Shown: one piece after another, positions 1-64,000 of the stretch
Layout of the letters: every line of letters starts with the position of its first letter
Position numbering within the stretch: position 1 is the stretch's first letter
Notes under the pieces: generated by a model
Seen by the model: only the letters and a program-made list of their open reading frames with translations
Databases searched by the model: none
What the model was told of the DNA's origin: nothing
Position numbers and translations under genes: made by a program
Assembly: GCA_021773335.1 (NCBI GenBank)
Contig: JAJFKG010000006.1
Location: forward strand, 99,409 to 163,408
Length of the DNA stretch: 64,000 nucleotides
Direction of reading: 5' to 3'
DNA from: Gammaproteobacteria bacterium
Lineage (GTDB): Bacteria > Pseudomonadota > Gammaproteobacteria > JAJFKG01

Positions 1-433
1 CACTTAACACTGTCTGCAGCAATTGATCCATTTCATCCATCAATTGATGGTGATCGAAGCCCGGACGATACCATTCCAAAATAGTAAATTCACCATTGTG
101 TTGACGACCTTTTTCTTGATCACGAAATGCTTTACATATTTGATAGATAGATCCACTACCTGCTGCTAATAAACGCTTCATTGCAAACTCGGGAGACGTT
201 TGTAAATAAAAGCATTCGCCGAAGGTATTAGATTCACCAGGTTGGTGGTAAGCGGTTGCTAAACTATGTAAATGAATATCGGTGACGGTTGCATGTGAGA
301 GCAAAGGGGTTTCTACTTCTAACACATTGCGTTTAACAAAAAACTCTCGAATAGTCCGCAGCACTTGCGCACGTAATTGTAAATTGGCGAGTGACGCTGT
401 TGGCTGCCAATCGGGCTTGGTTATTTTGGGCAT
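1..433 (-). CDS. epmA: EF-P--(R)-beta-lysine ligase EpmA (PoxA/GenX), N-terminal part; the gene runs off the window start
   Basis: The reverse-complement translation of 433..1 reads [55 protein letters not shown]...[24 protein letters not shown]. This aligns closely with E. coli EpmA (...[21 protein letters not shown]...EWYRP...). The ATG lies 2 nt after the efp stop. It is not in the supplied ORF track because it is truncated by the window edge. Confidence 0.85.
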
Positions 434-435
434 GA

Positions 436-1005
436 CTATTTTTGTGCGCGTGAAACGTATTCACCTTTGCGCGTATCGACCTTAATGACTTCGCCTTCTT
501 GCACAAAGAGAGGCACTCGCACTATAGCACCTGTTTCTAACGTGGCAGGTTTAGTGCCCCCGCTTGCAGTATCACCTTTTAATCCAGGATCAGTTTCAGT
601 AATTTTCAATTCAACAAAATTCGGTGGGTCGATACTCAAGGGCACACCATTCCATAAGGTGACATTACACCGGTCTTCGCCTTTCAGCCACTTTTGCGCT
701 TCACCCATAGCAGTGGCTTCTGCGGCATGCTGCTCGTAAGTATCAGGCACCATGAAATGCCAATGCTCACCATCACAATAGAGATATTGCATCTCTATAT
801 CCATGACATCAGCAGCTTGCACAGATTCGCCTGATTTATAGGTTTTCTCAACCACGCGGCTGGTTTTTAAGTTACGCAACTTAACCCGGTTAAAGGCTTG
901 GCCTTTGCCGGGTTTTACAAATTCATTTTCAATGATCGCATAAGGATCGCCATCGATAAGTACTTTGAGACCGGATTTGAATTCATTAGTGCTGTAACTT
1001 GCCAT
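436..1005 (-). CDS. efp: translation elongation factor P
   Basis: 189 aa. Full-length similarity to EF-P, including the [16 protein letters not shown] loop that carries the modified Lys. Confidence 0.95.
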
Positions 1006-1170
1006 CGTTTACTATTCTCCATAGGATACACAGGTGGCAGCTATACTACCATAACCTGGCCTATTAGGACATAAGTCGAGACTTACGCAAGATGTCTCAA
1101 TCTTAGTATTTTGCGTAAGTCCCGATAAATGATAAAATGTTTTCTGTTTAACCAATACCGAATACAACGA

Positions 1171-2199
1171 ATGACGCAAACTTGCAAAAAAATTACTGCA
1201 GTCGATAAGCTAGGGTGGCAACAAGCTTTGCAGACTGCAATCAATGATCCTGCAGAATTACTGACTTATTTGCAAATTGAGCCCAGCTTAATACCACAAC
1301 TCCTGAAGCAGGCACACCTTGCCAGTCGCGAGTTTGCCTTGCGTGTGCCTCACAGTTTTGCCCAACGCATGCAAAAAGGCGATTTACATGATCCTTTGCT
1401 ACGCCAAGTTTTACCTATTAGCGCAGAATTAGAATGCCAAGCAGGCTATAGTTATGATCCTCTCGGTGAACAAGCCGTCAATCCGCAAGCAGGTGTATTG
1501 CATAAATACCACGGACGTGTGCTGTTAACGATCGCAAGTAGCTGTGCGGTTAACTGCCGTTATTGTTTTCGTCGCCATTTCCCATACCAAGAAAACAACC
1601 CCGGGCGTAAAGGTTGGCAAGCGGCGCTGGACTATATCGCCGGCGATACCAGCATTCAAGAAGTCATCCTCAGTGGCGGTGATCCCTTATTGAATAGTGA
1701 CAAATGGCTTGCACAGCTTGCCAGCCAACTCGCCGCTATCAAACACGTTAAGACTTTACGTATCCATACACGTTTACCGATCGTAATACCACAACGGATC
1801 ACAGCTGAATTTATCGCTTGGTTTAATGGCTCACGCCTCAAACCAGTACTCGTGATACATTGTAATCATGCTCGAGAAATCGATGCCGAAGTTGCTGAAG
1901 CTATGCAACGCTTGCACACTGCGGGGATAACCTTACTCAACCAGTCAGTATTATTAAAAGGCGTTAACGATTGTGTTGATGTCTTATGTGAGCTGAGCGA
2001 ACGTTTATTTTTTATTAATGTGTTACCATACTACCTGCATATGTTAGATGCTGTCCAAGGCGCTGCACACTTTGCCGTTGACAAGGAAAAAGCTCGACGT
2101 ATTCATGAAAAGGTTTCACAGCAATTGCCTGGTTATTTAGTGCCTAAACTTGTAATGGAGCAAGCTGGGGCCAAAGCAAAACTAACCGTTAAGGATTAA
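1171..2199 (+). CDS. epmB: EF-P beta-lysylation protein EpmB (lysine 2,3-aminomutase family, radical SAM)
   Basis: The CAVNCRYCFRRHFPY radical-SAM motif and the LRVPHSF...PLLRQVLP block match E. coli YjeK/EpmB. The start is chosen at MTQTCKK (the ORF is open from 1129). Confidence 0.9.
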   Translation: MTQTCKKITAVDKLGWQQALQTAINDPAELLTYLQIEPSLIPQLLKQAHLASREFALRVPHSFAQRMQKGDLHDPLLRQVLPISAELECQAGYSYDPLGEQAVNPQAGVLHKYHGRVLLTIASSCAVNCRYCFRRHFPYQENNPGRKGWQAALDYIAGDTSIQEVILSGGDPLLNSDKWLAQLASQLAAIKHVKTLRIHTRLPIVIPQRITAEFIAWFNGSRLKPVLVIHCNHAREIDAEVAEAMQRLHTAGITLLNQSVLLKGVNDCVDVLCELSERLFFINVLPYYLHMLDAVQGAAHFAVDKEKARRIHEKVSQQLPGYLVPKLVMEQAGAKAKLTVKD

Positions 2200-2200
2200 T

Positions 2201-2881
2201 ATGTTTTTACGTTTAGAGGGACTAACTCAAAAGCTATTTTTACTCGCCAATATTGCCTGTGCGCTACTTATCTGTGGTTGGCTACTATTTGGTAATGGCA
2301 TGACAATGATCGCCAATTGGCTTGATTACGATTGGGCAACAGCTGAGTTATGGCGACGCGCAACCCTACTAGCATTTGCCGGAATTTACTTTATTCGTGT
2401 AGCATTTCATTTGTTTGTCACAGAACGTGATCCCATGAACTGGGATGAAACAGTTTCTTTAGCGATTATTTTATATTTATTTTTATGTGGTTTAGCTTTT
2501 TCCGGAGCAAAAGCACTGGCACCATTCGGCCTATGGGATAGCATCGCTATCTGTTTATATATTTTTGGTTCCTATCTAAATACGGTCTCAGAAGTACAGT
2601 GCATCTTGTGGCGGAATAAGCCCGGTAACAGTGAAAAGCTTTATACTGACGGATTATATAAACATGTTCGCCATATTAACTATACTGGCAATATCCTGTT
2701 ATTTACCGGATTTGCGATCGTGACCCACGATGTGTTCGCGTTACTTGTTCCAGTGTTCTGGACAGGTGGCTACATTACTTTTCAAATACCTATGATTGGC
2801 GGGTATCTCGAACAACGCTATGGCCAAGAATTTTTACGTTATCAGCAACGCACAAAAAAATTATTTCCGTTTATTTATTAA
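2201..2881 (+). CDS. polytopic membrane methyltransferase, isoprenylcysteine carboxyl methyltransferase / phospholipid methyltransferase (ICMT/PEMT, DUF1295-like) family
   Basis: 226 aa with multiple TM segments. C-terminal motifs GLYKHVRHINYTGNILL and EQRYGQEFLRYQQRTKK are typical of the ICMT/PEMT SAM-binding region. The start is 2 nt after the epmB stop. Confidence 0.6.
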   Translation: MFLRLEGLTQKLFLLANIACALLICGWLLFGNGMTMIANWLDYDWATAELWRRATLLAFAGIYFIRVAFHLFVTERDPMNWDETVSLAIILYLFLCGLAFSGAKALAPFGLWDSIAICLYIFGSYLNTVSEVQCILWRNKPGNSEKLYTDGLYKHVRHINYTGNILLFTGFAIVTHDVFALLVPVFWTGGYITFQIPMIGGYLEQRYGQEFLRYQQRTKKLFPFIY

Positions 2882-2894
2882 GTGATAATCTTCC

Positions 2895-3806
2895 ATGTTT
2901 AAACGTAACAAGCCACTTTTACAAACACTGCTTCAAGCCAAGTTTTACTTACAAAGTAACAAAGCCTGTAGAATACCAATCCGCCGCAGTGCATTAGCCG
3001 CAAGTGCTTTTTACACTTTACTTTTGCTTACTCTCTATAAAGTATTGCGAGTGACTCCTGCCTTTATTAACTATCTTTATACGCTGAGTGTTTTAATACT
3101 CATCGTATGGCCACTCTTAGCTATGTATATTTCGCGTCAACAAGCTAGCCTAAGTACGTTATTAGCGAAAGGCCTAACTAATAAACAATTGTCACACCTT
3201 GATGCCGCACGCCAAGTAAGCGATCAGCGCGGTGCCGTTTGGCAATTTACATTTTTACGTATTATAGGTGGTATAGGCGTATTTAATCTGCAAAAACCCG
3301 GTTATTTCGGTTGGTTAGTTAGCAAACGTTTTGCCTATTTACATGGCCGCTGGGCTGAGGTGCGACATTTTTTACTACCAGCACTAATGATCGAGCGGCA
3401 TAACTTTCAACAAACCACTGCAAAGCTTCAGTCATTGCTATTACAAAATCCTAGGCGCATTGCGCTCATAACCCACATCGATTATCTCTTTCGTATTGTT
3501 GGGATACTTGTCGGTCCCATCAATATGTTATGCCTCTTAGTGGGTGTTGTGCTTGGCCATTATTTCGCGACCGACTTACCTAAAGATAGTTTATTTTTTA
3601 TTGGTAATTTTCACTTTTCGTGGATACCTGTTTACGGCTTATTAGCCATTGAATTGATCTTACTTGGAATCGCTTACATCATTTTAACCATGCTACAAAC
3701 CTGCTGCGCCAGTATTGCTTATTTAGCATTATTCCATCCGCATACCTTAAGCGATAAGTACCGAAAAGCTGCACAGCAGTGGTTGGCTACGTTAAACATC
3801 ACTTAA
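2895..3806 (+). CDS. hypothetical polytopic inner-membrane protein (303 aa), no recognisable family
   Basis: Long ORF rich in hydrophobic segments. It lies 13 nt after the preceding gene in an AT-rich stretch. Confidence 0.5.
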   Translation: MFKRNKPLLQTLLQAKFYLQSNKACRIPIRRSALAASAFYTLLLLTLYKVLRVTPAFINYLYTLSVLILIVWPLLAMYISRQQASLSTLLAKGLTNKQLSHLDAARQVSDQRGAVWQFTFLRIIGGIGVFNLQKPGYFGWLVSKRFAYLHGRWAEVRHFLLPALMIERHNFQQTTAKLQSLLLQNPRRIALITHIDYLFRIVGILVGPINMLCLLVGVVLGHYFATDLPKDSLFFIGNFHFSWIPVYGLLAIELILLGIAYIILTMLQTCCASIAYLALFHPHTLSDKYRKAAQQWLATLNIT

Positions 3807-3822
3807 TACGCAACTGGGTTGC

Positions 3823-3850
3823 ATATCAAGGCTACGATTGCCTGATGCTT
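3823..3850. repeat. degenerate solo REP-like palindrome (GCATATCAAGGCTACGATTGCCTGATGC)
   Basis: An imperfect inverted repeat that carries the TATCAAGGCTAC tail shared with the REP clusters at 11996-12250 and 57130-57310. It sits just after the stop of the 2895..3806 gene. Confidence 0.4.
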
Positions 3851-3943
3851 ATAACCTTATGTGTACACTTATATAAATTGCCTCACTAAACACGCGTATG
3901 CTAACATCCACCTATTATCTATCTTATCAATCAGAGGAATGGC

Positions 3944-4645
3944 ATGGCGGGCTTCAATAAATGTGTCGATAATTATGCTCAAGCACTTTCTGGCCTAACC
4001 AATAATATGACTGTCATGGTCGGTGGCTTTGGTCTATGTGGCATCCCCGAAGGTTTAATTAAGACTGTTTATGAGAATGGCATAATGGGTTTGAGGTGCA
4101 TTTCAAACAATGCCGGCGTCGATGGTTTTGGCTTGGGGCTTTGGCTAGAAAAACGTCAAATCAAAACTATGATTGGATCCTATGTCGGTGAAAATGCCTT
4201 ATTTGAACAACTCTCAATTAGCGGTGAAATGGAAGTAATTCTCACCCCACAAGGTACGCTAGCCGAAAAGATTCGTGCTGGTGGGGCAGGCATACCTGCT
4301 TTTTACACCGCAACCGGTTACGGCACTCCGGTAGCAGAAGGCAAAGAAATAAAAGCATTTAATGGCAAACCGTATGTGCTTGAAGAATCCTTCTTTGCTG
4401 ACTTTGCTCTCGTTAAAGCTTGGAAAGCCGACACCATGGGCAACCTAATCTATCGCAAAACCGCGATGAATTTTAATCCCATGATGGCGACTGCGGCCAA
4501 AATAACTGTTGCCGAAGTTGAAGAAATTGTTGCGCCGGGTGAATTGGATCCTGAAAACATTCACACGCCGGGCATTTATGTCAATCGTGTGATTAAAGGC
4601 TCATTTGAAAAACGTATCGAACAACGCACCATTAAAACTAGTTAG
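3944..4645 (+). CDS. scoA: 3-oxoacid CoA-transferase subunit A (succinyl-CoA:3-ketoacid CoA transferase, ScoA/AtoD-like)
   Basis: 233 aa with the characteristic CoA-transferase family I alpha-subunit sequence ([10 protein letters not shown]...). Confidence 0.9.
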
Positions 4646-4653
4646 GGATCAAC

Positions 4654-5313
4654 ATGGCATTAAGCAGAGAACAGATCGCTCAACGCATCGCCCAAGAATT
4701 ACAGGATGGTTACTACGTCAATCTTGGTATCGGCATTCCTACCTTGGTCGCCAATTATATTCCGGAGGGCATGCATGTCATGTTGCAATCGGAAAACGGT
4801 TTGCTCGGCATGGGTGAATTTCCCACAGAAGCAACTATTGATCCTGATTTGATTAATGCTGGTAAACAAACGGTGACCGCCGCCACCGGTGCTTGTTATT
4901 TTTCATCAGCCGATAGCTTTGCTATGATCCGTGGCGGCCATATTGACTTAACTGTGCTAGGCGCTTTTGAAGTTGATCAGACCGGTAGCATTGCCTCTTG
5001 GATGATACCTGGTAAATTGATTAAAGGCATGGGTGGCGCAATGGATTTAGTCGCTGGCGCGCATAACATTGTTGTTGCCATGGCGCACGCTAATAAAAAG
5101 GGCGAATCTAAACTCTTAGAAAAATGCACCCTACCACTAACCGGCGTACACTGTATCAAGAAAATCGTCACCGATCTCGCGTGCTTGGAAATCAAAGAGG
5201 GTGCTTTTCATTTGCTTGAGCGCGCCCCAGGTGTGGAAGTTGAGACCATCAAACAGCTGACTGCCGGCAAGTTAGTTATTCCGACTAATGTGCCAGAAAT
5301 GTGTTTTGATTAA
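4654..5313 (+). CDS. scoB: 3-oxoacid CoA-transferase subunit B (ScoB/AtoA-like)
   Basis: 219 aa beta-subunit family sequence (...LGIGIPT...SENG...), starting 9 nt after scoA. Confidence 0.9.
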   Translation: MALSREQIAQRIAQELQDGYYVNLGIGIPTLVANYIPEGMHVMLQSENGLLGMGEFPTEATIDPDLINAGKQTVTAATGACYFSSADSFAMIRGGHIDLTVLGAFEVDQTGSIASWMIPGKLIKGMGGAMDLVAGAHNIVVAMAHANKKGESKLLEKCTLPLTGVHCIKKIVTDLACLEIKEGAFHLLERAPGVEVETIKQLTAGKLVIPTNVPEMCFD

Positions 5314-5357
5314 ATAATTCAGCGTGCCCCTTTACGAGATGTCTTTAAAAAGTCACC

Positions 5358-6734
5358 TCACAGAATATAACGGCTTAAATCTTCATCCTGCGCCAAGTCA
5401 GTTAAAAACTTGTTAACATAAGCCGCATTGATAGCGACACTATCACCACCCATATCGGATGCTTTGAAGGATAAGTCTTCAAATAAACGTTCCATCACTG
5501 TGTGTAAACGCCGTGCACCAATATTTTCTGCCTGCTCGTTGACTTGCCAGGCGATTTCCGCAAGACGCTGGATAGCATCGTCATGGAACTCAACACTTAC
5601 ACCTTCGGTTTGCAGCAAGGCAGAATATTGCTTAGTCAGTGAGGCATCGGGCTCAGTTAAGATACGCTTGAAGTCTTCAGTCTTCAGAGCATCAAGCTCA
5701 ACACGGATCGGTAAACGGCCTTGCAACTCAGGAATCAAGTCAGATGGCTTAGTCAGGTGAAAAGCACCAGAGGCGATAAATAAAATATGATCGGTATTAA
5801 TCATGCCATATTTGGTTGAGACAGTACAACCTTCAACTAGTGGCAATAGATCGCGTTGCACACCTTCTCGCGAAACATCGGCGCCACTGCTATGGTCCGC
5901 ACGCCGACAGACTTTATCGATTTCATCGATAAATACAATACCGTGCTGCTCAACACTCTCTAATGCTTGTGCTTTTACATCATCATCATTCGTTAATTTA
6001 GCCGCCTCTTCTTCTTGCAGTACTTTGAAAGCAGCTTTAACTTTCATTTTACGCGCTTTGGTTGGGCGCGAGGACGACATATTTTGGAACATGTCTTGTA
6101 ATTGCGAAGTCATTTCTTCCATGCCTGGGGGCGCCATGATTTCAACACCAATCTGTGTACCAACCACTTCGATCTCAATGTCTTTATCGTCCAATGCACC
6201 CTCGCGCAATTTCTTACGGAAGACTTGCCGTGTATGCGAATCTTTTTCTGCTTTTTTCTCACTTTCTTCGCTGGGCTCACCCTCAAACCCGCGTGCCGGA
6301 GGTAACAATGCATCTAAAATACGCTCTTCTGCAGCTTCTTCGGCAACATGCCTAAATTTATTCATTTCTTCTTCGCGCGTTTGCTTAATGGCTAAATCCA
6401 TTAAATCACGCACTATTGATTCAACATCACGCCCTACATAACCAACTTCAGTAAACTTAGTCGCTTCGACTTTGATGAAAGGCGCGCGCGCCAAACGCGC
6501 CAAGCGTCGCGCGATTTCCGTTTTACCTACTCCAGTAGGACCGATCATTAAGATATTTTTAGGCGTAATTTCCGCACGCAATTCTTCGTCAACTTGCATA
6601 CGTCGCCAGCGATTACGCAGTGCGATCGCTACTGCACGTTTTGCCTTATCTTGGCCCACAATAAAACGATTTAATTCATGGACGATTTCTTTAGGAGTCA
6701 TAACGGTGCGGTTTGAAAGTGTTTCAGACATCAT
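5358..6734 (-). CDS. hslU: ATP-dependent protease ATPase subunit HslU
   Basis: [34 protein letters not shown]...[15 protein letters not shown] aligns with E. coli HslU. The ORF is open to 6776 but that first codon is TTG, so the start is set at the internal ATG-ATG (MMSETLS); the exact start is uncertain. Confidence 0.9.
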
Positions 6735-6778
6735 ATTATTCTCAAATTTACTCAGTGTGTTAGGGACTGTTGACAATG

Positions 6779-7321
6779 TTATTCTGCTTTTAATTCTTCT
6801 ATGGTTAAACTATGGTTGGTGTAAATACAAATATCGCCAGCAATCGTCAAACCTTTTTCAACGATCTTGCGCGCATCTAATTTCGTATTTTCCAGTAACG
6901 CACGTGCGGCAGCACGCGCATAGTCACCACCAGAACCAATCGCAATCAAGCTATCTTCAGGTTCAATCACATCACCATTACCTGTGATAATCAATGAGGC
7001 ACTATGATCAGCAACGGCAAGTAATGCCTCCAAACGACGCAGCATCCGATCTGTACGCCAATCTTTGGCTAATTCCACCGCAGCACGGGTTAAGTGGCCA
7101 TGATGCATTTCTAACTTGCCTTCAAAGCGTTCAAATAAAGTAAAGGCATCTGCTGTTCCGCCGGCAAAACCTGCAATCACTTTATCATGATACAGGCGCC
7201 GCACTTTACGTGCATTGCCTTTCATAATGGTATTGCCTAGCGATACTTGGCCATCACCACCGATCACGACTTTACCATTACGGCGCACCGATAAAATGGT
7301 CGTTCCGCGATATTGTTGCAA
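6779..7321 (-). CDS. hslV: ATP-dependent protease peptidase subunit HslV
   Basis: [37 protein letters not shown]... is near-identical in pattern to E. coli HslV. The annotated first codon is TTG. An N-terminal Thr nucleophile follows a short leader. Confidence 0.9.
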
Positions 7322-7390
7322 TGTTATCTCCTCGATATTAGTGAAAACTGAAAAATCGAATCATGCTATATGGGGATGACTACCCGCTTT

Positions 7391-8119
7391 TCAAGTGACA
7401 GAATGCTTCAGCATTAAGCTTTTTTTATGGAACTTTACTGCAAGGTTGTCCTGGTCTTTTTTTGCGCCATCCTTGCTCGCATAGGGTCCGAGCCAAACCC
7501 GAAACCATTGCTGCCCTTGGCTATTCTTGTAGGTTTTCACACTGGCCTTGAAACCCTGCTGTGATAATTTCTCACGTAAGTGTTCGGCATCTTGGCGTTG
7601 CGCAAAAGCAGCTACCTGCAACACGTACTCTTGCTGCTGAGTTTTAGTCGCGTGCATATGTGTCGTTGCATTCTCATTAACTGTATTGTTAACCAATGCT
7701 GGTGTTATCTGTTGTTGATTATTGTCTGTTGGGACTTGTGTCGTCTGCAACAAGGTATAAAAATCAAAGTCTTGTTGGGTTGAAGCTAGCGATTGTTTAT
7801 TGCTTTTCTGGTGTGCGTTTTTCAGCGTCATTGGCATCTTAATTTTCTGTGCATGCTTTTTAGCGTTTGTTTTTGTAGGCGCGGTACCAACCTCTTTTTT
7901 GACATGCTCAACCGTAGCTTCTTGCTGCATAAAAACAAAACCACCAATGAGCAAGGCTGCAAGTAATGCGCAAAACAACCATAGACGCGAACGCCAGGGA
8001 AATTGGCTAGCTCGACGTTCATTGTTTTGGGCATACGCCTCCTGTTCGGCGTCTATCTTTGGCGTTGCACTATGTGCGCGCGGTTGTTTGCGGCTCTTTG
8101 GAGCATAGTCTTTTGCCAT
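7391..8119 (-). CDS. SPOR-domain cell-division protein (FtsN/DedD-like)
   Basis: An N-terminal TM segment, a low-complexity Q/N/T-rich linker, and a C-terminal SPOR domain (YVLQVAAFAQRQDAEHLREKL...WFRVWLGPYASKDGAKK). It lies immediately downstream of argS. Confidence 0.75.
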   Translation of the reverse strand: MAKDYAPKSRKQPRAHSATPKIDAEQEAYAQNNERRASQFPWRSRLWLFCALLAALLIGGFVFMQQEATVEHVKKEVGTAPTKTNAKKHAQKIKMPMTLKNAHQKSNKQSLASTQQDFDFYTLLQTTQVPTDNNQQQITPALVNNTVNENATTHMHATKTQQQEYVLQVAAFAQRQDAEHLREKLSQQGFKASVKTYKNSQGQQWFRVWLGPYASKDGAKKDQDNLAVKFHKKSLMLKHSVT

Positions 8120-8120
8120 C

Positions 8121-9905
8121 TTACATCCTTGTTGGCGCTGATACGCCGAGTAAGGTTAAACCATTTTTAAGGACTTGCTGCACGGCTTGGATTAAACATA
8201 TGCGCGCATTACGCAAGCTGGCGTCAGTCACAATAAATTGATGCGCATTATAGTAACTATGAAACTCATGGGCTAATTCACGTAGATAATGGGCAATAAT
8301 ATGTGGTTCATAATCACGTGCCGCATTGTGTACTATCTCAGGGTACCGCGCCATACATTTTAAAAGACTCTTTTCTTGTTCTTCTTGCAATGCATTTAAG
8401 TTATGCATACCTTGTTCAGCATCCCATTCGATTTGCTTATCCTGGAGTTGGCGCATCACACTGCTGACGCGCGCATGCGCATATTGAATATAGTAAACCG
8501 GATTATCATTCGATTGTGATTTTGCAAGTTCCAAATCAAAATCCATGTGTTGCTCGTGCTTGCGCATCACATAGAAAAAGCGTGCAGCATCTTTACCAAC
8601 TTCATCACATAGTTCACGCAAAGTCACAAACTCCCCACTGCGCGTGGACATTTGCACACGCTCTTTACCGCGATACAAAATTGCAAATTGCACTAAGGGT
8701 GAAGCGAAGCGCTTAACGTCAATTCCCGCCGCTTGCAAAAAAGCTTTGATGCGTGGGACATAGCCATGGTGATCTGAGCCCAAAACATCAATTACACGGT
8801 CATAACCACGTGAAAATGTCTCTAAATGATAGGCAACATCAGAGGCAAAATACGTGGACTGGCCATTTTCACGCACTAATACCCGATCTTTTTCGTCGCC
8901 TAAGCTCGTCGCTTGAAACCACAATGCACCACCACGCTCATAGGTATAACCAGCCGCCCTTAGGCGCTCAATACCATCCGTGATTGCATTACGTTCTGCT
9001 AGGCCGCGCTCTGAATACCATTGCTGGTATTGCACACCAAAAGCCGCCAAATCATTTTGAATGCCATGCCGAATCGTATCTAAACCAAACGCAAATACGC
9101 GTTGATAATCAGTAGCACCCAATAGGGTTTTCGCGCGTTCGATCAAGGCGTCAATATTTGCCTCTTTATCACCACTGATGACTTCACCTGTTTTTTCATC
9201 GACACAAGCGTCTGCTGGCAAATCGCTAAAAACTGCGGCACTTGGGTGCCGTAACTGCGCACCACACTGCTCCTGTAATTGCTGAGCGATAGCAATCACA
9301 TAATCACCTTTATAACCATTACAAGGAAAGCTAATGTCTTCACCGCAAAGCTCGAGGTAACGCAACCAAACACTCACGGCCAGAATATTCATCTGGCGAC
9401 CAGCATCATTGAGGTAATATTCACGATGTACTTGATAACCAACTGCTGCTAATACATCAGCCAAAGCGGCACCATAGGCCGCGCTACGCCCGTGACCAAC
9501 GTGCAAAGGTCCGGTAGGATTTGCCGACACAAATTCAACATGAATACGTTGTCCGGCGTATCTAGTCGAACGCCCATAATCATCTCGCTCGGCAAATACT
9601 TGCTTGATGATTTCGTACTGGGCTTGCGGTGTCAAAAAGAAATTAATAAAACCTGGCCCGGCAATATTTACCTTAGCAACGCAGCCTGATGCCGGTAAAT
9701 TTTTAACCAACAACTCTGCTAATTCACGTGGCTTGCGCTTAGCAGGCTTCGCCAACATTAACGCGATATTGCTCGCAAAATCACCAAATTTATTATCGCG
9801 CGCCTGTTCTACCTGCGGTGAGACTGATAACCCATCATCAAGCACGCCTTGTGCCTGTAACTCTTTGATTGCATGGTTAATTAGCCCTGTTATGTGTATT
9901 TTCAT
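8121..9905 (-). CDS. argS: arginine--tRNA ligase
   Basis: 594 aa with the class I aaRS HVGH motif (PTGPLHVGHGRSAAYG) and the ArgS family architecture. Confidence 0.95.
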   Translation of the reverse strand: MKIHITGLINHAIKELQAQGVLDDGLSVSPQVEQARDNKFGDFASNIALMLAKPAKRKPRELAELLVKNLPASGCVAKVNIAGPGFINFFLTPQAQYEIIKQVFAERDDYGRSTRYAGQRIHVEFVSANPTGPLHVGHGRSAAYGAALADVLAAVGYQVHREYYLNDAGRQMNILAVSVWLRYLELCGEDISFPCNGYKGDYVIAIAQQLQEQCGAQLRHPSAAVFSDLPADACVDEKTGEVISGDKEANIDALIERAKTLLGATDYQRVFAFGLDTIRHGIQNDLAAFGVQYQQWYSERGLAERNAITDGIERLRAAGYTYERGGALWFQATSLGDEKDRVLVRENGQSTYFASDVAYHLETFSRGYDRVIDVLGSDHHGYVPRIKAFLQAAGIDVKRFASPLVQFAILYRGKERVQMSTRSGEFVTLRELCDEVGKDAARFFYVMRKHEQHMDFDLELAKSQSNDNPVYYIQYAHARVSSVMRQLQDKQIEWDAEQGMHNLNALQEEQEKSLLKCMARYPEIVHNAARDYEPHIIAHYLRELAHEFHSYYNAHQFIVTDASLRNARICLIQAVQQVLKNGLTLLGVSAPTRM

Positions 9906-10063
9906 TATCTATTTTCATGTTTAATCAATGGCCTAGCTGCGTATTATCTCTGCTTAGCAGAATCTTGCAAGCTTCTATACTTAAAATATGTCCATGTGGA
10001 GCCTCCAGCTGCGTGGAGGATGGCATAGGCAGCACATTGATAGCAATATATTAAGGTACAACC

Positions 10064-11212
10064 ATGAATATCCAAGAACTCCTCGCCAACATGCGCCAAG
10101 CAGATGCCTCTGACTTATACCTCAGTCACGATGCCCCTCCTAGCATGAAGGTCAACGGCGTGATGCAAACGATTAATGACACCGTTATCACTGGCGAGCA
10201 AATCAAACAAATCGCCTATAGCATTATGAATGAAAAGCAAATTGCAGCATTCGAACAACGCCCCGAAATGAATCTCGCAATTAACGACGCCGATGGTGAG
10301 CGCTTTCGAGTTAATATTTTTAAACAAAAAGATCAGATTGCAATTGTGGCACGTTACGTCAAGTCAGAAATCCCTGATTATAAAGTGTTGGGTTTGCCAG
10401 AGGTGCTGACCACACTTGTGATGAAAAAGCGCGGTCTGATTTTAGTCGTTGGCGCAACCGGATCAGGTAAGTCAACGACGCTTGCCTCTTTGATTGACTT
10501 CCGCAATGCACAGAGTGCGGGACATATTATCACGGTTGAAGATCCGGTTGAGTTTGTTTATCCACATAGAAAATCTATCGTCAATCAACGTGAATTAGGC
10601 GTGGACACACAAAGTTATGATGATGCTTTAAAAAATACTTTGCGCCAAGCACCCGATGTCATTTTAATCGGTGAAATTCGTACGCGTGAAACCATGGAAC
10701 ATGCCATTGCTTTTGCTGAAACAGGTCATTTATGTCTATCGACACTGCATGCAAATAATGCCAATCAAACACTAGATCGGATTATTAACTTTTTTCCAGA
10801 AGATCGTCGGCAACAATTATTGCTTGATTTATCACTCAACTTGCGTGCGATCCTGTCTCAACGCTTAATTCCTACGTTAGATGGCAAGCGCACACTCGCT
10901 TTAGAAGTCATGCTGGTAACACCTCATATTAGCAACTTAATTCGCCGCGGTGAAGTACATGAAATTCGTGATGCGATGGAAAAATCACAAGAAGACGGTA
11001 TGCAAACTTTCGATGCACATATTATTCATTTGTGTCAAGCAGGTATGATTTCCGAAGAAGAAGCATTACGCAATGCAGACTCGCCTAACAACGTGCGCTT
11101 AAAACTGTCTCTGCAACAAAATGGTAAATCTAATGATAAAGTTAAACTATCAATGCAAGGCGGTGGCGACAAAAAAGAGGACTTGCTAGATTTTGTCAAT
11201 AGAAAAAAATAA
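10064..11212 (+). CDS. type IV pilus retraction ATPase, PilT/PilU family (382 aa, PilU-like length)
   Basis: Walker A motif GATGSGKSTT and conserved PilT-family blocks (IITVEDPVEF, ILIGEIRTRETMEHA). It stands alone, with no adjacent pilT paralog. Confidence 0.85.
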   Translation: MNIQELLANMRQADASDLYLSHDAPPSMKVNGVMQTINDTVITGEQIKQIAYSIMNEKQIAAFEQRPEMNLAINDADGERFRVNIFKQKDQIAIVARYVKSEIPDYKVLGLPEVLTTLVMKKRGLILVVGATGSGKSTTLASLIDFRNAQSAGHIITVEDPVEFVYPHRKSIVNQRELGVDTQSYDDALKNTLRQAPDVILIGEIRTRETMEHAIAFAETGHLCLSTLHANNANQTLDRIINFFPEDRRQQLLLDLSLNLRAILSQRLIPTLDGKRTLALEVMLVTPHISNLIRRGEVHEIRDAMEKSQEDGMQTFDAHIIHLCQAGMISEEEALRNADSPNNVRLKLSLQQNGKSNDKVKLSMQGGGDKKEDLLDFVNRKK

Positions 11213-11341
11213 GCCGTACTCCACTTAGCGCACTGCTAGCATTGCCATCCTAAGCTAGTGTCTCTCCACGAATAGGTACATGAACGTATTCGGACAAGAT
11301 AAAGCCTACACCAGTATCGACATTATGTTATATTGGCATGC

Positions 11342-11962
11342 ATGAATGAGAGCTCTCTACAAAAAATTGTCCTGGCAAGCAGTAACCCCGGTAAAGCACA
11401 TGAGATCCAAGCGGTATTGGCAGAGATGCCTATTGCGTTAATCTCGCAAACAGAATTTAACGTACCCGATGCGGAAGAAACTGGACTCACCTTTATTGAA
11501 AATGCCATTATTAAAGCCCGGCATGCTGCGGAGCTAACGGGCTTGCCTGCACTAGCGGATGACTCTGGGATTGCCGTCGATTACCTTGATGGTGCACCGG
11601 GGATTTATTCTGCCCGCTATGCTGGCCCTAACGCTGATATGCATGCCAACACCGCTAAACTCTTACGCGTATTAGCTAATGTGCCTGAAGAACAACGCGA
11701 TGCGCAATTTATTTGTGTCACGGTCTTACTCAAACATGCAGCCGATCCAACGCCGTTGATTTGCCAAGGCCGTTGGCATGGACGCATTATGTTTAAGCAC
11801 GCTGGTACAAATGGTTTTGGTTACGATCCGATTTTCTATGTTCCTAGCCATGCATGCAGTGCTGCACAATTAACCTCTGACGTAAAAAATAAAATCAGTC
11901 ATCGTGGCCAAGCGCTACAACAATTGAAAAATGCATTGCGCAAACAATTACACCGCGGATAG
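11342..11962 (+). CDS. rdgB: non-canonical purine NTP pyrophosphatase (dITP/XTP pyrophosphatase, Ham1 family)
   Basis: KIVLASSNPGKAHEIQAVL...ADDSGIAVDYLDGAPGIYSARYAG matches E. coli RdgB. Confidence 0.9.
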   Translation: MNESSLQKIVLASSNPGKAHEIQAVLAEMPIALISQTEFNVPDAEETGLTFIENAIIKARHAAELTGLPALADDSGIAVDYLDGAPGIYSARYAGPNADMHANTAKLLRVLANVPEEQRDAQFICVTVLLKHAADPTPLICQGRWHGRIMFKHAGTNGFGYDPIFYVPSHACSAAQLTSDVKNKISHRGQALQQLKNALRKQLHRG

Positions 11963-11995
11963 AGGTAGCTTACTGTCTCTGCGTCAAGCTCATAT

Positions 11996-12250
11996 GTAGC
12001 CTTGATAAGCGCGGGACGCGCGTCATCCGGGGAGGGTGTTTGCGATTGCGGTTCCCGGATGACGTTGCTGCGCAACTTATCCGGGCTACATCTGGCCTTG
12101 ACGCAGAAGCCGTAGCCTTGATAAGCCGCGTAGCGGCGCATCAAGGAGCAGCGTTTGCGAATACATTCCCTTGATGCGCGCCTTCGGCGCTTATCAAGGC
12201 TACATTAGCATTTGTTCATACGTAAGCCGTAGCCCGGATAAGCGCGATAC
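11996..12250. repeat. cluster of about 5 REP-like palindromic units in alternating orientation (unit roughly CCTTGATGCGCNGC...GCGCTTATCAAGGCTAC)
   Basis: Read directly from the sequence. The units lie at 11996-12030, 12050-12090, 12111-12146, 12168-12203 and 12226-12250. Each has a GC-rich inverted repeat ending in GGCTAC or GCTAC. They closely resemble E. coli REP (GCCGGATGCGGCG...CGCCTTATCCGGCCTAC). Confidence 0.8.
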
Positions 12251-12370
12251 CTCATCATCTCTTTAACAACAGTTGAACTGACTTATGGGGCGTTAATGTC
12301 TCAGCATAGTAGAATTGTCTCCCCACCCTAGTATATACTGCGCCCCAAAATCACCACCCACAGGATCTCC

Positions 12371-13636
12371 ATGGATCACAGTACATTATTTATTCTCCTC
12401 GCATGTCTGTTTGGGCTTCTCATGACATGGGGTGTCGGCGCTAACGATTTAGCCAATGTCATGAGTACCACGATGGGTTCTAAGGCGATTAGTGTACGCC
12501 AAGCCATCATCATTGCGATTATCTTTGAATTTGCGGGTGCATTTCTTGCTGGCGGTCAAGTCACCAGCACTATTCGTAGTGGCATTATTGACACTAGCAG
12601 TCTCGCTAACCAACCCAACTTACTCGTGTATGGCATGTTAGCCGTCTTACTTGCGGGTAGTAGTTGGATGGCCTTAGCAAGCTATTTTGGCTTACCTGTA
12701 TCAATTACGCACACCATTATTGGCTCAATCGTTGGTTTTGGCTTGATGGTGGCAGGGATCCATGGTGTGCAATGGCATATGGTTTTGCCCATTGCATTGA
12801 GCTGGCTTACTTCCCCTTTTATTGCGGGTATCTTTGGTTTTTTACTTTTTTTAAGCGTACAGCGCTTAGTATTAATTAGTGCCCATCCTCTACGTAATGC
12901 CAAACGTTATGTCCCAGTGTGTATGTTTGTGATTTGCTTTATCTTGTCCTCAGATGCTGTTTTACGGGGCATACACCATATAACAACGGTGAATGTTTCA
13001 GATGGTCTGGGAGTTCTGCTGGCACTAATTATTGCCATCTTACTAACGATTATTGGCACGGTTGTCACTTCACGCATTAAGTTGCCTGCCGATAGCAACC
13101 GTAAAACGCAATTTTATTATGTTGAAAAAGTCTTTAGCGTGTTGATGCTCTTCACTGCCGCCGCCATGGTGTTTGCCCACGGCTCAAATGATGTGGCCAA
13201 TGCGGTTGGGCCAATGGCCGTCGTTGTCACTATGGCTCAAAGCGGAGAAAAAGCCATCTCGCAGGCAAGTGCATTACCACTATGGATTTTATTTTTAGGC
13301 TGTTCCGGCGTTGTGATTGGCTTGCTTATGTATGGCAAGAAAGTCATTACTACGGTTGGTAGCAGTATTACTGCCTTAACGCCAAGTCGTGCTTTTGCGG
13401 CCACATTTGCTGCTGCATTGACAGTCGTTGCCGCAACCGCTACAGGCATACCTGTTTCAGCAACCCAAACCCTAGTCGGGGGTGTCCTAGGCGTGGGTTT
13501 AGCGCGAGGCATAGGCGCGCTTAATTTGTATGTCATTCGCAATATTTTTATGTCTTGGATCATCACAATACCTGCTGGTGCCATCCTCACTATTATTTAT
13601 TTTAATTTATTCAAACACTTATTTGCCAGTTTATAA
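12371..13636 (+). CDS. pitA: inorganic phosphate transporter, PiT family
   Basis: 421 aa with the duplicated GANDVAN signature (GVGANDLANVMST...GSNDVANAVGP). Confidence 0.9.
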   Translation: MDHSTLFILLACLFGLLMTWGVGANDLANVMSTTMGSKAISVRQAIIIAIIFEFAGAFLAGGQVTSTIRSGIIDTSSLANQPNLLVYGMLAVLLAGSSWMALASYFGLPVSITHTIIGSIVGFGLMVAGIHGVQWHMVLPIALSWLTSPFIAGIFGFLLFLSVQRLVLISAHPLRNAKRYVPVCMFVICFILSSDAVLRGIHHITTVNVSDGLGVLLALIIAILLTIIGTVVTSRIKLPADSNRKTQFYYVEKVFSVLMLFTAAAMVFAHGSNDVANAVGPMAVVVTMAQSGEKAISQASALPLWILFLGCSGVVIGLLMYGKKVITTVGSSITALTPSRAFAATFAAALTVVAATATGIPVSATQTLVGGVLGVGLARGIGALNLYVIRNIFMSWIITIPAGAILTIIYFNLFKHLFASL

Positions 13637-13909
13637 AAACTGGCAGACTAAGCCGTCAAAACTTTTTTGAACCAAGCCATGCTTTTGGCGTCTAACTAAA
13701 TAACGGGACCTTAGAATGTCGTTTTAATTAGGAGTTGGGTGCCATAGAGTCTTGCTGACTTGTGGTCCAACTGATTGATGAAATAGCCAACTAACACAAT
13801 CTGAGGTCCCCTTTTTTATTAACACCGCTTCTATTTGGCAGTGTCGGTAAAATACCTAATTAAGGACTGAGTAATAAAGCATATACTATTGCTTAGGAAT
13901 GGCTACACT

Positions 13910-14479
13910 ATGACATTGCAAGATCCCATATACTTACAAAATCAATTTTTAATTGCCATGCCCAATTTAGCGGACCCACAATTCACGGATACTGTCACTT
14001 ACATTTGTGATCACAGTGAAGAAGGAGCTATGGGCATCGTCATCAACCATTCTATGGACATCTTATTGGGCGAAATTCTCGAACAAATGGGCATTACTGT
14101 CTCTGAACCAAGCATTAAAAATCAACGCATACATTATGGTGGCCCAGTACAACGCGAACGCGGATTTATTCTTCATCGACCAGGCAAAGAATGGCATTCT
14201 TCCATCAATCTAGCCGAAGATATTGCAATTACAACCTCGCGCGATATACTTGAGTCAATTGCGCAAGGCTCTGGCCCCAAGGAAGCGGTTGTGTTTCTTG
14301 GTTATGCAGGCTGGGAGCCAGGCCAACTCGAAGAAGAGATCGCGGAAAATATCTGGCTCAGTGGGCCTGCCGATTCAGCTGTACTCTTTGAAACCCCTTG
14401 CCATAAGCGCCGCGATGCAGCTGCAAAGCTAATCGGGGTGGACTTAGAACGCTTATTAAGCGATGCTGGACATGCCTGA
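13910..14479 (+). CDS. yqgE: YqgE/AlgH family protein (UPF0301)
   Basis: FLIAMPNLADPQFTDTVTYICDHSEEGAMGIVINH...GYAGWEPGQLEEEI...KLIGVD aligns along its full length with E. coli YqgE. Confidence 0.9.
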   Translation: MTLQDPIYLQNQFLIAMPNLADPQFTDTVTYICDHSEEGAMGIVINHSMDILLGEILEQMGITVSEPSIKNQRIHYGGPVQRERGFILHRPGKEWHSSINLAEDIAITTSRDILESIAQGSGPKEAVVFLGYAGWEPGQLEEEIAENIWLSGPADSAVLFETPCHKRRDAAAKLIGVDLERLLSDAGHA

Positions 14480-14942
14480 TAACGAAAATCAAAATACGCT
14501 TAACGATACATCAGACCATACTAAACCACCCCAGATCTTGATGGCTTTTGACTTTGGTATGAAGCGCATTGGTACTGCTATCGGCCAGACCGTCACTCAG
14601 TCAGCCAAGCCTCTCGAAAATATACCTGCGCGCGACGGCATTCCTGATTGGGAAAAACTAGACAAACTAATTAAAGTCTGGGAACCTAGTGTTTTTATCG
14701 TAGGCCTACCATTAAATATGGACGGCAGTGAGCAAGAAATAACACTTGCAGTTAAGCGCTTTGGCAAACGCCTTAGCGCACGTTACCAGTTACCAACGCA
14801 TTTCAATGACGAACGCATGTCCTCACTAGAAGCTCGCGAACACCTTTTTGCTGACGGTGGCTATCGTGCTCTGCAAAATAATGACATCGATAGCGTTGCG
14901 GCTAAATTAATTTTAGAAAGTTGGATGCGAAATAAATCTTAA
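14472..14942 (+). CDS. yqgF: Holliday-junction-resolvase-like putative pre-16S rRNA nuclease YqgF/RuvX
   Basis: MAFDFGMKRIGTAIGQ...IVGLPLNMDGSEQ...ALQNNDIDSVAAKLILESW matches E. coli YqgF. The start may be the ATG that overlaps the yqgE stop (ATGCCTGA at 14472), or the internal M at 14541. Confidence 0.85.
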   Translation: MPDNENQNTLNDTSDHTKPPQILMAFDFGMKRIGTAIGQTVTQSAKPLENIPARDGIPDWEKLDKLIKVWEPSVFIVGLPLNMDGSEQEITLAVKRFGKRLSARYQLPTHFNDERMSSLEAREHLFADGGYRALQNNDIDSVAAKLILESWMRNKS

Positions 14943-14961
14943 TTATTAAGGAAATAGCCTA

Positions 14962-15891
14962 ATGCCCACTCCACATAAACATTTTTTACAAATCGAAGGG
15001 ATGACGCAGAAAAAACTCGTTGAGCTGCTCGATCAGGCACAGGCATTCATTGATCCAAAAACCTTTAAAGTAAAGCGCCCCCCTTTACTCAAAGACAAAA
15101 TCGTCGCTAATCTTTTTTTTGAAAATAGTACGCGCACACGCTGCTCATTTGAAATTGCCGCTAAACAGTTAAGCGCAGACGTTATCAACTTTGCCGTTGA
15201 CACTTCTTCCACACACAAGGGTGAAAGTGTACTGGATACCGTCAGAAACCTTGCAGCAATGGGCGTTGATATCTTTGTTATTAGGCACAGTGAACCTGGC
15301 AGCGTCGCTAAAATCGCAAAGGCGATGCAAAATGGTTTTGCCGTATTAAATGCTGGTGATGGTAACCACGCACATCCCAGTCAAGCACTGCTAGACATGT
15401 TGACTATTCGTCAATGTAAAGCTGATTTTTCTCAGCTACGCGTAGCAATTGTCGGTGATATATTACATTCACGGGTTGCACGCTCACAGATTCAAGCACT
15501 TAAAATTCTCGGTGTGCAAGCAATACATGCTATCGGTCCAGAGGCCTTATTACCCGACAGCTTATCCAAACAAGGTGTCAAATGCTTTACTAAACTTAGC
15601 GCCGGACTTGATGGTTGTGATGCTGTTATTGCTTTGCGCATACAAAAGGAGCGCTTTAGCGATTTATTGCAAAGCGAACTTAGCAGCGATCATGAATATT
15701 TCATACATTACGGACTGCATAAAGACACCGTTAAATTTGCCAAACCCGATGCCATTATTATGCATCCGGGTCCCATCAACCGCGGCATTGAAATCGACTC
15801 TGACCTTGCCGATGGTGCACAATCGGTAATCCTCAAACAGGTCAGAAATGGGGTCGCCGTGAGAATGGCTTTGCTTGCTAATGCCATCTGA
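14962..15891 (+). CDS. pyrB: aspartate carbamoyltransferase catalytic subunit
   Basis: STRTRCSFE carbamoyl-phosphate-binding motif and HPGPINRG. It is 309 aa and no pyrI follows. Confidence 0.95.
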   Translation: MPTPHKHFLQIEGMTQKKLVELLDQAQAFIDPKTFKVKRPPLLKDKIVANLFFENSTRTRCSFEIAAKQLSADVINFAVDTSSTHKGESVLDTVRNLAAMGVDIFVIRHSEPGSVAKIAKAMQNGFAVLNAGDGNHAHPSQALLDMLTIRQCKADFSQLRVAIVGDILHSRVARSQIQALKILGVQAIHAIGPEALLPDSLSKQGVKCFTKLSAGLDGCDAVIALRIQKERFSDLLQSELSSDHEYFIHYGLHKDTVKFAKPDAIIMHPGPINRGIEIDSDLADGAQSVILKQVRNGVAVRMALLANAI

Positions 15892-16028
15892 AAAATTGTC
15901 TGCACATTGAACAGACAAGTATGATATACTGGCGCGTCTTTTTTGGCATGGTGCGGAACGCCTAAACAAAATTTCCACAAAAACAAATAATTATACTAAA
16001 GCTACCGCATAACCTCATAATATAATCT

Positions 16029-17378
16029 GTGTCAACTTTGGAGAGTCAGCACTCCGTGTACGCAATGGAACAAACGCATTCACCTTCACAATCAAAACTC
16101 TTGCCCTGGGTTGTGGTTTTAACCGCGACACTTTTTTTCTTCTATGAATTTGTCCTTATGAATATGTTCAATGCCATCGATGGTGGCTTGGCCAGAACCT
16201 TTTCCGTCGATGCAACTAAGCTTGGATACTTATCTGCCAGCTACTTTTACGCCGATGTTATTTTCCTATTTCCCGCTGGCCTACTACTCGATCGCTTTTC
16301 AACTCGCAAACTCATCTTAGTCTCGATGGGGTTGTGTGTCGGTGCCACCGTTGGTTTTGCCTTATCACCGTTTTTTTGGATGGCAGTTAGCTTTCGCTTC
16401 TTGAGCGGTATAGGCAACGCCTTCGCCTTTGTTAGCAGTTTACGCTTAGCCGCACGTTGGTTCGAACCTCGCCACCTGGCGCTCGTGACCGGCGTTATTG
16501 TCACATTCTCTATGTTGGGTGGCGTTATTGCTCAAACCCCACTAACAGTTGCTGCGCACGCTTTAGGTTGGCGCCACGCCATTTTGGTTACCGCGGCTAT
16601 TGGTTTTCTTTTTATACTTTTGATTTGGCGCAATGTAAAAGATTATCCGAAAGGCTTTGAACAACAGTATGTGCGGGAACAACAAGACTTACACTCAATG
16701 GGCGTACTCCGCACGATCAGATTAGCTATTCGTAACCGTCAAAATTGGTGTGCTGGCATATACACTTGTTTCCTCAATTTACCAGTCGCCTTATTCGGTT
16801 CAGTGTGGGGCATACCCTATCTCGTACAAGCACACGGCTACAACATCACACAAGCTTCATATGTTACATCCATGGTATTTGCGGGCACGATTGTAGGTTC
16901 TCCCTTAGTCGGATGGTTTTCAGATTACATAGGGCGGCGGCGTTTGCCTATGTTTCTCGGTGGTATTATATCATTGGCCATAATATTGATAATCATGTAT
17001 ATGCCTAATTTAGATTTATGGTCATTGATTATTTTGTTTTTTGCGATTGGTCTTACCACAAGTTCACAAGTTATCGCTTATCCAATGATTACCGAAAGCA
17101 ATCCATCCGTACTCACTGGGGGTGCGCTGGGTTTTGGCTCTATGCTAATTATGAGTGGTTATGCTATTTTTCAACCTGTTTTTGGCAAGATGATGGACCT
17201 TTATTGGGATGGAAAAATTGTCAACCATATTCCTGTTTATTCTCCATCGGATTATCGCTTCGCACTTTGGATTATGCCTATCGGCTTTATTCTCGGTTTA
17301 GTCGCCGTACTCTTAACGCGTGAAACTCATTGCCAACCGTTAGCGCATTTGGCAGCAACTAACATGGACGAAAAATAA
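16029..17378 (+). CDS. MFS transporter, Pht (phagosomal transporter)-like subfamily, copy 1
   Basis: 12-TM MFS protein with the N-terminal FFFYEF...LGYLSASYFYAD...LDRFSTRKL block. It is paralogous to the next gene and to 24115..25374. Confidence 0.85.
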   Translation: MSTLESQHSVYAMEQTHSPSQSKLLPWVVVLTATLFFFYEFVLMNMFNAIDGGLARTFSVDATKLGYLSASYFYADVIFLFPAGLLLDRFSTRKLILVSMGLCVGATVGFALSPFFWMAVSFRFLSGIGNAFAFVSSLRLAARWFEPRHLALVTGVIVTFSMLGGVIAQTPLTVAAHALGWRHAILVTAAIGFLFILLIWRNVKDYPKGFEQQYVREQQDLHSMGVLRTIRLAIRNRQNWCAGIYTCFLNLPVALFGSVWGIPYLVQAHGYNITQASYVTSMVFAGTIVGSPLVGWFSDYIGRRRLPMFLGGIISLAIILIIMYMPNLDLWSLIILFFAIGLTTSSQVIAYPMITESNPSVLTGGALGFGSMLIMSGYAIFQPVFGKMMDLYWDGKIVNHIPVYSPSDYRFALWIMPIGFILGLVAVLLTRETHCQPLAHLAATNMDEK

Positions 17379-17380
17379 CA

Positions 17381-18700
17381 ATGATCGCCATTGAAAATAC
17401 AGCAACTCCAACGATGCAAACCGCATCATTCTCTCGTTTTAAGCCTTGGTTAATCTGTATTACTGCATCACTATTCTTCTTTTATGAATTTGTGCAACTC
17501 AATATGTTTAATGCCCTTGATACAGGTCTGATGCAAAGCTTTTCTGTTAACGCTACTGAACTAGGCAAACTATCGGCTAGCTATTTTATCGCTAATATTA
17601 TCTTCCTATTACCCGCAGGTATGCTATTGGATCGCATCTCAGCTCGTAAGCTTATTTTAACCACCATGATCATATGCGTCGGTGGGACATATATGTTTGC
17701 CTTGTCAACATCATTGCACATGGCAGAAATCGCTCGTTTTCTCACTGGTATTGGTAGTGCTTTTTGCTTCTTAAGCGTTATCCGTTTGGCCTCGCGTTGG
17801 TTACCCGCACGTCGCATGGCTTTAGCAAGTGGATTTATTGTGACAATGGGCATGCTGGGTGGCATGGTGGCACAAACGCCGATGACACTGTTAGTCAACC
17901 ATATTGGCTGGCGACATGCCTTAATGCTGAACGCAACTGTTGGTCTCCTATTCTTGATATTGATCGCTATTATCGTGCGCGACTACCCAACAACCAGCAA
18001 ACTGCAAATGGAACGCCAACGCGCCGATGCGGTAGAAATCAAAAAAATCGGTTTTTGGAAAACTGTCAAACTAGCCTTTATAAATCGCCAAAATTGGCTA
18101 TGTGGTGTTTACACTAGCTTAATGAATCTGCCTATTTTTCTCCTCGGCGCCATTTGGGGAGCACCTTATTTAACGCAAGTTAGAAATTTTAGTACAACCC
18201 AAGCTTCATATGTTACAACGATGATATTTCTTGGCACAATACTCGGCTCACCAATGATCGGTTGGGTTTCAGATCGCATGGGCCTACGACGTAAGCCCAT
18301 GACGATTGGTGCTCTGGTTACCCTCGTCTTAGTATTAATGATTTTATATTTGCCGCAGCTAAGTCTTGGCAGTTTCATGTTATTATTCTTAGCAGTGGGC
18401 TTTTTCTCAAGCACTCAAGTTATCAGCTATCCAACAGTTGCCGAAAGTAATCCCCATTTTCTTACTGCAACCTCTGTGAGTATTGTTTCCATTTCATCGA
18501 TCTCCGGGGGTGCAATTTTTCAGCCTTTTTTTGGTTGGCTAATGGATCTAAATTGGGATGGCAAAATTAACGAAGGTATGCGCATCTACTCAACAAGTAA
18601 TTTCCATTTGGCATTGACGATATTACCTATCGCTTGTTTGATTAGTTTGCTAGCAGTTATATTTATCAAAGAAACATACTGCCGTGTAAAAGAAATGTGA
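17381..18700 (+). CDS. MFS transporter, Pht-like subfamily, copy 2 (tandem paralog)
   Basis: Clear paralog of 16029..17378 ([20 protein letters not shown]...[12 protein letters not shown]...LDRISARKL). It starts 3 nt after copy 1. Confidence 0.85.
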
Positions 18701-18710
18701 GCAGCAAGCG

Positions 18711-19958
18711 ATGAAACGTGTATTTATTCTATTATTTGACTCATTTGGAATTGGTGCTGCCGATGACGCAGCTAGTTTTGGTGACCAAGGAGCCGATACC
18801 TTCGGTCATATTGCCCAATGGTGCGCACAGGGTAAGGCAAATATTGCCAATAGCAAGCGCCATGGCGTGTTACAGATTCCAAACTTAGCAAAACTCGGCT
18901 TAATTGCCGCTGCTCAACAAAGTACAAACAAAACTATAGCTGGCTATGAAAATTATAATGGATCACTGAGTGGTGCCTATGGACATGCCCAGGAAAAAAG
19001 CTTAGGCAAAGATACACCCAGCGGACATTGGGAAATCGCCGGAGTACCCGTATTGTTTGAATGGGGGTATTTCCCACCTGAGTATCCAAGTTTTCCTGAA
19101 AAATTACTCACAGAGTTGATCACCCGTGGTGAACTACCCGGCGTATTAGGTAATAAGCATGCTTCTGGCACACAAATCATTGCTGACCTCGGTGAGGAGC
19201 ATATTCAAAGTGGCAAACCTATTGTTTATACCTCTGCTGATAGCGTGTTTCAAATTGCCGCACATGAAGAGCATTTCGGTCTACAACGCTTATATGATCT
19301 ATGTAATATCGCGCGTGAATTAGTCGATGAATATAACATAGGCCGCGTTATCGCACGCCCCTTTCTTGGTAAAGCAGGTAATTTTTACCGCACGGCAAAC
19401 CGTCGTGATTTAGCTACACCGCCACCACAGCCAACGTTGTTAGACTATCTAAAACAAGCACACCATGACGTTATTTCCATTGGCAAAGTAGCCGATATCT
19501 ACGCCCACCAGGGGATTACCCAAAAATTTAAGGGCGATGGCAATATGGCATTGTTTGATGCAACTTTACAGGTACAACAAGATGCACCTGACGGTAGTTT
19601 AGTCTTTACCAATTTTGTTGACTTTGATAGCGTCTATGGCCACCGCCGCAATGTTGCGGGTTATGCACAAGCTTTAGAGGAACTTGATAGTCGTCTTCCT
19701 GAATTTATAAAAAACATGCAAGATGGTGATATCGCTTTCATTACCGCTGATCATGGCTGCGATCCAACGTGGCCAGGCTCAGATCACACGCGCGAACATA
19801 TTCCGGTATTACTCTTTGGCCCAAGCATAAAATCCCAAAATTTAGGTGCGCGTACCAGTTTTGCCGATATTGGTCAGAGCATTGCAAGCTATTTTGGTTT
19901 GGAACCATTAGCAAGCGGAACGTCCTTCATTAATACTGAGAATGTGACGCATGGATAG
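18711..19958 (+). CDS. deoB: phosphopentomutase
   Basis: [20 protein letters not shown]... and the conserved alkaline-phosphatase-superfamily metal site ([19 protein letters not shown]). Confidence 0.9.
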
Positions 19959-20301
19959 CATTACGATACAGGGTTTAAAAATCGAAACTACTATTGGTGT
20001 GCATGACTGGGAACAAAAAATAAAACAAACGGTTATCCTTGACCTGACACTAGAGTGCGACATTCGTGCAGCTGCTCGCAGTGAACAACTGAGTGACACT
20101 TTTGATTATTTCGCAATTAGCGAAGCCATCACTGAATTTGTTAAACAGCACCCATTCAAACTTATTGAAAGTTTAGCCGAACAAATTTCTGAACTGTTGT
20201 TGACGCAGTTTTCCGTGACCGCACTACAGCTAACGGTTTGCAAACCCCACGCTATTAATAACGCCCAAAATATCGCAATATCCATTCAACGTCATAGGTA
20301 A
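19951..20301 (+). CDS. folB: dihydroneopterin aldolase
   Basis: 116 aa reading [22 protein letters not shown]..., the typical FolB N-terminus. It overlaps the deoB end by 8 nt. Confidence 0.85.
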
Positions 20302-20304
20302 ATC

Positions 20305-20820
20305 ATGAGTAACATTCGAGTTTATGTCTCACTAGGCAGCAATATCGAACGTCAGCTTCACATTCATTATGGTCTCAGGCAGTTAACTCGTGCATTTACC
20401 ACAATTATCGTATCCTCTATTTATGAAAGTCCTGCGCAAGGATTTAAGGGCCCAGCTTTTTACAATATGGTCGTTGGTTTTGATACAGAATTAACTATCA
20501 CTGAGCTAAAATCTAAACTTCATCACATTGAACTGAGCTGTGGACGTAACGCTGAAACCCAATCATTTGTTTCACGCACCTTGGACATCGATATCCTGCT
20601 GTACGGTGATTTAATCGAATATTGTAGAGATTATGAAATCCCTCGCAGCGATATTGTAAAATATGACTTTGTACTCTGTCCCTTGGCCGAAGTTGCGGGA
20701 CAAGCCTATCATCCGCAACTTAAACTCTCTTATGCTGACCTATGGCATTCGTTCAACAAAAAAACGTCAACGTTGAAAAAAAAGAGTGACCTTAACGCGG
20801 AGATTGGTGCTATGTGTTAG
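20305..20820 (+). CDS. folK: 2-amino-4-hydroxy-6-hydroxymethyldihydropteridine pyrophosphokinase (HPPK)
   Basis: VYVSLGSNIERQLH...TLDIDILLYGD matches the HPPK family. Confidence 0.85.
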   Translation: MSNIRVYVSLGSNIERQLHIHYGLRQLTRAFTTIIVSSIYESPAQGFKGPAFYNMVVGFDTELTITELKSKLHHIELSCGRNAETQSFVSRTLDIDILLYGDLIEYCRDYEIPRSDIVKYDFVLCPLAEVAGQAYHPQLKLSYADLWHSFNKKTSTLKKKSDLNAEIGAMC

Positions 20821-20822
20821 TT

Positions 20823-21560
20823 CTAATATCTGCCTCCAGATACACACAGTGTCTCCCCCGTTACATAATTCGCATCCGCCACTAAAAATTTCACTGCATT
20901 CGCAATGTCCTCTGCACTGCCATGCCGCTGCAGCGCCGTGCGCTGAATAATTTTTTGTTTAACTGCATCGGTTAAAGCATTATGTTCTTCCGGCCATGCT
21001 ACTGCACCTGGAGCAACTGCATTGACGCGCACATCAGGCGCAAATTCCTTAGCCAAAGACTTAGTTAACATATCCAAACCTGCCTTCGCTATACAATAAA
21101 CTGTATGCTGCTTTAATGGCATACGCGCGTGAATATCACTGATATTGACGATGCAACCTTGGCAAACCCGTAGCAGAGCAAATAAGCCTTGAGACAGAAA
21201 AAATGGCCCGGTGACATTGCTGCCCACTAACTCTTGCCACTGTTGCTGAGTCACACTACCGAGTGGTGTCGGATAAAAAGTTGAAGCATTATTGACTAAC
21301 ACATTTAAATGCGAATAATTTTGTTTAAGAGTACTAATCAATTTATCAACCTCAGCTAAATCCATTAGGTCAGCGCAGATCAATTCCGCCGAATTTTCAC
21401 GCTGCGCATTGAGTTCTGCTGCCAAACATTGCGCGTCAGCGAGCGAACTACGATAATGAATAATGACGTTAAAACCCTGTGCATGTAATTGGCGTATAAT
21501 TGCAGCACCTACCCGACGCGCAGCCCCTGTCACTAGTGCAATTCGCGTTTGACTGTTCAT
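20823..21560 (-). CDS. folM: pteridine reductase / dihydromonapterin reductase-like SDR (FolM/PTR1 family)
   Basis: IALVTGAARRVGAAIIRQL...HYRSS compares with E. coli FolM (ILITGGGRRIGLAL...SYRT). It is convergent with folK. Confidence 0.65.
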   Translation of the reverse strand: MNSQTRIALVTGAARRVGAAIIRQLHAQGFNVIIHYRSSLADAQCLAAELNAQRENSAELICADLMDLAEVDKLISTLKQNYSHLNVLVNNASTFYPTPLGSVTQQQWQELVGSNVTGPFFLSQGLFALLRVCQGCIVNISDIHARMPLKQHTVYCIAKAGLDMLTKSLAKEFAPDVRVNAVAPGAVAWPEEHNALTDAVKQKIIQRTALQRHGSAEDIANAVKFLVADANYVTGETLCVSGGRY

Positions 21561-21634
21561 ATGATGTTAAAACCTTGTGGAATATGGCAAAAATTTAGCT
21601 ATAATAGCGCAAATTTAACTAAGAAAACACTGTC

Positions 21635-22828
21635 ATGGCTACAACCGCCGATACCCCATTGCCGGCCCCCAGTACGCAAGCATTGCAGCATTGCGAAAAC
21701 TTGGTTGCGCATATTCGTCACGCCATCGCTGAGAATGCTGGTGCTATTTCATTTGCGCGTTATATGGAACTAGCGCTTTACGCGCCTGGGCTTGGTTATT
21801 ACAGCGCAGGTAGCGAAAAGTTCGGACCACACGGCGACTTTATAACAGCGCCTGAACTATCTCCCTTATTCTCACACTGTATTGCCGAGCAATGTCGCCA
21901 GGTGCTAAACATGTCTACTCAGACAGCACCAATGCAGGATATCTTAGAGTTTGGCGCAGGCCATGGCAACATGGCAGCTGATATTTTGTTAGCTCTACAA
22001 CAAAATGAAACTCTGCCAAAACACTATTACATTATCGAACCCAGCCCAGACTTACAACAACGCCAACACGCCACTATCAACGACAAATGTCCTGATCTTC
22101 TCCCCTATATAACTTGGCTACATGAACTGCCGCAAACTTTTTGTGGAGTCATACTTGCCAATGAAGTCCTCGATGCAATGCCTATCCACTTATTTCAATT
22201 GAGAAATGGCGAAAGTTATTCCCGCACAGTCATATGGGATACGGAGCAGAAAATTTTTGCCTATAAAAATACTCCTATAAGCCATCCACCATTACGTGCG
22301 AGAGTTACCCAATTAGCTGAAAACTATCCTTATCTAGCCACTATGGAAAACTTCACATCTGAAATTAATCTATTAGCACCTGCCTGGATAAAGAGTGTTA
22401 GTCAATGCCTCGAACGAGGTATTGTTTTATTGATTGACTATGGATTCCCCGCACATGAGTATTATCATCCGCAACGCCAGCATGGCACACTCATGTGTCA
22501 TTATCGTCATCGCGCCCACAGCGACCCTTTTTTATACCCTGGGTTGCAAGATATAACCGCACACGTCGACTTCACGGCAATTGCTCAAGCTGCAGTAGAC
22601 AATCAGCTAGAAGTTGCAGGCTTTTGTAACCAAGCGGCTTTTTTACTGTCGTGTGGTATCGCAGATGCCATGTTAACAGGCACACCACAAATTGATTTTA
22701 AACAGCAAGTTATGCAATTAACTTCACCCAATGCAATGGGCGAATTATTTAAAGTGATGGCGTTAACACGCAATATTGAAACACCCTTACTGGGATTTAA
22801 TTTGCAAGATATGTTGCATCGGTTATAG
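21635..22828 (+). CDS. class I SAM-dependent methyltransferase, MidA/NDUFAF7 (DUF185) family
   Basis: 397 aa with ...SFARYMELALYAPGLGYYSAGSEKFGPHGDFITAPELSPLF...EFGAGHG, the diagnostic DUF185 N-terminal region. Confidence 0.8.
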   Translation: MATTADTPLPAPSTQALQHCENLVAHIRHAIAENAGAISFARYMELALYAPGLGYYSAGSEKFGPHGDFITAPELSPLFSHCIAEQCRQVLNMSTQTAPMQDILEFGAGHGNMAADILLALQQNETLPKHYYIIEPSPDLQQRQHATINDKCPDLLPYITWLHELPQTFCGVILANEVLDAMPIHLFQLRNGESYSRTVIWDTEQKIFAYKNTPISHPPLRARVTQLAENYPYLATMENFTSEINLLAPAWIKSVSQCLERGIVLLIDYGFPAHEYYHPQRQHGTLMCHYRHRAHSDPFLYPGLQDITAHVDFTAIAQAAVDNQLEVAGFCNQAAFLLSCGIADAMLTGTPQIDFKQQVMQLTSPNAMGELFKVMALTRNIETPLLGFNLQDMLHRL

Positions 22829-22869
22829 AATATCACACCATATGAATAACCTAACCTTGGGCACCTAAA

Positions 22870-23379
22870 ATGACTCGCTTAACGACAATCGAACTCTACA
22901 AAGAAAAGATGAAATTCTCAGCAGGGCATTTCACCATTTTTTCTGCCAATCACCGTGAACCTTTACACGGCCATAATTACACAGTCTATGCGGCAATCAC
23001 AACCCGTGTTAATGACAATGGCTTGACCTTTGATTACCGTATTTTTAAGCAACGTTTATGTGAATTATGCAAAGCGTTAAATAGCACATTTTTACTACCC
23101 CAGCATTCTCCGCATATGAACATAAAAGAAGATGGAGATTATTATTATTGTCACTTTGCTAATGAAAAATTACCTTTCTTAAAAAAAGATGTAACACTGC
23201 TTCCCATTGCTAACGTAACCGTTGAAGAACTGTCACATCTACTACTGCAGCGTTTACTCGACGACAATGACAATCTTGAAAAATATGCAATTCAAGCAAT
23301 TACCATTAAAGTGTTTTCTGGCCCTGGTCAAAATGGCTCTAGCACTTGGGAAAACCTCGATAAAGGAACACAAGTGTGA
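22870..23379 (+). CDS. 6-pyruvoyl-tetrahydropterin synthase (PTPS/QueD) family protein
   Basis: KFSAGHF...EPLHGHNYTV zinc-binding His triad of PTPS/QueD. No Cys is present at the usual catalytic position. Confidence 0.75.
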   Translation: MTRLTTIELYKEKMKFSAGHFTIFSANHREPLHGHNYTVYAAITTRVNDNGLTFDYRIFKQRLCELCKALNSTFLLPQHSPHMNIKEDGDYYYCHFANEKLPFLKKDVTLLPIANVTVEELSHLLLQRLLDDNDNLEKYAIQAITIKVFSGPGQNGSSTWENLDKGTQV

Positions 23380-24080
23380 CCAAGCTATTAGTAATTAGTG
23401 GGGCGAGTCGAGGCATAGGTAAAGCAACGGCAGCAACCTTCCATAAGCAAGGCTGGGATGTTGTTAACCTTTCACGCCATGTGTGTGACCTTCGGTATGT
23501 AAAAAACATTCAAGTTGACTTTAGCGATCCGCGCGGTATCAGCTCTAAGCAAACTGATTTACTAACCGCCATACAGGGTGCTGCTCAGATTACTTTGGTA
23601 CATAACGCCGCCATGTATGTTACCGATAACGTGCGTGATTTGGATAGCGTTAGTTTACGTAAAGTCTTAGAAATTAATATTGTTGCGCCGACAATACTCA
23701 ATAACTTATTAATTCCTATAATGCCAACAAATTCAGCAATTATTTACATAGGCTCCACTCTCGCTGAAAAGGCCGTCACGAATGTCGCTTCATACTGTAC
23801 CAGCAAGCATGCGCTAGCAGGCTTAATGAAAGCAACTTGCCAAGACTTAGCCAGTAGTGGCATCCATACGTGTTGTATTTGTCCAGGTTTTACTGATACA
23901 GAAATGCTACATGAACATCTACAGCATGATGCAGCAATACTTGAAGCCGTTAAGCAACGCAGCGCTGCTAGGCGCTTCGTCCAACCTGAAGAGATCGCGC
24001 AAACGATTTATTTTGCTGCCACAAATCCTGTCATTAACGGTGCCATGATTCATGCTAATCTTGGACAAATTGAAAATTAA
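23376..24080 (+). CDS. short-chain dehydrogenase/reductase (possible sepiapterin/pterin reductase-like)
   Basis: LLVISGASRGIGKATA Rossmann motif and the YxxxK-type SDR core. It overlaps the PTPS-family gene by 4 nt. Confidence 0.75.
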   Translation: MTKLLVISGASRGIGKATAATFHKQGWDVVNLSRHVCDLRYVKNIQVDFSDPRGISSKQTDLLTAIQGAAQITLVHNAAMYVTDNVRDLDSVSLRKVLEINIVAPTILNNLLIPIMPTNSAIIYIGSTLAEKAVTNVASYCTSKHALAGLMKATCQDLASSGIHTCCICPGFTDTEMLHEHLQHDAAILEAVKQRSAARRFVQPEEIAQTIYFAATNPVINGAMIHANLGQIEN

Positions 24081-24114
24081 AAACTTATTGTCCACATAGT
24101 CATTTATCCCATGC

Positions 24115-25374
24115 TTAACTCGCACTACTAGGCTTGCAGTAAGTTTCTTTTAGTAGCATTATGCAGAACAATCCAACAAGAAAACAAGCAGGAATGATTA
24201 ATAAGGCCCACTGATATTCGTATATTGTATATTGAATTAAGCCACCCATGACTGCTGTGCGACTGGCCTTAAGATGCAGCAAATAGGCCGTCATGGGTTG
24301 CAGTATCGGTGCCCATATCATACAAATCATATTAGTAAAACCGATGGCTGTAGCACGCACATTGCTCGCGAATAATTCACTCGCAATTGCAAAATTCAAG
24401 ATATAAACACTACAAAACAGGCCCAACAAGAAATACAGTACACCGGCCCATGCAAAGGGAACATGACTTGAAAAAATAATAAAACAAAAAACAATAATAC
24501 TGCTAAACACCCCCACTATAAGTGGAGGTTTGCGCCTTCCAATTTTTGTTGACAACCAACCAGCAAAAGGGCTACCAACAGCAATACCAAAAAATATCAT
24601 CGAATTTAGCAATGCAATTTGTGTTTCACTATGTCGCGGATAAGCCAACTTTAAATAAGGCACACTCCAAAGCGCAGCAAAAACGGTGACTGTAATAAAC
24701 ATCATACCATTGTAGGTTGCATTCAACCACGCTTGACCCTTTGACATGACGTGTTTAAGGGCGACACCTACAGACAGCTTCTCTTCTGCGTGAACCACCT
24801 GTTTTTTTATATCATCACGAATGATCAGCCACATTAACAGGGCAATAATACTCGCAATAACGCCACATCCAAACATCGCATCGCGCCAACCCACTCTAGC
24901 AACAACTTCAGCAAAAATGGTCTCACCGCCTCCCGCACCCAACATACCAACCATTTCAGCTAAACCGATCACAAAAGCAAATTGCTTTGCTGGAAACAGC
25001 ACAGAAACAGTATACATCATGCCGACAAAACCAAAGGCCGCGCCCGCCCCCATCAGGATGCGCGCAAGTTCAGCAATCGTAATTGTCCCTGCCAAGGCGA
25101 AGGTAAAACACCCTAAGGCACAAATCGATGTGCTAATAGTTAATACTTTGCGAATTGGAAAGTGATCGAAAAACAATCCTACCGGAATTTGCATAGCCGC
25201 ATAGACATAAAAAAAAACTGCCGTTAGGGTACCCATCCCCATGACATTGATGGAAAAATCATGCATCAAACCGTCAGCCATTACTCCTGAAGATACTTGC
25301 AAAAAAAATTGAAATAAAACAAAGCTAACCGTCACCGCCCACACTAACCAGGGGTAATAACGGTGACTAGTCAT
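24115..25374 (-). CDS. MFS transporter, Pht-like subfamily, copy 3
   Basis: Paralogous to 16029..17378 and 17381..18700 (YPWLVWAVTVSFVLFQF...LDHFPIRKVL). The start is set at MTSHRYYPW; the ORF is open to 25410. Confidence 0.8.
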   Translation of the reverse strand: MTSHRYYPWLVWAVTVSFVLFQFFLQVSSGVMADGLMHDFSINVMGMGTLTAVFFYVYAAMQIPVGLFFDHFPIRKVLTISTSICALGCFTFALAGTITIAELARILMGAGAAFGFVGMMYTVSVLFPAKQFAFVIGLAEMVGMLGAGGGETIFAEVVARVGWRDAMFGCGVIASIIALLMWLIIRDDIKKQVVHAEEKLSVGVALKHVMSKGQAWLNATYNGMMFITVTVFAALWSVPYLKLAYPRHSETQIALLNSMIFFGIAVGSPFAGWLSTKIGRRKPPLIVGVFSSIIVFCFIIFSSHVPFAWAGVLYFLLGLFCSVYILNFAIASELFASNVRATAIGFTNMICMIWAPILQPMTAYLLHLKASRTAVMGGLIQYTIYEYQWALLIIPACFLVGLFCIMLLKETYCKPSSAS

Positions 25375-25433
25375 CTTATTGTGCTGTAATTCGCGTTGTG
25401 CTTCAACCACTATAACTGACTCACGTTAACTTT

Positions 25434-25703
25434 TTATACGCTACGCGTTAAATTTGAATGATGAATTAACCAATAAATGGCAGCGGTGAAAACGCCGCCA
25501 ATCAATGTTGCAAATGCCCACGTTACTCCTGAAACAAGGCAGGTAGTTTGCCCTACTTTAGATAATTTCCCAGAATCTTTTGCCACTGCACCTGCAAAAA
25601 TAACATGTAAAATTGCCGTGATGACTAACAGTAGCTGTGACAATGTTTCCATTTGCGAAGACAAATTTGGCCCAAAAAAATGTTGTAAACTCGCCATGTC
25701 CAT
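25434..25703 (-). CDS. small hypothetical membrane protein (89 aa, 2 predicted TM)
   Basis: ORF with two hydrophobic segments. It is tightly stacked between 25706..25966 and the MFS gene. Confidence 0.45.
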   Translation of the reverse strand: MDMASLQHFFGPNLSSQMETLSQLLLVITAILHVIFAGAVAKDSGKLSKVGQTTCLVSGVTWAFATLIGGVFTAAIYWLIHHSNLTRSV

Positions 25704-25705
25704 AC

Positions 25706-25966
25706 TTACGTCCTTGGCTCAGCTTGATTGACTAGATGCACGCGAATAACTCGCATATGTTCCTGAATACGAAAAATCGCAATGACAAATTCGCAAATAA
25801 AGCGTAAGGTGATTGGTGCAAATATTAACACTTGCAGCCCTAATGATATCTGCTGACTACGAAAATCGATGACAACCGTCCACACAATGAGGACTAACCC
25901 TAGCCAAAAAACTAGTTTTACTATCGCTGGGCCCAACATTTTTCGAAATGCAAAGATATCACGCAT
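25706..25966 (-). CDS. small hypothetical membrane protein (86 aa; N-terminus MRDIFAFRKMLGPAIVKLVFWLG resembles DUF4282-type small proteins)
   Basis: ORF with two hydrophobic segments. It is the first gene of an apparent three-gene minus-strand unit; the family assignment comes from memory only. Confidence 0.45.
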   Translation of the reverse strand: MRDIFAFRKMLGPAIVKLVFWLGLVLIVWTVVIDFRSQQISLGLQVLIFAPITLRFICEFVIAIFRIQEHMRVIRVHLVNQAEPRT

Positions 25967-26099
25967 ATTACTCTCCCTATCTACTCACTCAGCATTACTA
26001 CGGCTCATATCGTGGAACAGTATATCACTGTTAACGTTCCGCTCACCATCAAGTCAGGGTATAATGTGCCAATTTTCACAGCACCAGTTGGGAGTTCAT

Positions 26100-27395
26100 A
26101 TGCCGACAAGCAATGTCACCAAGATACCTCATTTAATCACAGCACAAGAAGGGCCGCTACAAGACCTGGAGCGTTTGCTATTGCAAAAGCAAGTCAAGAT
26201 AGAGACTTGGTTTCGTCAACAGTGGCGACAAAATCCAGCCCCAATATACGGCTCAGTTGATTTGCGTAATGCAGGCTTTAAACTGGCGCCTGTAGATACT
26301 AACTTATTCCCCGCTGGCTTTAACAATCTCAATGAAGAGTTGCTCTCCTTGGGTATCGAAGCAGCTAGTAGCACGCTTGGGCAAAATTACCCCCATGTCG
26401 ATAAAATTACGTTAATTCCAGAAAATCACACACGTAATATGCACTATCTCGAAAGCTTAGCCATGTTACAGCGTATTTTTTCTAGTGCAGGTTACGAGGT
26501 TCGTATTGGTTCCTTGCTTCCCGAACTCAAAGGCAAGAGTAAGGCCTTCCCGCTTCCTTCTGGACGCGAAATCACCTTATACGGCGTACAACGAAGCGGT
26601 GACAAGCTTACTTTGGGCGAATTCATCCCTGATCTACTTATCCTCAATAATGATTTGACGGGAGGAACACCTGAGTTATTGAAAAATCTAGAACAACCTA
26701 TCACCCCACCGCCAAGCATTGGTTGGTCATCACGTCTGAAATCTATTCATTTCACACACTACCAAAACATTGCTTCAGAGTTTGCTGATTTAATTAATCT
26801 TGATCCTTGGTTTATAACACCCATTTTTAGTAATTGTGGCGAAGTCGATTTTATGAAACGCGAAGGTGAAGAGTGCTTAATAAGCAAAACTCAAAGCTTA
26901 TTACAATCCGTACAACAGAAATATGATGCGAATAATATTTCAGAAAAACCTTTTGCTGTTATTAAAGCAGATGCTGGGACGTATGGCATGAGTGTGATGA
27001 TGGTTCAAAATGCGGAAGAGATCAGCGCCCTCAATCGTAAAGAACGCGCACGTATGGCAGCATCAAAAGGCAAACAAGCTGTTAACAAAGTCATTATCCA
27101 AGAAGGTGTTTATACGTTCGAAACCTGGGGTGAAGAAGAAGCTGTCACAGAACCTGTTGTCTACATGCTCGGCCATCATGTGATAGGTGGTTTTTATCGG
27201 GTACACACTGGACGCTCTCGTAATGAAAATCTTAATGCACCAGGCATGCATTTTGAGCCATTGGCATTTGCAAAAGGTTGCAACATTCCAAGTAAATTAT
27301 GCACTCCAAATGATTGCAATAATCGCTTTTACGCTTACGGTGTTGTTGCGCGTTTGGCTCTATTAGCTGCCGCCCGCGAGTTAACTTCAAGTTAA
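26100..27395 (+). CDS. gshA: glutamate--cysteine ligase, rare proteobacterial (Thiobacillus ferrooxidans-type, about 430 aa) family
   Basis: 432 aa, immediately upstream of gshB and co-oriented with it. It is not E. coli-type (no GVHYNFS block) and matches the short GshA lineage in length and layout. ATG at 26100 has a GGGAG SD 7 nt upstream and TATAAT at 26060; the 5' extension in the ORF track is rejected. Confidence 0.6.
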   Translation: MPTSNVTKIPHLITAQEGPLQDLERLLLQKQVKIETWFRQQWRQNPAPIYGSVDLRNAGFKLAPVDTNLFPAGFNNLNEELLSLGIEAASSTLGQNYPHVDKITLIPENHTRNMHYLESLAMLQRIFSSAGYEVRIGSLLPELKGKSKAFPLPSGREITLYGVQRSGDKLTLGEFIPDLLILNNDLTGGTPELLKNLEQPITPPPSIGWSSRLKSIHFTHYQNIASEFADLINLDPWFITPIFSNCGEVDFMKREGEECLISKTQSLLQSVQQKYDANNISEKPFAVIKADAGTYGMSVMMVQNAEEISALNRKERARMAASKGKQAVNKVIIQEGVYTFETWGEEEAVTEPVVYMLGHHVIGGFYRVHTGRSRNENLNAPGMHFEPLAFAKGCNIPSKLCTPNDCNNRFYAYGVVARLALLAAARELTSS

Positions 27396-27405
27396 AGGAA
27401 CGTTT

Positions 27406-28383
27406 ATGCCAAAAAAATTAAAATTAGGCGTCGTGATGGATCCAATTGCAGCAATCAATATCCAAAAGGATTCAACTTTTGCCATGTTGCTCGAAGCACA
27501 ACGCCGCAAATGGCACATTCATTATATGCTTAGTCATGATTTATCGTTGCGCGATGGTAAAGCTTGGGCGCGTATGGCGCCTTTAAGCGTTAAAGATAAC
27601 CCGAAAAATTGGTATCGGTTAAGTGAATCGACACAACAACCGCTAAATACACTTGATGTTATCCTCATGCGTAAAGACCCACCCATTGGCATGGACTACA
27701 TGCATGCAACCTATATTCTAGAGCAAGCTGAACATGAAGGTGTATCTATTATTAATCGTCCCCAAGCATTACGTGATGCCAATGAAAAGCTATATACTGC
27801 CTGGTTTGCACATTGCTGCCCGCCAACGTTAGTCGCCGCTGATAAGCAGCAACTTCGCGATTTTTTACAACAAGAAAAAGATATTATTGTAAAGCCACTT
27901 GATGGCATGGGTGGTGTATCTATATTTCGTTTACAGTTCAATGACCCTAACGTTAACGTTATTCTGGAAACCTTGACCCACAATGGTAAAACCCAAATCA
28001 TGGCGCAACGTTATATTCCCGAAATCAGTGAAGGCGACAAAAGAATATTGTTAATCGACGGCGAGCCAATCCCTTATGGCTTAGCGCGTATCGCTGCACC
28101 CGGTGAAACGCGCGCAAACCTTGCGACCGGCGGCCATGGTGTGGGCATTGAGTTGAGTGAACGTGACTTATGGATAAGTCATCAAGTTGGCGCAAAGCTC
28201 AAGGATGAAGGGTTAATTTTTGCGGGCTTGGATATTATTGGTAATTATTTAACTGAAATCAATGTCACCAGCCCAACCTGTATACGTGAAATTGATGCGG
28301 CTTTTTCTCTCAATATCGCTGGACAACTTATGGATTGTATCGAGAAAAGAGTTGAAAACAACCCACACCTGCAAAAAGAATAA
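27406..28383 (+). CDS. gshB: glutathione synthetase
   Basis: LGVVMDPIAAINIQKDSTFAMLLEAQRRKWHIHYM is almost identical in pattern to the E. coli GshB N-terminus, and the ATP-grasp C-terminal half is present. Confidence 0.95.
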   Translation: MPKKLKLGVVMDPIAAINIQKDSTFAMLLEAQRRKWHIHYMLSHDLSLRDGKAWARMAPLSVKDNPKNWYRLSESTQQPLNTLDVILMRKDPPIGMDYMHATYILEQAEHEGVSIINRPQALRDANEKLYTAWFAHCCPPTLVAADKQQLRDFLQQEKDIIVKPLDGMGGVSIFRLQFNDPNVNVILETLTHNGKTQIMAQRYIPEISEGDKRILLIDGEPIPYGLARIAAPGETRANLATGGHGVGIELSERDLWISHQVGAKLKDEGLIFAGLDIIGNYLTEINVTSPTCIREIDAAFSLNIAGQLMDCIEKRVENNPHLQKE

Positions 28384-28825
28384 AAAAGATCAGCATCCAA
28401 CTGGGGATCGATAAACCCAAAATATCTAGGGAAATTTTTGCACACTCACCTGTGCCTTGAAATAATTGTTGCACTAAATCTTTAAACGGTAAATGTGCAA
28501 TCATATACTCTAAGCCCGCGCCACAACTCGGCGCTTGATCCGGTGGCAACATTTGCAAGTAAACTTGACGCCCAGAAAACACTGCACCCACAGCCGCAGT
28601 AATAAAAATCAAAACTCCGTAAATACGTGCCCCCGTGGCACCAGGATGATGCAAAGCAGCAAGCAGAAATATCACCGCAATCAGAATTAACACCATGCGC
28701 TGCACTTCACACAAAGGGCATGGCTCAAGCTGTAAATCTAACTGTATAAATAAGGCAGTCCCGAGCAACGCACAACAAAGCAAAAAAGCTAAAGCATTAA
28801 GCATACGGATTGGGTAATTTTTCAT
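28328..28825 (-). CDS. dsbB: disulfide bond formation protein B
   Basis: 165 aa, 4 TM, with the Cys pairs CPLC and C...C (CEVQRMV...). It converges on gshB with a 56-nt 3' overlap. Confidence 0.85.
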   Translation of the reverse strand: MKNYPIRMLNALAFLLCCALLGTALFIQLDLQLEPCPLCEVQRMVLILIAVIFLLAALHHPGATGARIYGVLIFITAAVGAVFSGRQVYLQMLPPDQAPSCGAGLEYMIAHLPFKDLVQQLFQGTGECAKISLDILGLSIPSWMLIFFILFAGVGCFQLFSRYNP

Positions 28826-29034
28826 CTATAACTCTCCAGTACATGGATTTTGATTGACGACTGTACATTTTTCACGCGCACCTGGTAATGTACAAAAAAG
28901 ACGTGTCAAAGTTAACCAATAGTATAAGTCAAAATGTTAAGCCTTGCATATGGCACGATGCATTGATTAGAATCGGCACTTGCTTGCTAACAAGCAGTTC
29001 AAAACAACTCTCTTTAGCCACTGTAGGACAGATT

Positions 29035-29661
29035 ATGCAAAATAAATTTTCAAAAGCTGCTGCTTTATTAGCGATCGCTACGCTCGGTTTCTCTGTATCA
29101 AGTTATGCTGAAACAAAAGCCCCGCAAGTCTCATACAATGGATTCTATATCGGTGCTCAAGGCGGCTACAGTAATGTGCACCCCGACACAAGCGATCCCA
29201 ATAATGCTAGTGCGTCAAGCGTTGAAGGTCAGGGTGTAGGTGGCACAGCCTACGCAGGCTATGAATTTAATAAATTTCTCGCACTAGAAGGTGGCTATGG
29301 GATTTACACGCGTGCTAGGTACAATCGCGTCGGGGGTATTTCCGGTGCAACCGGTCGTCTTCAAGAACAAACTGGTGATTTGGTTGTTAAGGGGATTTTA
29401 CCCATTGTTAAAGGCTTTGGTGTCTACGGAAAAGGTGGTGTAGGCTATGTTGATGCGCGGGGTGAAATGTCACAGATCGGCGAAAACCGTAACTTTAGTA
29501 TCGAAAATGAACATGCGTTTACCGGCGTCTTTGCTGGTGGCGTAGAATACGCTATTACCCCTAATCTTAATATTGAAGCGTCATGGACGCACTATTTGAA
29601 GACAAGTAATACGAATGCGATTGATTTGGGGGCTGTAGGCTTAGACTACCACTTCGGCTAA
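29035..29661 (+). CDS. outer-membrane beta-barrel protein (OmpA-like transmembrane domain / opacity family porin)
   Basis: Signal peptide MQNKFSKAAALLAIATLGFSVSSYA, followed by alternating amphipathic beta-strands rich in G, Y and aromatic residues. The start is set at 29035 rather than the ORF-track 28888. Confidence 0.7.
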   Translation: MQNKFSKAAALLAIATLGFSVSSYAETKAPQVSYNGFYIGAQGGYSNVHPDTSDPNNASASSVEGQGVGGTAYAGYEFNKFLALEGGYGIYTRARYNRVGGISGATGRLQEQTGDLVVKGILPIVKGFGVYGKGGVGYVDARGEMSQIGENRNFSIENEHAFTGVFAGGVEYAITPNLNIEASWTHYLKTSNTNAIDLGAVGLDYHFG

Positions 29662-29805
29662 TTGAGATGTCGTCTTTTGCGCGAGGGCTCTTTATCCTAA
29701 GCTAAGCGCCTTCATAAAAACACCCACTCTCATGGGGCTAACGCCCTATGCAACTGCTTACAGATAACTAGCGAGAAACACGGAAAGAAAAATTTATTTA
29801 AAAAG

Positions 29806-30423
29806 TTAAGCGAGTTCTTGTAGAGATTGTTTAGACTTTTTAGTACGTGTCACAACGCCCTGTTGGAAATGGCGGCGACAAGTTGCGACATACCTATCGT
29901 TACCGCCAATCTGAACTTGCTCACCATCACGCACAGCGTGGTTATTATCATCGATACGCAGATTCATCGTTGCCTTACTGCCACAATGACAAATGGTTTT
30001 AATTTCGATAAGTTCATCTGCCCAAGCTAATAAATATTTACTGCCTTCAAAAGGCTCCGCACGAAAATCGGTACGCAAGCCATAGGCTAAGACTGGCACC
30101 CGTAATTGGTCTGGGATCTTTGCCAATTGCAACACTTGTTGCTTTGTTAGAAATTGTGCCTCGTCAATCAAAACACAAGTGATATTGTCGTTACTGGCAA
30201 CGCGCTGTGATGCATATTCAAAAATGTCACAGTCCTTTTTGAACAAAATGGCATTTGACTCTAAGCCGATGCGCGACCAAATCTTTCCTGGTGAGCGCGT
30301 ATCAACAGCTGGCGTGAACAGTAAAGTCTCCATACCACGCTCATTATAGTTATAACTCGATTGCAACAAGGTCGTGCTCTTGCCCGCATTCATCGCAGAA
30401 TAATAAAAATATAACTTCGCCAA
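29806..30423 (-). CDS. tdk: thymidine kinase
   Basis: (M)[25 protein letters not shown]... plus the C-terminal Zn ribbon (CHCG...C) matches E. coli Tdk. The start is set at TTG (30421-30423) with an AGGA SD 8 nt upstream; the ORF-track 5' extension has no homology. Confidence 0.85.
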
Positions 30424-30433
30424 AACCGTGATC

Positions 30434-31169
30434 CTATAAAGGCCTGCCCCAAGCCAATTTCCTGCGCCAACGAATATTTGAAACAATCATTCCTATGAGG
30501 AGACTAATAATGACAACCCCGGCACCAATAATAAACCACAGGGGTCTCACATCACGTTGTGCGCGCACATAACTATGCTGTAACTGTGCAACCTCTTTTT
30601 GCAGTAATTTGTTCTGTGCATAGAGGGCCTGCAGGGCCATAGGATTTTTATTTCCAGTGCCAACAGTTACAGCCAGCGTATCGCTGCTTGCGCCAACACC
30701 CGCTTCTTGCGCTGCCGAATTATCTGTTATGGGCTGAGCTTGTGATAAAGGTTTTTTTGCTGTATCACCAACCTCTGCCTTTGCTGATGCTGCAGCAGAG
30801 TTATCGCTTTGCTGTGCATGCTCGCCCATCTTCTCGTGGCTAAAAAATGTTTTTATTTCATCTCTGGTTTTATCGATGAGAGTCTCTTCCTGCTTGGCTT
30901 CTACAACCTTGGGCGCTTGTGCCGTCAGATATTTTTTATAGACCCAACCTTGGCCATAGTGTTGAACTTCGATCAGAAAATAGCCACCACGTCCATTTGG
31001 ACTCACCAACTCTACTGATGTACCTTTTTTGACAGCAGTAATCGCTGAGCTTTTTTTTGTCGGCGCCTTGCGCACATACACACTACTTGCCCCAGTAATG
31101 TATAAAGTCTGCGCAGCAGAAATTGTTACCGAAACAAACGCTAGTAAAAGCAATAGATACTTTTTCACT
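30434..31169 (-). CDS. SH3b-domain protein with C-terminal coiled coil and TM anchor (YgiM-like)
   Basis: Signal-like [20 protein letters not shown], then an SH3b region ([27 protein letters not shown]...GWVYKKYL), then a Q/A-rich coiled coil and a C-terminal TM ([19 protein letters not shown]). The GTG start at 31169 is inferred. Confidence 0.65.
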
Positions 31170-31275
31170 TCCTTAGACCCCTTATTCCATGCTGAACAGA
31201 ACTTACGCAGCAACGCCGCCAAAAAACTTGGGGGATCATACCTGAAACAAGGCCAACACAAAACTCTCGCAGGAC

Positions 31276-32532
31276 TTACGCGCCAAATATCAATTTAAGG
31301 CAATAGAAAAAGCCAATCGACAGTAATGCTCCGGCAGGAAGAGTGATCACCCAAGATAAGAAGATATTGCCAATCACATTTAATTGCAAAGCAGCAATAC
31401 CGCGCGCCATGCCTACGCCCAATATCGCCCCCACCAATGTTTGCGTCGTCGATACCGGCAAACCTGTGCCCGTTGCTAACACAACCGTACTTGCTGTCGC
31501 TAACTCAGCCGCAAAACCTCGACTTGGTGTAAGCTGGGTAATCCGCGTACCAACCGTGCTAATAACGCGGTAACCATAGGTTGCTAAACCTAGGACAATA
31601 CCGACTGCCCCCAATAATAATACCCATAGTGGAATAATGGATACAGCGGCCACTGAGCCAGCCGATCGAACGACGTGGACGATGGCAGCGAGTGGCCCGA
31701 TGGCATTAGCCACATCGTTTGAGCCATGTGCAAACGCCATCGAACAGGCGGTGAAAATCATTAAGATACCAAAGACTCTTTCCACTTCGACATAATGAAA
31801 CTCTCTATGTTTTTCAGGATCTGGTTTTACTTTACGTAATAAGAAGAAACTCAGCAGTGCAGCGCAGACAGCAAGCAAAAATGCAGCACCATAACTAAAC
31901 GCTGTAGTAAGCGCTAAGCCAATATGCTGCAAGCCCTTATTAAGGGTCACCAAGACAATAATAAAAGCAACCACAAAAACATAAATGGGTAAGTAATGCT
32001 TTGCTTTATACAGCGGATCTTCAGCTTCTAGAATCAGCCTTTGGATACTCCGAAAGATCAAGAACGCTAATACGCCAGCAATAAAAGGCGTTACCACCCA
32101 GCTCGCTAAGATGCCTGTCACTTTATGCCAATAAACCGCATGAAAACCGACATCTGCGATAGCAAAGCCAATGATTGCACCAACGATACTATGCGTTGTC
32201 GACACTGGCCACGCAAAATAAGAAGCGATCAGCAACCACACTCCCGCCGCCAATAAAGCAGCCAGCATCCCATAAACAAGTAACTGTGGATTTTGTAAGA
32301 ATACCTGTGGGTCAACAATTTTGGCGCGAATGGTATGTGTGACTTGTCCACCAGCGAGAAGAGCACCAGCAAATTCAAAAATAGCAGCAATAATAATAGC
32401 TTGCTTGATAGACAGTGCTTTTGAACCAACTGAGGTACCCATCGCATTGGCTACATCATTAGCACCAACACCCCATGCCATAAATAGGCCGAACAGACTT
32501 GCTAAACCAATATAAAGTAAGCCGTGTTCCAT
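31276..32532 (-). CDS. inorganic phosphate transporter, PiT family (second copy)
   Basis: 418 aa, about 60-65% identical by eye to 12371..13636 (GVGANDVANAMGTSVGSKALSIKQAIIIAAIFEFAGALLAGGQVT). Confidence 0.9.
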   Translation of the reverse strand: MEHGLLYIGLASLFGLFMAWGVGANDVANAMGTSVGSKALSIKQAIIIAAIFEFAGALLAGGQVTHTIRAKIVDPQVFLQNPQLLVYGMLAALLAAGVWLLIASYFAWPVSTTHSIVGAIIGFAIADVGFHAVYWHKVTGILASWVVTPFIAGVLAFLIFRSIQRLILEAEDPLYKAKHYLPIYVFVVAFIIVLVTLNKGLQHIGLALTTAFSYGAAFLLAVCAALLSFFLLRKVKPDPEKHREFHYVEVERVFGILMIFTACSMAFAHGSNDVANAIGPLAAIVHVVRSAGSVAAVSIIPLWVLLLGAVGIVLGLATYGYRVISTVGTRITQLTPSRGFAAELATASTVVLATGTGLPVSTTQTLVGAILGVGMARGIAALQLNVIGNIFLSWVITLPAGALLSIGFFYCLKLIFGA

Positions 32533-32565
32533 GGTCTGTCCGTAATAACTGTTGCCCGATATAGG

Positions 32566-33243
32566 CTAGCGTGCTAATAAAAGCTGTAAACAATTTCCAA
32601 CGTGTTCCGCGCTATCAGCTAACTCACCTACAAGTTCAATAACCTTATACAAAAACATCGCGTCTATAGGCGATAATGTTTCTTCAATACTGTAAGCACT
32701 GTGTCTTACAGTAATCTGTAATTCATCGGTATCATGCTCTGTACGATCAAGTTCTTGGATCATTTCCTCAACATGCTGTACTTCGCTACCAACAAACCCT
32801 GTTTCCAGTAATTCATCAAGCTCATTAATCGCTTTTTGTGCCTGGTTTGTTGCGTCTAAAGAGCGCTGTAAAAACGCTTTGAAGCTCGGCGCAATCGTTT
32901 GCGGAATTATTAAGTGGCGTCCCAAAACCAAACCGGCAATATCTTTCGATTTATTCGCAATTTTATCTTGCACACTGAGGATTTCGAGTAAATCACTGCG
33001 CGGTACCGGCAAAAATAGGCTCTTAGGCAGGTGCAGACGCATTTCATTGCGGATATGATCCGCGTCCTTTTCTAAGGCAGCAATACGCACTTGGTGTTCC
33101 TCAACGCGTGGCCAATCCTGCGCCATCACCGCATCGAAAAATGGCAGCAACTCATGGCTACAAGCATGCACTTTCGCCATATGCTCTTGTAAAGGTCTGA
33201 TTGGAGAACGCCCAAATACGTTAAAAATCGATACCGGCCCCAT
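32566..33243 (-). CDS. DUF47 / PhoU-like protein (TIGR00153, Pit accessory protein)
   Basis: 225 aa helical protein immediately upstream of, and co-transcribed with, the PiT gene. This is the canonical pairing. Confidence 0.8.
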   Translation of the reverse strand: MGPVSIFNVFGRSPIRPLQEHMAKVHACSHELLPFFDAVMAQDWPRVEEHQVRIAALEKDADHIRNEMRLHLPKSLFLPVPRSDLLEILSVQDKIANKSKDIAGLVLGRHLIIPQTIAPSFKAFLQRSLDATNQAQKAINELDELLETGFVGSEVQHVEEMIQELDRTEHDTDELQITVRHSAYSIEETLSPIDAMFLYKVIELVGELADSAEHVGNCLQLLLAR

Positions 33244-33348
33244 AGTTACACTTCCTTGCTAGTGACATAACGGCGTAGATTGTAGCACACGGTTTTTTTT
33301 TGCGCTATAGGCAGGACAAAGGTCGAGAGTTTTAAGTCAGCGCTATTT

Positions 33349-34224
33349 CTAGAAGAGAAAACTTCTTAAATTTAAATTGTGTTCTTGCGTATTCATCACC
33401 ATTCTTTCAATAGAAGCAACGCCACAAGAAAGATGCAACTTAGTATACTTCTCAAAGACTTTACGTGAAGACTTGTGTGTTTTTACTCCACCGGGTTTGC
33501 ATGGCAAATCACTTACCAACATGAGTGCACCAACAGGTACCTTGCGTGCAAAGCCAGTGGTAAACAGCGTACTACACTCCATATCGATGGCTGTGGCTTT
33601 CTCACCTCGCAAACGTGCACGAAATTCTTCATCAAATTCCCACATACGATAGTCGGTGGTATGAATAACACCCGTACGAAAAGGAATCTTACGTTCCATT
33701 AATTCTTCTGCTACAAATTTTTGTGTCATAAAAGCAGGTAAACTTGGCACTTGTGCCGGCATATAATGGCGGCTGCTTCCCTCATCACGTATTGCTGCCA
33801 TAGGTAAAAGAAAGTCGCCGACTTTTTGACTACGATGTAATCCACCACACAAACCTAACATTAATACGCACTGTGGCGACGTATAAGATAAGACATCCAT
33901 GACTAAAGCAGCCATCGGTGAACCCACCCGGTAATCGATAATTGAGACTTTTATATTTTTTGCATGGGCAACCCGTAAGACTGGGCCTGAATAAATCTTA
34001 GCATCATATGCTGTGGCAAAATCATCAACATAATGTGGAAAATTAGTGAGTAAGATAAATTTTTGAAAATCTTTGAGAGCTGATCCTGAATAACGTTCTA
34101 AGGTATCACACGCAATTTGTCGTCGTGTCTGTTGTGAAGTATTAGCTTTGTGCTGTAAGCTGATATCTAAGGCTTCATCTTCGCGCCGGCTTGCACCATG
34201 ACTTTTTTCTGTATCTGATTTCAT
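33349..34224 (-). CDS. nucleoside phosphorylase-fold protein, short-form AMP nucleosidase-like (PNP/UDP family)
   Basis: The VLMLGLCGGL...DMECSTLF pattern corresponds to the catalytic core of Amn/PNP-family enzymes. It lacks the N-terminal regulatory domain of E. coli Amn. Confidence 0.6.
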   Translation of the reverse strand: MKSDTEKSHGASRREDEALDISLQHKANTSQQTRRQIACDTLERYSGSALKDFQKFILLTNFPHYVDDFATAYDAKIYSGPVLRVAHAKNIKVSIIDYRVGSPMAALVMDVLSYTSPQCVLMLGLCGGLHRSQKVGDFLLPMAAIRDEGSSRHYMPAQVPSLPAFMTQKFVAEELMERKIPFRTGVIHTTDYRMWEFDEEFRARLRGEKATAIDMECSTLFTTGFARKVPVGALMLVSDLPCKPGGVKTHKSSRKVFEKYTKLHLSCGVASIERMVMNTQEHNLNLRSFLF

Positions 34225-34377
34225 AACCTGCCTAACTAAACTGTCTGCGATAGGATTGGCAGTAATGTGCCTGCATGACTGGTATCCTTGCGTATACGTC
34301 TAAATCCGTACTCTTAAAATGTTAGTATAAGCATAGTACAAAGCCAGCATGGCGACATTTCTTTTTAAATCAATAGA

Positions 34378-35292
34378 TTATTGCTCAGCCTCCTGTGCCT
34401 GGGCAGCTAGAAGCACACTCATCTGTTCATCTTTCCTGCGCCACAACTCATTCATCCAAGAATGTAAACGTACGCGATAAACCTTATCTTTAACATAATC
34501 GCCCAACATATCTTGTGTCACTGGAATGCGTTCTACACGCACGACGACTTTGCGCATACGCCCACAAAAGAAATCCCAAGCACCAAAACGTGTTGCGCCC
34601 GGATAGGCAATGGTGACATTTAAAATCTCGTGTGTGTATTCACCCATTACCGATAAGGCAAACACAAACCCAGTCGGCTTAGCCTTTAACAAATGTTGAT
34701 AAGGTGAATTTTGACTCTGTTTTTTTGCTTCCGTAAAGCGTGTACCCTCTGGAAAGATTGTCATTGTGATTGGAATATATTTAAATTTTTCACACGCCTT
34801 GCGGGTTATTTCGATATCCTTACCTTTCATCTCAGGATGCTTTTTTAAATAGTCTTTACTGTAACGATAAAGAAAAGGAAAATGTAAAAGCTTACAGGCT
34901 ATGCCAATAATCGGTATCCAAATCAATTCTTGTTTCATGAAAAATTTAATGCTGGGTACTTTACGATTAAAAATTCGGTAAAGAACAAAGATATCGGCCC
35001 AAGACTGATGATTACAAATTAGAAAATACCAATGTTTTTTATCGAGCTTTTCAACGCCTTGCACATCCCACTCAAGCTTGTGAGTCAATGCCAAAGCAAA
35101 ATTATTCCCATCCACCCATAGGGAAGGCATAGCATGTAAGATGCCATTCCAAAAGTTTCGCCACGGCTTAAATGGGAGAATCAAACGTAGTCCCGCCAGA
35201 ATAATAATAGCCACAGGAGCAATAAAAATATTAAGGGCAACAATTAACGAACAAATACATCCTCGCAAGAAGGCCGGCAGAAAACTCAACAT
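34378..35292 (-). CDS. lysophospholipid acyltransferase (PlsC/YihG family)
   Basis: NHQSWADIFVL (HX4D acyltransferase motif) and FPEGTRF. Confidence 0.8.
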   Translation of the reverse strand: MLSFLPAFLRGCICSLIVALNIFIAPVAIIILAGLRLILPFKPWRNFWNGILHAMPSLWVDGNNFALALTHKLEWDVQGVEKLDKKHWYFLICNHQSWADIFVLYRIFNRKVPSIKFFMKQELIWIPIIGIACKLLHFPFLYRYSKDYLKKHPEMKGKDIEITRKACEKFKYIPITMTIFPEGTRFTEAKKQSQNSPYQHLLKAKPTGFVFALSVMGEYTHEILNVTIAYPGATRFGAWDFFCGRMRKVVVRVERIPVTQDMLGDYVKDKVYRVRLHSWMNELWRRKDEQMSVLLAAQAQEAEQ

Positions 35293-35386
35293 AATCGTAT
35301 AATTTCCTTATATTATTATAACGGCTCATACGCTACGCGCGGGACACGCCCGTGCTTGCGCTCAAGGGGCGAGTAGTTACCTATTA

Positions 35387-37315
35387 TTAATCTTCCAAAT
35401 ACGTGTAACCCTCTAAACCCGATTCGAGCTCAGCTAAGAAAACAACGCGCTGTGTCTGGCTTAAATCAGCAGATTCGAGCTGATGCCGGTAAGAAGCCAA
35501 CAATTGTTGCGGCTCAAAGTGCACATAACGCAAAACATCACTCACGGTATCACCCAATTCAATTTGCTCTAGATGATAGCTACCATCGTCATTTAAAACA
35601 ACATTAACAGAGTCGGTATCACCAAATAAATTATGCATATCGCCCAAGATCTCTTGGTAAGCGCCTACCAAGAAAAAACCCAACGTATAATCAATGTCTG
35701 TATTGCTATCAGGGATTGGCAAGGTATTTTCCAAACTTTGGCTATCAACATACTTATCGATGCGTCCATCTGAATCACAGGTGATGTCTTGCACAATTGC
35801 CCTTTGGCTTGGTTCGATATGTAGATGACTTAGCGGCATGATAGGAAATACTTGTTGTATTGCCCATATATCAGGTAAAGACTGAAACAATGAAAAGTTG
35901 GTAAATAATTTTAGGGCCAGTTTTGTATTAATCTCATCAAGCACTTCACGTTGTGCGCGCTGTCGCAACGATAATTTCTGTTGTAACACAGCACATGTCG
36001 CGAAATAGAGCCTTTCAGCATATGCCAACTCCGCTAGTGTTAATACTCCATGCATATACATGGTATTGGCTTCGGCAATCGCATGACAAGCGTCGTGATA
36101 AATTTCTAATAAAGAACGCTGCTCAATATTGTGCGCGCTACGATAAAGATCCTGCAGTACTGTTGGCATATTATCGTCGATCTCTAAGTTTGAAATATTA
36201 ATATCGCGCTGTTCAGCATCAATAACATTACTAATTAAGACCGCATGATGTGCTGCAAGAGTACGTCCAGACTCAGTGATAATATTAGGGTGGGGCAGAT
36301 CATTTTCACGACAAGCTTCATCCAATACATGCACAATATTATGTGCATATTCCTCTAAAGTATAATTCATAGAACATTGTGTACGCGAACGACTCCCTTC
36401 GTAGTCAACGCCTAAACCACCACCCACATCAACGGTTTTGATATCAGCACCCATGCTACATATTTCGACATAGTAACGGACAAACTCACGCACACCACGC
36501 TGGATATCGCGAATATTGGCAATTTGTGATCCCATGTGACAATGTAATAACTGTAGCGCATTCAAATTTTTGCTGGCCTTGAGTTGTGCTACTACTTGCA
36601 GTAATTGACTCGCTGTCAAACCAAACTTGGAACGTTCGCCACCCGTATTTTGCCATTTGCCGTGGGCAATTGCATTCAGCCGCACACGCACTCCCAAGGT
36701 TGGCTGCACCTCTAAATTTTGTGCTTCCTGCAGAACTAACGCTAGTTCTTTGACACGCTCGATAATTATATAAACGCGATGCCCCAACTGCTGCCCAATT
36801 AGCGCTAAACGTATATACTCACGATCTTTGTAACCATTACAAACAATCACAAAGGGTTGTTTCGTTAATTCTCTGCCTTGCCCCGCCATTGCCAGCACCG
36901 CCATCAACTCAGGCTTACTACCCGCTTCTAATCCTATAGAGGCATTGCTGATCTGCGACTGCCCCATAGTTTTGATAAATTGTTGGATGACATGTGATTG
37001 TTGATTGACTTTAATAGGATAGACACAACTATAATGTGCAGCATAGTTCATCGCTTGCATTGCCTGCGCAAAAGATTGTTGCTGCCGCATAATGCGATGC
37101 GTGAGAATATCTGGAAAACGTAATAGGGCGGGTAAACGCAAACCTGCTTCCGTGATTCGCGCGATAATGTCGCTTAATTCAATTGCCGTTGCATTTTCTT
37201 TCCCACGCGGGAAAACCACCACATTACCCTGCGCGTTAATATCATAATAACCATCACTCCAGTGGGTAACGCTATAGGTCTGGCGCGCTGCCTCAATATC
37301 CCAAACTGCTTTCAT
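35387..37315 (-). CDS. speA: biosynthetic arginine decarboxylase
   Basis: 642 aa with the N-terminus WSDGYYDINAQGNVVV and PLP-fold decarboxylase blocks typical of SpeA. Confidence 0.9.
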   Translation of the reverse strand: MKAVWDIEAARQTYSVTHWSDGYYDINAQGNVVVFPRGKENATAIELSDIIARITEAGLRLPALLRFPDILTHRIMRQQQSFAQAMQAMNYAAHYSCVYPIKVNQQSHVIQQFIKTMGQSQISNASIGLEAGSKPELMAVLAMAGQGRELTKQPFVIVCNGYKDREYIRLALIGQQLGHRVYIIIERVKELALVLQEAQNLEVQPTLGVRVRLNAIAHGKWQNTGGERSKFGLTASQLLQVVAQLKASKNLNALQLLHCHMGSQIANIRDIQRGVREFVRYYVEICSMGADIKTVDVGGGLGVDYEGSRSRTQCSMNYTLEEYAHNIVHVLDEACRENDLPHPNIITESGRTLAAHHAVLISNVIDAEQRDINISNLEIDDNMPTVLQDLYRSAHNIEQRSLLEIYHDACHAIAEANTMYMHGVLTLAELAYAERLYFATCAVLQQKLSLRQRAQREVLDEINTKLALKLFTNFSLFQSLPDIWAIQQVFPIMPLSHLHIEPSQRAIVQDITCDSDGRIDKYVDSQSLENTLPIPDSNTDIDYTLGFFLVGAYQEILGDMHNLFGDTDSVNVVLNDDGSYHLEQIELGDTVSDVLRYVHFEPQQLLASYRHQLESADLSQTQRVVFLAELESGLEGYTYLED

Positions 37316-37484
37316 TGATTTTGTCTCTTAGTGATTAACAAGCTAGCCACGAGGTGCGTGCAGGATACGTCTCGAACACATAAAATGGGCGCCAACCGCG
37401 GTAGGGAATTCTACAATAACCTTGTCTGCTAAGTAAATAGCAATGTATAATTGATATCTTTGCCCTAATGCGAGAATATTACTT

Positions 37485-38339
37485 ATGCAACAACAAGTTA
37501 ATAACGAATGGTTTACTGAAATCTGCAAAGAAGGTGGTATTGCTTTAGGGTTCAAACTCAAAGACAAATTACACGAGGAAATAACAGATTTCCAAAAAAT
37601 CGAGATCTATGCCACCGAGCATTTTGGCAACCTCATGGTAATTGATGGTTTTATCATGTTAACCAGTCGTGATAATTTTCTCTATCATGAAATGTTGTCT
37701 CACCCTGCTTTATTTACCCATCAAAATCCTAGCCAGGTAGTAATCATTGGTGGCGGCGATTGTGGTACGTTGAAAGAGGTGCTCAAACACCAAGAAGTTG
37801 CAAAGCTTTGGCAGATTGAGATCGATGAACGAGTGACACGTTTAGCACAAGCATATTTCCCTGAACTGTGTGATGCCAACGATGATTCACGTGCCAATTT
37901 TTATTTTGGTGATGGACTGAAATGGATGACGCAAGCAACTGCAAAGTCTATTGATGTTATTATCGTTGACTCCACTGATCCCATCGGCCCAGGTGAAGTA
38001 TTGTTTACTGAAGCATTCTATAAAGATTGCTTTGCGGCGCTTAGAGAAGGGGGCATTATTGTTCAACAGAGCGAATCGCCACTTTTACACCGTGATAGTA
38101 TTATCGCGCCTATGCATAAAAAAATGCGTGCCGCCGGCTTTACCTCAACACATACACTACAATTTCCACAACCCTGCTATCCTTCCGGCTGGTGGACAGC
38201 GACAATGGCGGGTAAAAACTGTAATTTGCAAGGATTTCGCCAAGCTGATGTCGCTAATAAACCCTTCAACACAGGTTACTATAATGAAAGCATACACCTT
38301 GCCACACTCGCCGTACCTGAGTTATTACTTGGTATATAA
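37485..38339 (+). CDS. speE: polyamine aminopropyltransferase (spermidine synthase)
   Basis: VLIIGGGDGGT-like motif (VVIIGGGDCGTLKEV) and the D-S-T-D-P-x-G-P-G signature (DSTDPIGPG). Confidence 0.9.
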   Translation: MQQQVNNEWFTEICKEGGIALGFKLKDKLHEEITDFQKIEIYATEHFGNLMVIDGFIMLTSRDNFLYHEMLSHPALFTHQNPSQVVIIGGGDCGTLKEVLKHQEVAKLWQIEIDERVTRLAQAYFPELCDANDDSRANFYFGDGLKWMTQATAKSIDVIIVDSTDPIGPGEVLFTEAFYKDCFAALREGGIIVQQSESPLLHRDSIIAPMHKKMRAAGFTSTHTLQFPQPCYPSGWWTATMAGKNCNLQGFRQADVANKPFNTGYYNESIHLATLAVPELLLGI

Positions 38340-38366
38340 TGACACTTAACAAGGATAACTGACGCA

Positions 38367-40226
38367 ATGGATGCGCAACGACAAGCCTTATTTAAAGCTG
38401 CAGGTGTGAGCCAACGCACTGGGGAGACAGAAAAAACGCGTCAACTGTGTCAGCAAATTCTTGCGCTTAACCCTGAACAGGCGAATGAACTGCAGGCCTT
38501 AGCGATTCTTTTCGCCAACCTCGGTGAGCCTGCACAAGCTATAGAATTGCTTGAGCGAGCGATAACAAAAGACCCACAGATTGCATCTTACCACTATAAT
38601 CTCGGCGTTTTGTATGCAGAGAGCCAACAGCAGGAAAACGCTTGTCGTTGCTATCGCAACGTATTAGCCTTACAACCCGATAATGCCCAGGCACTGAATA
38701 ATCTCGGTGTTTTGCTACAAAATACTGGGCAAACACAAGAAGCCATGGATTGTTATCAGAAAGCCATCCAGATCGATCCCAAACAAGTAAATGCCTACAA
38801 TAACCTAGGTAATATTTGCAAAGAGAAAAACCAATACTCACAAGCCATCGCGTATTACCAAAAAGCCATTGCGACTAACCCTAACTATGTGCAAGCTTAC
38901 GCAAATATGGCCGCTGTCTATGGCAAGCAACGTAATTTTGCCAAAGCCATAGAGTTATTTGAAAAGGCATTAGCTATCGCACCACAACATGCCGATATAC
39001 ACGCTAATATGGCATCCATACTGACGGATGCCAACCAAGTTACTGATGCGATTAAACACCTACAAATAGCACTACGGATCAAATCTAATGATCCGGATTT
39101 ACTAGGCAAATATGTAACAACGCTAGTACGTGCGCGTAAATTTACAGACGCTGAAACAAAAATCCAGCAGTTACTTAAGTTAGCGCCTCAATATCCCCCT
39201 AGTTATCTCATCGCCGGTATGTGTTATGTGCAGCAAACTAAGTTTACCCAAGCAGAACAAATGTTCAAACACGCACTATCATTAGACTCTGAATGTGCAA
39301 ATGCGCATTTCTACTACAGCATGGTCTTGCTAACCAAAGGCCACTTTAGCCAAGGTTGGCAAGAGTTCGAATGGCGTTGGCAAAAGCCCGACTTTACCTC
39401 ACAAAAACGTGATTTTGCACAGCCACTTTGGGATGGCAAACCACTGAATGGTAAAACCTTATTGGTCCACACCGAGCAAGGCATTGGCGATTCACTCCAA
39501 TTTATCCGTCTGCTAAACAAAGTCAAAGCGTTTGGTGATTCAATTATACTTGAATGCGAACCCGTGCTTGAAACATTATTCCGACGCAGTTTCTCGCTCA
39601 AACAAGTTGTCAATAAAACGCAGAAATTACCAAAATTTGATACTCATATACCGCTATTGAGTTTAGCCAAGTTATTTAATATTACGCTGGAAACTATCCC
39701 TAAGGACACCCCCTACCTGCAAGCGGATGCGGAACTATGTGCACACTGGGCTGAACAATTCAAACAATATTCTGGATGTAAAATTGGCATTGTTTGGGCA
39801 GGGAATCCTCAACACAGTAACGATTATAACCGTTCTATGCCATTTGCTACCATCAAGCCTTTATTGACAGTGCCTAACACGCATTTTTTCAGCTTACAAA
39901 AATTACTGTTTGGTAAGGAATCACATAAATTACCGCTATATACCCAAATGATTGATTTGGATCCTTACCTGAAAGATTTTGATGCATCGGCAGCAATTAT
40001 TGAGAACTTAGATCTGGTCATTAGCGTCGATACTGCCACAGCACATTTAGCCGGAGCCCTTGGCAAACCCACTTGGATATTATTACCATTCTCGCCCGAT
40101 TGGCGTTGGTTATTGGAGCGCGATGACAGTCCTTGGTATCCTTCGGCACATCTATTTCGTCAGACAAAACCCGGCGACTGGGCTACAGTCATTGCAAAAG
40201 TGGTGGATAGTTTGCGCGCGCTATGA
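38367..40226 (+). CDS. TPR-repeat protein fused to a glycosyltransferase family 9 (heptosyltransferase-like) domain
   Basis: About 9 TPR units in the N-terminal 330 aa. The C-terminus carries the GT9 hallmarks: HTEQGIGDSLQF...DLVISVDTATAHLAGALGKPTWILL. Confidence 0.75.
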   Translation: MDAQRQALFKAAGVSQRTGETEKTRQLCQQILALNPEQANELQALAILFANLGEPAQAIELLERAITKDPQIASYHYNLGVLYAESQQQENACRCYRNVLALQPDNAQALNNLGVLLQNTGQTQEAMDCYQKAIQIDPKQVNAYNNLGNICKEKNQYSQAIAYYQKAIATNPNYVQAYANMAAVYGKQRNFAKAIELFEKALAIAPQHADIHANMASILTDANQVTDAIKHLQIALRIKSNDPDLLGKYVTTLVRARKFTDAETKIQQLLKLAPQYPPSYLIAGMCYVQQTKFTQAEQMFKHALSLDSECANAHFYYSMVLLTKGHFSQGWQEFEWRWQKPDFTSQKRDFAQPLWDGKPLNGKTLLVHTEQGIGDSLQFIRLLNKVKAFGDSIILECEPVLETLFRRSFSLKQVVNKTQKLPKFDTHIPLLSLAKLFNITLETIPKDTPYLQADAELCAHWAEQFKQYSGCKIGIVWAGNPQHSNDYNRSMPFATIKPLLTVPNTHFFSLQKLLFGKESHKLPLYTQMIDLDPYLKDFDASAAIIENLDLVISVDTATAHLAGALGKPTWILLPFSPDWRWLLERDDSPWYPSAHLFRQTKPGDWATVIAKVVDSLRAL

Positions 40227-40253
40227 TTTACATTTTTGTATAGCAGCAACAGA

Positions 40254-41093
40254 TCATTGCCAGGTATCATTTGGATCTTTTACTTGCCGTAATCCCTTAA
40301 TGCTATACCGCGAATCACGCGGCAAACAAAACATATTGACTGAGACTGTGTTTGCAAAAATATTCTCAGCATTTTGAAAATAGTTACTTGGATTATACAG
40401 TGGTGGTAAATGCCAATATAGCGCGTAATCTAATGACATAATATATTCGATTAACGCAGATGACTTTTCCGGGCGGTCATTCTCAACATACAATAGGGGT
40501 TGGTGTTGTTTTATCGTTTGTTGGGCGCCCATCAATGCTTCCTTTTCCATACCCTCAATATCCAGTTTAATGAAATCACAGTTAGATAGGTGTAACGAAT
40601 CAATGGTGAGGACAGGGACAGACTCACCCTTTTCATACCCACCCAAGGCTAAGCCGCCATAATTAGCTTCATGTGCATAATCCAGTGGTGGTATTAGCAC
40701 ACTACCAGGCTGCTCGCCAACCGCACGCTGATAACAATGTACATTAACTCGACTATTTAGTGCCATATTGGCACATAGCGTTTGAAAAACTATTCTCTGT
40801 GGCTCAAAGGCAATCACCGCACCGGTATGAGTTACAGCATGTGAAAAATATAAGGTGTGCGCACCAATATTAGCGCCCATATCTAACACCACATCATCGG
40901 GCTTGAGAAATTTTTTGAATAATTCTATTTCAGCTTCAGAAAATTCACCATAGTTTTGAAACGAACGTCCAACATAGAGATCATTTTTGTTATACAACAT
41001 ATAACCATGCCGACACGCCTTAAGTTCATTAATAGCCGTTGTATAGATTGCTTTTGCAGCCATGTGCCTCATTCCATTGTTTATGCGGATCAC
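40254..41093 (-). CDS. FkbM-family SAM-dependent methyltransferase
   Basis: [16 protein letters not shown] and the downstream FkbM-domain blocks. Its ATG overlaps the icmF stop in an ATGA arrangement. Confidence 0.8.
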
Positions 41094-44000
41094 ATATTGC
41101 GACGATATTGTCCACCCACTTCAAAAAATGCTTCAGTTAATTGTCCAAGCGAGCACACTCTTACCGCATCCATTAAAACGGCAAAAACATTTTCATCCTT
41201 ACGCGCAACCTGTTTGATACGTTCTAACATAGATGCAGCCGCTTGTTTATGTTTAGACTGAAAAGCATGTAAGCGTTTTATCTGGTTCTGCTTTTCTTCT
41301 TCCGTGGAGCGCGCCAACTCAATTGTTGTTTCTTGTGGCTCGGGGTGCGGATTACGGAATGTGTTTACACCGACTAATGGCAGGCTACCATCGTGTTTAC
41401 GCATCTCATAATACAAAGACTCTTCTTGAATACGTCCACGTTGATAGCCTGTTTCCATAGCTCCCAGTACTCCGCCTCGCTCACTGATACGCTCTAGCTC
41501 TTGTAAGACAGCTTCTTCGACTAAATCTGTTAATTCATCAATGATAAAGGCACCTTGGTTGGGATTTTCGTTTTTCGCTAACCCCCACTCCTTGTTGATG
41601 ATTAACTGAATTGCTTGTGCACGACGTACAGATTCTTCCGTTGGCGTTGTGAGCGCCTCATCATAGGCATTCGTATGCAAACTATTACAATTATCATAAA
41701 TAGCCTCCAAGGCTTCCAAGGTCGTACGAATATCATTGAATGCCATTTCTTGAGCGTGTAATGAGCGCCCAGAAGTTTGGATATGATATTTTAATTTTTG
41801 ACTGCGCGCATTTGCCCCATAACGTTCGCGCATTGCAATCGCCCATATGCGGCGTGCAACACGTCCCATCACGGTATATTCTGGGTCCATACCATTGGAA
41901 AAGAAAAACGATAAGTTAGGCGCAAAATCATCGATCTTTAAACCTCGCGCCAAATACGCTTCAACGTAAGTAAATCCATTTGCCAGAGTAAATGCTAACT
42001 GACTAATTGGATTCGCGCCTGCTTCAGCAATATGGTAACCTGAGATCGAAACCGAATAAAAATTTCGCACACTTTGCTCAACAAAATAAGCTTGTATATC
42101 TCCCATCATACGTAGACTGAATTCAGTTGAAAAAATACAGGTATTCTGCCCTTGATCTTCTTTAAGAATATCGGCTTGCACTGTACCACGCACGTTTTGC
42201 AACGCATACGCTCTCACCGCCTGTGCTTCTTGCTCACTCGGCATCCGTTTATTCTCTTGGATAAACTTCTCTAACTGCTGATCGATGGCCGTACATAAAA
42301 ACATGGCCAAAATCGTTGGTGCTGGACCATTGATTGTCATAGACACTGATGTTTTAGGATCACATAAATCAAACCCATCAAATAAAGCATGCATATCATC
42401 TAAGGTAGCGACCGACACGCCCGAGTTACCGATCTTTCCATAAATATCCGGACGCTCATGTGGATCGCAACCATATAGAGTCACTGAATCAAATGCTGTT
42501 GATAAACGTTTAGCTGGTGCATGTTCAGATAAATACTTAAAACGTCGGTTGGTACGAAATGGGTCTCCTTCGCCGGCAAACATCCGCCCAGGATCTTCAC
42601 CTTGGCGTTTAAACGGAAAAGTACCCGCAGTAAAGGGAAAATGTCCCGGTAAATTTTCGCGTTTTAGCCAATTCAACAATTGACCTTTATCTTGATATTT
42701 AGGCAAACTTACCTTCGGAATTTTCGTGCCAGAAAGACTCGTATGAAACAATTGCGTATGGATCTCTTTATCACGAACCTTTACTACGTATTCTTCTTCT
42801 AAATAGCGCGCAACTATACTTGGCCAAGCTTCTAATAGGGCTTGCGTCTCTTTATCTAAACTAACCTCACGGTCTTTTATCAAGCTTGTCAAGCGTTTGT
42901 CTTGCTCACCACCGCCACTACCCAACAGCAGCTGAGCGGCTTGTAATTGTTGTAGTTCTGTCACTATCTGTGCTTGCTCACGTGTGTGCTGGTGAAAGCT
43001 GTGTATCGTATCAACAATATCTGCTAAATAGCGTTGGCGCTGCCCAGGTACGATGATCGTATGGTCTTGGGAAATTTTAGTTTGCAACAGAGGTAACTCA
43101 GTTTGCCAATCACCTTTATCTCTAGTTTTAAACAACTCTAATAAGCCTTGATAAAGCGCACTCACCCCTTCGTCATTAAATTTTGCAGCAATCGTACCAT
43201 AGACTGGCATAGCTTCTGGAGCTGAACCAAAAGCTTCGCGATTACGTTGCATTTGTTTACGCACGTCACGCAATGCGTCATCAGCACCACGACGATCGAA
43301 TTTATTAATCGCGACTATGTCAGCAAAATCTAACATGTCGATTTTTTCTAACTGGCTTGCAGCACCGAATTCCGGTGTCATTACATATAAAGAGCAATCA
43401 ACATAAGGCACAATACCAGCATCACCCTGTCCAATCCCGGGTGTTTCAACAATAACTAAATCAAAGTTTGCGGCTTTACACGCTTGAATAATCTGCGTCA
43501 GGCAGGGAATAATTTCAGTCTGTGCAGAGCGCGTCGCTAATGAACGAAAAAACACATTACCATTGTCAATCGCATTCATGCGGATCCTATCACCCAATAG
43601 CGCGCCACCACTCTTACGTTTACTGGGATCTAATGCGAGTACAGCAATTGCCAAATCACCTTTATCATTGCGAAAACGACGAATTAGCTCATCAGTCAAA
43701 GATGATTTACCAGCACCACCCGTGCCGGTAATCCCTAGCACTGGAATATGTGTACGTTGTTCAGCTACTGCGGCAATATGCTGCTGACACGCTTGCGCTA
43801 ACTTATCATTTTCCAATTCAGTAATCAGGCGCGCTAAATGGCATTGCGCGTTGCGATCACGGCTTGCTTTGTCAAGCGCAGCTATATCCAATGACATCGT
43901 GTTACATAAATCACTATCGATACGCTCCAACATATCATTGATCAAACCCTGCAAACCAACACGCTGGCCATCAGCAGGAGAATAAAGACGCTCGACACCA

Positions 44001-44359
44001 TAGGCCTGTAATTCAGCAACCTCCTCGGGGGTAATAACGCCACCACCACCACCGAAGACCTTAATGTGTTCACCGCCTAGCGTTTTTAACTGATCGATGA
44101 TGTATTTGAAAAATTCAATATGCCCACCTTGGTAAGAACTGATCGCGATAGCATGCACATCCTCTTGCAATGCAGCATTGACAATTTCGGCAACGGAACG
44201 GTTATGTGCTAAATGAATAACCTCGGCACCACTCGCTTGTAGAATACGGCGCATGACATTAATTGCAGCATCATGCCCATCAAATAAACTCGCTGCTGTG
44301 ATAAAACGCAGGTGGTGTTTTGGTTGATATTTTACCACCTGTTTTTTAATGTTTGTCAT
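41090..44359 (-). CDS. icmF: fused isobutyryl-CoA mutase IcmF (B12-binding domain + MeaB-like G-protein + acyl-CoA mutase catalytic domain)
   Basis: 1089 aa. The N-terminal DxHxxG B12-binding motif (FDGHDAAIN), the central P-loop GTPase ([12 protein letters not shown]), and the C-terminal methylmalonyl-CoA-mutase-like TIM barrel appear in the IcmF-specific order. Confidence 0.85.
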
Positions 44360-44588
44360 AATGTGATGTCCTTCTACGTCAACCGGCGCATGGATAATAA
44401 CAAATCGTCATCTGCCCGCAATAAAATCATAATTTGTACACACGGATATACGCTCAGGAAGGCCAATTTAAATACAGGAGGTTATTAGTCGCGCATGTTT
44501 TTCCTTTCATTACCTGCAAGCACTGCCTATAATGGGCAACATTTGCTAATTATTCCGCAAAGCTACTGAATAATTACAACATTTGTAG

Positions 44589-46031
44589 TTGCAATATAAG
44601 GCGCCCAGGATGGGATTACAGCTCGATCAGACGCAGATCAAAGGTCAGGGCCATGAGCTATTCATGGCACACTTACAACAAGAAACTGATTTACTAAAGC
44701 AATGGTTTGTTAACAAGCACTTCGCTGACAATGAATTAGAAATCGGTCTTGAGATTGAGTTTTGGCTACGCAATCAAAAAATGCGCTGCGCACATCAAAA
44801 CCTGGAGCTGATAGCCAAAGCCAAAAATGACATTCTTATCGAGCCTGAGGTAATGGCTTATAGCGCCGAAATTCAAAGTGATCATTATCCAGCAAATAAT
44901 GATTTCCTCAATAAATTAGGCACCAATTTACACAATGCATGGCACAAATGTATTAGTGCAGCCGAGAAACTCGATTTAGTCTTACTTTTGATTGGCACGC
45001 CACCTGACTTGTGTAAACGCGAATTGCATCGTCGCAATATTACCGATGTTGCGCGCTTTAAAGCGCTGAATCAACGTGTAATAGAGTTACACAACAAAAG
45101 CTATGCCAAGATAGATATCCAGGGCCGTGATCATCTTCGGATGAAAACGCAAGAAATTCAGCTTGCAGCAACTACAGCGGCCTTTCAAATTCATATTAAG
45201 GTAGGTTTGGCAAACTCTCATCGTTATTATAATGCTGCGCAAATTTGTTTAGCGCCACTAACTGCTATTGCTGCAAATTCACCCTTTTTTCTACGCAAAC
45301 AATTATGGGATGAAACTCGCATCCCGCTCTTCGAACAAACCTTAGTAACAAAAACGCAAGGAAAAAGTCGAGCATTATTTGGTGATCGCTATATTGATTC
45401 TATGTACGACTTATATAGCGAAAATATTGAGAGATTTTCCTTCTGGCTAGATGTCTGTCGTGATGCACCGCTTGAAGAAATGTGGCATCTACGCCTACAT
45501 AATGGCACAATTTATCGCTGGAACCGCCCTGTAATAGGTTTCGAAGACGGCACAGATCAACCTCACCTGAGAATTGAAATGCGCACCATACCCACAGGCC
45601 CTACCATTAACGATATGCTCGCCAATGCTGCATTTTTTATTGGCCTCACGCACAAACTTACGATACTGGACTCACCACCAGAAACAAACTTATTGTTCAC
45701 CGATGCTAAACAAAATTTTTACCAAGCAGCGGAACATGGCTTACAAGCTCCAATGACGTGGCTAAAGAATAAAAAAACAACTATCCAAAACTTAATGCTC
45801 GATGAACTATTGCCGCTAGCAGAAAGTGGCCTACAACAATTAGGCATCACGCAGAATACTAGCAAAAAATATTTAAACACTATTGAAAAAAGGGCACAAA
45901 ATCAACAAACTGGCAGTCAGTGGCAACAACAGTTTATGGCGAAACGAGGACGTAAATTTATTGATATGTTAAAAATCTATCGCCAGCTACAATATGAAAA
46001 CTCACCAGTGCATGAGTGGCCTGTGAGTTAA
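44589..46031 (+). CDS. carboxylate-amine ligase, GCS2 (glutamate-cysteine ligase family 2 / YbdK-like) superfamily, long form
   Basis: The EIGLEIEFWL motif matches the GCS2 signature (lGvEeE.f). At 480 aa it is about 100 aa longer than YbdK. The start may be MGLQLD at 44610. Confidence 0.6.
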   Translation: MQYKAPRMGLQLDQTQIKGQGHELFMAHLQQETDLLKQWFVNKHFADNELEIGLEIEFWLRNQKMRCAHQNLELIAKAKNDILIEPEVMAYSAEIQSDHYPANNDFLNKLGTNLHNAWHKCISAAEKLDLVLLLIGTPPDLCKRELHRRNITDVARFKALNQRVIELHNKSYAKIDIQGRDHLRMKTQEIQLAATTAAFQIHIKVGLANSHRYYNAAQICLAPLTAIAANSPFFLRKQLWDETRIPLFEQTLVTKTQGKSRALFGDRYIDSMYDLYSENIERFSFWLDVCRDAPLEEMWHLRLHNGTIYRWNRPVIGFEDGTDQPHLRIEMRTIPTGPTINDMLANAAFFIGLTHKLTILDSPPETNLLFTDAKQNFYQAAEHGLQAPMTWLKNKKTTIQNLMLDELLPLAESGLQQLGITQNTSKKYLNTIEKRAQNQQTGSQWQQQFMAKRGRKFIDMLKIYRQLQYENSPVHEWPVS

Positions 46032-46040
46032 GCAATCATT

Positions 46041-48260
46041 CTACGCTGTCTCGAGTTTGGCATACGAAGCTACAAGCCATTTAGTTTCACCATTTTCAAA
46101 ACGGACTTGAACGCGCGTATGGTTACCATCCCCTTCAAAATCAAGCACAGTGCCTAAGCCAAATTTACTATGTTTAACACGTTGTCCGATATCCAGCCCC
46201 GTGGTATTACTGCTTTGACGTGGTCGAACGTTATTGCGTGCACGCTTCGCGCGCCGTGGTGAATAGCTCGTATCACCAGAATAAGACGATGCATAATCCA
46301 CGCTCGGTCGACTGACCTGTGTGCGTACGCGGACATCCTGCATAAGCTCAGGTGGGATTTCCGCAATAAAACGCGAAGGACGTTGCATACTTTCGTGGCC
46401 ATGCATACGTCGACTTTCGGCATACGATAAGCATAATCTCTGCATGGCGCGTGTCATACCGACGTAGCACAAGCGGCGTTCTTCTTCGAGGCGCCCAGGC
46501 TCCTCAATTGACAGATAATGCGGAAATAAGCCTTCTTCGATCCCACATAAAAATACAATAGGAAACTCTAAACCTTTAGCTGAGTGTAACGTCATCAACT
46601 GCACGCAATCACTGAATTCATCACCCTGTCCTTCACCAGCTTCAAGGGCGGCATGCGCCAAAAACGCATTCAGCACAGATTGCTCCGTATCTTCATGCAC
46701 AAATTGGCGTGTTGCGGTAATCAGTTCCTGTAAGTTCTCTACCCGTGCTTGTGCTTTTTCACCGCGTTCTTGTTGATAGAACGGTAACAATCCACTGACT
46801 TCTAGCACATGTTCAGTCAACACATGCAGATCAAACCCGCGGCAAAACTCCGCCATATCATCAATTAGTTTGACGAAATCATTTACCGCGCGCGACGCAC
46901 GTGACGCCAATGCTTGTGCTTCAATGAGAGCACAGGCTGCTTGCCATAAGGAAGTCGCTTTATCCCGCGCATAAGCACGCAACGCTCCCATAGTGCGTTC
47001 GCCAATACCGCGTACCGGCATATTGACAATACGTTCAAACGCGGCATCATCGTTACGATTAAGCAACAAACGCAAATAGGCTAATGCATGCTTGATCTCA
47101 GCACGCTCAAAGAAGCGCAAACCGCCATAAACACGGTAGGGAACGCCTCTGCGTAGTAATTCTTCCTCAAGCACACGCGATTGTGCATTTGAGCGATACA
47201 GAATAGCAACATCACTGCGCGCGTTGTCCGCGCTAACCCATTGCGTAATCCTTTCAACTATAAAACGCGCTTCTTCCAAATCATTGTACGCTGCATATAG
47301 ACTGATTGGTTCTCCCATTTCGCCGGAAGTCCATAAGCTCTTACCCAAGCGAGCCCCATTATTCGCGATCAGGGCATTAGCGGCTTGTAATATCGTGCCT
47401 GTGGAACGGTAGTTCTGCTCTAGGCGATGCACTTGTGTATCAGGATAATCATTTTGAAAACGATGAATATTTTCTATCTTAGCACCGCGCCAACCATAAA
47501 TGGATTGGTCATCATCACCGACTACCATTAAAGTATTTTGCTTGCCCGCCAATATGCGCACCCAGGCGTACTGAATAGCATTAGTATCCTGAAACTCATC
47601 AATTAATATATGCGCGAAACGCTGTTGATAATGTTGTAATATTTCTTTATCGTTTAGCCACAACTCATGCGAGCGTAATAATAGCTCCGCAAAATCAACC
47701 AGCCCGCCACGCTCACATGCATCTTGATAAGCTTGATAAATACGTTTCATTGTTTGCGCATAGATATCTTCCTGATCATTCAAATGCTGTGGCCTTAAGC
47801 CTTCATCCTTTTTACCGTTAATAAACCATTGCGCTTGTTTAGCGGGCCACTTATCTTCGTCTAAATCGAGCGATTTGATCACACGCTTGAGTAAACGTTT
47901 TTGATCTTCACTATCAAGAATTTGAAAATTTTCTTCTAATCCTGCTTCACGCCAATGCGCCCGTAGTAGGCGATGTGCAAGTCCGTGAAATGTGCCTATC
48001 CACATTCCGCGTGCAGGAATGCCGAGCAATTGCTCAACTCGATTCCGCATTTCTGCAGCTGCTTTATTGGTAAAAGTTACCGCTAAAATTCCATATGGCG
48101 AAACTTGTTCGACTTGAATCAACCACGCAATACGTTGCACCAACACCCGTGTTTTGCCACTTCCGGCACCAGCCAACACTAATTGATTGCATACCGGAGC
48201 TGACACTACCGCTTGTTGCGCTTCATTCAAACTTGTTAACAATTGATTTTCGATGGACAT
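46041..48260 (-). CDS. uvrD: DNA helicase II
   Basis: High, full-length similarity to E. coli UvrD (LVLAGAGSGKTRVLVQRIAWLI...TFTNKAAAEMRNR), including the UvrD-specific C-terminal tail (GQRVKHSKFGLGTV). Confidence 0.95.
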   Translation of the reverse strand: MSIENQLLTSLNEAQQAVVSAPVCNQLVLAGAGSGKTRVLVQRIAWLIQVEQVSPYGILAVTFTNKAAAEMRNRVEQLLGIPARGMWIGTFHGLAHRLLRAHWREAGLEENFQILDSEDQKRLLKRVIKSLDLDEDKWPAKQAQWFINGKKDEGLRPQHLNDQEDIYAQTMKRIYQAYQDACERGGLVDFAELLLRSHELWLNDKEILQHYQQRFAHILIDEFQDTNAIQYAWVRILAGKQNTLMVVGDDDQSIYGWRGAKIENIHRFQNDYPDTQVHRLEQNYRSTGTILQAANALIANNGARLGKSLWTSGEMGEPISLYAAYNDLEEARFIVERITQWVSADNARSDVAILYRSNAQSRVLEEELLRRGVPYRVYGGLRFFERAEIKHALAYLRLLLNRNDDAAFERIVNMPVRGIGERTMGALRAYARDKATSLWQAACALIEAQALASRASRAVNDFVKLIDDMAEFCRGFDLHVLTEHVLEVSGLLPFYQQERGEKAQARVENLQELITATRQFVHEDTEQSVLNAFLAHAALEAGEGQGDEFSDCVQLMTLHSAKGLEFPIVFLCGIEEGLFPHYLSIEEPGRLEEERRLCYVGMTRAMQRLCLSYAESRRMHGHESMQRPSRFIAEIPPELMQDVRVRTQVSRPSVDYASSYSGDTSYSPRRAKRARNNVRPRQSSNTTGLDIGQRVKHSKFGLGTVLDFEGDGNHTRVQVRFENGETKWLVASYAKLETA

Positions 48261-48332
48261 ATATTCTCTCTAGTCACGCTATAGCTTGCAGCATTATCCT
48301 AGAAAACGGTAGGTAAAGCCAGGATTGTAAAC

Positions 48333-49112
48333 TTATGCTTTGATTGGCGCGGGAAGCTCAATCTCTATTGCTAGAGGCAGATGATCGGAATAGGGTCGTT
48401 GAAATACTTCAACAGCATGTACATTTAAACCAGGGCTTACGAGAATATGATCTAAATCGCGACGCGGTCGCCAACTGGGAAAAGTGCGCAAAGAACTAGT
48501 GACAGGTAACAATGATGTATCACGCAATGGCGAATGTGCCATTAAGCGCTGGCAACTGCAATTCATATCACCCATAACAATAACGTGCTTATAGTCTTCG
48601 ATTAACTCAGCGATATAGCTTAGCTGCATATTGCGCGCGCGTTTACCCAAGGCAAGGTGAATCGTCACTAATACCAGTGGTTCACCCTGCATATCAAAAC
48701 GTGCCATAATCGCACCACGTCCTGGAATCATGCCCGGTAATTTATGGTTACACACAAAATCCGGCGCGATGCGTGACAGAAAACCATTGCTATGTTGGCC
48801 TAGTCGTCCAAGATTACGATTTAATTGATAATACCAATGCGGAAATTGGCCGCGCTCAGCAAGGTATTTCACTTGGTTGACAAAACCGCTACGCAAACTG
48901 CCTGTATCAACCTCTTGCAAGGCAACCACATCAAACTCTTTAACGACAGCAGCAATCAAATCAAGATTTTGACAGCGCTCCATGTCTGGCAACACATGTC
49001 GCCAACCACCCGTAATATAACGTCGCCAGTTCTCTGCAGGGATGCCGGCTTGAATATTATAACTCAGCAAACGTAAGCGACGCTCAGCAGTTGCCACTGG
49101 TAAGTTTACCAT
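48333..49112 (-). CDS. endonuclease/exonuclease/phosphatase (EEP) family protein
   Basis: LLSYNIQAG...VVALQEV and the C-terminal SDH catalytic motif (YSDHLPL). The start is set at MVNLPV; the ORF is open to 49166. Confidence 0.7.
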   Translation of the reverse strand: MVNLPVATAERRLRLLSYNIQAGIPAENWRRYITGGWRHVLPDMERCQNLDLIAAVVKEFDVVALQEVDTGSLRSGFVNQVKYLAERGQFPHWYYQLNRNLGRLGQHSNGFLSRIAPDFVCNHKLPGMIPGRGAIMARFDMQGEPLVLVTIHLALGKRARNMQLSYIAELIEDYKHVIVMGDMNCSCQRLMAHSPLRDTSLLPVTSSLRTFPSWRPRRDLDHILVSPGLNVHAVEVFQRPYSDHLPLAIEIELPAPIKA

Positions 49113-49241
49113 TTGCGTCTCATGCAGTTGTGTTCGCGCAGTTGATTGGTACACACGTAGCCTCAAGATCTTGTCAATAAAAGCGAATAGTACGATTTAA
49201 TAATAGCAAATTTCGCTGTCCGCGACATTGGCCACAGGCAA

Positions 49242-49931
49242 TTACTGGCGCGATGCTTGTTTATTCTCACCTTGTTGCTCCTTCGTTATCTTTTTAATAA
49301 GATAATCAACCACTTGTATAAGTTGTTGGTCGTCACCATTAACCATACTTGTGTTTGTGACATATTTATCGCCAACGACAATTGTCGGAATTTGCGTAAT
49401 TTTATAACGTCGCATTAAATTAGCAGCATTTGCCATTTGGGCATCCATCCCAGGTGAGGGTGCATAAGCATCTAAAAACTTCTGCTTATCAATCCCTTGT
49501 TTAGCAACAAAGTTCGCGAGATCTTGGTCATTATCAAAATTGAGCTGCTGTTTTTGCACGGCAGTAAATAGCGTTGGTGAAATTTTCTCAGCAACACCTA
49601 ATGCTTTTAGCGCATAATAAGCACGCGCCAAATTTTTCCAGTTGGGATGAAAAACAACGGGGACACGCTCAAAATCGACATTTTCTGGCTTGGTCTTTTC
49701 CCATTTCTCAAGGGTAGGCTCTAAATGGTAACACCAAGGACAGCCGTAACTAAAAAATTCAAGCACCACAATTTTGTTACTTGCTACAGTTGGCGCAGTA
49801 GCTTTATTTAATATTTTATACTGCTTGCCGGCCTGATATTGCTGCGTTGTTTTAGCTGGTGCTGCTGTAGCAAAAAGTGGCAAAAACCCGCAAGTCACAC
49901 ATAAAAAGCTGCTTATTAATAATTTTTTCAC
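49242..49931 (-). CDS. dsbA: thiol:disulfide interchange protein DsbA
   Basis: Signal peptide plus the thioredoxin CPWC active site (FFSYGCPWCYHLEP). Confidence 0.85.
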   Translation of the reverse strand: MKKLLISSFLCVTCGFLPLFATAAPAKTTQQYQAGKQYKILNKATAPTVASNKIVVLEFFSYGCPWCYHLEPTLEKWEKTKPENVDFERVPVVFHPNWKNLARAYYALKALGVAEKISPTLFTAVQKQQLNFDNDQDLANFVAKQGIDKQKFLDAYAPSPGMDAQMANAANLMRRYKITQIPTIVVGDKYVTNTSMVNGDDQQLIQVVDYLIKKITKEQQGENKQASRQ

Positions 49932-49976
49932 GTTAGTGTTTACTCCTATTATTAGCGTTACGATAAAACCATTTTA

Positions 49977-50648
49977 TTAATGTAAACCGGCAATATAGCT
50001 CGCCACCGCTTCCATCTCTTCTTTATTCATTTTCATGGCGATTTCACGCATTATTTTATTGCTATCATTTTTGCGTTTGCTATCTTTGAATGCTTGTAAC
50101 TGGGAGAGTGTGTAAGTTGGATTCTGTCCTGCAAGCGCCGGGAAATGAGCTTGCGCATTACCACGACCGCGTGGACCATGACAAGCCATACAAGCGGGAA
50201 TACCTTTTTTCAAGTCACCGCCACGATAAAGCTGTTGGCCTAACTCTAATTTCTGCTCTTCTACCACACCTGTCGTTGGGCTTAGACTCGCGTAATACGC
50301 CGCTAAATCTACAATATCTTGTTCTGATAAATTAGCAACAATCGGGTACATAACATCGTTGTGACGCCCCGTTTTCTCACCCTGCTTAAATGCGTTTAAC
50401 TGCTTAATGAGATAGTTTTGATGTTGTCCAGCAAGCTTAGGCCATTGCCCAATTTCAGTATTGCCATCAACGCCATGACAGGCCACACACGTCGCTGATT
50501 TTTCTTTGCCCGCGGCAATATTACCCTTAGCGAATAATGGTGGCGCACACAACAGTAAGATGGTGGCTGCAATTATCCCTAAGCTTGCAAGATACGTACG
50601 CCCAACAGATTTAACGAAACTTATCAAGTTAGAGACTCCCTTACCCAT
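49977..50648 (-). CDS. cc4: cytochrome c4 (dihaem)
   Basis: Two CxxCH haem-binding sites (CVACHG, CMACHG), each followed by a Met ligand region. There is a signal peptide. Confidence 0.85.
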   Translation of the reverse strand: MGKGVSNLISFVKSVGRTYLASLGIIAATILLLCAPPLFAKGNIAAGKEKSATCVACHGVDGNTEIGQWPKLAGQHQNYLIKQLNAFKQGEKTGRHNDVMYPIVANLSEQDIVDLAAYYASLSPTTGVVEEQKLELGQQLYRGGDLKKGIPACMACHGPRGRGNAQAHFPALAGQNPTYTLSQLQAFKDSKRKNDSNKIMREIAMKMNKEEMEAVASYIAGLH

Positions 50649-50811
50649 ACACGCGCTTCCTTTATTGGCTACCTTAATTTATAAGTTATATTGAGCATTA
50701 TACAGGACTTACCTTCCTAAATCGAACAAGCTAGCTTAGACTGAGGGGGCTTTTCCAAGACCAACTATGTTACACTCTCTTAACCAATCAACCCAGTAGA
50801 CGATTAAGACG

Positions 50812-51423
50812 ATGACAATCCACTACAATCAAGCAGCATTCCTGCAGAGTGTCGCTAAGCTATCGCAATTACCGCCAGATGAAGGCCGTGAAGTAGCAGT
50901 TGCAGGACGCTCTAATGCCGGTAAATCAAGCGCTATCAACGTTCTAACCCAGCAAAAAAGTCTTGCTCGCACCAGTAAAACGCCAGGTCGCACGCAGTTA
51001 CTTAACTTTTTCATACTAAACCGCCAATGCCGCTTAGTTGACTTACCCGGTTATGGCTATGCGAAAGTCAGCCACGCCATGAAAAAACATTGGCAAGCAT
51101 TGATCGAGCAATACCTTTTACAACGTCAATGCCTCAGTGGAATTGTCTTAGTCATGGATATCCGTCATCCATTAAAACAATTCGATCAAGACATGATTAC
51201 GTGGTCACAGGCCAGCCAACTACCGCTCCACATTTTGCTCACTAAAGCTGACAAACTTAAGCGTGGTGCTGCACAACAAACTTTACTTGCCATACACAAG
51301 CAATTGGACAGTTATCCAAACGTTTCTATCCAGCTGTTCTCTGCCCTCAAACAACAAGGCATCGAGGAAGCCCATCAAAAACTCGATGAATGGCTTTTGG
51401 GAGAAGGGACGGACACACGCTAA
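50812..51423 (+). CDS. engB: ribosome biogenesis GTP-binding protein YihA/EngB
   Basis: [12 protein letters not shown] (G1) and DLPGYGYA (G3). It is divergent from cc4, as in Pseudomonas and E. coli. Confidence 0.9.
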
Positions 51424-51537
51424 GGACGCAAACAGAGCGTCCGTAAATTTAAGTTCCCATACCTAGAAAGATGCGACCAGTTGTGGCTTGTTTATGCTCT
51501 TCTCCTGCACTAGAGGGCTTTAAATAAAGCCTTAAGC

Positions 51538-51576
51538 AAAAAAAACCCCGATTCTTTTACAAGGGAAAAGTCGGGG
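51538..51576 (-). terminator. rho-independent terminator for srkA (CCCCGAC...GUCGGGG followed by U8 on the minus strand)
   Basis: On the plus strand this reads aaaaaaaaCCCCGAttcttttacaagggaaaagTCGGGG; on the minus strand the stem is followed by 8 U. Confidence 0.65.
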
Positions 51577-51729
51577 TTAAATCAATGACCCAGCTGGGGA
51601 AAACTGGGCCAAATCCCGCCTCGAGAGGAAAGGCGGGTAGCGCCACGGGGAGGCGCCATACATAAATAGACTCCACAAAACCTAGGAAGTTCATACGGAT
51701 TTATGATTGAAAATCGATGTTCTTTTTTA

Positions 51730-52722
51730 TCAACAAGTTAGACGCGGCTGAGATAACATATTCAATTGTTCGCGTAACGTCTGCATGTGGTCTTGCCAAT
51801 AATTTAAGGTATTAAACCAAGGGAAATTGAGCGGAAAGGTTGGGTCTCCCCAACGCATGGCTATCCAGGATGCATAGTTCATGATGCGCAAGGTACGCAA
51901 GGCTTCTACCAAATGGAGCTCGCGTGGATTAAAATCACAAAACTCATTATAACCCTGTAATACAGCACTTAACTGCGTCTGCATTTCATGGCGTTCGCCA
52001 GCAAGCAACATCCAAATATCTTGAATCGCTGGCCCCGTGACAGCATCATCTAAATCAACAAAGTGCGGCCCAGCATCCGTCCATAGAATATTGCCAGGAT
52101 GACAATCACCGTGGATACGTAGCTGTTTGAACTCTCCCGCAGCTACAAAACAAGCATCAACTTGAGTAAGTAATTCTTGTGTTAAGCGTTGATAACCTGA
52201 CTGTAGCTCCATGGGGATAAAGCCGTGCCGAAGTAGGTATTGTGCCGCATCGTATCCATAGAGTTGCGCGGTTAAACTATGTCGATGTTGAAAATCACCG
52301 CTCCTACCAACCATGTGGATACGTCCTAACAAACGCCCTAGTCGAGTTAAATGCGCTAAATTATCCAAAGTAGGGCTGTGGCCACCTTGGCGCGGGAAAA
52401 CTGCATAGTAAAAGCCAGCCAATTCATGCAGAGTAGCACCATCGTCAGCGCACACAGGCGCAATAACAGGGATCTCTTGTTCTGCCAAATCCCAACTAAA
52501 TGCATGTTCTTCTAGTATGGCTAATTTGTTCCAGCGCCCCGGTCGATAAAACTTAGCAACGACGTATTGACCATCATCCAAACCAACTTGGTAGACGCGA
52601 TTTTCGTAACTATTAAGAGAAAGAATGCGCGCATTGGTGACATAGCCTAGGTGCTCAATAGCCTTTAAGACTACCTCGGGTAACAGATCTTGGTAGGGGT
52701 GAGAACACCGATCGTTTTGCAT
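51730..52722 (-). CDS. srkA: stress-response Ser/Thr kinase SrkA (YihE/RdoA family)
   Basis: 330 aa aminoglycoside-phosphotransferase-like kinase (VAKFYRPGRW...HGDCHPGNILW...VDLDD). Confidence 0.85.
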   Translation of the reverse strand: MQNDRCSHPYQDLLPEVVLKAIEHLGYVTNARILSLNSYENRVYQVGLDDGQYVVAKFYRPGRWNKLAILEEHAFSWDLAEQEIPVIAPVCADDGATLHELAGFYYAVFPRQGGHSPTLDNLAHLTRLGRLLGRIHMVGRSGDFQHRHSLTAQLYGYDAAQYLLRHGFIPMELQSGYQRLTQELLTQVDACFVAAGEFKQLRIHGDCHPGNILWTDAGPHFVDLDDAVTGPAIQDIWMLLAGERHEMQTQLSAVLQGYNEFCDFNPRELHLVEALRTLRIMNYASWIAMRWGDPTFPLNFPWFNTLNYWQDHMQTLREQLNMLSQPRLTC

Positions 52723-52874
52723 AATTTTTAGCCGGAAATTAGATTTTTGGATGCAATTAAAATATAAAGCGAGTATTATCAGGCACCCTGTTGGGAATGC
52801 AACTATTTAGTTAGCATTAGGAACTAACCAAACAGCATGAATGGTAACTCTACTACAGAAGGTATTGATATAAA

Positions 52875-54038
52875 ATGAATGATTACGCCTTGTTTACTTC
52901 TGAATCTGTTTCAGAAGGACACCCAGACAAAATCGCTGATCAAATTTCAGATGCCATACTTGACGCACTATTGGCGCAAGACCCAAATAGCCGTGTTGCG
53001 TGCGAAACTTACGTAAAAACAGGTATGGTGTTAGTTGGCGGTGAAGTGACAACACATGCCTGGGTTGACGTTGAAGAAATTGCACGCCGAGTGATTAGCG
53101 ACATTGGCTATAACCACTCTGACATGGGTTTTGATTGGGAATCTTGTGCTGTCTTAACCGCTATTGGTAAGCAATCACCTGACATTGCCCGTGGTGTTGA
53201 TGAAGATAATGACCACGAGCAAGGTGCTGGCGATCAAGGTTTGATGTTTGGTTATGCAACGAATGCTACAGAAGTATTAATGCCCGCGCCAATTACTTAT
53301 GCGCACCGTCTAGTGAAACGTCAAGCTGAATTACGCAAAAGCGGACAATTAGGCTGGCTAAGGCCTGACGCTAAAAGCCAGGTAACCATTCGCTACAACC
53401 AAGAGGGCAGGCCTACTGGCATCGACACTGTTGTATTATCAACTCAACATGATCCGGACGTTGATCAAGGTACCTTAGTTGAAGCTGTCATTGAAGAAAT
53501 TATCAAGCCAGTATTACCTACCGATTGGCTTGACAATGATACGCGTTATTTTGTTAATCCAACCGGACGCTTTGTCATTGGCGGGCCTTTAGGTGATTGT
53601 GGATTAACTGGACGTAAGATCATTGTTGACACCTACGGCGGCATGGCGCGGCATGGAGGCGGTTGTTTTTCAGGTAAGGATGCATCAAAAGTTGATCGTT
53701 CAGCAGCTTATGCTGCTCGCTATGTCGCAAAAAATCTGGTTGCAGCAGGCATTGCGGAACGTTGTGAAATCCAAGTGTCTTATGCTATCGGGGTTGCCGA
53801 ACCGACCTCCATTAGCGTAGAAACATTTGGCACCGGAAAAATCGATGAAGATAAGGTTACCGCTTTAATTCGTAAGCACTTTGATTTACGTCCTAAAGGT
53901 ATTGTTGACATGCTCGATCTCAAGCGCCCGATCTATCGCCAAACATCAGCGTACGGGCATTTTGGTCGTCAGGAGGCAGATTTTACCTGGGAACGTACTG
54001 ACAAAGCAGATGTTTTGCGAGATGAAGCCGGTCTATAA
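52875..54038 (+). CDS. metK: S-adenosylmethionine synthase
   Basis: [25 protein letters not shown] and GGGAFSGKD match MetK. Confidence 0.97.
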
Positions 54039-54086
54039 GCATCAGAAATTAAAATTTTTATTACACAATAGGGAGAGGATCTTAAC

Positions 54087-55409
54087 GTGATGACAGCAGA
54101 AACTAGCAATGCTACACAAGCAAAAACGGATCACCGTGTCGCTGATATTTCATTAGCTGAATGGGGACGCAAAGAAATCAAGATCGCTGAAACTGAAATG
54201 CCCGGTTTAATGGCACTGCGTAAGGAATATAAAAGCCAACAGCCCCTAAAAGGTGCGCGCATTGCCGGCTGTTTGCATATGACAATCCAAACTGCCGTCC
54301 TCATGGAAACCCTAATCGAGCTTGGCGCTGAAGTACGCTGGTCATCTTGTAATATTTTTTCAACCCAAGATCATGCGGCAGCGGCTATGGCAGCTGTAGA
54401 TATTCCTGTGTTTGCCTGGAAAGGCGAAAATGAAGAAGAATTTTGGTGGTGTATCGAACAAACTATCGTAGGCCCTGACAATTGGCGCCCTAACATGTTG
54501 CTCGACGACGGTGGTGACTTAACCAAAATGGTGCATGAACAGTTTCCAGAGTTACTCAAAGATATCAAAGGTATCTCTGAAGAAACAACCACTGGCGTAC
54601 ACCGCCTCTACGAAATGGCAAAAGAAAACAGCCTGAAGACACCAGCGATTAATATAAATGACTCCGTCACAAAATCTAAGTTTGATAATCTATACGGTTG
54701 TCGTGAATCATTAATTGATGGTATTAAACGCGCAACCGACGTTATGATCGCAGGCAAGATTGCTGTGGTTTTAGGCTATGGTGATGTTGGTAAAGGTTGT
54801 GCGCAGGCATTCCGTGGCATGGGCGCAACTGTATGGGTCACAGAAATTGACCCCATTTGTGCATTACAAGCGGCCATGGAAGGGTATCGCGTCGTCAACA
54901 TGGATGAAGCTGCAGCGCAAGCGGATATTTTCGTCACGTGTACCGGCAACGTCAGTGTGATTACGCATGACCATATGGCGGCTATGCACGACAATAGTAT
55001 TGTATGTAATATCGGCCATTTTGATAATGAAATCGACGTAGCTGCATTACACCAATATGAATGGGAGTCTATCAAGCCACAAGTCGATCACATTATCTTC
55101 CCTGATGGTAAACGCATTATTCTATTAGCCGAAGGCCGCTTGGTTAATTTAGGTTGTGCCACTGGTCATGCTAGTTTTGTCATGTCTAACTCATTCACCA
55201 ACCAAGTCTTAGCACAGATAGAATTATGGCAACATCATGCTAAGTATGAAAACCAAGTCTACGTGCTACCCAAAGCCCTAGATGAAAAAGTCGCTAGATT
55301 ACATTTGGACAAGATAGGGGCCAAACTCACAAAACTTAGCCCTGAACAAGCTAAATACTTAGGCCTCCCTCAAGAAGGACCCTATAAACCTGAGTACTAT
55401 CGTTACTGA
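54087..55409 (+). CDS. ahcY: adenosylhomocysteinase
   Basis: [28 protein letters not shown] and the NAD-binding GYGDVGKG match AhcY. Confidence 0.97.
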
Positions 55410-55417
55410 GAGTTCAG

Positions 55418-55445
55418 CACAAGAAATATAAGGGCAGCAATAGCT
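55418..55445 (+). terminator. perfect 9-bp hairpin (AGGGCAGC-AATA-GCTGCCCT) after ahcY, with a weak U-tail; possible terminator or attenuator before metF
   Basis: Read directly from the sequence. The following stretch ATTATGTT is only moderately U-rich. Confidence 0.45.
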
Positions 55446-55511
55446 GCCCTTATTATGTTAGTCACTCATTTTAAATATAAGAGAATAGCAAACAAAAAGT
55501 CATTAAATACC

Positions 55512-56384
55512 ATGCAATCACAACAACAGCATCAGCAACATCTTAGCTTCGAGTTTTTTCCTCCTAAAACCACTCAGGGCTGTGAAAAGCTACTTAACAC
55601 AACTCAACAATTGAGTAAATTCAACCCTCTTTTTTTCTCGGTCACATTTGGCGCTGGCGGAACGACTATTGAGGGAACACGCAGTACTGTTCTTGCTATC
55701 AATGAAGACACTCAAGTTACCACCGCACCGCATATTTCCTGCATTGGCTCAACCCGCGATAGTATCGCACGTATGTTAGATGATTATATCGCAGCAGGTG
55801 TTACGCAATTGGTTGTTTTACGTGGTGACAAGCCTTCAGGTATGGGCGGCAGTATTGGTGAGTTACGTTATGCGAATGAATTGGTAGCATTTATTAGGGA
55901 AAAAACAGCTGATCATTTCCACATCCATGTCGCTGCCTATGCTGAATTTCACCCCGAAGCGGAATGTGCGCAAACTGATTTGAATAACTTTAAACGTAAA
56001 GTTGAGGCAGGCGCTGATAGTGCCTTAACCCAATATTTTTATAACGCTGACGCCTATTTTCAGCTTATCGATAGTTGTGAAAAATTGAATATCACAATCC
56101 CCATCACGCCGGGCATTATGCCCATCACCAACTATAAACAATTAGCACGCTTCTCTGATGCCTGTGGTGCTGAAATACCACGCTGGTTACGCAAACGTTT
56201 AGAAGGTTACGGTGATGATGACTTAGCATCACTGCGTCAATTTGGTGAAGAGGTAGTAACCGACTTATGTGCCAAACTATTAAGCGCAGGCGCACCTGGC
56301 TTGCATTTTTATACATTAAATAAAGCTGAACCTAGCTTAACGATTTGCCGCAATTTGAATTTTCTCAATACTGCAAAGGTATAA
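55512..56384 (+). CDS. metF: 5,10-methylenetetrahydrofolate reductase
   Basis: LSFEFFPPKT...VTFGAGG...HISCIG...ALRGD align with E. coli MetF. The start is set at MQSQQQ because the upstream ATG at 55455 sits in the hairpin. Confidence 0.9.
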   Translation: MQSQQQHQQHLSFEFFPPKTTQGCEKLLNTTQQLSKFNPLFFSVTFGAGGTTIEGTRSTVLAINEDTQVTTAPHISCIGSTRDSIARMLDDYIAAGVTQLVVLRGDKPSGMGGSIGELRYANELVAFIREKTADHFHIHVAAYAEFHPEAECAQTDLNNFKRKVEAGADSALTQYFYNADAYFQLIDSCEKLNITIPITPGIMPITNYKQLARFSDACGAEIPRWLRKRLEGYGDDDLASLRQFGEEVVTDLCAKLLSAGAPGLHFYTLNKAEPSLTICRNLNFLNTAKV

Positions 56385-56389
56385 ATGCC

Positions 56390-57121
56390 GTGCATATCCC
56401 TCGTGTCTATCAAGCTTGTGAGCTAGCTATTGGTTGTGAGTTGGCGCTTGACCAACGTGCCTGCCACCATTTAACCAATGTATTGCGCTTACGCGAAGGC
56501 GCGCCTATCATCCTATTTAATGGTCAAGGTGGCGAATACGCTGCACTATTAATCCAGGTAAAGAAAAAGAATGTCATTGTCAAAGTACGAGAATTTCATG
56601 ATAGTTCTACAGAATCCAAATTAAGTATCCATCTTGGGCAGGCCATCTCGCGCAGCGCCAAAATGGATTTTGCCTTACAAAAAGCTGTAGAACTTGGCGT
56701 TACCCAGATAACCCCATTAATCACGCAATATTGTGCTATCAAAATATCTACTCAACAACTTGAAAAGAAATACAAGCATTGGCAAGGCATAATTATAAAT
56801 GCTTGTGAACAATCCGGACGCGCACGCATTCCAATACTGCATAAGCCCTGCCGATTAACTAGCTGGAAAGGTTTTAGTAGTATTGAGCTAGGCTTATTAC
56901 TTGAACCAAAGACAACTGCAACCTTACACGATATCATTCAAAAGCCACAATCACTTGCGCTACTCATAGGGCCAGAAGGCGGTTTAAGTACGGATGAAGT
57001 AGCACTAATGAAAGCTCAAGGTGTTAAAGCAATCAGCCTAGGCCCACGTATCTTACGTACCGAGACAGCTACGGTTTGTGCTTTATCAATTCTGCAAGCA
57101 CGTTGGGGTGATTTAGCTTAG
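56390..57121 (+). CDS. rsmE: 16S rRNA (uracil1498-N3)-methyltransferase RsmE
   Basis: (M)HIPRVYQ... N-terminus and the C-terminal SPOUT knot (LLIGPEGGLSTDEV). A GTG start just after the metF stop is inferred; the ORF-track start at 56345 overlaps metF. Confidence 0.75.
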   Translation: MHIPRVYQACELAIGCELALDQRACHHLTNVLRLREGAPIILFNGQGGEYAALLIQVKKKNVIVKVREFHDSSTESKLSIHLGQAISRSAKMDFALQKAVELGVTQITPLITQYCAIKISTQQLEKKYKHWQGIIINACEQSGRARIPILHKPCRLTSWKGFSSIELGLLLEPKTTATLHDIIQKPQSLALLIGPEGGLSTDEVALMKAQGVKAISLGPRILRTETATVCALSILQARWGDLA

Positions 57122-57129
57122 CAAAAAAA

Positions 57130-57310
57130 CCTTGATGCGCTGCTGCGCAGCTTATCAAGGCTACAAAAGCGCGCTACCACGTAGCCTTGATAAGCGCCGA
57201 AGGCGCGCATCAAGGGCCTGAGTTGGCAAATGCTGATCCTTGATGCGCCGCTCCGCGGCTTATCAAGGCTACCATATGAGCTTGGCGCAGAGACCGTAGG
57301 CTACATAAGA
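57130..57310. repeat. second cluster of REP-like palindromic units (3 full units plus 1 partial) of the same family as 11996-12250
   Basis: The units lie at 57130-57164, 57181-57215 (inverted) and 57238-57272, with a partial GTAGGCTAC at 57296-57310. The unit at 57238-57272 differs by 1 nt from the reverse complement of 12111-12146. Confidence 0.8.
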
Positions 57311-57339
57311 AGCAAAGCCACAGCGTATTAAACTTAAAA

Positions 57340-58296
57340 CTATTCCAATTCTTTTGCATAAGTTGCGATCGGTGGCAAGGTTTTAACGCTACCTTGCTGT
57401 TGTAAATACGCCGCAAACTTAGCGTAACGCTGTTTATCTAATACCGCTGGTCGCAGAGCAAAACGCGGTAAAGTTGCAAACCAAGCACGTTTATTCAATT
57501 CATTGTTAAGTTCCGGGTGCTGTTTAGCAAATACCTTCCATGTCGCCCGTGGGTGATTAACAAGATACAGAGTGCCTGCTTGCAAAGCTTGTAAAAAGCG
57601 CGGCAACCTTGGATCACCAATTTCTTTTTTATTCGTGACGATGATCAACTCATCATACACGGGCATACCACTTTCTTCGGGGAAAAATGCTCTCCCTGGC
57701 TTACCTGCTAATGCCACTTGTGTCATTTCAAAGTTACGCATCATGCCGGTAACGGCATCAACACGACCAGCCAATAGTGCCTGAGTCAAATTATAATGCA
57801 CATTAACTAGCGTTACATCTTGCCTAGTAAGCCTTGCGCGTTTTAGCATGGCATCAAGCATAATTGCATCGACACCGCCTGTACTATAACCAATACGCTT
57901 ACCTCTTAAATCTTTAAGTGACTTTATTGGTCCATCTTTCAGTACAACTAAACAATTTAACGGTGTCGCGATCAACGTGCCTATGCGCACTAATGGCAAC
58001 CCTTGCGCTATGGCTAACATAAATTGTGGCTGGTAAGTAACCGCTACATCAGTTTTGCCGGCTGCAACTAACTTGAGGGGATCAGCTGGATCCGCTGGCG
58101 CAATAAATTTAACTGGCACACCGGCTTTAGCAAAATAACCTTGCTGCTGAGCAACAAACAAAGGTGCATGATCGGGATTTACAAACCAATCTAGCATAAC
58201 CGTTAAGGGCTGCTGCTTTGTTGCGGCAAAGACAAATGTGCTAAGCAGCAACGTACCGACGAATATTAATTTCAAGCTTTGTTTCATTATCTTCAT
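57340..58296 (-). CDS. ABC transporter periplasmic substrate-binding protein, NMT1/THI5-like (ThiY-like)
   Basis: Signal peptide plus NMT1/THI5-family SBP sequence. It is the last gene of the riboswitch-controlled operon. Confidence 0.75.
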   Translation of the reverse strand: MKIMKQSLKLIFVGTLLLSTFVFAATKQQPLTVMLDWFVNPDHAPLFVAQQQGYFAKAGVPVKFIAPADPADPLKLVAAGKTDVAVTYQPQFMLAIAQGLPLVRIGTLIATPLNCLVVLKDGPIKSLKDLRGKRIGYSTGGVDAIMLDAMLKRARLTRQDVTLVNVHYNLTQALLAGRVDAVTGMMRNFEMTQVALAGKPGRAFFPEESGMPVYDELIIVTNKKEIGDPRLPRFLQALQAGTLYLVNHPRATWKVFAKQHPELNNELNKRAWFATLPRFALRPAVLDKQRYAKFAAYLQQQGSVKTLPPIATYAKELE

Positions 58297-58392
58297 TTCA
58301 CACCATGCTTATCAATTGATGTATCCTCACGAATTATTTTTTTCGATTTTACTTAACATCAATCAGTTGTGTAGCCTACTGTCTTTGTGGTT

Positions 58393-59217
58393 TTATTCGT
58401 GGGGACACGTCAGCTCATTAACCCAAGGCATCGCCATTCGTAGAAGCTTATCCACACTAAAATAAAGCGCCAGACTCATTAGAGTAACGGTAACTAACGC
58501 CGCAAACATGACATCAATTTGCATCCGGGCATTAGCATTTAACATTAAAAAACCCAAACCCGCACTTGACCCTACCCACTCACCAACGACTGCACCAATC
58601 GGTGCGATCGCAGCGGCAATGCGTAAGCCCGAAGCTAAATTCGGTAAAGCGGCGGGCACACGAATATGCCAAAGTATGCGCCAGCGTGAACCGCCCATGG
58701 TTTTAGCCAAATATAACCATCCTGGATTAGTGCGCCGTAAACCATCAAAAAATGCAGTGGTTACCGGAAAATATAACATCAAAATCGTCGTCGCTATTTT
58801 AGATGCCATACCATAACCAAACCACACAACAAACAAAGGAGCTATGGCAAAAGTTGGTAGTGCTTGGCTAATAACTAATATCGGCAATAACCAGTGCCGT
58901 AAAGGCTGAAAATACGCAATAATAAGAGCTGACATAACGCCTAGTAACGAACCACACAATAAACCTAATAAAGTTTCTGTTAACGTTAGCATCCCCTGAT
59001 GGAGCAATAAGCTACGTTGTTGATAAGCAGTTTTTAATACCGCCCCTGGCCCCGGTAAAATATAGGGTGGCAACGATCCCAACCAAACGATAGCTTGCCA
59101 AATAATTAGTAAACCGATCGTTAGCAGTATTATTCTAGATAATGGATTAATTCCCATTTTTTTCGTTAAACGAATTCGTCGATCGTAAGAAACTGGGAAC
59201 ACCCTAACATCATCCAT
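58393..59217 (-). CDS. ABC transporter permease (NitT/TauT family; ThiX-like)
   Basis: 6-TM permease with the EAA-type loop (LASGLRIAAAIAPIGAVVGE). Confidence 0.8.
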   Translation of the reverse strand: MDDVRVFPVSYDRRIRLTKKMGINPLSRIILLTIGLLIIWQAIVWLGSLPPYILPGPGAVLKTAYQQRSLLLHQGMLTLTETLLGLLCGSLLGVMSALIIAYFQPLRHWLLPILVISQALPTFAIAPLFVVWFGYGMASKIATTILMLYFPVTTAFFDGLRRTNPGWLYLAKTMGGSRWRILWHIRVPAALPNLASGLRIAAAIAPIGAVVGEWVGSSAGLGFLMLNANARMQIDVMFAALVTVTLMSLALYFSVDKLLRMAMPWVNELTCPHE

Positions 59218-59977
59218 TACGTAAGCACTCCAACAATTGTGCCTGCAAATGTAATAATTCAGTATCTTGGATATTACGAGGCTTTTCGCCGTTTAAGTGC
59301 AAAGGAGCTTTCAGCTTGGCCGGTCGTCCCTTCATGATCAACACATTATCAGCAAGGCGCAGTGCTTCTAATGGATCATGTGTCACTAGTAATACGGTTT
59401 TGTCTTTGAGTAAACGTGCAGCAATTTCTTGCAAGCGTAAGCGAGTGATTGCATCTAATTTTGAAAATGGTTCATCCATAAGTACGATAGGGCGATCTTC
59501 AATTAGGGTGCGTACTAAAGCGACTCGTTGCCGCATCCCCCCTGAGAGTGCTGCTGGTCGGCGCTCAATAACATCTCGCAAACCGACTTCCGCTAACAAA
59601 CTACGCGCCCTGCGTGCTATCGAGCTTTTATTAGCTCCCCGCAAGCTTGCACCTAATAAGACATTGTCAAACACCGACAACCAAGGTAGCAGCAAGTCAT
59701 CCTGTCCCATGTAAGCAAGATTCTCACGTACAATCCAATCGGCATCGCAGCTAATTGTAGCCTGCATCTGCGTCTGCCTTTGCTTAGGAATAATATCAGC
59801 AAGCAAATAGAGTAAACTACTTTTGCCGACACCGCTGGGTCCCAGCAGACAACTCCATTGCCCTAGCGGGATGCTACAATCGAGGTTCGAAAAGACGGCT
59901 TGCTGACCATAACGTAATGTCGCATTACGGATATGCAAGGCAGGGCACGGCTGCGTATCATTTACTTGGTAAATCAT
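59210..59977 (-). CDS. ABC transporter ATP-binding protein (ThiZ-like)
   Basis: Walker A GPSGVGKSS, the ABC signature LSGGMRQRV, and Walker B LLMDEPFSKLD. It overlaps the permease by 8 nt. Confidence 0.85.
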   Translation of the reverse strand: MIYQVNDTQPCPALHIRNATLRYGQQAVFSNLDCSIPLGQWSCLLGPSGVGKSSLLYLLADIIPKQRQTQMQATISCDADWIVRENLAYMGQDDLLLPWLSVFDNVLLGASLRGANKSSIARRARSLLAEVGLRDVIERRPAALSGGMRQRVALVRTLIEDRPIVLMDEPFSKLDAITRLRLQEIAARLLKDKTVLLVTHDPLEALRLADNVLIMKGRPAKLKAPLHLNGEKPRNIQDTELLHLQAQLLECLRNG

Positions 59978-59982
59978 GTCAC

Positions 59983-60073
59983 GCTTTCCTACGTCGGTGT
60001 TAACCGTATCAGGTTCAAAGGGTCGTTTTACGCGAATCTTGCCGTAAAACCTCTCAGCCGCAGCTCCCCTAGG
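59983..60073 (-). promoter_or_regulatory. TPP (thiamine pyrophosphate) riboswitch / THI element
   Basis: The minus-strand RNA reads GGGGAGCUGCGGCUGAGAGG...ACGACCCUUUGAACCUGAUACGGUUAACACCGACGUAGGAAAGCGUGACAUG. It matches the THI-box consensus block for block (GGGG.GC..GCUGAGA...ACCC.UUGAACCUGAUC.GGUUAAUACC.GCGUAGGGAA). The AGGAAAG at its 3' end serves as the SD for the ATPase gene, 6 nt before the ATG. Confidence 0.85.
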
Positions 60074-60599
60074 GTCAAGCCCGCTATTCTACAGCAGTAC
60101 TGCAAAAGTCCAAGTTTTTAACAAAAATATATTCCCGCCAACTACTACATTGCCCATTTTGTTTGTAAGCAATATCTCAACATCAAGTAAGCCATATCAG
60201 CTATTTATCAGTGCCACATCTGACAACATTTATTCGAAAAATTGTATCCATTTGTTTTAATTAAATATTAATATAGATTTCTTGGCTCTTTACTGTATCA
60301 AACTTAAGCAAGACAAATTTTGACCCTTGTGAAAAAAATAAGACCTGGTAAATTCACGCCCACAACCACAGTATAGCGACGAATTTTATACCCCAATATT
60401 ATTAGTCACGGCATAGCGTTAGGTAGCGGACAGGGAAGTCCGCCTTTATATTTGCCAGCAACTAACTGTAACTGTAGGCAGTATTGAGATGTACGGGTTG
60501 TCATGCTGGCAAGCAATGTGCATAAAAACAGTCAGCAATAGGGACGCCCCCTCATTTTAAGTGCTTTCGTTGGGAAATTTGAGTACATTTCTCAATAAC

Positions 60600-60706
60600 A
60601 GTTTGCAAGGAAGCGATTGTAGACATGGATGTCTAGCAAGGATGCAATTGAGGGCAAGGAGTGCCCACAAGGCCTGGGAAGGGCGGGCTCAACCCGCCCT
60701 TTCTTT
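60600..60706 (+). ncRNA. CsrA/RsmA-sequestering small RNA of the RsmY/RsmZ/CsrB class (5' end uncertain)
   Basis: There are four stem-loops with GGA in the loop: gcAAGGAAgc (60605-60614), agacaUGGAugucu (60621-60634), gcAAGGAugc (60636-60645) and ggcAAGGAgugcc (60654-60666). The second matches the CsrA SELEX consensus RUACARGGAUGU. The RNA ends in the terminator GGGCGGGC-UCAA-CCCGCCC plus UUUCUUUUU (60681-60709). The palindrome TTGAG-N7-CTCAA at 60579-60595 lies upstream. No ORF is present. Confidence 0.7.
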
Positions 60707-60827
60707 TTATGCTCACCCCCGCTCGTAAATCCGCTTATTGACCATACTAAGTTGCTATTACTTTAACAAAACGGCAAAATAATACCTCTTCATTGTGAGT
60801 ACCATCTCACACACAACAGGTTATTTA

Positions 60828-61082
60828 ATGAGTAATTCTCGACTTAAAAAACGCTTTATCGCTGGGGCGAATTGTCCGCATTGTGGCGAACTCGATAAAA
60901 TAGCGTGGTACTGCGATACATTGCAGCCAGACGATGATTATATCGCTTGTGTCCGCTGTGATTATACAGTTTCACAACAGGATATATTAAACCTCGCCAA
61001 AGCAACGACATCAGCTCCGCAAACAATTACTCCCGCAAATAGTACTAAAGAACAAGCTATCGTATGGCACGCAAAAACATAA
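60828..61082 (+). CDS. yheV: YheV-family putative zinc-ribbon protein (DUF2387)
   Basis: [22 protein letters not shown]...ACVRCDY matches E. coli YheV (RKRFIAGAKCPACQAQDSM...). The start is set at MSNSRL. Confidence 0.7.
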   Translation: MSNSRLKKRFIAGANCPHCGELDKIAWYCDTLQPDDDYIACVRCDYTVSQQDILNLAKATTSAPQTITPANSTKEQAIVWHAKT

Positions 61083-61091
61083 GAAACTTCT

Positions 61092-62597
61092 ATGCAACAA
61101 TCCTCTATGCTTGAATCGAATAATCAGCCAAGCGCTGTAGAAAACTCGCGCCAGCCACGCGGCTTGTATGTGCTGTTTTTTACTGAAATGTGGGAACGCT
61201 TTGGCTATATGGCTGTGCAAATGTTATTGGTTCTCTATCTGATCAAGAAATTTCATTATGCCGATACACATGCTTATACGCTATTAGCAACCTTTGATGT
61301 ATTGCTGTTTACCACACCAGTGATTGGCGGCTACCTTGCTGATCGTTATTTAGGATTTCGTAAAGCCATTTTTATCGGGGGTGGCTTATTAACGCTAGGT
61401 TATTTTGGCTTAGCTCTCCATGGCTACGGGCACATCTTACCACTGTCTTTAGCTTGTCTAGCTGCTGGTAATGGATTGTTTAAAGGTAATGTCTCTAGCT
61501 TACTGGGTACGTTATATTTAGCGAATGATTTTCGCCGAGATAGTGGCTTTACTTTGTTTTATATGGGTATTAATCTCGGTACATTTATCTCAAGCCTGAT
61601 CTGTGGCTACGTAGCGATAAAAATAGGGTGGGGCTACGGATTCGGATTGGCTGGCGTTGGTATGTTGATTGGTATCTTGACATTTGCTCTAGGACAAACG
61701 CGCTTAAAAGGCAAGGGTCTCCCTCCCGAACCTAGTGAACTGGCTTCACCCCGCTTTTTATTCTTGGGAGTAAAGCACTTTATTTATATCGGCATTACTG
61801 TAGCTATTTTTATTATCGCGCTTCTTATCGAACATAGCGCTATCGTAGACTGGGGTTTAGTCATTTTCAGCATGCTGACTCTTATCTATGTCATTTCGCT
61901 GGCATTGCAACAACCGAAACAACAGCGTAATAAATTATTCGTGCTATTGCTGTTAATGCTTTTCTCCATTGTATTTTGGGCCATCTATCAACAAATGTTT
62001 CTATCCAGTACGTTGTTTATCAATCGTGAAGTCAACCGCCATGTGTTTGACTGGCTAATTCCCACCCCCATGTTTACCGCTCTTAATCCATTCTTAATTA
62101 TTATTTTTGCACCGTTGTTGGCTGTACTTTGGATGAAATTATCAAAACATAAACGCAACATTTCGATCGCGGGGAAATTTGCATTAGCCATGCTCATGAT
62201 TGGCTTAGGCTATTATTTATTGGCTTATGGTATTTCTAGTGCCGCTAATAAGGCAGCCGTTGCTGTCTATTGGGTTTTCATCTGCTATTTTTTGCAAACT
62301 ATAGGTGAACTTTTCTTATCACCGATTGGCTTATCTGCTGTTACATCGCTGACACCACCGCGCTTTGTGGGCATGATGATGGGTGTTTGGTTTCTATCAT
62401 TCGCGGCATCTAATGCCTTGGCAGGCAAGCTCGCAAATTTGGCCAATATCCCAAAAACAGAGACTGACCCTGTTCTCCTCGCTAGCACTTACCACCATGT
62501 GTTTACGATATTTGGCTATCTCGGCATAGGTATTGGTATTTGCTTGCTTCTATTGACACCCTTGCTAAAAAAAATAACCGACAAGCAAAACACGTAA
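61092..62597 (+). CDS. proton-dependent oligopeptide transporter (POT/PTR2 family; DtpA/DtpT-like)
   Basis: FTEMWERFGYMAVQMLLVLYL matches the PTR2 signature ExxERFxYYG. It is a 501-aa, 14-TM type. Confidence 0.85.
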   Translation: MQQSSMLESNNQPSAVENSRQPRGLYVLFFTEMWERFGYMAVQMLLVLYLIKKFHYADTHAYTLLATFDVLLFTTPVIGGYLADRYLGFRKAIFIGGGLLTLGYFGLALHGYGHILPLSLACLAAGNGLFKGNVSSLLGTLYLANDFRRDSGFTLFYMGINLGTFISSLICGYVAIKIGWGYGFGLAGVGMLIGILTFALGQTRLKGKGLPPEPSELASPRFLFLGVKHFIYIGITVAIFIIALLIEHSAIVDWGLVIFSMLTLIYVISLALQQPKQQRNKLFVLLLLMLFSIVFWAIYQQMFLSSTLFINREVNRHVFDWLIPTPMFTALNPFLIIIFAPLLAVLWMKLSKHKRNISIAGKFALAMLMIGLGYYLLAYGISSAANKAAVAVYWVFICYFLQTIGELFLSPIGLSAVTSLTPPRFVGMMMGVWFLSFAASNALAGKLANLANIPKTETDPVLLASTYHHVFTIFGYLGIGIGICLLLLTPLLKKITDKQNT

Positions 62598-62606
62598 GGC
62601 AGCAAC

Positions 62607-64000
62607 ATGGCAAAATATCAAGATAAAACACTAAGACTAGAGGAACTGCTCAAGCAACGCATACTTATACTTGATGGCGCGATGGGTACGATGATTCAGC
62701 AGCATCGCCTCACCGAAAACGATTTTCGCGGCGAGCGCTTTGCAAAACATGCTTGCGATCTCCAAGGCAACAATGATCTGCTATGCCTCACTCAGCCTGA
62801 TATTATTACCGCTATTCATGGAACTTATCTCACTGCTGGCGCAGATATTATTACCACAAATACGTTTAATGCTAATGCTGTCTCCTTGGCTGACTACGCC
62901 ATGCAAGATTTAGTTTATGAAATCAATTTTCAAGCAGCGCAACTCGCGCGCCAAGCCATCAAAAATCTAAACACCACTGAGCCTAATAAGAAACGCTTTA
63001 TCGCTGGGGCACTCGGCCCCACTAACCGTACTGCGACTTTGTCACCCGACGTCAATCGCCCTGAACTGCGTAATGTTAGTTTTGATGACTTAATGTCTAC
63101 CTACCGTACCGCGACGGAAGCTTTAATTGCCGGCGGCGTCGATCTCTTATTAATAGAGACTATTTTTGATACCCTCAATGCGAAGGCAGCTATCTTTGCC
63201 GTTAAAGATTATTGCGCAGCACATCAGCTCAATATTCCTTTAATTATTTCTGGAACCATAACAGATGCCAGTGGCCGCACCCTATCAGGTCAAACCCTGC
63301 AGGCATTTTGGCATTCAATCTCACATGCCAACCCACTGGCTGTTGGCTTAAATTGCGCATTAGGTGCAGAACAATTACGCCCGTATTTAGAAGAACTCTC
63401 ACAAATTACAGACACCTATGTCAGCGCACACCCTAATGCCGGCTTACCCAACGAATTTGGTGAATATGATCAGACACCGGCACAAATGGCTGAGCTGATC
63501 AGTGATTTTGTGGATAATGGTTTTGTGAATATCGTCGGCGGCTGTTGTGGCACAACCCCCGAGCATATTGCCGCTATCAGCCAAACCGTCGCAGGCAAAA
63601 CACCACGTACACCACCACAACTTCCGCAACACTGCCGCCTCAGTGGCTTAGAGGCTTTGACGATTACACCACAAAGCTTATTCGTGAATATTGGCGAACG
63701 CACCAATGTTACTGGCTCTGCGCGTTTTGCCAAACTTATCAAAAATGAAGACTATACAGTGGCACTACAAGTTGCTAAACAGCAAGTTGAAAATGGCGCA
63801 CAGGTCATTGATATCAATATGGATGAAGGCATGCTTGACTCTGCCGCAGCCATGGAGACATTTTTACATTTAATTGCGAGTGAACCTGACATTTGCCGTG
63901 TTCCAATCATGCTCGACTCATCCAAATGGTCAGTGATCGAGACTGGACTGAAATGCATTCAGGGCAAAGGCATCATTAATTCAATCAGTCTTAAAGAAGG
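62607..64000 (+). CDS. metH: cobalamin-dependent methionine synthase MetH, N-terminal part (homocysteine-binding and pterin-binding domains); it continues beyond the window
   Basis: [35 protein letters not shown]...[29 protein letters not shown]... aligns with the E. coli MetH N-terminus. The reading frame stays open to position 64000. It is not in the ORF track because no stop falls in the window. Confidence 0.9.

Follow-up and report, generated by a model that had tools for sequence, protein, structure and literature searches.

In the stretch of DNA analysed here (64,000 nucleotides in length; the window), a palindrome of 35-36 nt occurs nine times, with the copies alternating in orientation. 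They are very probably REP elements of the E. coli type (group 2 REPtron REPs; GTAG-3 superfamily, Di Nocera et al.) that form BIME-like arrays. Their host belongs to a deep lineage that stands alone within the Legionellales, yet its REPs match those of E. coli in register, in the features recognized by the enzyme, in the division into y and z types, and partly even in the linkers. REP/BIME systems and their RAYTs are well known from Enterobacteriaceae, Pseudomonas, Stenotrophomonas, and Coxiella; such repeats are ordinary here, and the present family adds a new instance to a familiar type of repeat and does not represent a novel class of element. The initial annotation had described at least eight copies of alternating orientation in two clusters plus a solo copy, a description that agrees with the nine copies found.

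The sign of each copy denotes the strand that reads 5'-GTAG. Cluster 1 (11996-12249) contains five copies, one of them truncated, in the order + - + - +. Copy G (11996-12031, +) has 36 nt and is chimeric, joining a CAAGG-type GTAG side to a CCGGG-type far side. Copy F (12054-12089, -), also of 36 nt, is of the CCGGG subtype and resembles the y REP of E. coli (...CTTATCCGGGCTAC), while copy B (12112-12146, +), with 35 nt, is of the CAAGG subtype and resembles the z REP. Copy A (12169-12203, -), an iREP on the + strand, has 35 nt (GTAGCCTTGATAAGCGCCGAAGGCGCGCATCAAGG). The cluster ends with a truncated REP of the CCGGG subtype (12229-~12249, +; GTAGCCCGGATAAGCGCG...), which is missing the 3' half of its hairpin. 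Cluster 2 (57130-57272) contains three copies in the order - + -, namely copy C (57130-57164, -; 35 nt), copy D (57181-57215, with GTAG on the + strand), and copy E (57238-57272, with GTAG on the - strand). A degenerate solo REP on the - strand retains an intact upper stem (GCAAC/GTTGC) above a decayed lower stem; its degeneracy had been noticed before, and it is located at 3801-3835. Allowing up to three mismatches, the 15-mer GCTTATCAAGGCTAC occurs 11 times against 1.56 expected, a number that none of 100 shuffles reached. Nine of the 11 matches are REP copies, and the two others, three-mismatch matches at 19746 and 61384, are at the chance level.

All seven full-length copies share one layout. 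On the GTAG strand, the 5'-GTAG is followed by a lower stem of 7 bp, then by an internal loop with AA on one side and by a GC-rich upper stem of 5 bp, which is capped by a G-N-A triloop. The AA occupies positions 12-13, matching the y REP of E. coli, and lies opposite GC in five copies and opposite GTC in two; the AA/GC 2x2 internal loop is present in the predicted folds. The lower stem is CCTTGAT/ATCAAGG in the z-like subtype and CCCGGAT/ATCCGGG in the y-like subtype. Altogether, five different upper stems and two different lower stems occur among the copies, and compensating changes preserve the pairing in all of them. In all nine copies of the window and in a tenth copy beyond it, GTAG (CTAC on the opposite strand) sits right next to the stem. 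The predicted single-stranded DNA hairpins have energies of -10.8 to -12.1 kcal/mol (z -3.2 to -4.7), including copy F (-10.8 kcal/mol, z -4.7), copy B (-11.9 kcal/mol), and copy A (-12.1 kcal/mol, z -4.5). Copy G, with one mismatch and one wobble pair in its lower stem, has a weak fold (-6.4 kcal/mol), and the fold of the solo REP (-3.7 kcal/mol) is no better than those of shuffled sequences. Terminator calling picked out none of the REP hairpins, the stems lack a trailing T-tract, and a search of Rfam at the clusters returned no RNA family.

Copies B and A, as the left and right arms, and the 22-nt head-to-head linker between them (12147-12168, AGCAGCGTTTGCGAATACATTC) form a 92-nt REP-linker-iREP unit at 12112-12203. 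A second, inverted copy of this unit lies 45 kb away at 57181-57272, where copies D and E are the arms and 57216-57237 is the linker. The second unit is identical to the reverse complement of the first at 84 of 92 positions. The similarity stops exactly at GTAG and CTAC, the flanks are unrelated (GAAGCC/ATTAGC and CATATG/GTGGTA), and neither unit is bordered by a target-site duplication. As single-stranded DNA, the unit folds into one long hairpin with a predicted energy of -33 kcal/mol. Seven of the eight differences fall inside the 22-nt linker (P = 2.8e-4), whose two versions share 15 of 22 positions, and the REP arms differ by one base over 70 nt. Copies A and D are identical (35/35) and copies B and E differ by one base; the single-nucleotide difference reported earlier between distant copies applies to the latter pair and not to the former. 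An inverted REP pair with a short spacer, duplicated as a whole, is the arrangement known from REPINs, here documented in two copies, and suggests that the 92-nt unit was replicated as a unit. The near-identity of the copies had been taken as a sign of recent spread. This is not the only reading, since the concentration of differences in the linker points to constraint on the hairpins.

Some of the remaining spacers are also related to one another, and both clusters show the alternating REPs and recurring linker modules that characterize BIMEs. The 22-nt head-to-head linkers are mutually related; that at 12032-12053 (GGAGGGTGTTTGCGATTGCGGTT region) has the core GTTTGCGA in common with 12147-12168. 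Tail-to-tail linkers are found at 12090-12111 (ATCTGGCCTTGACGCAGAAGCC), at 12204-12228, which ends in AAGCC, and at 57165-57180, with a length of 16 nt. Each cluster additionally has a terminal module. In cluster 1, the module at 11965-11995 consists of a stub, GTAGCTTAC, and a linker of the tail-to-tail type (TGTCTCTGCGTCAAGCTCATAT). In cluster 2, the module at 57273-57304 mirrors it, with a tail-to-tail-type linker followed by the stub GTAGGCTAC. The two are 91% complementary, the former is also related to the linker 12090-12111, and CTTGRCGCAGARRC is common to three tail-to-tail modules. The conserved modules 11965-11995, 12090-12111, and 57273-57304 had not been part of the initial annotation.

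All four REP loci, three in the window and one outside it, are extragenic and located directly 3' of genes, with the solo copy overlapping nothing more than the stop codon of the ORF 2895-3806. Cluster 1 lies 3' of rdgB (+, ends 11962) and 5' of pitA (+, starts 12371), and its terminal module begins 3 nt past the rdgB stop codon. Cluster 2 lies between rsmE (+, ends 57121) and a gene for an ABC binding protein (-, ends 57340), with copy C beginning 8 nt past the rsmE stop codon. Both clusters had been assigned to convergent or terminator positions; this is right for cluster 2, but cluster 1 sits at a tandem junction of two co-directional genes. An empty-site comparison found the rdgB-pitA adjacency conserved in none of 80 related loci, the nearest PitA being 64-65% identical. 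An 81-aa ORF (11899-12144) and a 68-aa ORF (57210-57416) are artefacts of the repeats. Both are absent from the protein collection, and they show why repeats should be masked when small ORFs are called.

A tenth copy was found 3.8 kb outside the window (contig L087), where it carries yet another compensated upper stem, GCACC GTA GGTGC, bringing the total to 10 copies at four loci in ~68 kb. In the short-read (Logan) contigs of SRR15505517, three of six ends are inside REP clusters; one contig (L001) starts 12 nt before the truncated REP 12229-~12249. The repeats break short-read assemblies of the host organism, and the contig breaks, together with the fourth locus, indirectly support a spread beyond the window. 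A strict REP pattern had no matches in 185,579 species genomes, these being GTDB representatives that include neither the source genome nor its close relatives. The motif was also absent from the 80 Legionellales loci examined and from the viral contigs scanned, and a 724-aa concatenation of REP-derived peptides matched nothing in the protein database at E <= 10. A metagenome scan gave three matches, and only one of them is a real REP pair. This pair lies on an unrelated contig (L084) with 37% GC that encodes F-box/ankyrin proteins, and it has the same REP ends as the copies in the window. The other two matches (L083 and L085) were set aside as chance, one apparently in a coding sequence and one in a high-GC sequence.

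No RAYT gene was found in the 64-kb window, either by tblastn with E. coli RayT or by a Pfam scan of the small ORFs. Across all loci collected (L001-L082), the same tblastn query detected only a decayed copy in Legionella worsleiensis, and in the protein database the best 120 matches of E. coli RayT were all from Enterobacteriaceae, with at least 65% identity. REPs typically exceed 100 copies per genome, and a RAYT is normally a single-copy gene. We infer a genome-wide family that would be mobilised by a resident RAYT.

Under the mechanism that we favour, a Y1/HUH RAYT of the E. coli RayT group would bind the folded, single-stranded hairpin of the GTAG strand via the GTAG and the bulge. By cutting and rejoining nearby, it would spread REP/BIME units and reshuffle them into the 3' flanks of genes, where local amplification could then build arrays. 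The hairpins would be transcribed as the 3' ends of rdgB, rsmE, the thiamine-related ABC operon, and the ORF 2895-3806. By analogy with E. coli, they may most plausibly act as barriers to 3' exonucleases or as weak transcription attenuators, and may also serve as sites for DNA-binding proteins.

The repeats could instead be fossils, spread by an ancestral RAYT or by a transferred REPtron whose RAYT has since been lost, and kept by selection on the hairpins or by gene conversion. The E. coli B2 strains, which lost RAYT and kept their REPs (PMC3333891), set a precedent for this, and the RAYT of Legionella worsleiensis has itself decayed. Likewise, the absence of a RAYT from the window, the truncated, chimeric, and decayed solo copies, and the concentration of differences in the linkers, which suggests maintenance over fresh copying, would all fit such remnants. 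However, two copies 45 kb apart are identical over their full length and the arms of the 92-nt units are nearly so, while the absence of a usually single-copy gene from 64 kb says little. We regard the fossil state as unlikely.

The long terminal inverted repeats of the 92-nt unit, its sharp ends, its occurrence in both orientations, and its folding into one long hairpin would also be expected of a MITE-type unit moved by a conventional DDE transposase and not by a Y1 enzyme. This origin is highly improbable: neither copy has a target-site duplication, single REPs and odd-numbered arrays occur as well as pairs, the window contains no transposase gene, and the arms share homology with E. coli REPs. 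Furthermore, the ends are GTAG and CTAC, and the conserved AA/GC bulge of the arms is specific to RAYT substrates (PMC8266576). A dispersed family might be doubted altogether if the hairpins, which are stable and located at gene 3' ends at every locus, were terminators or regulatory hairpins that evolved locally and became alike by convergence. Yet the stems are not followed by T-tracts, and the unpaired GTAG, the AA/GC loop, and the linkers are conserved across unrelated loci, with one pair of copies identical and the same sequence present in another organism (L084). Given this identity at non-structural positions, convergence is close to refuted and hardly credible. As candidate identities, intrinsic terminators were ruled out by the lack of a T-run and a MITE by the lack of a target duplication; integron attC sites were unsupported, since neither a cassette array nor an integrase gene was noted in those parts of the window that were examined.

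A broader proposal is that an E. coli-type REP/BIME system, including its y-like and z-like REPs, its related linkers, and its group 2 RayT, was exchanged horizontally between enterobacteria and host-associated Legionellales, and that the system is now spreading among unrelated Legionellales, including the present lineage with 44% GC and the 37% GC organism of L084. We consider this possible, if rather doubtful. If it is true, REPtrons would be less strictly vertical ("domesticated") than is now held, and the constant C-GNA-G mini-hairpin loop would be adaptive, making the single-stranded GTAG-strand substrate more stable. The patchy distribution of E. coli-like REPs unrelated to the Coxiella REP bears on the question of whether horizontal movement of REPtrons occurs. 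The family could also be used as a natural heterologous substrate to find out which features of a REP are really read by the E. coli enzyme.

Comparisons with other known systems show likenesses of different depth. In Pseudomonas fluorescens, REPINs likewise consist of two inverted REPs and a short spacer as the repeated unit (Bertels and Rainey 2011, PMC3116915), and the 92-nt unit resembles them in being bounded at the outer REP ends, with arms more conserved than the spacer. However, the REPINs of Pseudomonas fall into group 3 systems, whose REP sequences are different. The units here, known from only two full doublets, form part of longer BIME-like arrays that also contain tail-to-tail linkers. 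In the case of Coxiella burnetii, RAYTs and GTAG-3 REPs are already known (PMC3733652, PMC2817692), and Di Nocera 2013 places the Coxiella REP in the E. coli-like GTAG-3 group (PMC3733652). This bacterium is of the same order and its REPs (RAYT YP_001425023; Nunvar 2010 PMC2817692, Di Nocera 2013 PMC3733652) are also GTAG-tagged palindromes, but the Coxiella unit has an 8-bp perfect stem and a large loop without the AA/GC bulge. It is unrelated beyond the GTAG, and its alignment to the window REPs is at the chance level. Legionella worsleiensis carries a decayed RAYT flanked by REPs (L009, 20560-21200), the remnant of this Y1 transposase being 38% identical to E. coli RayT. The adjoining REPs have the same GTAG, 7-bp lower stem, internal loop, and upper stem as those described here, but differ in the stem (CCTGGGT.../...ACCCGGG) and in having a 4-nt loop. 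RAYT and GTAG-REP systems thus exist in Legionellales, and we found no literature report of REP/RAYT in Legionella or on the run SRR15505517.

The closest likeness is to E. coli itself, and the earlier designation of the repeats as enterobacterial-style REPs in BIME-like arrays is borne out by the shared y/z register and by BLAST matches that include the linkers. The window REPs align to the E. coli z2 REP with 27-28 identities over 37 positions, above all 500 shuffles. Against E. coli genomes, cluster 1 matches BIMEs at E 4e-5 with an alignment that extends through the linkers, and intergenic BIMEs of E. coli and Klebsiella are matched at E 4e-5 to 6e-3. Copy F aligns with the tail of an E. 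coli y iREP and copy B with the prpB-prpC z REP, while the linker 12147-12168 aligns with a BIME linker of E. coli (GTT..CGAATACA), and part of 12090-12111 with an E. coli BIME linker. The y, z1, and z2 REPs of E. coli have the same 5' GTAG, a length of 35-36 nt, and a 7-bp lower stem ending in GAT/ATC, followed, in an identical register (A12 A13 / G C), by the AA/GC mismatch and by a GC-rich upper stem with compensating variation. In vitro, both the GTAG and the AA-GC bulge are required by E. coli TnpA-REP (RayT), an enzyme that processes heterologous group 2 REPs as well (PMC8266576, PMC3333891). Its contacts are T11, the bulge C27, and the lower-stem G32 (PMC8266576). T11 and the bulge C are kept in all intact copies here, and the equivalent of G32 is G in the CCGGG subtype and A in the main CAAGG subtype, the latter being a point against the E. 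coli-type reading.

The coexisting subtypes y (..ATCCGG.) and z (..ATCA.G.) of E. coli are mirrored by the two subtypes in the window. Both genomes have REP-linker-iREP pairs and longer alternating arrays, extragenic at gene 3' ends, and the density of ~9 per 64 kb here is like that of E. coli K-12, with 584 per 4.64 Mb or ~8 per 64 kb (PMC3333891). There are also clear differences. The host here, with 44% GC, belongs to a deep Legionellales lineage and is not an enterobacterium; no IHF-site L linker was recognised, and the cognate RAYT, known for E. coli, was not seen in the 64-kb window. The lower stems are CCTTGAT or CCCGGAT instead of GCCGGAT or GCCTGAT. Finally, the loop is a constant G-N-A triloop here and 4-9 nt in E. 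coli, and the two REPs of a pair have loops of the same length here, unlike E. coli dimers, which combine REPs with different loop lengths.

The palindromes are REP/BIME elements of the E. coli type (REP, a GTAG-tagged palindrome; BIME, an array of REPs and linkers) in an otherwise unsampled Legionellales lineage. Reading of the three regions in which the initial annotation had placed palindromes confirmed them, as did the count of the 15-mer GCTTATCAAGGCTAC with up to three mismatches. The window contains 11 matches, whereas dinucleotide-preserving shuffles give an expectation of 1.56 and in none of 100 cases as many as 11. Nine of these matches are REP copies, and the repeat finder independently recovered the REP families and inverted pairs. 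In cluster 1, the GTAG lies on the plus strand in the chimeric copy at 11996-12031, on the minus strand in the CCGGG-subtype copy at 12054-12089, on the plus strand at 12112-12146, on the minus strand at 12169-12203, and on the plus strand in the truncated CCGGG-subtype copy at 12229-~12249. Cluster 2 comprises copies at 57130-57164 (GTAG on the minus strand), 57181-57215 (plus), and 57238-57272 (minus), and a degenerate solo copy is situated at 3801-3835 (minus). Orientation, as had been proposed, alternates strictly inside each of the two clusters. The earlier statement that distant copies are one nucleotide apart holds for 12112-12146 and 57238-57272 but not for 12169-12203 and 57181-57215, which are identical.

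The repeat is a structured, GTAG-tagged bulged hairpin that occurs in mosaic arrays with compensated stem variation. On the GTAG strand, the seven full-length copies contain the GTAG, a 7-bp lower stem, an internal loop, a 5-bp upper stem, and a three-base loop. The lower stem is CCTTGAT/ATCAAGG in five of the seven (CAAGG subtype), CCCGGAT/ATCCGGG in one (CCGGG subtype), and a hybrid of both in the seventh; the two types are distinguished by two positions, with compensating changes at both. The internal loop consists of AA opposite GC, with GTC instead of GC in two copies. The full-length copies contain five upper-stem sequences (GCGCC, GCCGC, GCTGC, GTTGC, and GCGCG), each pairing perfectly with its partner, and the degenerate solo copy has yet another. 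With both stems varying in this compensated manner, six of the 12 stem pairs are variable and pairing is kept throughout. The three-base loop is invariably G-N-A (GAA, GTA, GCA, or GGA) and is of the C-GNA-G type on the GTAG strand only; triloops of this type give DNA mini-hairpins of unusual stability. The GTAG strands are predicted to fold, as single-stranded DNA, into the parsed structure at -10.8 to -12.1 kcal/mol (z -3.2 to -4.7 against shuffles), and similar folds are predicted for the complementary strands.

A sharp-ended doublet of 92 nt is present at two loci, inverted at one relative to the other. The unit at 12112-12203, composed of a REP, a 22-nt linker, and an inverted REP, agrees with 57181-57272, read as the reverse complement, in 84 of its 92 positions, and the similarity ends precisely at the outer GTAG and CTAC, beyond which the flanks are unrelated. 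No target duplication was found at the two units. Seven of the eight differences are located in the linker and one in a loop (binomial P = 2.8e-4), indicating that the hairpin arms are constrained or homogenised while the spacer drifts; recent spread, previously read from the near-identity of the copies, is thereby weakened as the sole explanation. Three tail-to-tail modules (11965-11995, 12090-12111, and 57273-57304; repeat-finder pairs I5 and I9) have CTTGRCGCAGARRC in common, and the same module with a GTARGCTAC stub terminates cluster 1 on the rdgB side and cluster 2 on the ABC-operon side. The clusters combine REP types and linker motifs in a mosaic, matching the definition of a BIME.

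All REP loci are extragenic and lie immediately 3' of a gene. Cluster 1 begins 3 nt past the stop codon of rdgB (Ham1 family, plus strand, ending at 11962) and precedes pitA (PHO4 family, plus strand, starting at 12371). At the junction 57122-57130, only 8 nt separate the stop codon of rsmE (plus strand, ending at 57121) from the first REP of cluster 2, and on the other side 36 nt lie between the cluster and the end of an ABC operon of three genes, whose NMT1/THI5-like binding-protein gene ends at 57340 on the minus strand. Of the two clusters, only cluster 2, between rsmE and the binding-protein gene, has the proposed convergent setting; at cluster 1, rdgB and pitA are co-directional. The solo REP overlaps the stop codon of the ORF at 2895-3806 (plus strand), which encodes 303 membrane-like residues without a Pfam match; an 89-aa ORF at 25434-25703 (minus strand) likewise has none. 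The 81-aa and 68-aa ORFs crossing the clusters are repeat artefacts; an exact look-up of the spurious ORFs in the protein collection and a REP-derived peptide query against the protein database returned no match, and Rfam gave none at the clusters.

The ABC operon adjoining cluster 2 by its 3' end encodes an ATPase (59977-59210), a permease (59217-58393), and the binding protein (58296-57340), all on the minus strand, and is headed by a TPP riboswitch (59969-60080, minus strand; Rfam RF00059, 63.5 bits); it probably encodes a transporter of thiamine or a thiamine precursor. Between the riboswitch and a DUF2387 gene, ~700 nt (60081-60794) hold no ORF of at least 80 aa, unusually long for this densely coded window. 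A second pitA-like gene (31276-32532, minus strand) lies inverted 19 kb from that at 12371-13636 (plus strand), with 72-77% nucleotide similarity across the 5' region (repeat-finder pairs I1 and I3). Tandem paralogous MFS transporter genes are located at 16029-17378 and 17381-18700 (plus strand; repeat spacing 1349 nt, pairs D6 and D11), and one short-read contig of the host (L001) ends within this duplication.

The host, a divergent Legionellales bacterium, has a GC content of 44%. Its closest PitA relatives among 185,579 species genomes are from Legionellales metagenome-assembled genomes (64% identity), with those of many Legionella species next (55-60%); in a collection of 5.8 billion proteins, no non-identical PitA is closer than 65%, and the identical protein is confined to a single 163-kb NCBI contig and one sequencing run, SRR15505517. 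The strict pattern CCTTGATGCG-N9-13-CTTATCAAGGCTAC has no match in any species-representative genome, and the motif was not found in 1.36 Mb of related Legionellales loci, which indicates that the family is restricted to its lineage, the usual state of REP families. When the pattern was relaxed slightly, JGI metagenomes gave one real match, a head-to-head pair at 124-239 of contig Ga0351890_10038 (L084) with the same REP and identical 11-nt and 15-nt ends, and with a 45-nt insertion in the loop of one arm; the family is therefore present in at least one other organism. This contig has 37% GC and no detectable similarity to the window, and two paralogous F-box/ankyrin-repeat proteins, an effector-like type typical of amoeba-associated Legionellales, adjoin the pair. 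Among the short-read contigs of the host, one starts within cluster 1, a second ends within the outermost REP of cluster 2, and a third (L087) reaches 3.86 kb past the left window edge and ends within a tenth copy. Thus three of six contig ends fall in REP sequence, which makes up <1% of the region, the behaviour of a multi-copy repeat in de Bruijn assembly. The tenth copy (L087 10253-10279, GCC-GTAG-CCTTGAT-AA-GCACC-GTA-GGTGC-G...), downstream of a peroxiredoxin gene outside the window, has another new compensated upper stem, GCACC GTA GGTGC. Directly adjoining it, at L087 10140-10213 (~3.7 kb outside the left window edge), another palindrome, the perfect GTCCCACCCC-TCT-GGGGTGGGAC, is repeated three to four times with TTAACCCTC as a short spacer; it was not found in the window or any other locus examined and may represent a second family of repeats in the host genome. 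The density of ten REPs in ~68 kb equals that of E. coli K-12, with 584 in 4.64 Mb (PMC3333891).

A link to a RAYT, the Y1 transposase associated with REPs, is suggested by the substrate features of the repeats. Extrapolating from E. coli, a group 2 RAYT would bind the GTAG strand, folded as single-stranded DNA, cut nearby, and rejoin strands into REP-linker-inverted REP units; such cutting and rejoining could yield the hybrid at 11996-12031, the truncated end at 12229-12249, and the GTARGCTAC stubs, and local amplification would then produce arrays. A tblastn search of the window with E. coli RayT gave no match even at E 10, and none of its small ORFs is a RAYT, their Pfam assignments being other or absent. 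This absence says little, since RAYTs are normally single-copy. We consider it unlikely that the REPs are fossils whose RAYT has been lost. A DDE-type MITE is very improbable, given the lack of target duplication and the existence of single copies and odd-numbered arrays. Convergent terminators are scarcely credible, as unpaired positions and linkers are conserved as well; the hairpins have no T-runs, and none was called as an intrinsic terminator. By analogy, REP hairpins, when transcribed, might shield the mRNA 3' ends of upstream genes or dampen read-through, such as that from rdgB into pitA. In E. coli, REPs less than ~15 nt from a stop codon are reported to depress expression of the gene that precedes them, and the REP 8 nt past the rsmE stop codon may act likewise on rsmE.

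E. coli group 2 REPs are imperfect 30-40 nt palindromes with GTAG in front and a conserved AA-GC mismatch at 12-13/26-27; TnpA-REP/RayT requires GTAG and the bulge for binding and cleavage and contacts T11, C27, and G32 (PMC8266576, PMC3333891). The window copies share the imperfect palindrome, GTAG, and mismatch in the same register, with T11 and the bulge C conserved, and at the position equivalent to G32 the CCGGG subtype has G and the CAAGG subtype A. Global alignment of the E. coli z2 REP beside rayT to the window REPs gives 27-28/37 identities, more than all 500 shuffles. Cluster 1 matched 199 of 5,426 complete E. coli genomes by BLAST (best E 4e-5, all intergenic), with four further matches in the plasmid collection on E. 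coli and Klebsiella records. The tail of an E. coli y-iREP, a linker, and a z REP align with the window CCGGG-type tail, linker, and CAAGG-type REP, and an E. coli z REP with its head-to-head linker (GTT..CGAATACA) aligns with the copy at 12112-12146 and its linker, indicating that the two subtypes mirror the E. coli y/z pair. Judged by sequence, the window REPs are homologous to E. coli BIMEs, and with GTAG, bulge, register, and BLAST matches in agreement, the enterobacterial-style identity first assigned to them is real and correctly named. REP/RAYT systems are not new in the Legionellales: the patchily distributed GTAG-3 group of Di Nocera et al. unites repeats of Coxiella burnetii with the REPs of E. 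coli (PMC3733652), a RAYT of Coxiella is among those listed by Nunvar et al. (PMC2817692), and Legionella worsleiensis (NZ_LNZC01000020, locus L009 20560-21200) carries a RAYT-like gene that is decayed, with its frames interrupted and 38% identity to E. coli RayT across 98 aa, and is flanked by GTAG-tagged palindromes, GTAGCCTGGGTG.AGGCCTGAAAGGCCGTAACCCGGGTT. The best 120 entries among E. coli RayT homologues are all from Enterobacteriaceae. It is mildly surprising that the window REPs are close to the enterobacterial pattern, including the y/z pair and parts of the linkers, yet unrelated to the REP of Coxiella burnetii tabulated by Nunvar, with which their alignment is at chance level. This leaves room for horizontal movement of a REPtron, a RAYT gene with its REPs, between orders, which we regard as possible but somewhat doubtful.

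Follow-up and report, generated by a model that had tools for sequence, protein, structure and literature searches.

Direct translation attenuation was defined by Barrick & Breaker (2007), and TPP riboswitches are among the commonest users of this mechanism (PMC2258182). According to the same source, these mechanisms had already been predicted for TPP riboswitches in a comparative study of 2002. Among the genes regulated by THI elements are those of the transporter thiXYZ (PMC2211319). Formylaminopyrimidine is imported by ThiXYZ/ThiY and is then converted by YlmB, TenA and ThiD to HMP-PP in a route of HMP salvage (PMC3020362). In a mechanistic review of 2024, TPP riboswitches are listed only under 'strand exchange' and are absent from the examples of direct occlusion (PMC10907184). 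The literature that we searched contained no experimental work on a TPP riboswitch that lacks a platform, an absence that is weak evidence. Here we describe a locus within a 64,000-nucleotide stretch of gammaproteobacterial DNA (the window) at which a TPP riboswitch probably makes up the entire 5' leader of a ThiXYZ-family operon and acts by direct translation attenuation, without a separate expression platform.

A covariance-model scan of the whole window against the 4227 families of Rfam 15 returned a match to RF00059 (TPP) on the minus strand at 60080..59969, scoring 63.5 bits against a gathering score of 54.3. This was the sole gathering-level Rfam match in the 64 kb. The match covers model positions 1-105 of 105, with an E-value of 5.8e-12 in a local scan and of 3.9e-10 over the whole window, which rules out a chance match as the source of the score. 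A family-specific covariance model, R1, which was built from 38 aptamers with P1 added, scores the same aptamer at 66.9 bits (59972-60086). An initial annotation of this DNA had placed a THI-box aptamer on the minus strand at 59978-60085 and had called for a covariance-model search with RF00059; coordinates and strand were both right, and the search that it called for gave a score above gathering. An independent Logan assembly (L081) agrees with the window at every base from 61296 to 57255.

The full-length aptamer (59969..60080, minus strand) has all of its signature blocks in place, namely GGGGAGC (P2/P3), CUGAGA, P3a, ACCCUUUGAACCUGAU, the P4/P5 arm and CGUAGGA. The RF00059 alignment places a minimal P3 (GC/GC with a UGCG loop, 60064-60057) flanking CUGAGA, which is the pyrimidine-sensing junction J3/2 (60052..60057). 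CUGAGA aligns to invariant positions of the model, and its columns are nearly invariant among 38 relatives. The alignment and folding together define the optional stem-loop P3a (GUUUUACG...CGUAAAAC, 60025..60050) and the pyrophosphate-sensor arm P4-P5 (59988..60013), both on the minus strand. Within this arm, P4 is formed by CCUG (60013-60010) with UAGG (59991-59988) and P5 by CGG with CCG. The ligand-contact blocks (CUGAGA; ACCUGAU...CG.AGG) are intact and fall on invariant model columns, with the exception of the outer pair of P5, which is an A.A mismatch. Judged by its sequence, the window element is a genuine, ordinary TPP riboswitch, and it is predicted to bind the ligand.

The closing helix P1 can be drawn in more than one register. 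In the cmscan alignment the 5' strand of P1 (ACCCU, 60071..60075, minus strand) pairs with AGCGU at 59981-59985, with a central C.C mismatch. Constrained folding suggests an alternative 5' strand (CG.GCUU, 60077..60083, minus strand) that would pair with AAGC.UG at 59980-59986 and leave GACCCU as a linker to P2. The Rfam-register P1 costs energy under constrained folding, the core alone folding at -20.4 kcal/mol and the core with this P1 at -18.8 kcal/mol. The distal register, GCUU (60080-60077) with AAGC (59986-59983), folds better at -22.4 to -24.9 kcal/mol and can be extended by C60083-G59980 and G60082-U59981; the value of -24.9 kcal/mol, obtained with the alternative helix at 60077..60083, is the best among three P1 registers. 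The candidate P1 registers are ACCCU/AGCGU, UGAC/GUGA and GCUU/AAGC. By these folding models, P1 in the window copy is strong in neither the Rfam nor the distal register. In the family register the window forms two of the four P1 pairs, and at least three are formed by 58 of 67 sequences. In the collections searched, no relative lies between 58% and 100% identity, the best genome locus being at 60%, so that none is close enough to show whether the weak P1 is conserved. Unconstrained minimum-free-energy folding of the leader failed to recover the aptamer (z = -0.98). Folding of a single sequence tells nothing useful about this three-way junction, and we therefore relied on covariance models instead.

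The sole purine-rich candidate for a ribosome binding site (RBS) lies inside the aptamer. This Shine-Dalgarno (SD)-like sequence, AGGAAAG (59984..59990, minus strand), is split in the Rfam register: AGG (59990-59988) forms the 3' strand of P4 and pairs with CCU at 60013-60011, AA (59987-59986) falls in the junction between P4 and P1, and AG (59985-59984) falls in P1. In the alternative register (GCUU/AAGC), the AAG of the SD falls in P1. The initial annotation had taken AGGAAAG for the 3' strand of the closing helix; the SD does lie within the aptamer, but in the Rfam register it is divided among P4, junction and P1, with only AG in P1. The distal register of P1 fits that description better. 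In the unconstrained thermodynamic ensemble the AGG of the SD is about 80% paired, and P4/P5 is predicted to form without ligand.

The start codon of the ATPase gene follows immediately. This ATG (59975..59977, minus strand) is the first possible start in the open reading frame, and it lies 3 nt past the last nucleotide of P1 and 8 nt past AGGAA. Neither a terminator-like site nor an extra or sequestor hairpin was found between the aptamer and the ATG (minus strand, near 59900-60000). Transcription attenuation is ruled out, as there is no room for it and no terminator. The layout is the one by which direct translation attenuation is recognized: the only RBS is inside the aptamer, the spacing from SD to start codon is normal and no hairpin intervenes. 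Upstream of the aptamer, a possible promoter was picked out by eye (60086..60113, minus strand), with a candidate -35 element TTGGAC (60113-60108), a 16-nt spacer and a candidate -10 element TAGAAT (60091-60086). Transcription from it would begin at about 60079-60081, where the aptamer has its 5' edge. A sigma-70 promoter scan gave no match immediately 5' of the aptamer, and the TTGGAC-16-TAGAAT candidate is below the threshold of that scan.

For comparison we collected, with one genome per species, 80 loci that encode relatives of the binding protein at 51-60% identity. These loci are mostly from Alphaproteobacteria, many of them named Rhodospirillaceae or Rhodospirillales, with some from Gammaproteobacteria and from Desulfobulbus-type Deltaproteobacteria. 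The gene order ATPase, permease, binding protein is kept in most of them. By R1, 66 of the 80 loci have a TPP riboswitch upstream of the operon and on its strand. Six of the 14 R1-negative loci are contigs that end at or inside the operon; with these left out, the riboswitch is present at 66 of 74 informative loci. A strict regular expression for the THI box missed 15 loci that were later found by Rfam or R1, and Rfam confirmed the tested subset of loci that were negative by regular expression. At eight loci (L010, L015, L025, L026, L054, L058, L062 and L076) the upstream sequence is present and neither model finds a TPP riboswitch. Two of these, from Desulfocapsa (L010) and Desulfobulbus (L025), have thiD fused upstream though they lack the riboswitch, which indicates that a thiamine-related function can persist without it.

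Covariation supports the fold across the family. In a model-based alignment of 67 sequences, which was itself fitted to the model, 94% of cells were standard-paired, compared with 35-54% when the partners were slid by 1-3 columns. Compensatory changes occur at 14 pairs, and the observed scores were reached by none of 500 shuffles. Two-sided changes are seen at each of the four P1 pairs (in 13, 32, 15 and 26 sequences), and five of five P3a pairs covary. MAFFT with RNAalifold missed P1, where the sequences were misaligned, and was replaced by a helix search in each sequence and by the model-based alignment. The helix search, which treats each sequence independently, recovered P1 helices as varied as CACU/AGUG, CUCG/CGAG, GCACGA/UCGUGC, UUGCG/CGCAG and UCACUGG/CCAGUGA.

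The spacing between the aptamer core and the start codon is conserved as well. In 34 of the 38 ATPase-first operons with an aptamer defined by regular expression, the conserved AGGRA is followed at 7-14 nt by an in-frame start; this start is mostly ATG and in some cases GTG or TTG, and in the window the gap is 8 nt. Judging from these sequences, the placement of the RBS within the aptamer is the rule for the ATPase-first operon family and no peculiarity of the window locus. The proposal in the initial annotation of a translational OFF switch with the SD in the aptamer is, as far as the layout goes, borne out by the ATG spacing, the lack of a terminator and the same arrangement in 34 of 38 relatives. 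In three Azospirillum loci (L031, 3435-3501; L047, 3420-3480; L067, 3434-3500), the ATG just past the aptamer (GTGATGG) does not share the frame of the ATPase homology, and the first start that does is found 44 nt downstream; a short leader open reading frame, a different true start or an assembly issue are all possible. Four further loci (L032, L037, L051 and L060, at about 4000-4160) carry a second subtype of TPP aptamer (GAGGGGUGCUCG...CUGAGAUGGCC...) located 90-113 nt ahead of operons that begin with the permease gene. These four operons yielded no ATPase relative, and their leaders have room for a conventional platform, unlike those of the ATPase-first operons.

The operon itself runs on the minus strand in the order ATPase, permease, binding protein. 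The ABC ATPase (ThiZ-like, 255 aa) is encoded at 59210..59977 (PF00005, E 7.7e-25), the ABC permease (ThiX-like) at 58393..59217 (PF00528, E 2.5e-33) and the periplasmic substrate-binding protein (ThiY-like, NMT1/THI5 fold), which has a signal-like N-terminus, at 57340..58296 (PF09084, E 4e-69). The permease open reading frame overlaps the ATPase stop by 8 nt, and its tblastn homology to relatives begins at residue 40. The true start of the permease may be an internal methionine at residue 21 (MGINPL...), which would abolish the overlap. The closest solved relative of the binding protein is 3IX1, the N-formyl-4-amino-5-aminomethyl-2-methylpyrimidine-binding protein ThiY of B. halodurans (E 1.2e-36). 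It is followed by the yeast HMP-P synthases THI5/THI13 (E 1e-27 to 1e-29), THI5 being the second-best PDB match at 2.4e-29; the PDB relatives SsuA (E 1.5e-05) and NrtA (E 1.9e-04) are far weaker. A transporter of sulfonate, taurine or nitrate is ruled out by NCBIfam scores far under their cut-offs; for SsuA_fam the binding protein scores 76.9 bits against a cut-off of 163.5. An HMP-P synthase of the THI5/NMT1 type, which would be cytosolic, free of a signal peptide and encoded outside an ABC operon, does not fit either, given the signal-like N-terminus (MKIMKQSLKLIFVGTLLLSTFVFA) and the position of the gene after those for permease and ATPase.

Genes for thiamine metabolism adjoin the operon in several relatives. 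In eight loci thiD (PF08543, E down to 1e-99) lies directly upstream of the ATPase gene, and in four (L016, L027, L046 and L061) thiM and/or thiE lie upstream of thiD. The order is riboswitch, thiM, a ThiL-like gene, thiD and transporter in L016; riboswitch, thiE, thiD and transporter in L046; and riboswitch, thiM, thiE, thiD and transporter in L061. In L027 the riboswitch is followed by thiM and a gene for a 547-aa protein with a ThiD C-terminal half, the transporter genes being farther downstream. At another locus (L058) tenA lies immediately 3' of the binding-protein gene. Within the 64-kb window itself, none of thiD, tenA, thiE, thiM or thiL was found. The evidence supports an importer that would take up the pyrimidine half of thiamine, be it HMP, aminopyrimidine or formylaminopyrimidine. 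The view of the initial annotation that this is a transporter for thiamine-pyrimidine salvage thus gains support from the similarity to ThiY/3IX1, the riboswitches at 66 of 80 loci and the linkage to thiD, thiE, thiM and tenA. Its description of the ABC system as otherwise generic does not stand, since ATPase homologues at JGI already carry the name 'putative hydroxymethylpyrimidine transport system ATP-binding protein'.

The exact transporter proteins were seen only on one NCBI contig and in the Logan run SRR15505517. The nearest relatives of the transporter genes (57340-59977, minus strand), at up to 60% identity, are mostly alphaproteobacterial, in contrast with the MetK of the window, which shares no more than 81% identity with any other protein and 77-81% with MetK of Gammaproteobacteria (Pseudohongiella, a Solemya gill symbiont). 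This contrast could reflect an old horizontal transfer or sparse sampling. MetK belongs to a putative methyl-cycle cluster on the plus strand (52875-57121), in which metK, ahcY and metF, named from their translations, are followed by an rsmE-like gene; MetK is the sole member of this cluster confirmed, its domains having been recognized through homologues. Nowhere in the window does a SAM or SAH riboswitch score at the Rfam gathering level. A candidate small RNA (60600-60709) that may titrate CsrA/RsmA lies on the plus strand, in the 700 nt of intergenic DNA upstream of the TPP riboswitch. It has four hairpins with loops that present GGA (AAGGAA, UGGAU, AGGA, AAGGAG), a fold z-score of -2.1 and, at its end, a strong intrinsic terminator (60676-60704 plus a T-run). 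Its Rfam scores are below threshold: 22.2 bits for PrrB/RsmZ (RF00166; gathering 44, E 0.0083) and 24.2 bits for ncS01. Beyond it, divergent from the riboswitch operon, genes for a DUF2387 zinc-ribbon-like small protein and, directly after it, for a POT/PTR2-family peptide transporter lie on the plus strand at 60795-62597.

From the layout of the leader we infer that TPP binding would exclude the ribosome. At high TPP, the three-way junction of P1, P2/P3 and P4/P5 would be locked in a compact state, and the locked aptamer would hold the SD purines and the nucleotides near the AUG in or against the fold, blocking 30S binding. At low TPP, the weak P1 and the 4-bp P4 would be opened by the ribosome and the operon would be translated. 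Because the AGG is paired in P4 to such an extent even without constraints, the ligand may act less on the SD itself than on P1, the nucleotides around the start codon and the compaction of the tertiary structure. Repression may be reinforced by Rho-dependent polarity, as in E. coli. Counting against this explanation are the weak P1 of the window, the predicted folding of P4/P5 without ligand, the A.A pair in P5 and the absence of thiD, tenA, thiE and thiM from the 64 kb.

It is possible, if on the doubtful side, that the riboswitch is real but has its main output at the level of the mRNA: blocked translation would expose the early ATPase open reading frame to Rho-dependent termination or RNase, and SD occlusion alone would add little. 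E. coli TPP riboswitches offer the precedent. Such an output would be in keeping with the predicted sequestration of the AGG in P4 with or without ligand, with the dual translational and Rho control noted for TPP riboswitches and with the modest SD occlusion of some direct-occlusion switches (PMC10907184). It would nevertheless complement direct translation attenuation, since an initial block of translation is still needed, and the conserved spacing of 7-14 nt from AGGRA to the start argues for selection on the RBS function of the aptamer core. We consider it far less probable still that the riboswitch of the window is degenerating, with a good score but no switching, so that the operon would be constitutive or controlled by other means. 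The P1 that is weak in every register, the A.A in P5 and the minimal P3 of 2-3 bp would suit such decay, as would the rank of the window, 48th of 67 matches under the family model, and the isolation of the lineage, for which no homologue falls between 58% and 100% identity. Yet all blocks that contact the ligand are intact, the Rfam score is over gathering, many relatives have short P3 stems or AGGAA variants, and a weak P1 is what would be expected where the ribosome must open P1 without ligand.

The substrate is a separate matter. A TPP riboswitch indicates only that the cargo is thiamine-related, and the substrate of the transporter might be thiamine as a whole, or a related compound such as a thiazole precursor, in place of the pyrimidine moiety. 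ThiY is listed under 'Pyrimidine(/B1) transport' (PMC10881298), the identity of the binding protein to ThiY is moderate, and the homologue RibXY, controlled by an FMN riboswitch, shows that the fold can switch substrate (PMC3766115). We regard this reading as unlikely nonetheless: the closest solved relatives all handle pyrimidines (ThiY with FAMP at 1.2e-36, THI5/THI13 at 1e-27 to 1e-29), fusions to the operon involve thiD, which encodes the HMP kinase, more often than any other gene, and one locus has tenA after the operon. Import of the pyrimidine half of thiamine under direct translation attenuation by a TPP riboswitch is the account that we prefer.

The comparison also bears on the family as a whole. 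It is about as likely as not that the TPP riboswitches linked to thiZXY make up a large and coherent proteobacterial subclass, maybe one of pure direct occlusion in which the aptamer core is the SD, with the window copy and its very weak P1 as an extreme case in which tertiary compaction driven by TPP, and not the stability of P1, gates the ribosome. Such a subclass may be marked by a minimal P3, the presence of P3a, a P1 of 4-7 bp and a start codon 7-14 nt after AGGRA. For the window, what is gained is a functional annotation: an ABC transporter of a poorly sampled gammaproteobacterium would carry out TPP-repressed uptake of a pyrimidine precursor of thiamine. Annotation of this kind helps when vitamin-B1 auxotrophy and vitamer exchange are to be predicted from environmental genomes. 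The platform-free layout that prevails for this operon in Alphaproteobacteria could serve as a small natural model in which to test direct occlusion by TPP riboswitches. No new question is opened and nothing known is overturned.

The locus is nothing new in kind, as both thiXYZ under THI-element control and the placement of the RBS in the aptamer were already described in 2002-2007. With the direct-attenuation subtype of the TPP riboswitch or THI element (Rodionov 2002; PMC2258182) it shares P1-P5 with the optional P3a, CUGAGA and CGUAGG, the purine-rich 3' core that serves as RBS, a start codon right after P1 and the lack of an expression platform. It differs in that it is found here in a gammaproteobacterium, in that the layout prevails for this operon in Alphaproteobacteria, and in that P1 of the window is weaker than that of its relatives. 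The ThiXYZ system of B. halodurans (3IX1) has the same three components, a binding protein of the NMT1/THI5 fold, a BPD_transp_1 permease and an ABC ATPase, and is likewise under TPP-riboswitch control. In the window, however, the order is ATPase, permease and binding protein and not X-Y-Z, the binding protein has a signal of the Gram-negative periplasmic type, sequence relatedness is moderate and no ylmB, tenA or thiD is nearby.

The thiM, thiB (tbpA) and thiC riboswitches of E. coli, which are also proteobacterial, belong to the same aptamer class and follow the same OFF logic at translation initiation, which for the window is a prediction. The E. coli riboswitches use a downstream platform with strand exchange between anti-SD and anti-anti-SD (PMC10578472, PMC11487190, PMC10907184); in the window there is no room for one. 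The closest parallels in architecture are outside the TPP class. In the SAM-II, SAM-III (SMK) and preQ1 riboswitches the RBS is likewise integrated in the ligand-binding fold, so that aptamer and platform are one unit (PMC10907184). These riboswitches bind other ligands with other folds, mostly pseudoknots, and their occlusion of the RBS has been shown experimentally, whereas that proposed for the window is inferred from its layout.

Follow-up and report, generated by a model that had tools for sequence, protein, structure and literature searches.

A candidate CsrA/RsmA-titrating small RNA between a thiamine-precursor transporter unit and a DUF2387-POT operon in a gammaproteobacterium

Known antagonist RNAs and the locus under study

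All known CsrA-regulating small RNAs (sRNAs) have five sequence features in common, as listed by Kulkarni et al. (2006, PMC1488887): an intergenic location, a high density of AGGA/ARGGA motifs, a rho-independent terminator, GGA motifs placed in loops or otherwise free, and a conserved upstream UvrY/GacA-type site. The density of AGGA/ARGGA as a predictor of such sRNAs is the logic of CSRNA_FIND, and RsmY and RsmZ of Legionella pneumophila were first predicted from AGGA density combined with a terminator (PMC1488887). The SELEX consensus for CsrA is RUACARGGAUGU, with ACA and GGA invariant and GU nearly so, and one CsrA dimer bridges sites that lie 10-63 nt apart (PMC7652899). Documented GacA/UvrY boxes are 18-bp palindromes with a 6-6-6 layout and the form TGTAAG-N6-CTTACA, centred in Pseudomonas aeruginosa at -75 (rsmY) and -196 (rsmZ) (PMC4950607); the box of Escherichia coli csrB, TGTGAGAGATCTCTTACA, is centred at -183, with a second cross-linking site near the -35 element (PMC4682653). 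RsmW of P. aeruginosa is of the RsmY/RsmZ type, binds RsmA and has three of its seven GGA motifs in exposed loops; it lacks a GacA box in the proper place, and the closest weak site lies about 830 bp upstream (PMC4950607). An upstream box is thus not obligatory for an RNA of this type, since RsmW lacks one.

Against this background we describe a locus in a 64-kb stretch of DNA, the whole of which is referred to here as the window. A gap of 747 nt between genes contains, on the + strand, a candidate CsrA/RsmA-titrating sRNA (60597-60709; ACAGUUUGCAAGGAAGCGAUUGUAGACAUGGAUGUCUAGCAAGGAUGCAAUUGAGGGCAAGGAGUGCCCACAAGGCCUGGGAAGGGCGGGCUCAACCCGCCCUUUCUUUUU), recognized by a cluster of motifs, its predicted fold, the unpaired probabilities of its GGA motifs and a sub-threshold match to the PrrB_RsmZ family. 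Its 5' end may lie at about 60596-60606 or extend upstream to about 60533, and its 3' end lies within the U-run at 60705-60708, which gives a length of about 105-113 nt, or up to about 175 nt with a start near 60533. The upstream flank is a minus-strand unit for the transport of a thiamine precursor, which ends at 60080 and is made up of a TPP riboswitch (59969-60080; 63.5 bits versus an Rfam gathering score of 54.3) and the ABC ATPase (59210-59977) and permease (58393-59217) of a thi-type ABC operon; relatives of the ATPase carry JGI names as hydroxymethylpyrimidine transport proteins. On the downstream side, the + strand encodes a DUF2387 metal-binding protein of 84 aa (60828-61082) followed by a POT-family peptide transporter (61092-62597).

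The locus displays four of the five features of Kulkarni et al. (2006, PMC1488887), namely the first four: it is intergenic, it is dense in AGGA/ARGGA when judged against the 64-kb window, it ends in a rho-independent terminator and its predicted fold places GGA motifs in loops. Taken together, the sequence makes it likely that the locus is a free-standing sRNA which titrates CsrA/RsmA and resembles RsmZ and RsmY in its action. It cannot be assigned to any curated RNA family.

The source genome is a singleton, and no closely related genome was found in any collection searched; sequencing run SRR15505517 contains an identical contig. The best relatives of the neighbouring proteins reach 39-47% identity for DUF2387, 56-58% for the ABC ATPase and 48% for the POT transporter. 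The closest named relatives of HslU, at about 75% identity, come from Endozoicomonas, Oceanospirillales and Alteromonadales, not Legionella, and named HslU relatives include those of Idiomarina, Colwellia and Marinobacterium. An apparently closer HslU (P0126) was ruled out as a chimeric duplicated open reading frame (ORF).

Searches for a counterpart of the RNA itself returned none from any of these sources. None of 80 loci of POT relatives, drawn from a collection that lacks the source genome, has a GGA cluster. The DUF2387-POT pair recurs in a metagenome-assembled genome of Legionellales (L001), with no GGA-rich RNA beside it, and three contigs with DUF2387 homologues likewise have no comparable RNA. 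A metagenome scan with the pattern GACATGGATGT...GCAAGGA...CAAGGAG gave two matches, both chance occurrences inside G+C-rich coding region, and blastn searches of plasmid and phage collections returned no relevant match. There is no homologue of csrA or of gacA/uvrY within the 64-kb window. We counted the empty homologue searches, along with the lack of csrA and gacA/uvrY from the window, against a titrating function.

Motif cluster, predicted fold and resemblance to RsmZ

The primary signal at the locus is a concentration of CAWGGA motifs, four of which begin at 60606, 60624, 60637 and 60655 on the + strand, all within 55 nt. The whole 64-kb window holds 64 such motifs on its two strands, elsewhere never more than two per 100 nt, and by a Poisson estimate the chance of any cluster of four CAWGGA in 55 nt across the window is about 5e-5. 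This is also the only + strand locus of the window with three AGGA in 60 nt, and a count of AGGA or ARGGA in the manner of CSRNA_FIND reaches its + strand maximum here in both 60-nt and 90-nt windows; for all of these densities the background is the single 64-kb window rather than the whole genome. Successive GGA motifs are spaced by 18, 13 and 18 nt, distances that fall inside the 10-63 nt range of a CsrA dimer. One of the motifs lies in AGACAUGGAUGU, which shares 10 of the 12 positions of the SELEX consensus. The original prediction had called this site an almost exact copy of the high-affinity CsrA site, and that wording is fair because the positions kept include ACA, GGA and GU.

Four of the five GGA motifs are placed by the predicted fold in hairpin loops, with an unpaired probability of 0.63-1.00 for any 5' end assumed. 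The energies given here are those of each hairpin folded alone, and the unpaired probabilities derive from a partition function computed for the RNA as a whole, with 5' ends assumed in the range 60590-60600. Hairpin 1 (UUGC-AAGGAA-GCGA, 60603-60616, -2.5 kcal/mol) presents the GGA at 60609 with an unpaired probability of 0.91-0.98, and hairpin 2 (UAGACA-UGGA-UGUCUA, 60620-60635, -4.9 kcal/mol, z = -2.7), which contains the SELEX-like site, presents its GGA with one of 0.88-0.99. Hairpin 3 (GCA-AGGA-UGC, 60636-60645) is weak, at -1.7 kcal/mol, with its GGA unpaired at 0.63-0.91, and hairpin 4 (GGGCA-AGGAG-UGCCC, 60652-60666, -8.2 kcal/mol, z = -2.9) exposes its GGA at 0.88-1.00; all four are on the + strand. 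That two of the four, hairpins 1 and 3, are very weak was counted against a CsrA-titrating RNA. The fifth GGA, at 60677, is hidden in the stem of the terminator.

This terminator (60676-60709, + strand) consists of a 12-bp stem at 60676-60704 with eight G-C pairs, a 5-nt loop CUCAA and a following UUUU; it folds with -22.3 kcal/mol (z = -3.9), and its 5' arm, GGGAAGGG (60676-60683), carries the hidden GGA. The stretch in its entirety folds with -42.7 kcal/mol, which corresponds to z = -2.8 relative to shuffled sequences. Thus, the RNA proposed at the outset, a non-coding stretch of roughly 100 nt with four hairpins bearing AGGA or UGGA in their loops and a strong intrinsic terminator at its end, is recovered in place with all of its features, and folding does set the GGA motifs in predicted loops.

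The hairpins are arranged in two consecutive 31-nt modules (60605-60635 and 60636-60666), which share 20 of their 31 positions in a direct alignment. Each module runs from a weak GC-closed AAGGAW hairpin through the linker RAUUG to a strong WGGA hairpin; common to both is GCAAGGAWGCRATTG (GCAAGGAWGCRAUUG). Tandem Repeats Finder does not report this internal duplication, which becomes visible only in the direct alignment. The strong stems of the two modules differ on both arms and still pair (UAGACA/UGUCUA versus GGGCA/UGCCC), and the RNA appears, from this pattern, to have arisen by duplication of a two-hairpin module of 31 nt followed by compensatory change. These paired differences are also the only covariation-like evidence for the RNA.

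At gathering thresholds, Rfam recognizes in the whole window the TPP riboswitch alone and no family of the Csr/Rsm clan (CL00106). A permissive search of 501 nt (60350-60850), with E-values corrected for 4227 families, recovered two weak matches over the locus. PrrB_RsmZ (RF00166) aligns to 60600-60706 across model positions 1-133 with 22.2 bits (gathering score 44, E = 0.0043), and ncS01, a Burkholderia sRNA, scores 24.2 bits (gathering score 58, E = 0.042), mostly by way of the terminator; STnc250 gave a further weak match of 14.7 bits. A permissive search of 60060-60620 gave no match. PrrB_RsmZ, which had been named beforehand as a family to be looked for, has the better E-value of the two, but stays below its gathering score. 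Membership of the Rfam PrrB_RsmZ family does not follow, because 22.2 bits amount to half of that score; at the level of sequence and predicted structure, the resemblance to RsmZ is real, yet too weak for such an assignment. Both the sub-threshold score of PrrB_RsmZ and the approximately equal one of ncS01 were counted against the titrating function.

Two further RNA candidates in the gap were rejected. An RNA on the minus strand of the locus is ruled out by the lack, on that strand, of both GGA motifs and a U-run past the hairpin. A second sRNA ending at the hairpin at 60426-60452 is ruled out likewise, the 100 nt that precede this hairpin being unstructured (z = +0.26) and holding one GGA only.

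Palindromes and promoter candidates around the gene

The original prediction placed a GacA/LetA-type activating palindrome just upstream of the RNA. A palindrome is indeed found there (box A, TTGAGTACATTTCTCAA, 60579-60595), the sole exact TTGAG-N7-CTCAA of the window, but its shape is not that of the documented boxes: it has 5-nt arms around a 7-nt spacer (5-7-5) instead of a spacer of 6 nt, and it would overlap the -10 region of a promoter with a start near 60597. It ends 4-5 nt ahead of the first structured base of the RNA, thus abutting the RNA 5' end, and contains a possible -10 hexamer, TACATT, at 60584-60589. With a start near 60597, box A would cover the -10, which is not the place of an activating sequence. 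If transcribed, it would form a hairpin of -3.4 kcal/mol in the RNA. Hence, of an RsmY/RsmZ-like sRNA preceded by an activating palindrome, the RNA part is supported as far as sequence analysis goes, and the regulatory part, in the form proposed, is not supported.

A consensus search of the window surfaced a second palindrome, box B (TGTGAGTACCATCTCACA, 60794-60811), which is absent from the original prediction. It is a perfect 6-6-6 palindrome and an exact fit to TGTNAG-N6-CTNACA, a pattern expected 0.065 times per shuffled window and found twice, the other occurrence being at 43318 within coding region. Box B is accordingly the only exact match near the sRNA gene, and it lies downstream of that gene, 85 nt past the terminator and 17 nt ahead of the DUF2387 start codon. 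As a perfect palindrome of the GacA/UvrY type less than 100 nt from the gene, it was counted in favour of the titrating function. In RNA form, box B makes up the tip of a hairpin at 60784-60821 (-11.5 kcal/mol, z = -2.2), in which the AGG of the likely DUF2387 ribosome-binding site is paired. Because of this pairing, box B may be an element of the mRNA and not a DNA site. A CRP site was ruled out at this position, the TGTGA and TCACA halves being 8 nt apart, not 6.

The third palindrome, box C (TGTAAGCAATATCTCAAC, 60164-60181), has a perfect left half-site, TGTAAG, and is found about 435 nt upstream of the RNA; roughly 85-90 nt separate it from the point where the divergent riboswitch transcript starts. 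Box C departs from the consensus at three positions, and sites with that many mismatches number 25 in the window versus 31 expected, so that box C alone is at the level of chance. It is like box B at 12 of 16 positions, and these two boxes are the only matches in the window to TRAG-N5-TCTCA, a pattern that was itself derived from them.

That boxes A, B and C are all GacA/UvrY-type sites, in an arrangement undescribed for any Csr/Rsm sRNA gene, is in our estimate quite improbable. Under such a reading, binding of the regulator at the flanking sites might loop the short gene that they enclose, or the regulator might block the -10 of this gene; another option is a direct effect that reaches beyond the sRNA to the thi-transporter and DUF2387-POT operons. 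Direct action on the operons would, if true, contradict the picture from Pseudomonas and E. coli, where GacA/UvrY acts essentially only via sRNA genes. The sole unusual feature of the locus is that GacA-like palindromes flank the gene on either side and are not at the canonical upstream distance.

A scan for consensus sigma-70 promoters found none for the sRNA. A relaxed scan offers three candidates: TTGTCA-17-CATAAA with a start near 60533, TTGGGA-18-AATAAC with a start near 60606, and a weak -35 combined with TACATT, with a start near 60596. The first of these would give an RNA of 177 nt, with a 65-nt leader, two extra GGA motifs and a changed predicted fold. A sigma-54-like promoter at 60507-60522 (TGGCAAGCAATGTGCA) has the correct spacing, yet three such elements are found in comparison with 3.0 expected, and it was dropped. 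The lack of a consensus sigma-70 promoter, together with that of a canonical activator box at the known upstream distance, was likewise counted against a titrating sRNA.

Proposed action, alternatives and comparison with described systems

These features lead to the proposal that the RNA would sequester the translational regulator CsrA/RsmA in the manner of a protein sponge. The four A/U-GGA motifs would be presented in short hairpin loops, with each CsrA dimer bridging two neighbouring ones, and one RNA could hold about two dimers, since the 18/13/18-nt spacing lets a dimer bridge neighbouring loops. The strong intrinsic terminator would free the RNA as a separate transcript. As the RNA builds up, CsrA would be drawn away from its lower-affinity mRNA targets and their repression relieved. 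We infer that the RNA is transcribed, that this genome has a CsrA which binds it and that a response regulator of the GacA/UvrY type drives its expression. A point counted against this scheme is that four exposed GGA motifs contrast with the seven GGA motifs cited for RsmY and RsmW (PMC4950607).

The main rival to a free sRNA is a cis-acting leader or attenuator at the 5' end of the DUF2387-POT operon, in which formation of the terminator, and with it transcription of the transporter genes, would depend on CsrA or another factor bound to the GGA loops. We regard this as unlikely. The RNA does share the strand of the operon, whose DUF2387 start codon (60828) follows 119 nt downstream, and the consensus scan recovered no promoter between the terminator and that codon; moreover, a GGA is embedded in the 5' arm of the terminator, and in L. 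pneumophila CsrA is known to affect both termination and riboswitch leaders (PMC5338858). However, the predicted ensemble contains no anti-terminator pairing, the terminator being paired with a probability near 1 in every fold, and the GGA cluster is at least 150 nt from the ribosome-binding site, unlike in typical CsrA-controlled leaders. Furthermore, a moderate promoter-like element, TTGACC-17-TTTAAC (60739-60767), recognized by eye only, could serve the operon alone, and both the overall architecture and the match in Rfam correspond to free Rsm RNAs.

If the RNA is free, it could still act in another way, for example by base-pairing with mRNAs, with its GGA loops incidental or secondary. 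The weak matches to ncS01 and STnc250 indicate that the terminator and general shape are unspecific, and the GGA loops number just four, but a fourfold CAWGGA with looped GGA plus a SELEX-like site, at the chance level estimated above, is just what a ligand of CsrA requires, and besides the GGA loops no single-stranded seed region stands out; we consider such an action very unlikely. Less probable again is that there is no functional RNA here at all, and that a terminator follows a chance or decaying GGA-rich stretch, or that the region holds a tiny protein-coding ORF. The collections hold no relatives that would show conservation, and two small ORFs, of 45 and 55 aa, overlap the sRNA locus and run through the terminator. 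Neither of them has a Pfam match, however, and no ribosome-binding site can be seen ahead of the ATG at 60629. Nor is there a convergent or upstream + strand gene to which the terminator could belong, the nearest upstream genes being on the minus strand, and both the rarity of the motif cluster and the fold z-scores argue against a chance stretch.

The CsrA-titrating sRNA, if it is indeed one, would provide a Csr/Rsm antagonist RNA for an otherwise unsampled gammaproteobacterial lineage, and with it a handle on both the CsrA regulon of this lineage and its controlling signal pathway. It would also illustrate that such RNAs can be found by motif density combined with terminator logic where covariance models trained on sequences from Pseudomonas and enterobacteria give scores under their thresholds. 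The locus opens no new question and is best seen as a plausible further example of a well-known RNA type.

Among the described systems, RsmY and RsmZ of L. pneumophila share the proposed function and a comparable size class with the RNA. Their genomic neighbours are different: rsmY lies at gyrB/lpp0005 and rsmZ at lpp1662/lpp1663 (PMC1488887, Table 1), whereas the present gene is flanked by the thi-type ABC operon and the DUF2387-POT pair. The Legionella (LetA) framing under which the locus was originally presented finds no support, the flanks being unlike those of L. pneumophila rsmY and rsmZ and the HslU relatives pointing elsewhere. In contrast to RsmW, the locus is free-standing and its upstream genes are divergent. 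With CsrB and CsrC of E. coli and its relatives it has in common the sponge principle and the placement of GGA in hairpin loops; these RNAs are several times longer and have many more sites, and the window contains no match to the Rfam CsrB/CsrC families at threshold. The UvrY box of E. coli csrB (TGTGAGAGATCTCTTACA; PMC4682653) shares its TGTGAG half-site with box B, but is located upstream, at -183, whereas box B is downstream of the gene.

The best match in Rfam is PrrB/RsmZ of Pseudomonas. There are differences: P. aeruginosa rsmZ has a TGTAAG-N6-CTTACA box at about -196 (PMC4950607) that has no equivalent here, about 25 model positions are deleted in the present RNA, one GGA region among them, and just four GGA motifs are exposed. 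Nevertheless, the size is similar, with 107 nt matched to a model of 133 positions, and the elements are collinear, in the order GGA hairpin, AGGA hairpin, weakly structured AAGGA, GGA hairpin and terminator. The likeness extends to the core of the terminator, GGGCGGG-CUCAA-CCCGCCC, which is near-identical to the family consensus GGgcGGg-UcAa-cCCgcCC. The RNA is possibly a distant homologue of RsmZ/RsmY.

Modular organization of the RNA core and its upstream region

The core of the candidate CsrA/RsmA-titrating small RNA (60605-60666) appears to be a duplicated 31-nt module with two hairpins in each copy. The two copies are identical at 20 of 31 positions, and both arms of the strong stem vary in sequence from one copy to the other with the pairing kept; Tandem Repeats Finder did not report this duplication. 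Farther upstream on the plus strand, at 60426-60452, GCGGAC-AGGGAA-GTCCGC forms a perfect 6-6-6 palindrome with CTTTATATTT after it, and the element resembles a terminator. It carries GGA in the loop and agrees with 10 of the 12 positions of the CsrA SELEX consensus. The 100 nt preceding the hairpin lacks structure, and no gene that it might terminate is obvious. The best sigma-70-like promoter candidate, with a start near 60533, is overlapped by TGGCAAGCAATGTGCA (60507-60522, plus strand), in which GG-N10-GC is spaced as in a sigma-54 promoter; matches of this kind are no more frequent in the window than chance predicts, and we dropped the element as evidence.

Palindromes of the GacA/UvrY type

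A perfect 18-bp palindrome, TGTGAGTACCATCTCACA (60794-60811), which fits the GacA/UvrY consensus TGTNAG-N6-CTNACA exactly, is situated 3' of the terminator of the small RNA and 17 nt ahead of the start codon of the DUF2387 metal-binding protein gene. As RNA, it would form the top of a hairpin (60784-60821) in which the AGG of the probable ribosome-binding site is predicted to be paired. The box TGTAAGCAATATCTCAAC (60164-60181), with a perfect TGTAAG half-site, is alike to this palindrome at 12 of 16 positions and lies about 435 nt upstream of the small RNA and about 85-90 nt upstream of a divergent riboswitch transcript. The second exact consensus match in the window, TGTCAGCAAAATCTAACA (43318-43335), falls inside the coding region of IcmF, a fused isobutyryl-CoA mutase/GTPase (41090-44359, minus strand), and is probably a chance occurrence.

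Gene neighborhoods and relatives in other assemblies

The pairing of the DUF2387 gene with a POT transporter recurs in the distant Legionellales MAG SAT3 (PAMH01000034.1; 3726-5482 of the locus), where a small ORF whose product shows the DUF2387 protein's paired Cys-x-x-Cys pattern is found directly 5' of the transporter; the pair is hence a conserved unit. The region upstream of the pair there was examined and has no GGA-rich RNA. Among the protein search matches, a 584-aa HslU relative (ENA ERZ27296373, k141_788976; 422-2176 of locus L088) has a duplicated internal segment, which inflates its score; it is likely a mis-assembly rather than a close relative.

Beside the small RNA, in divergent orientation, a TPP riboswitch (59969-60080, minus strand; 63.5 bits, above gathering) heads an ABC ATPase and permease pair (58393-59977, minus strand), with the relatives of the ATPase being hydroxymethylpyrimidine transporter proteins by JGI naming. 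The adjacency of this unit to the Rsm-like RNA may be coincidental; a TPP riboswitch is fine-tuned by CsrA in L. pneumophila (PMC5338858).
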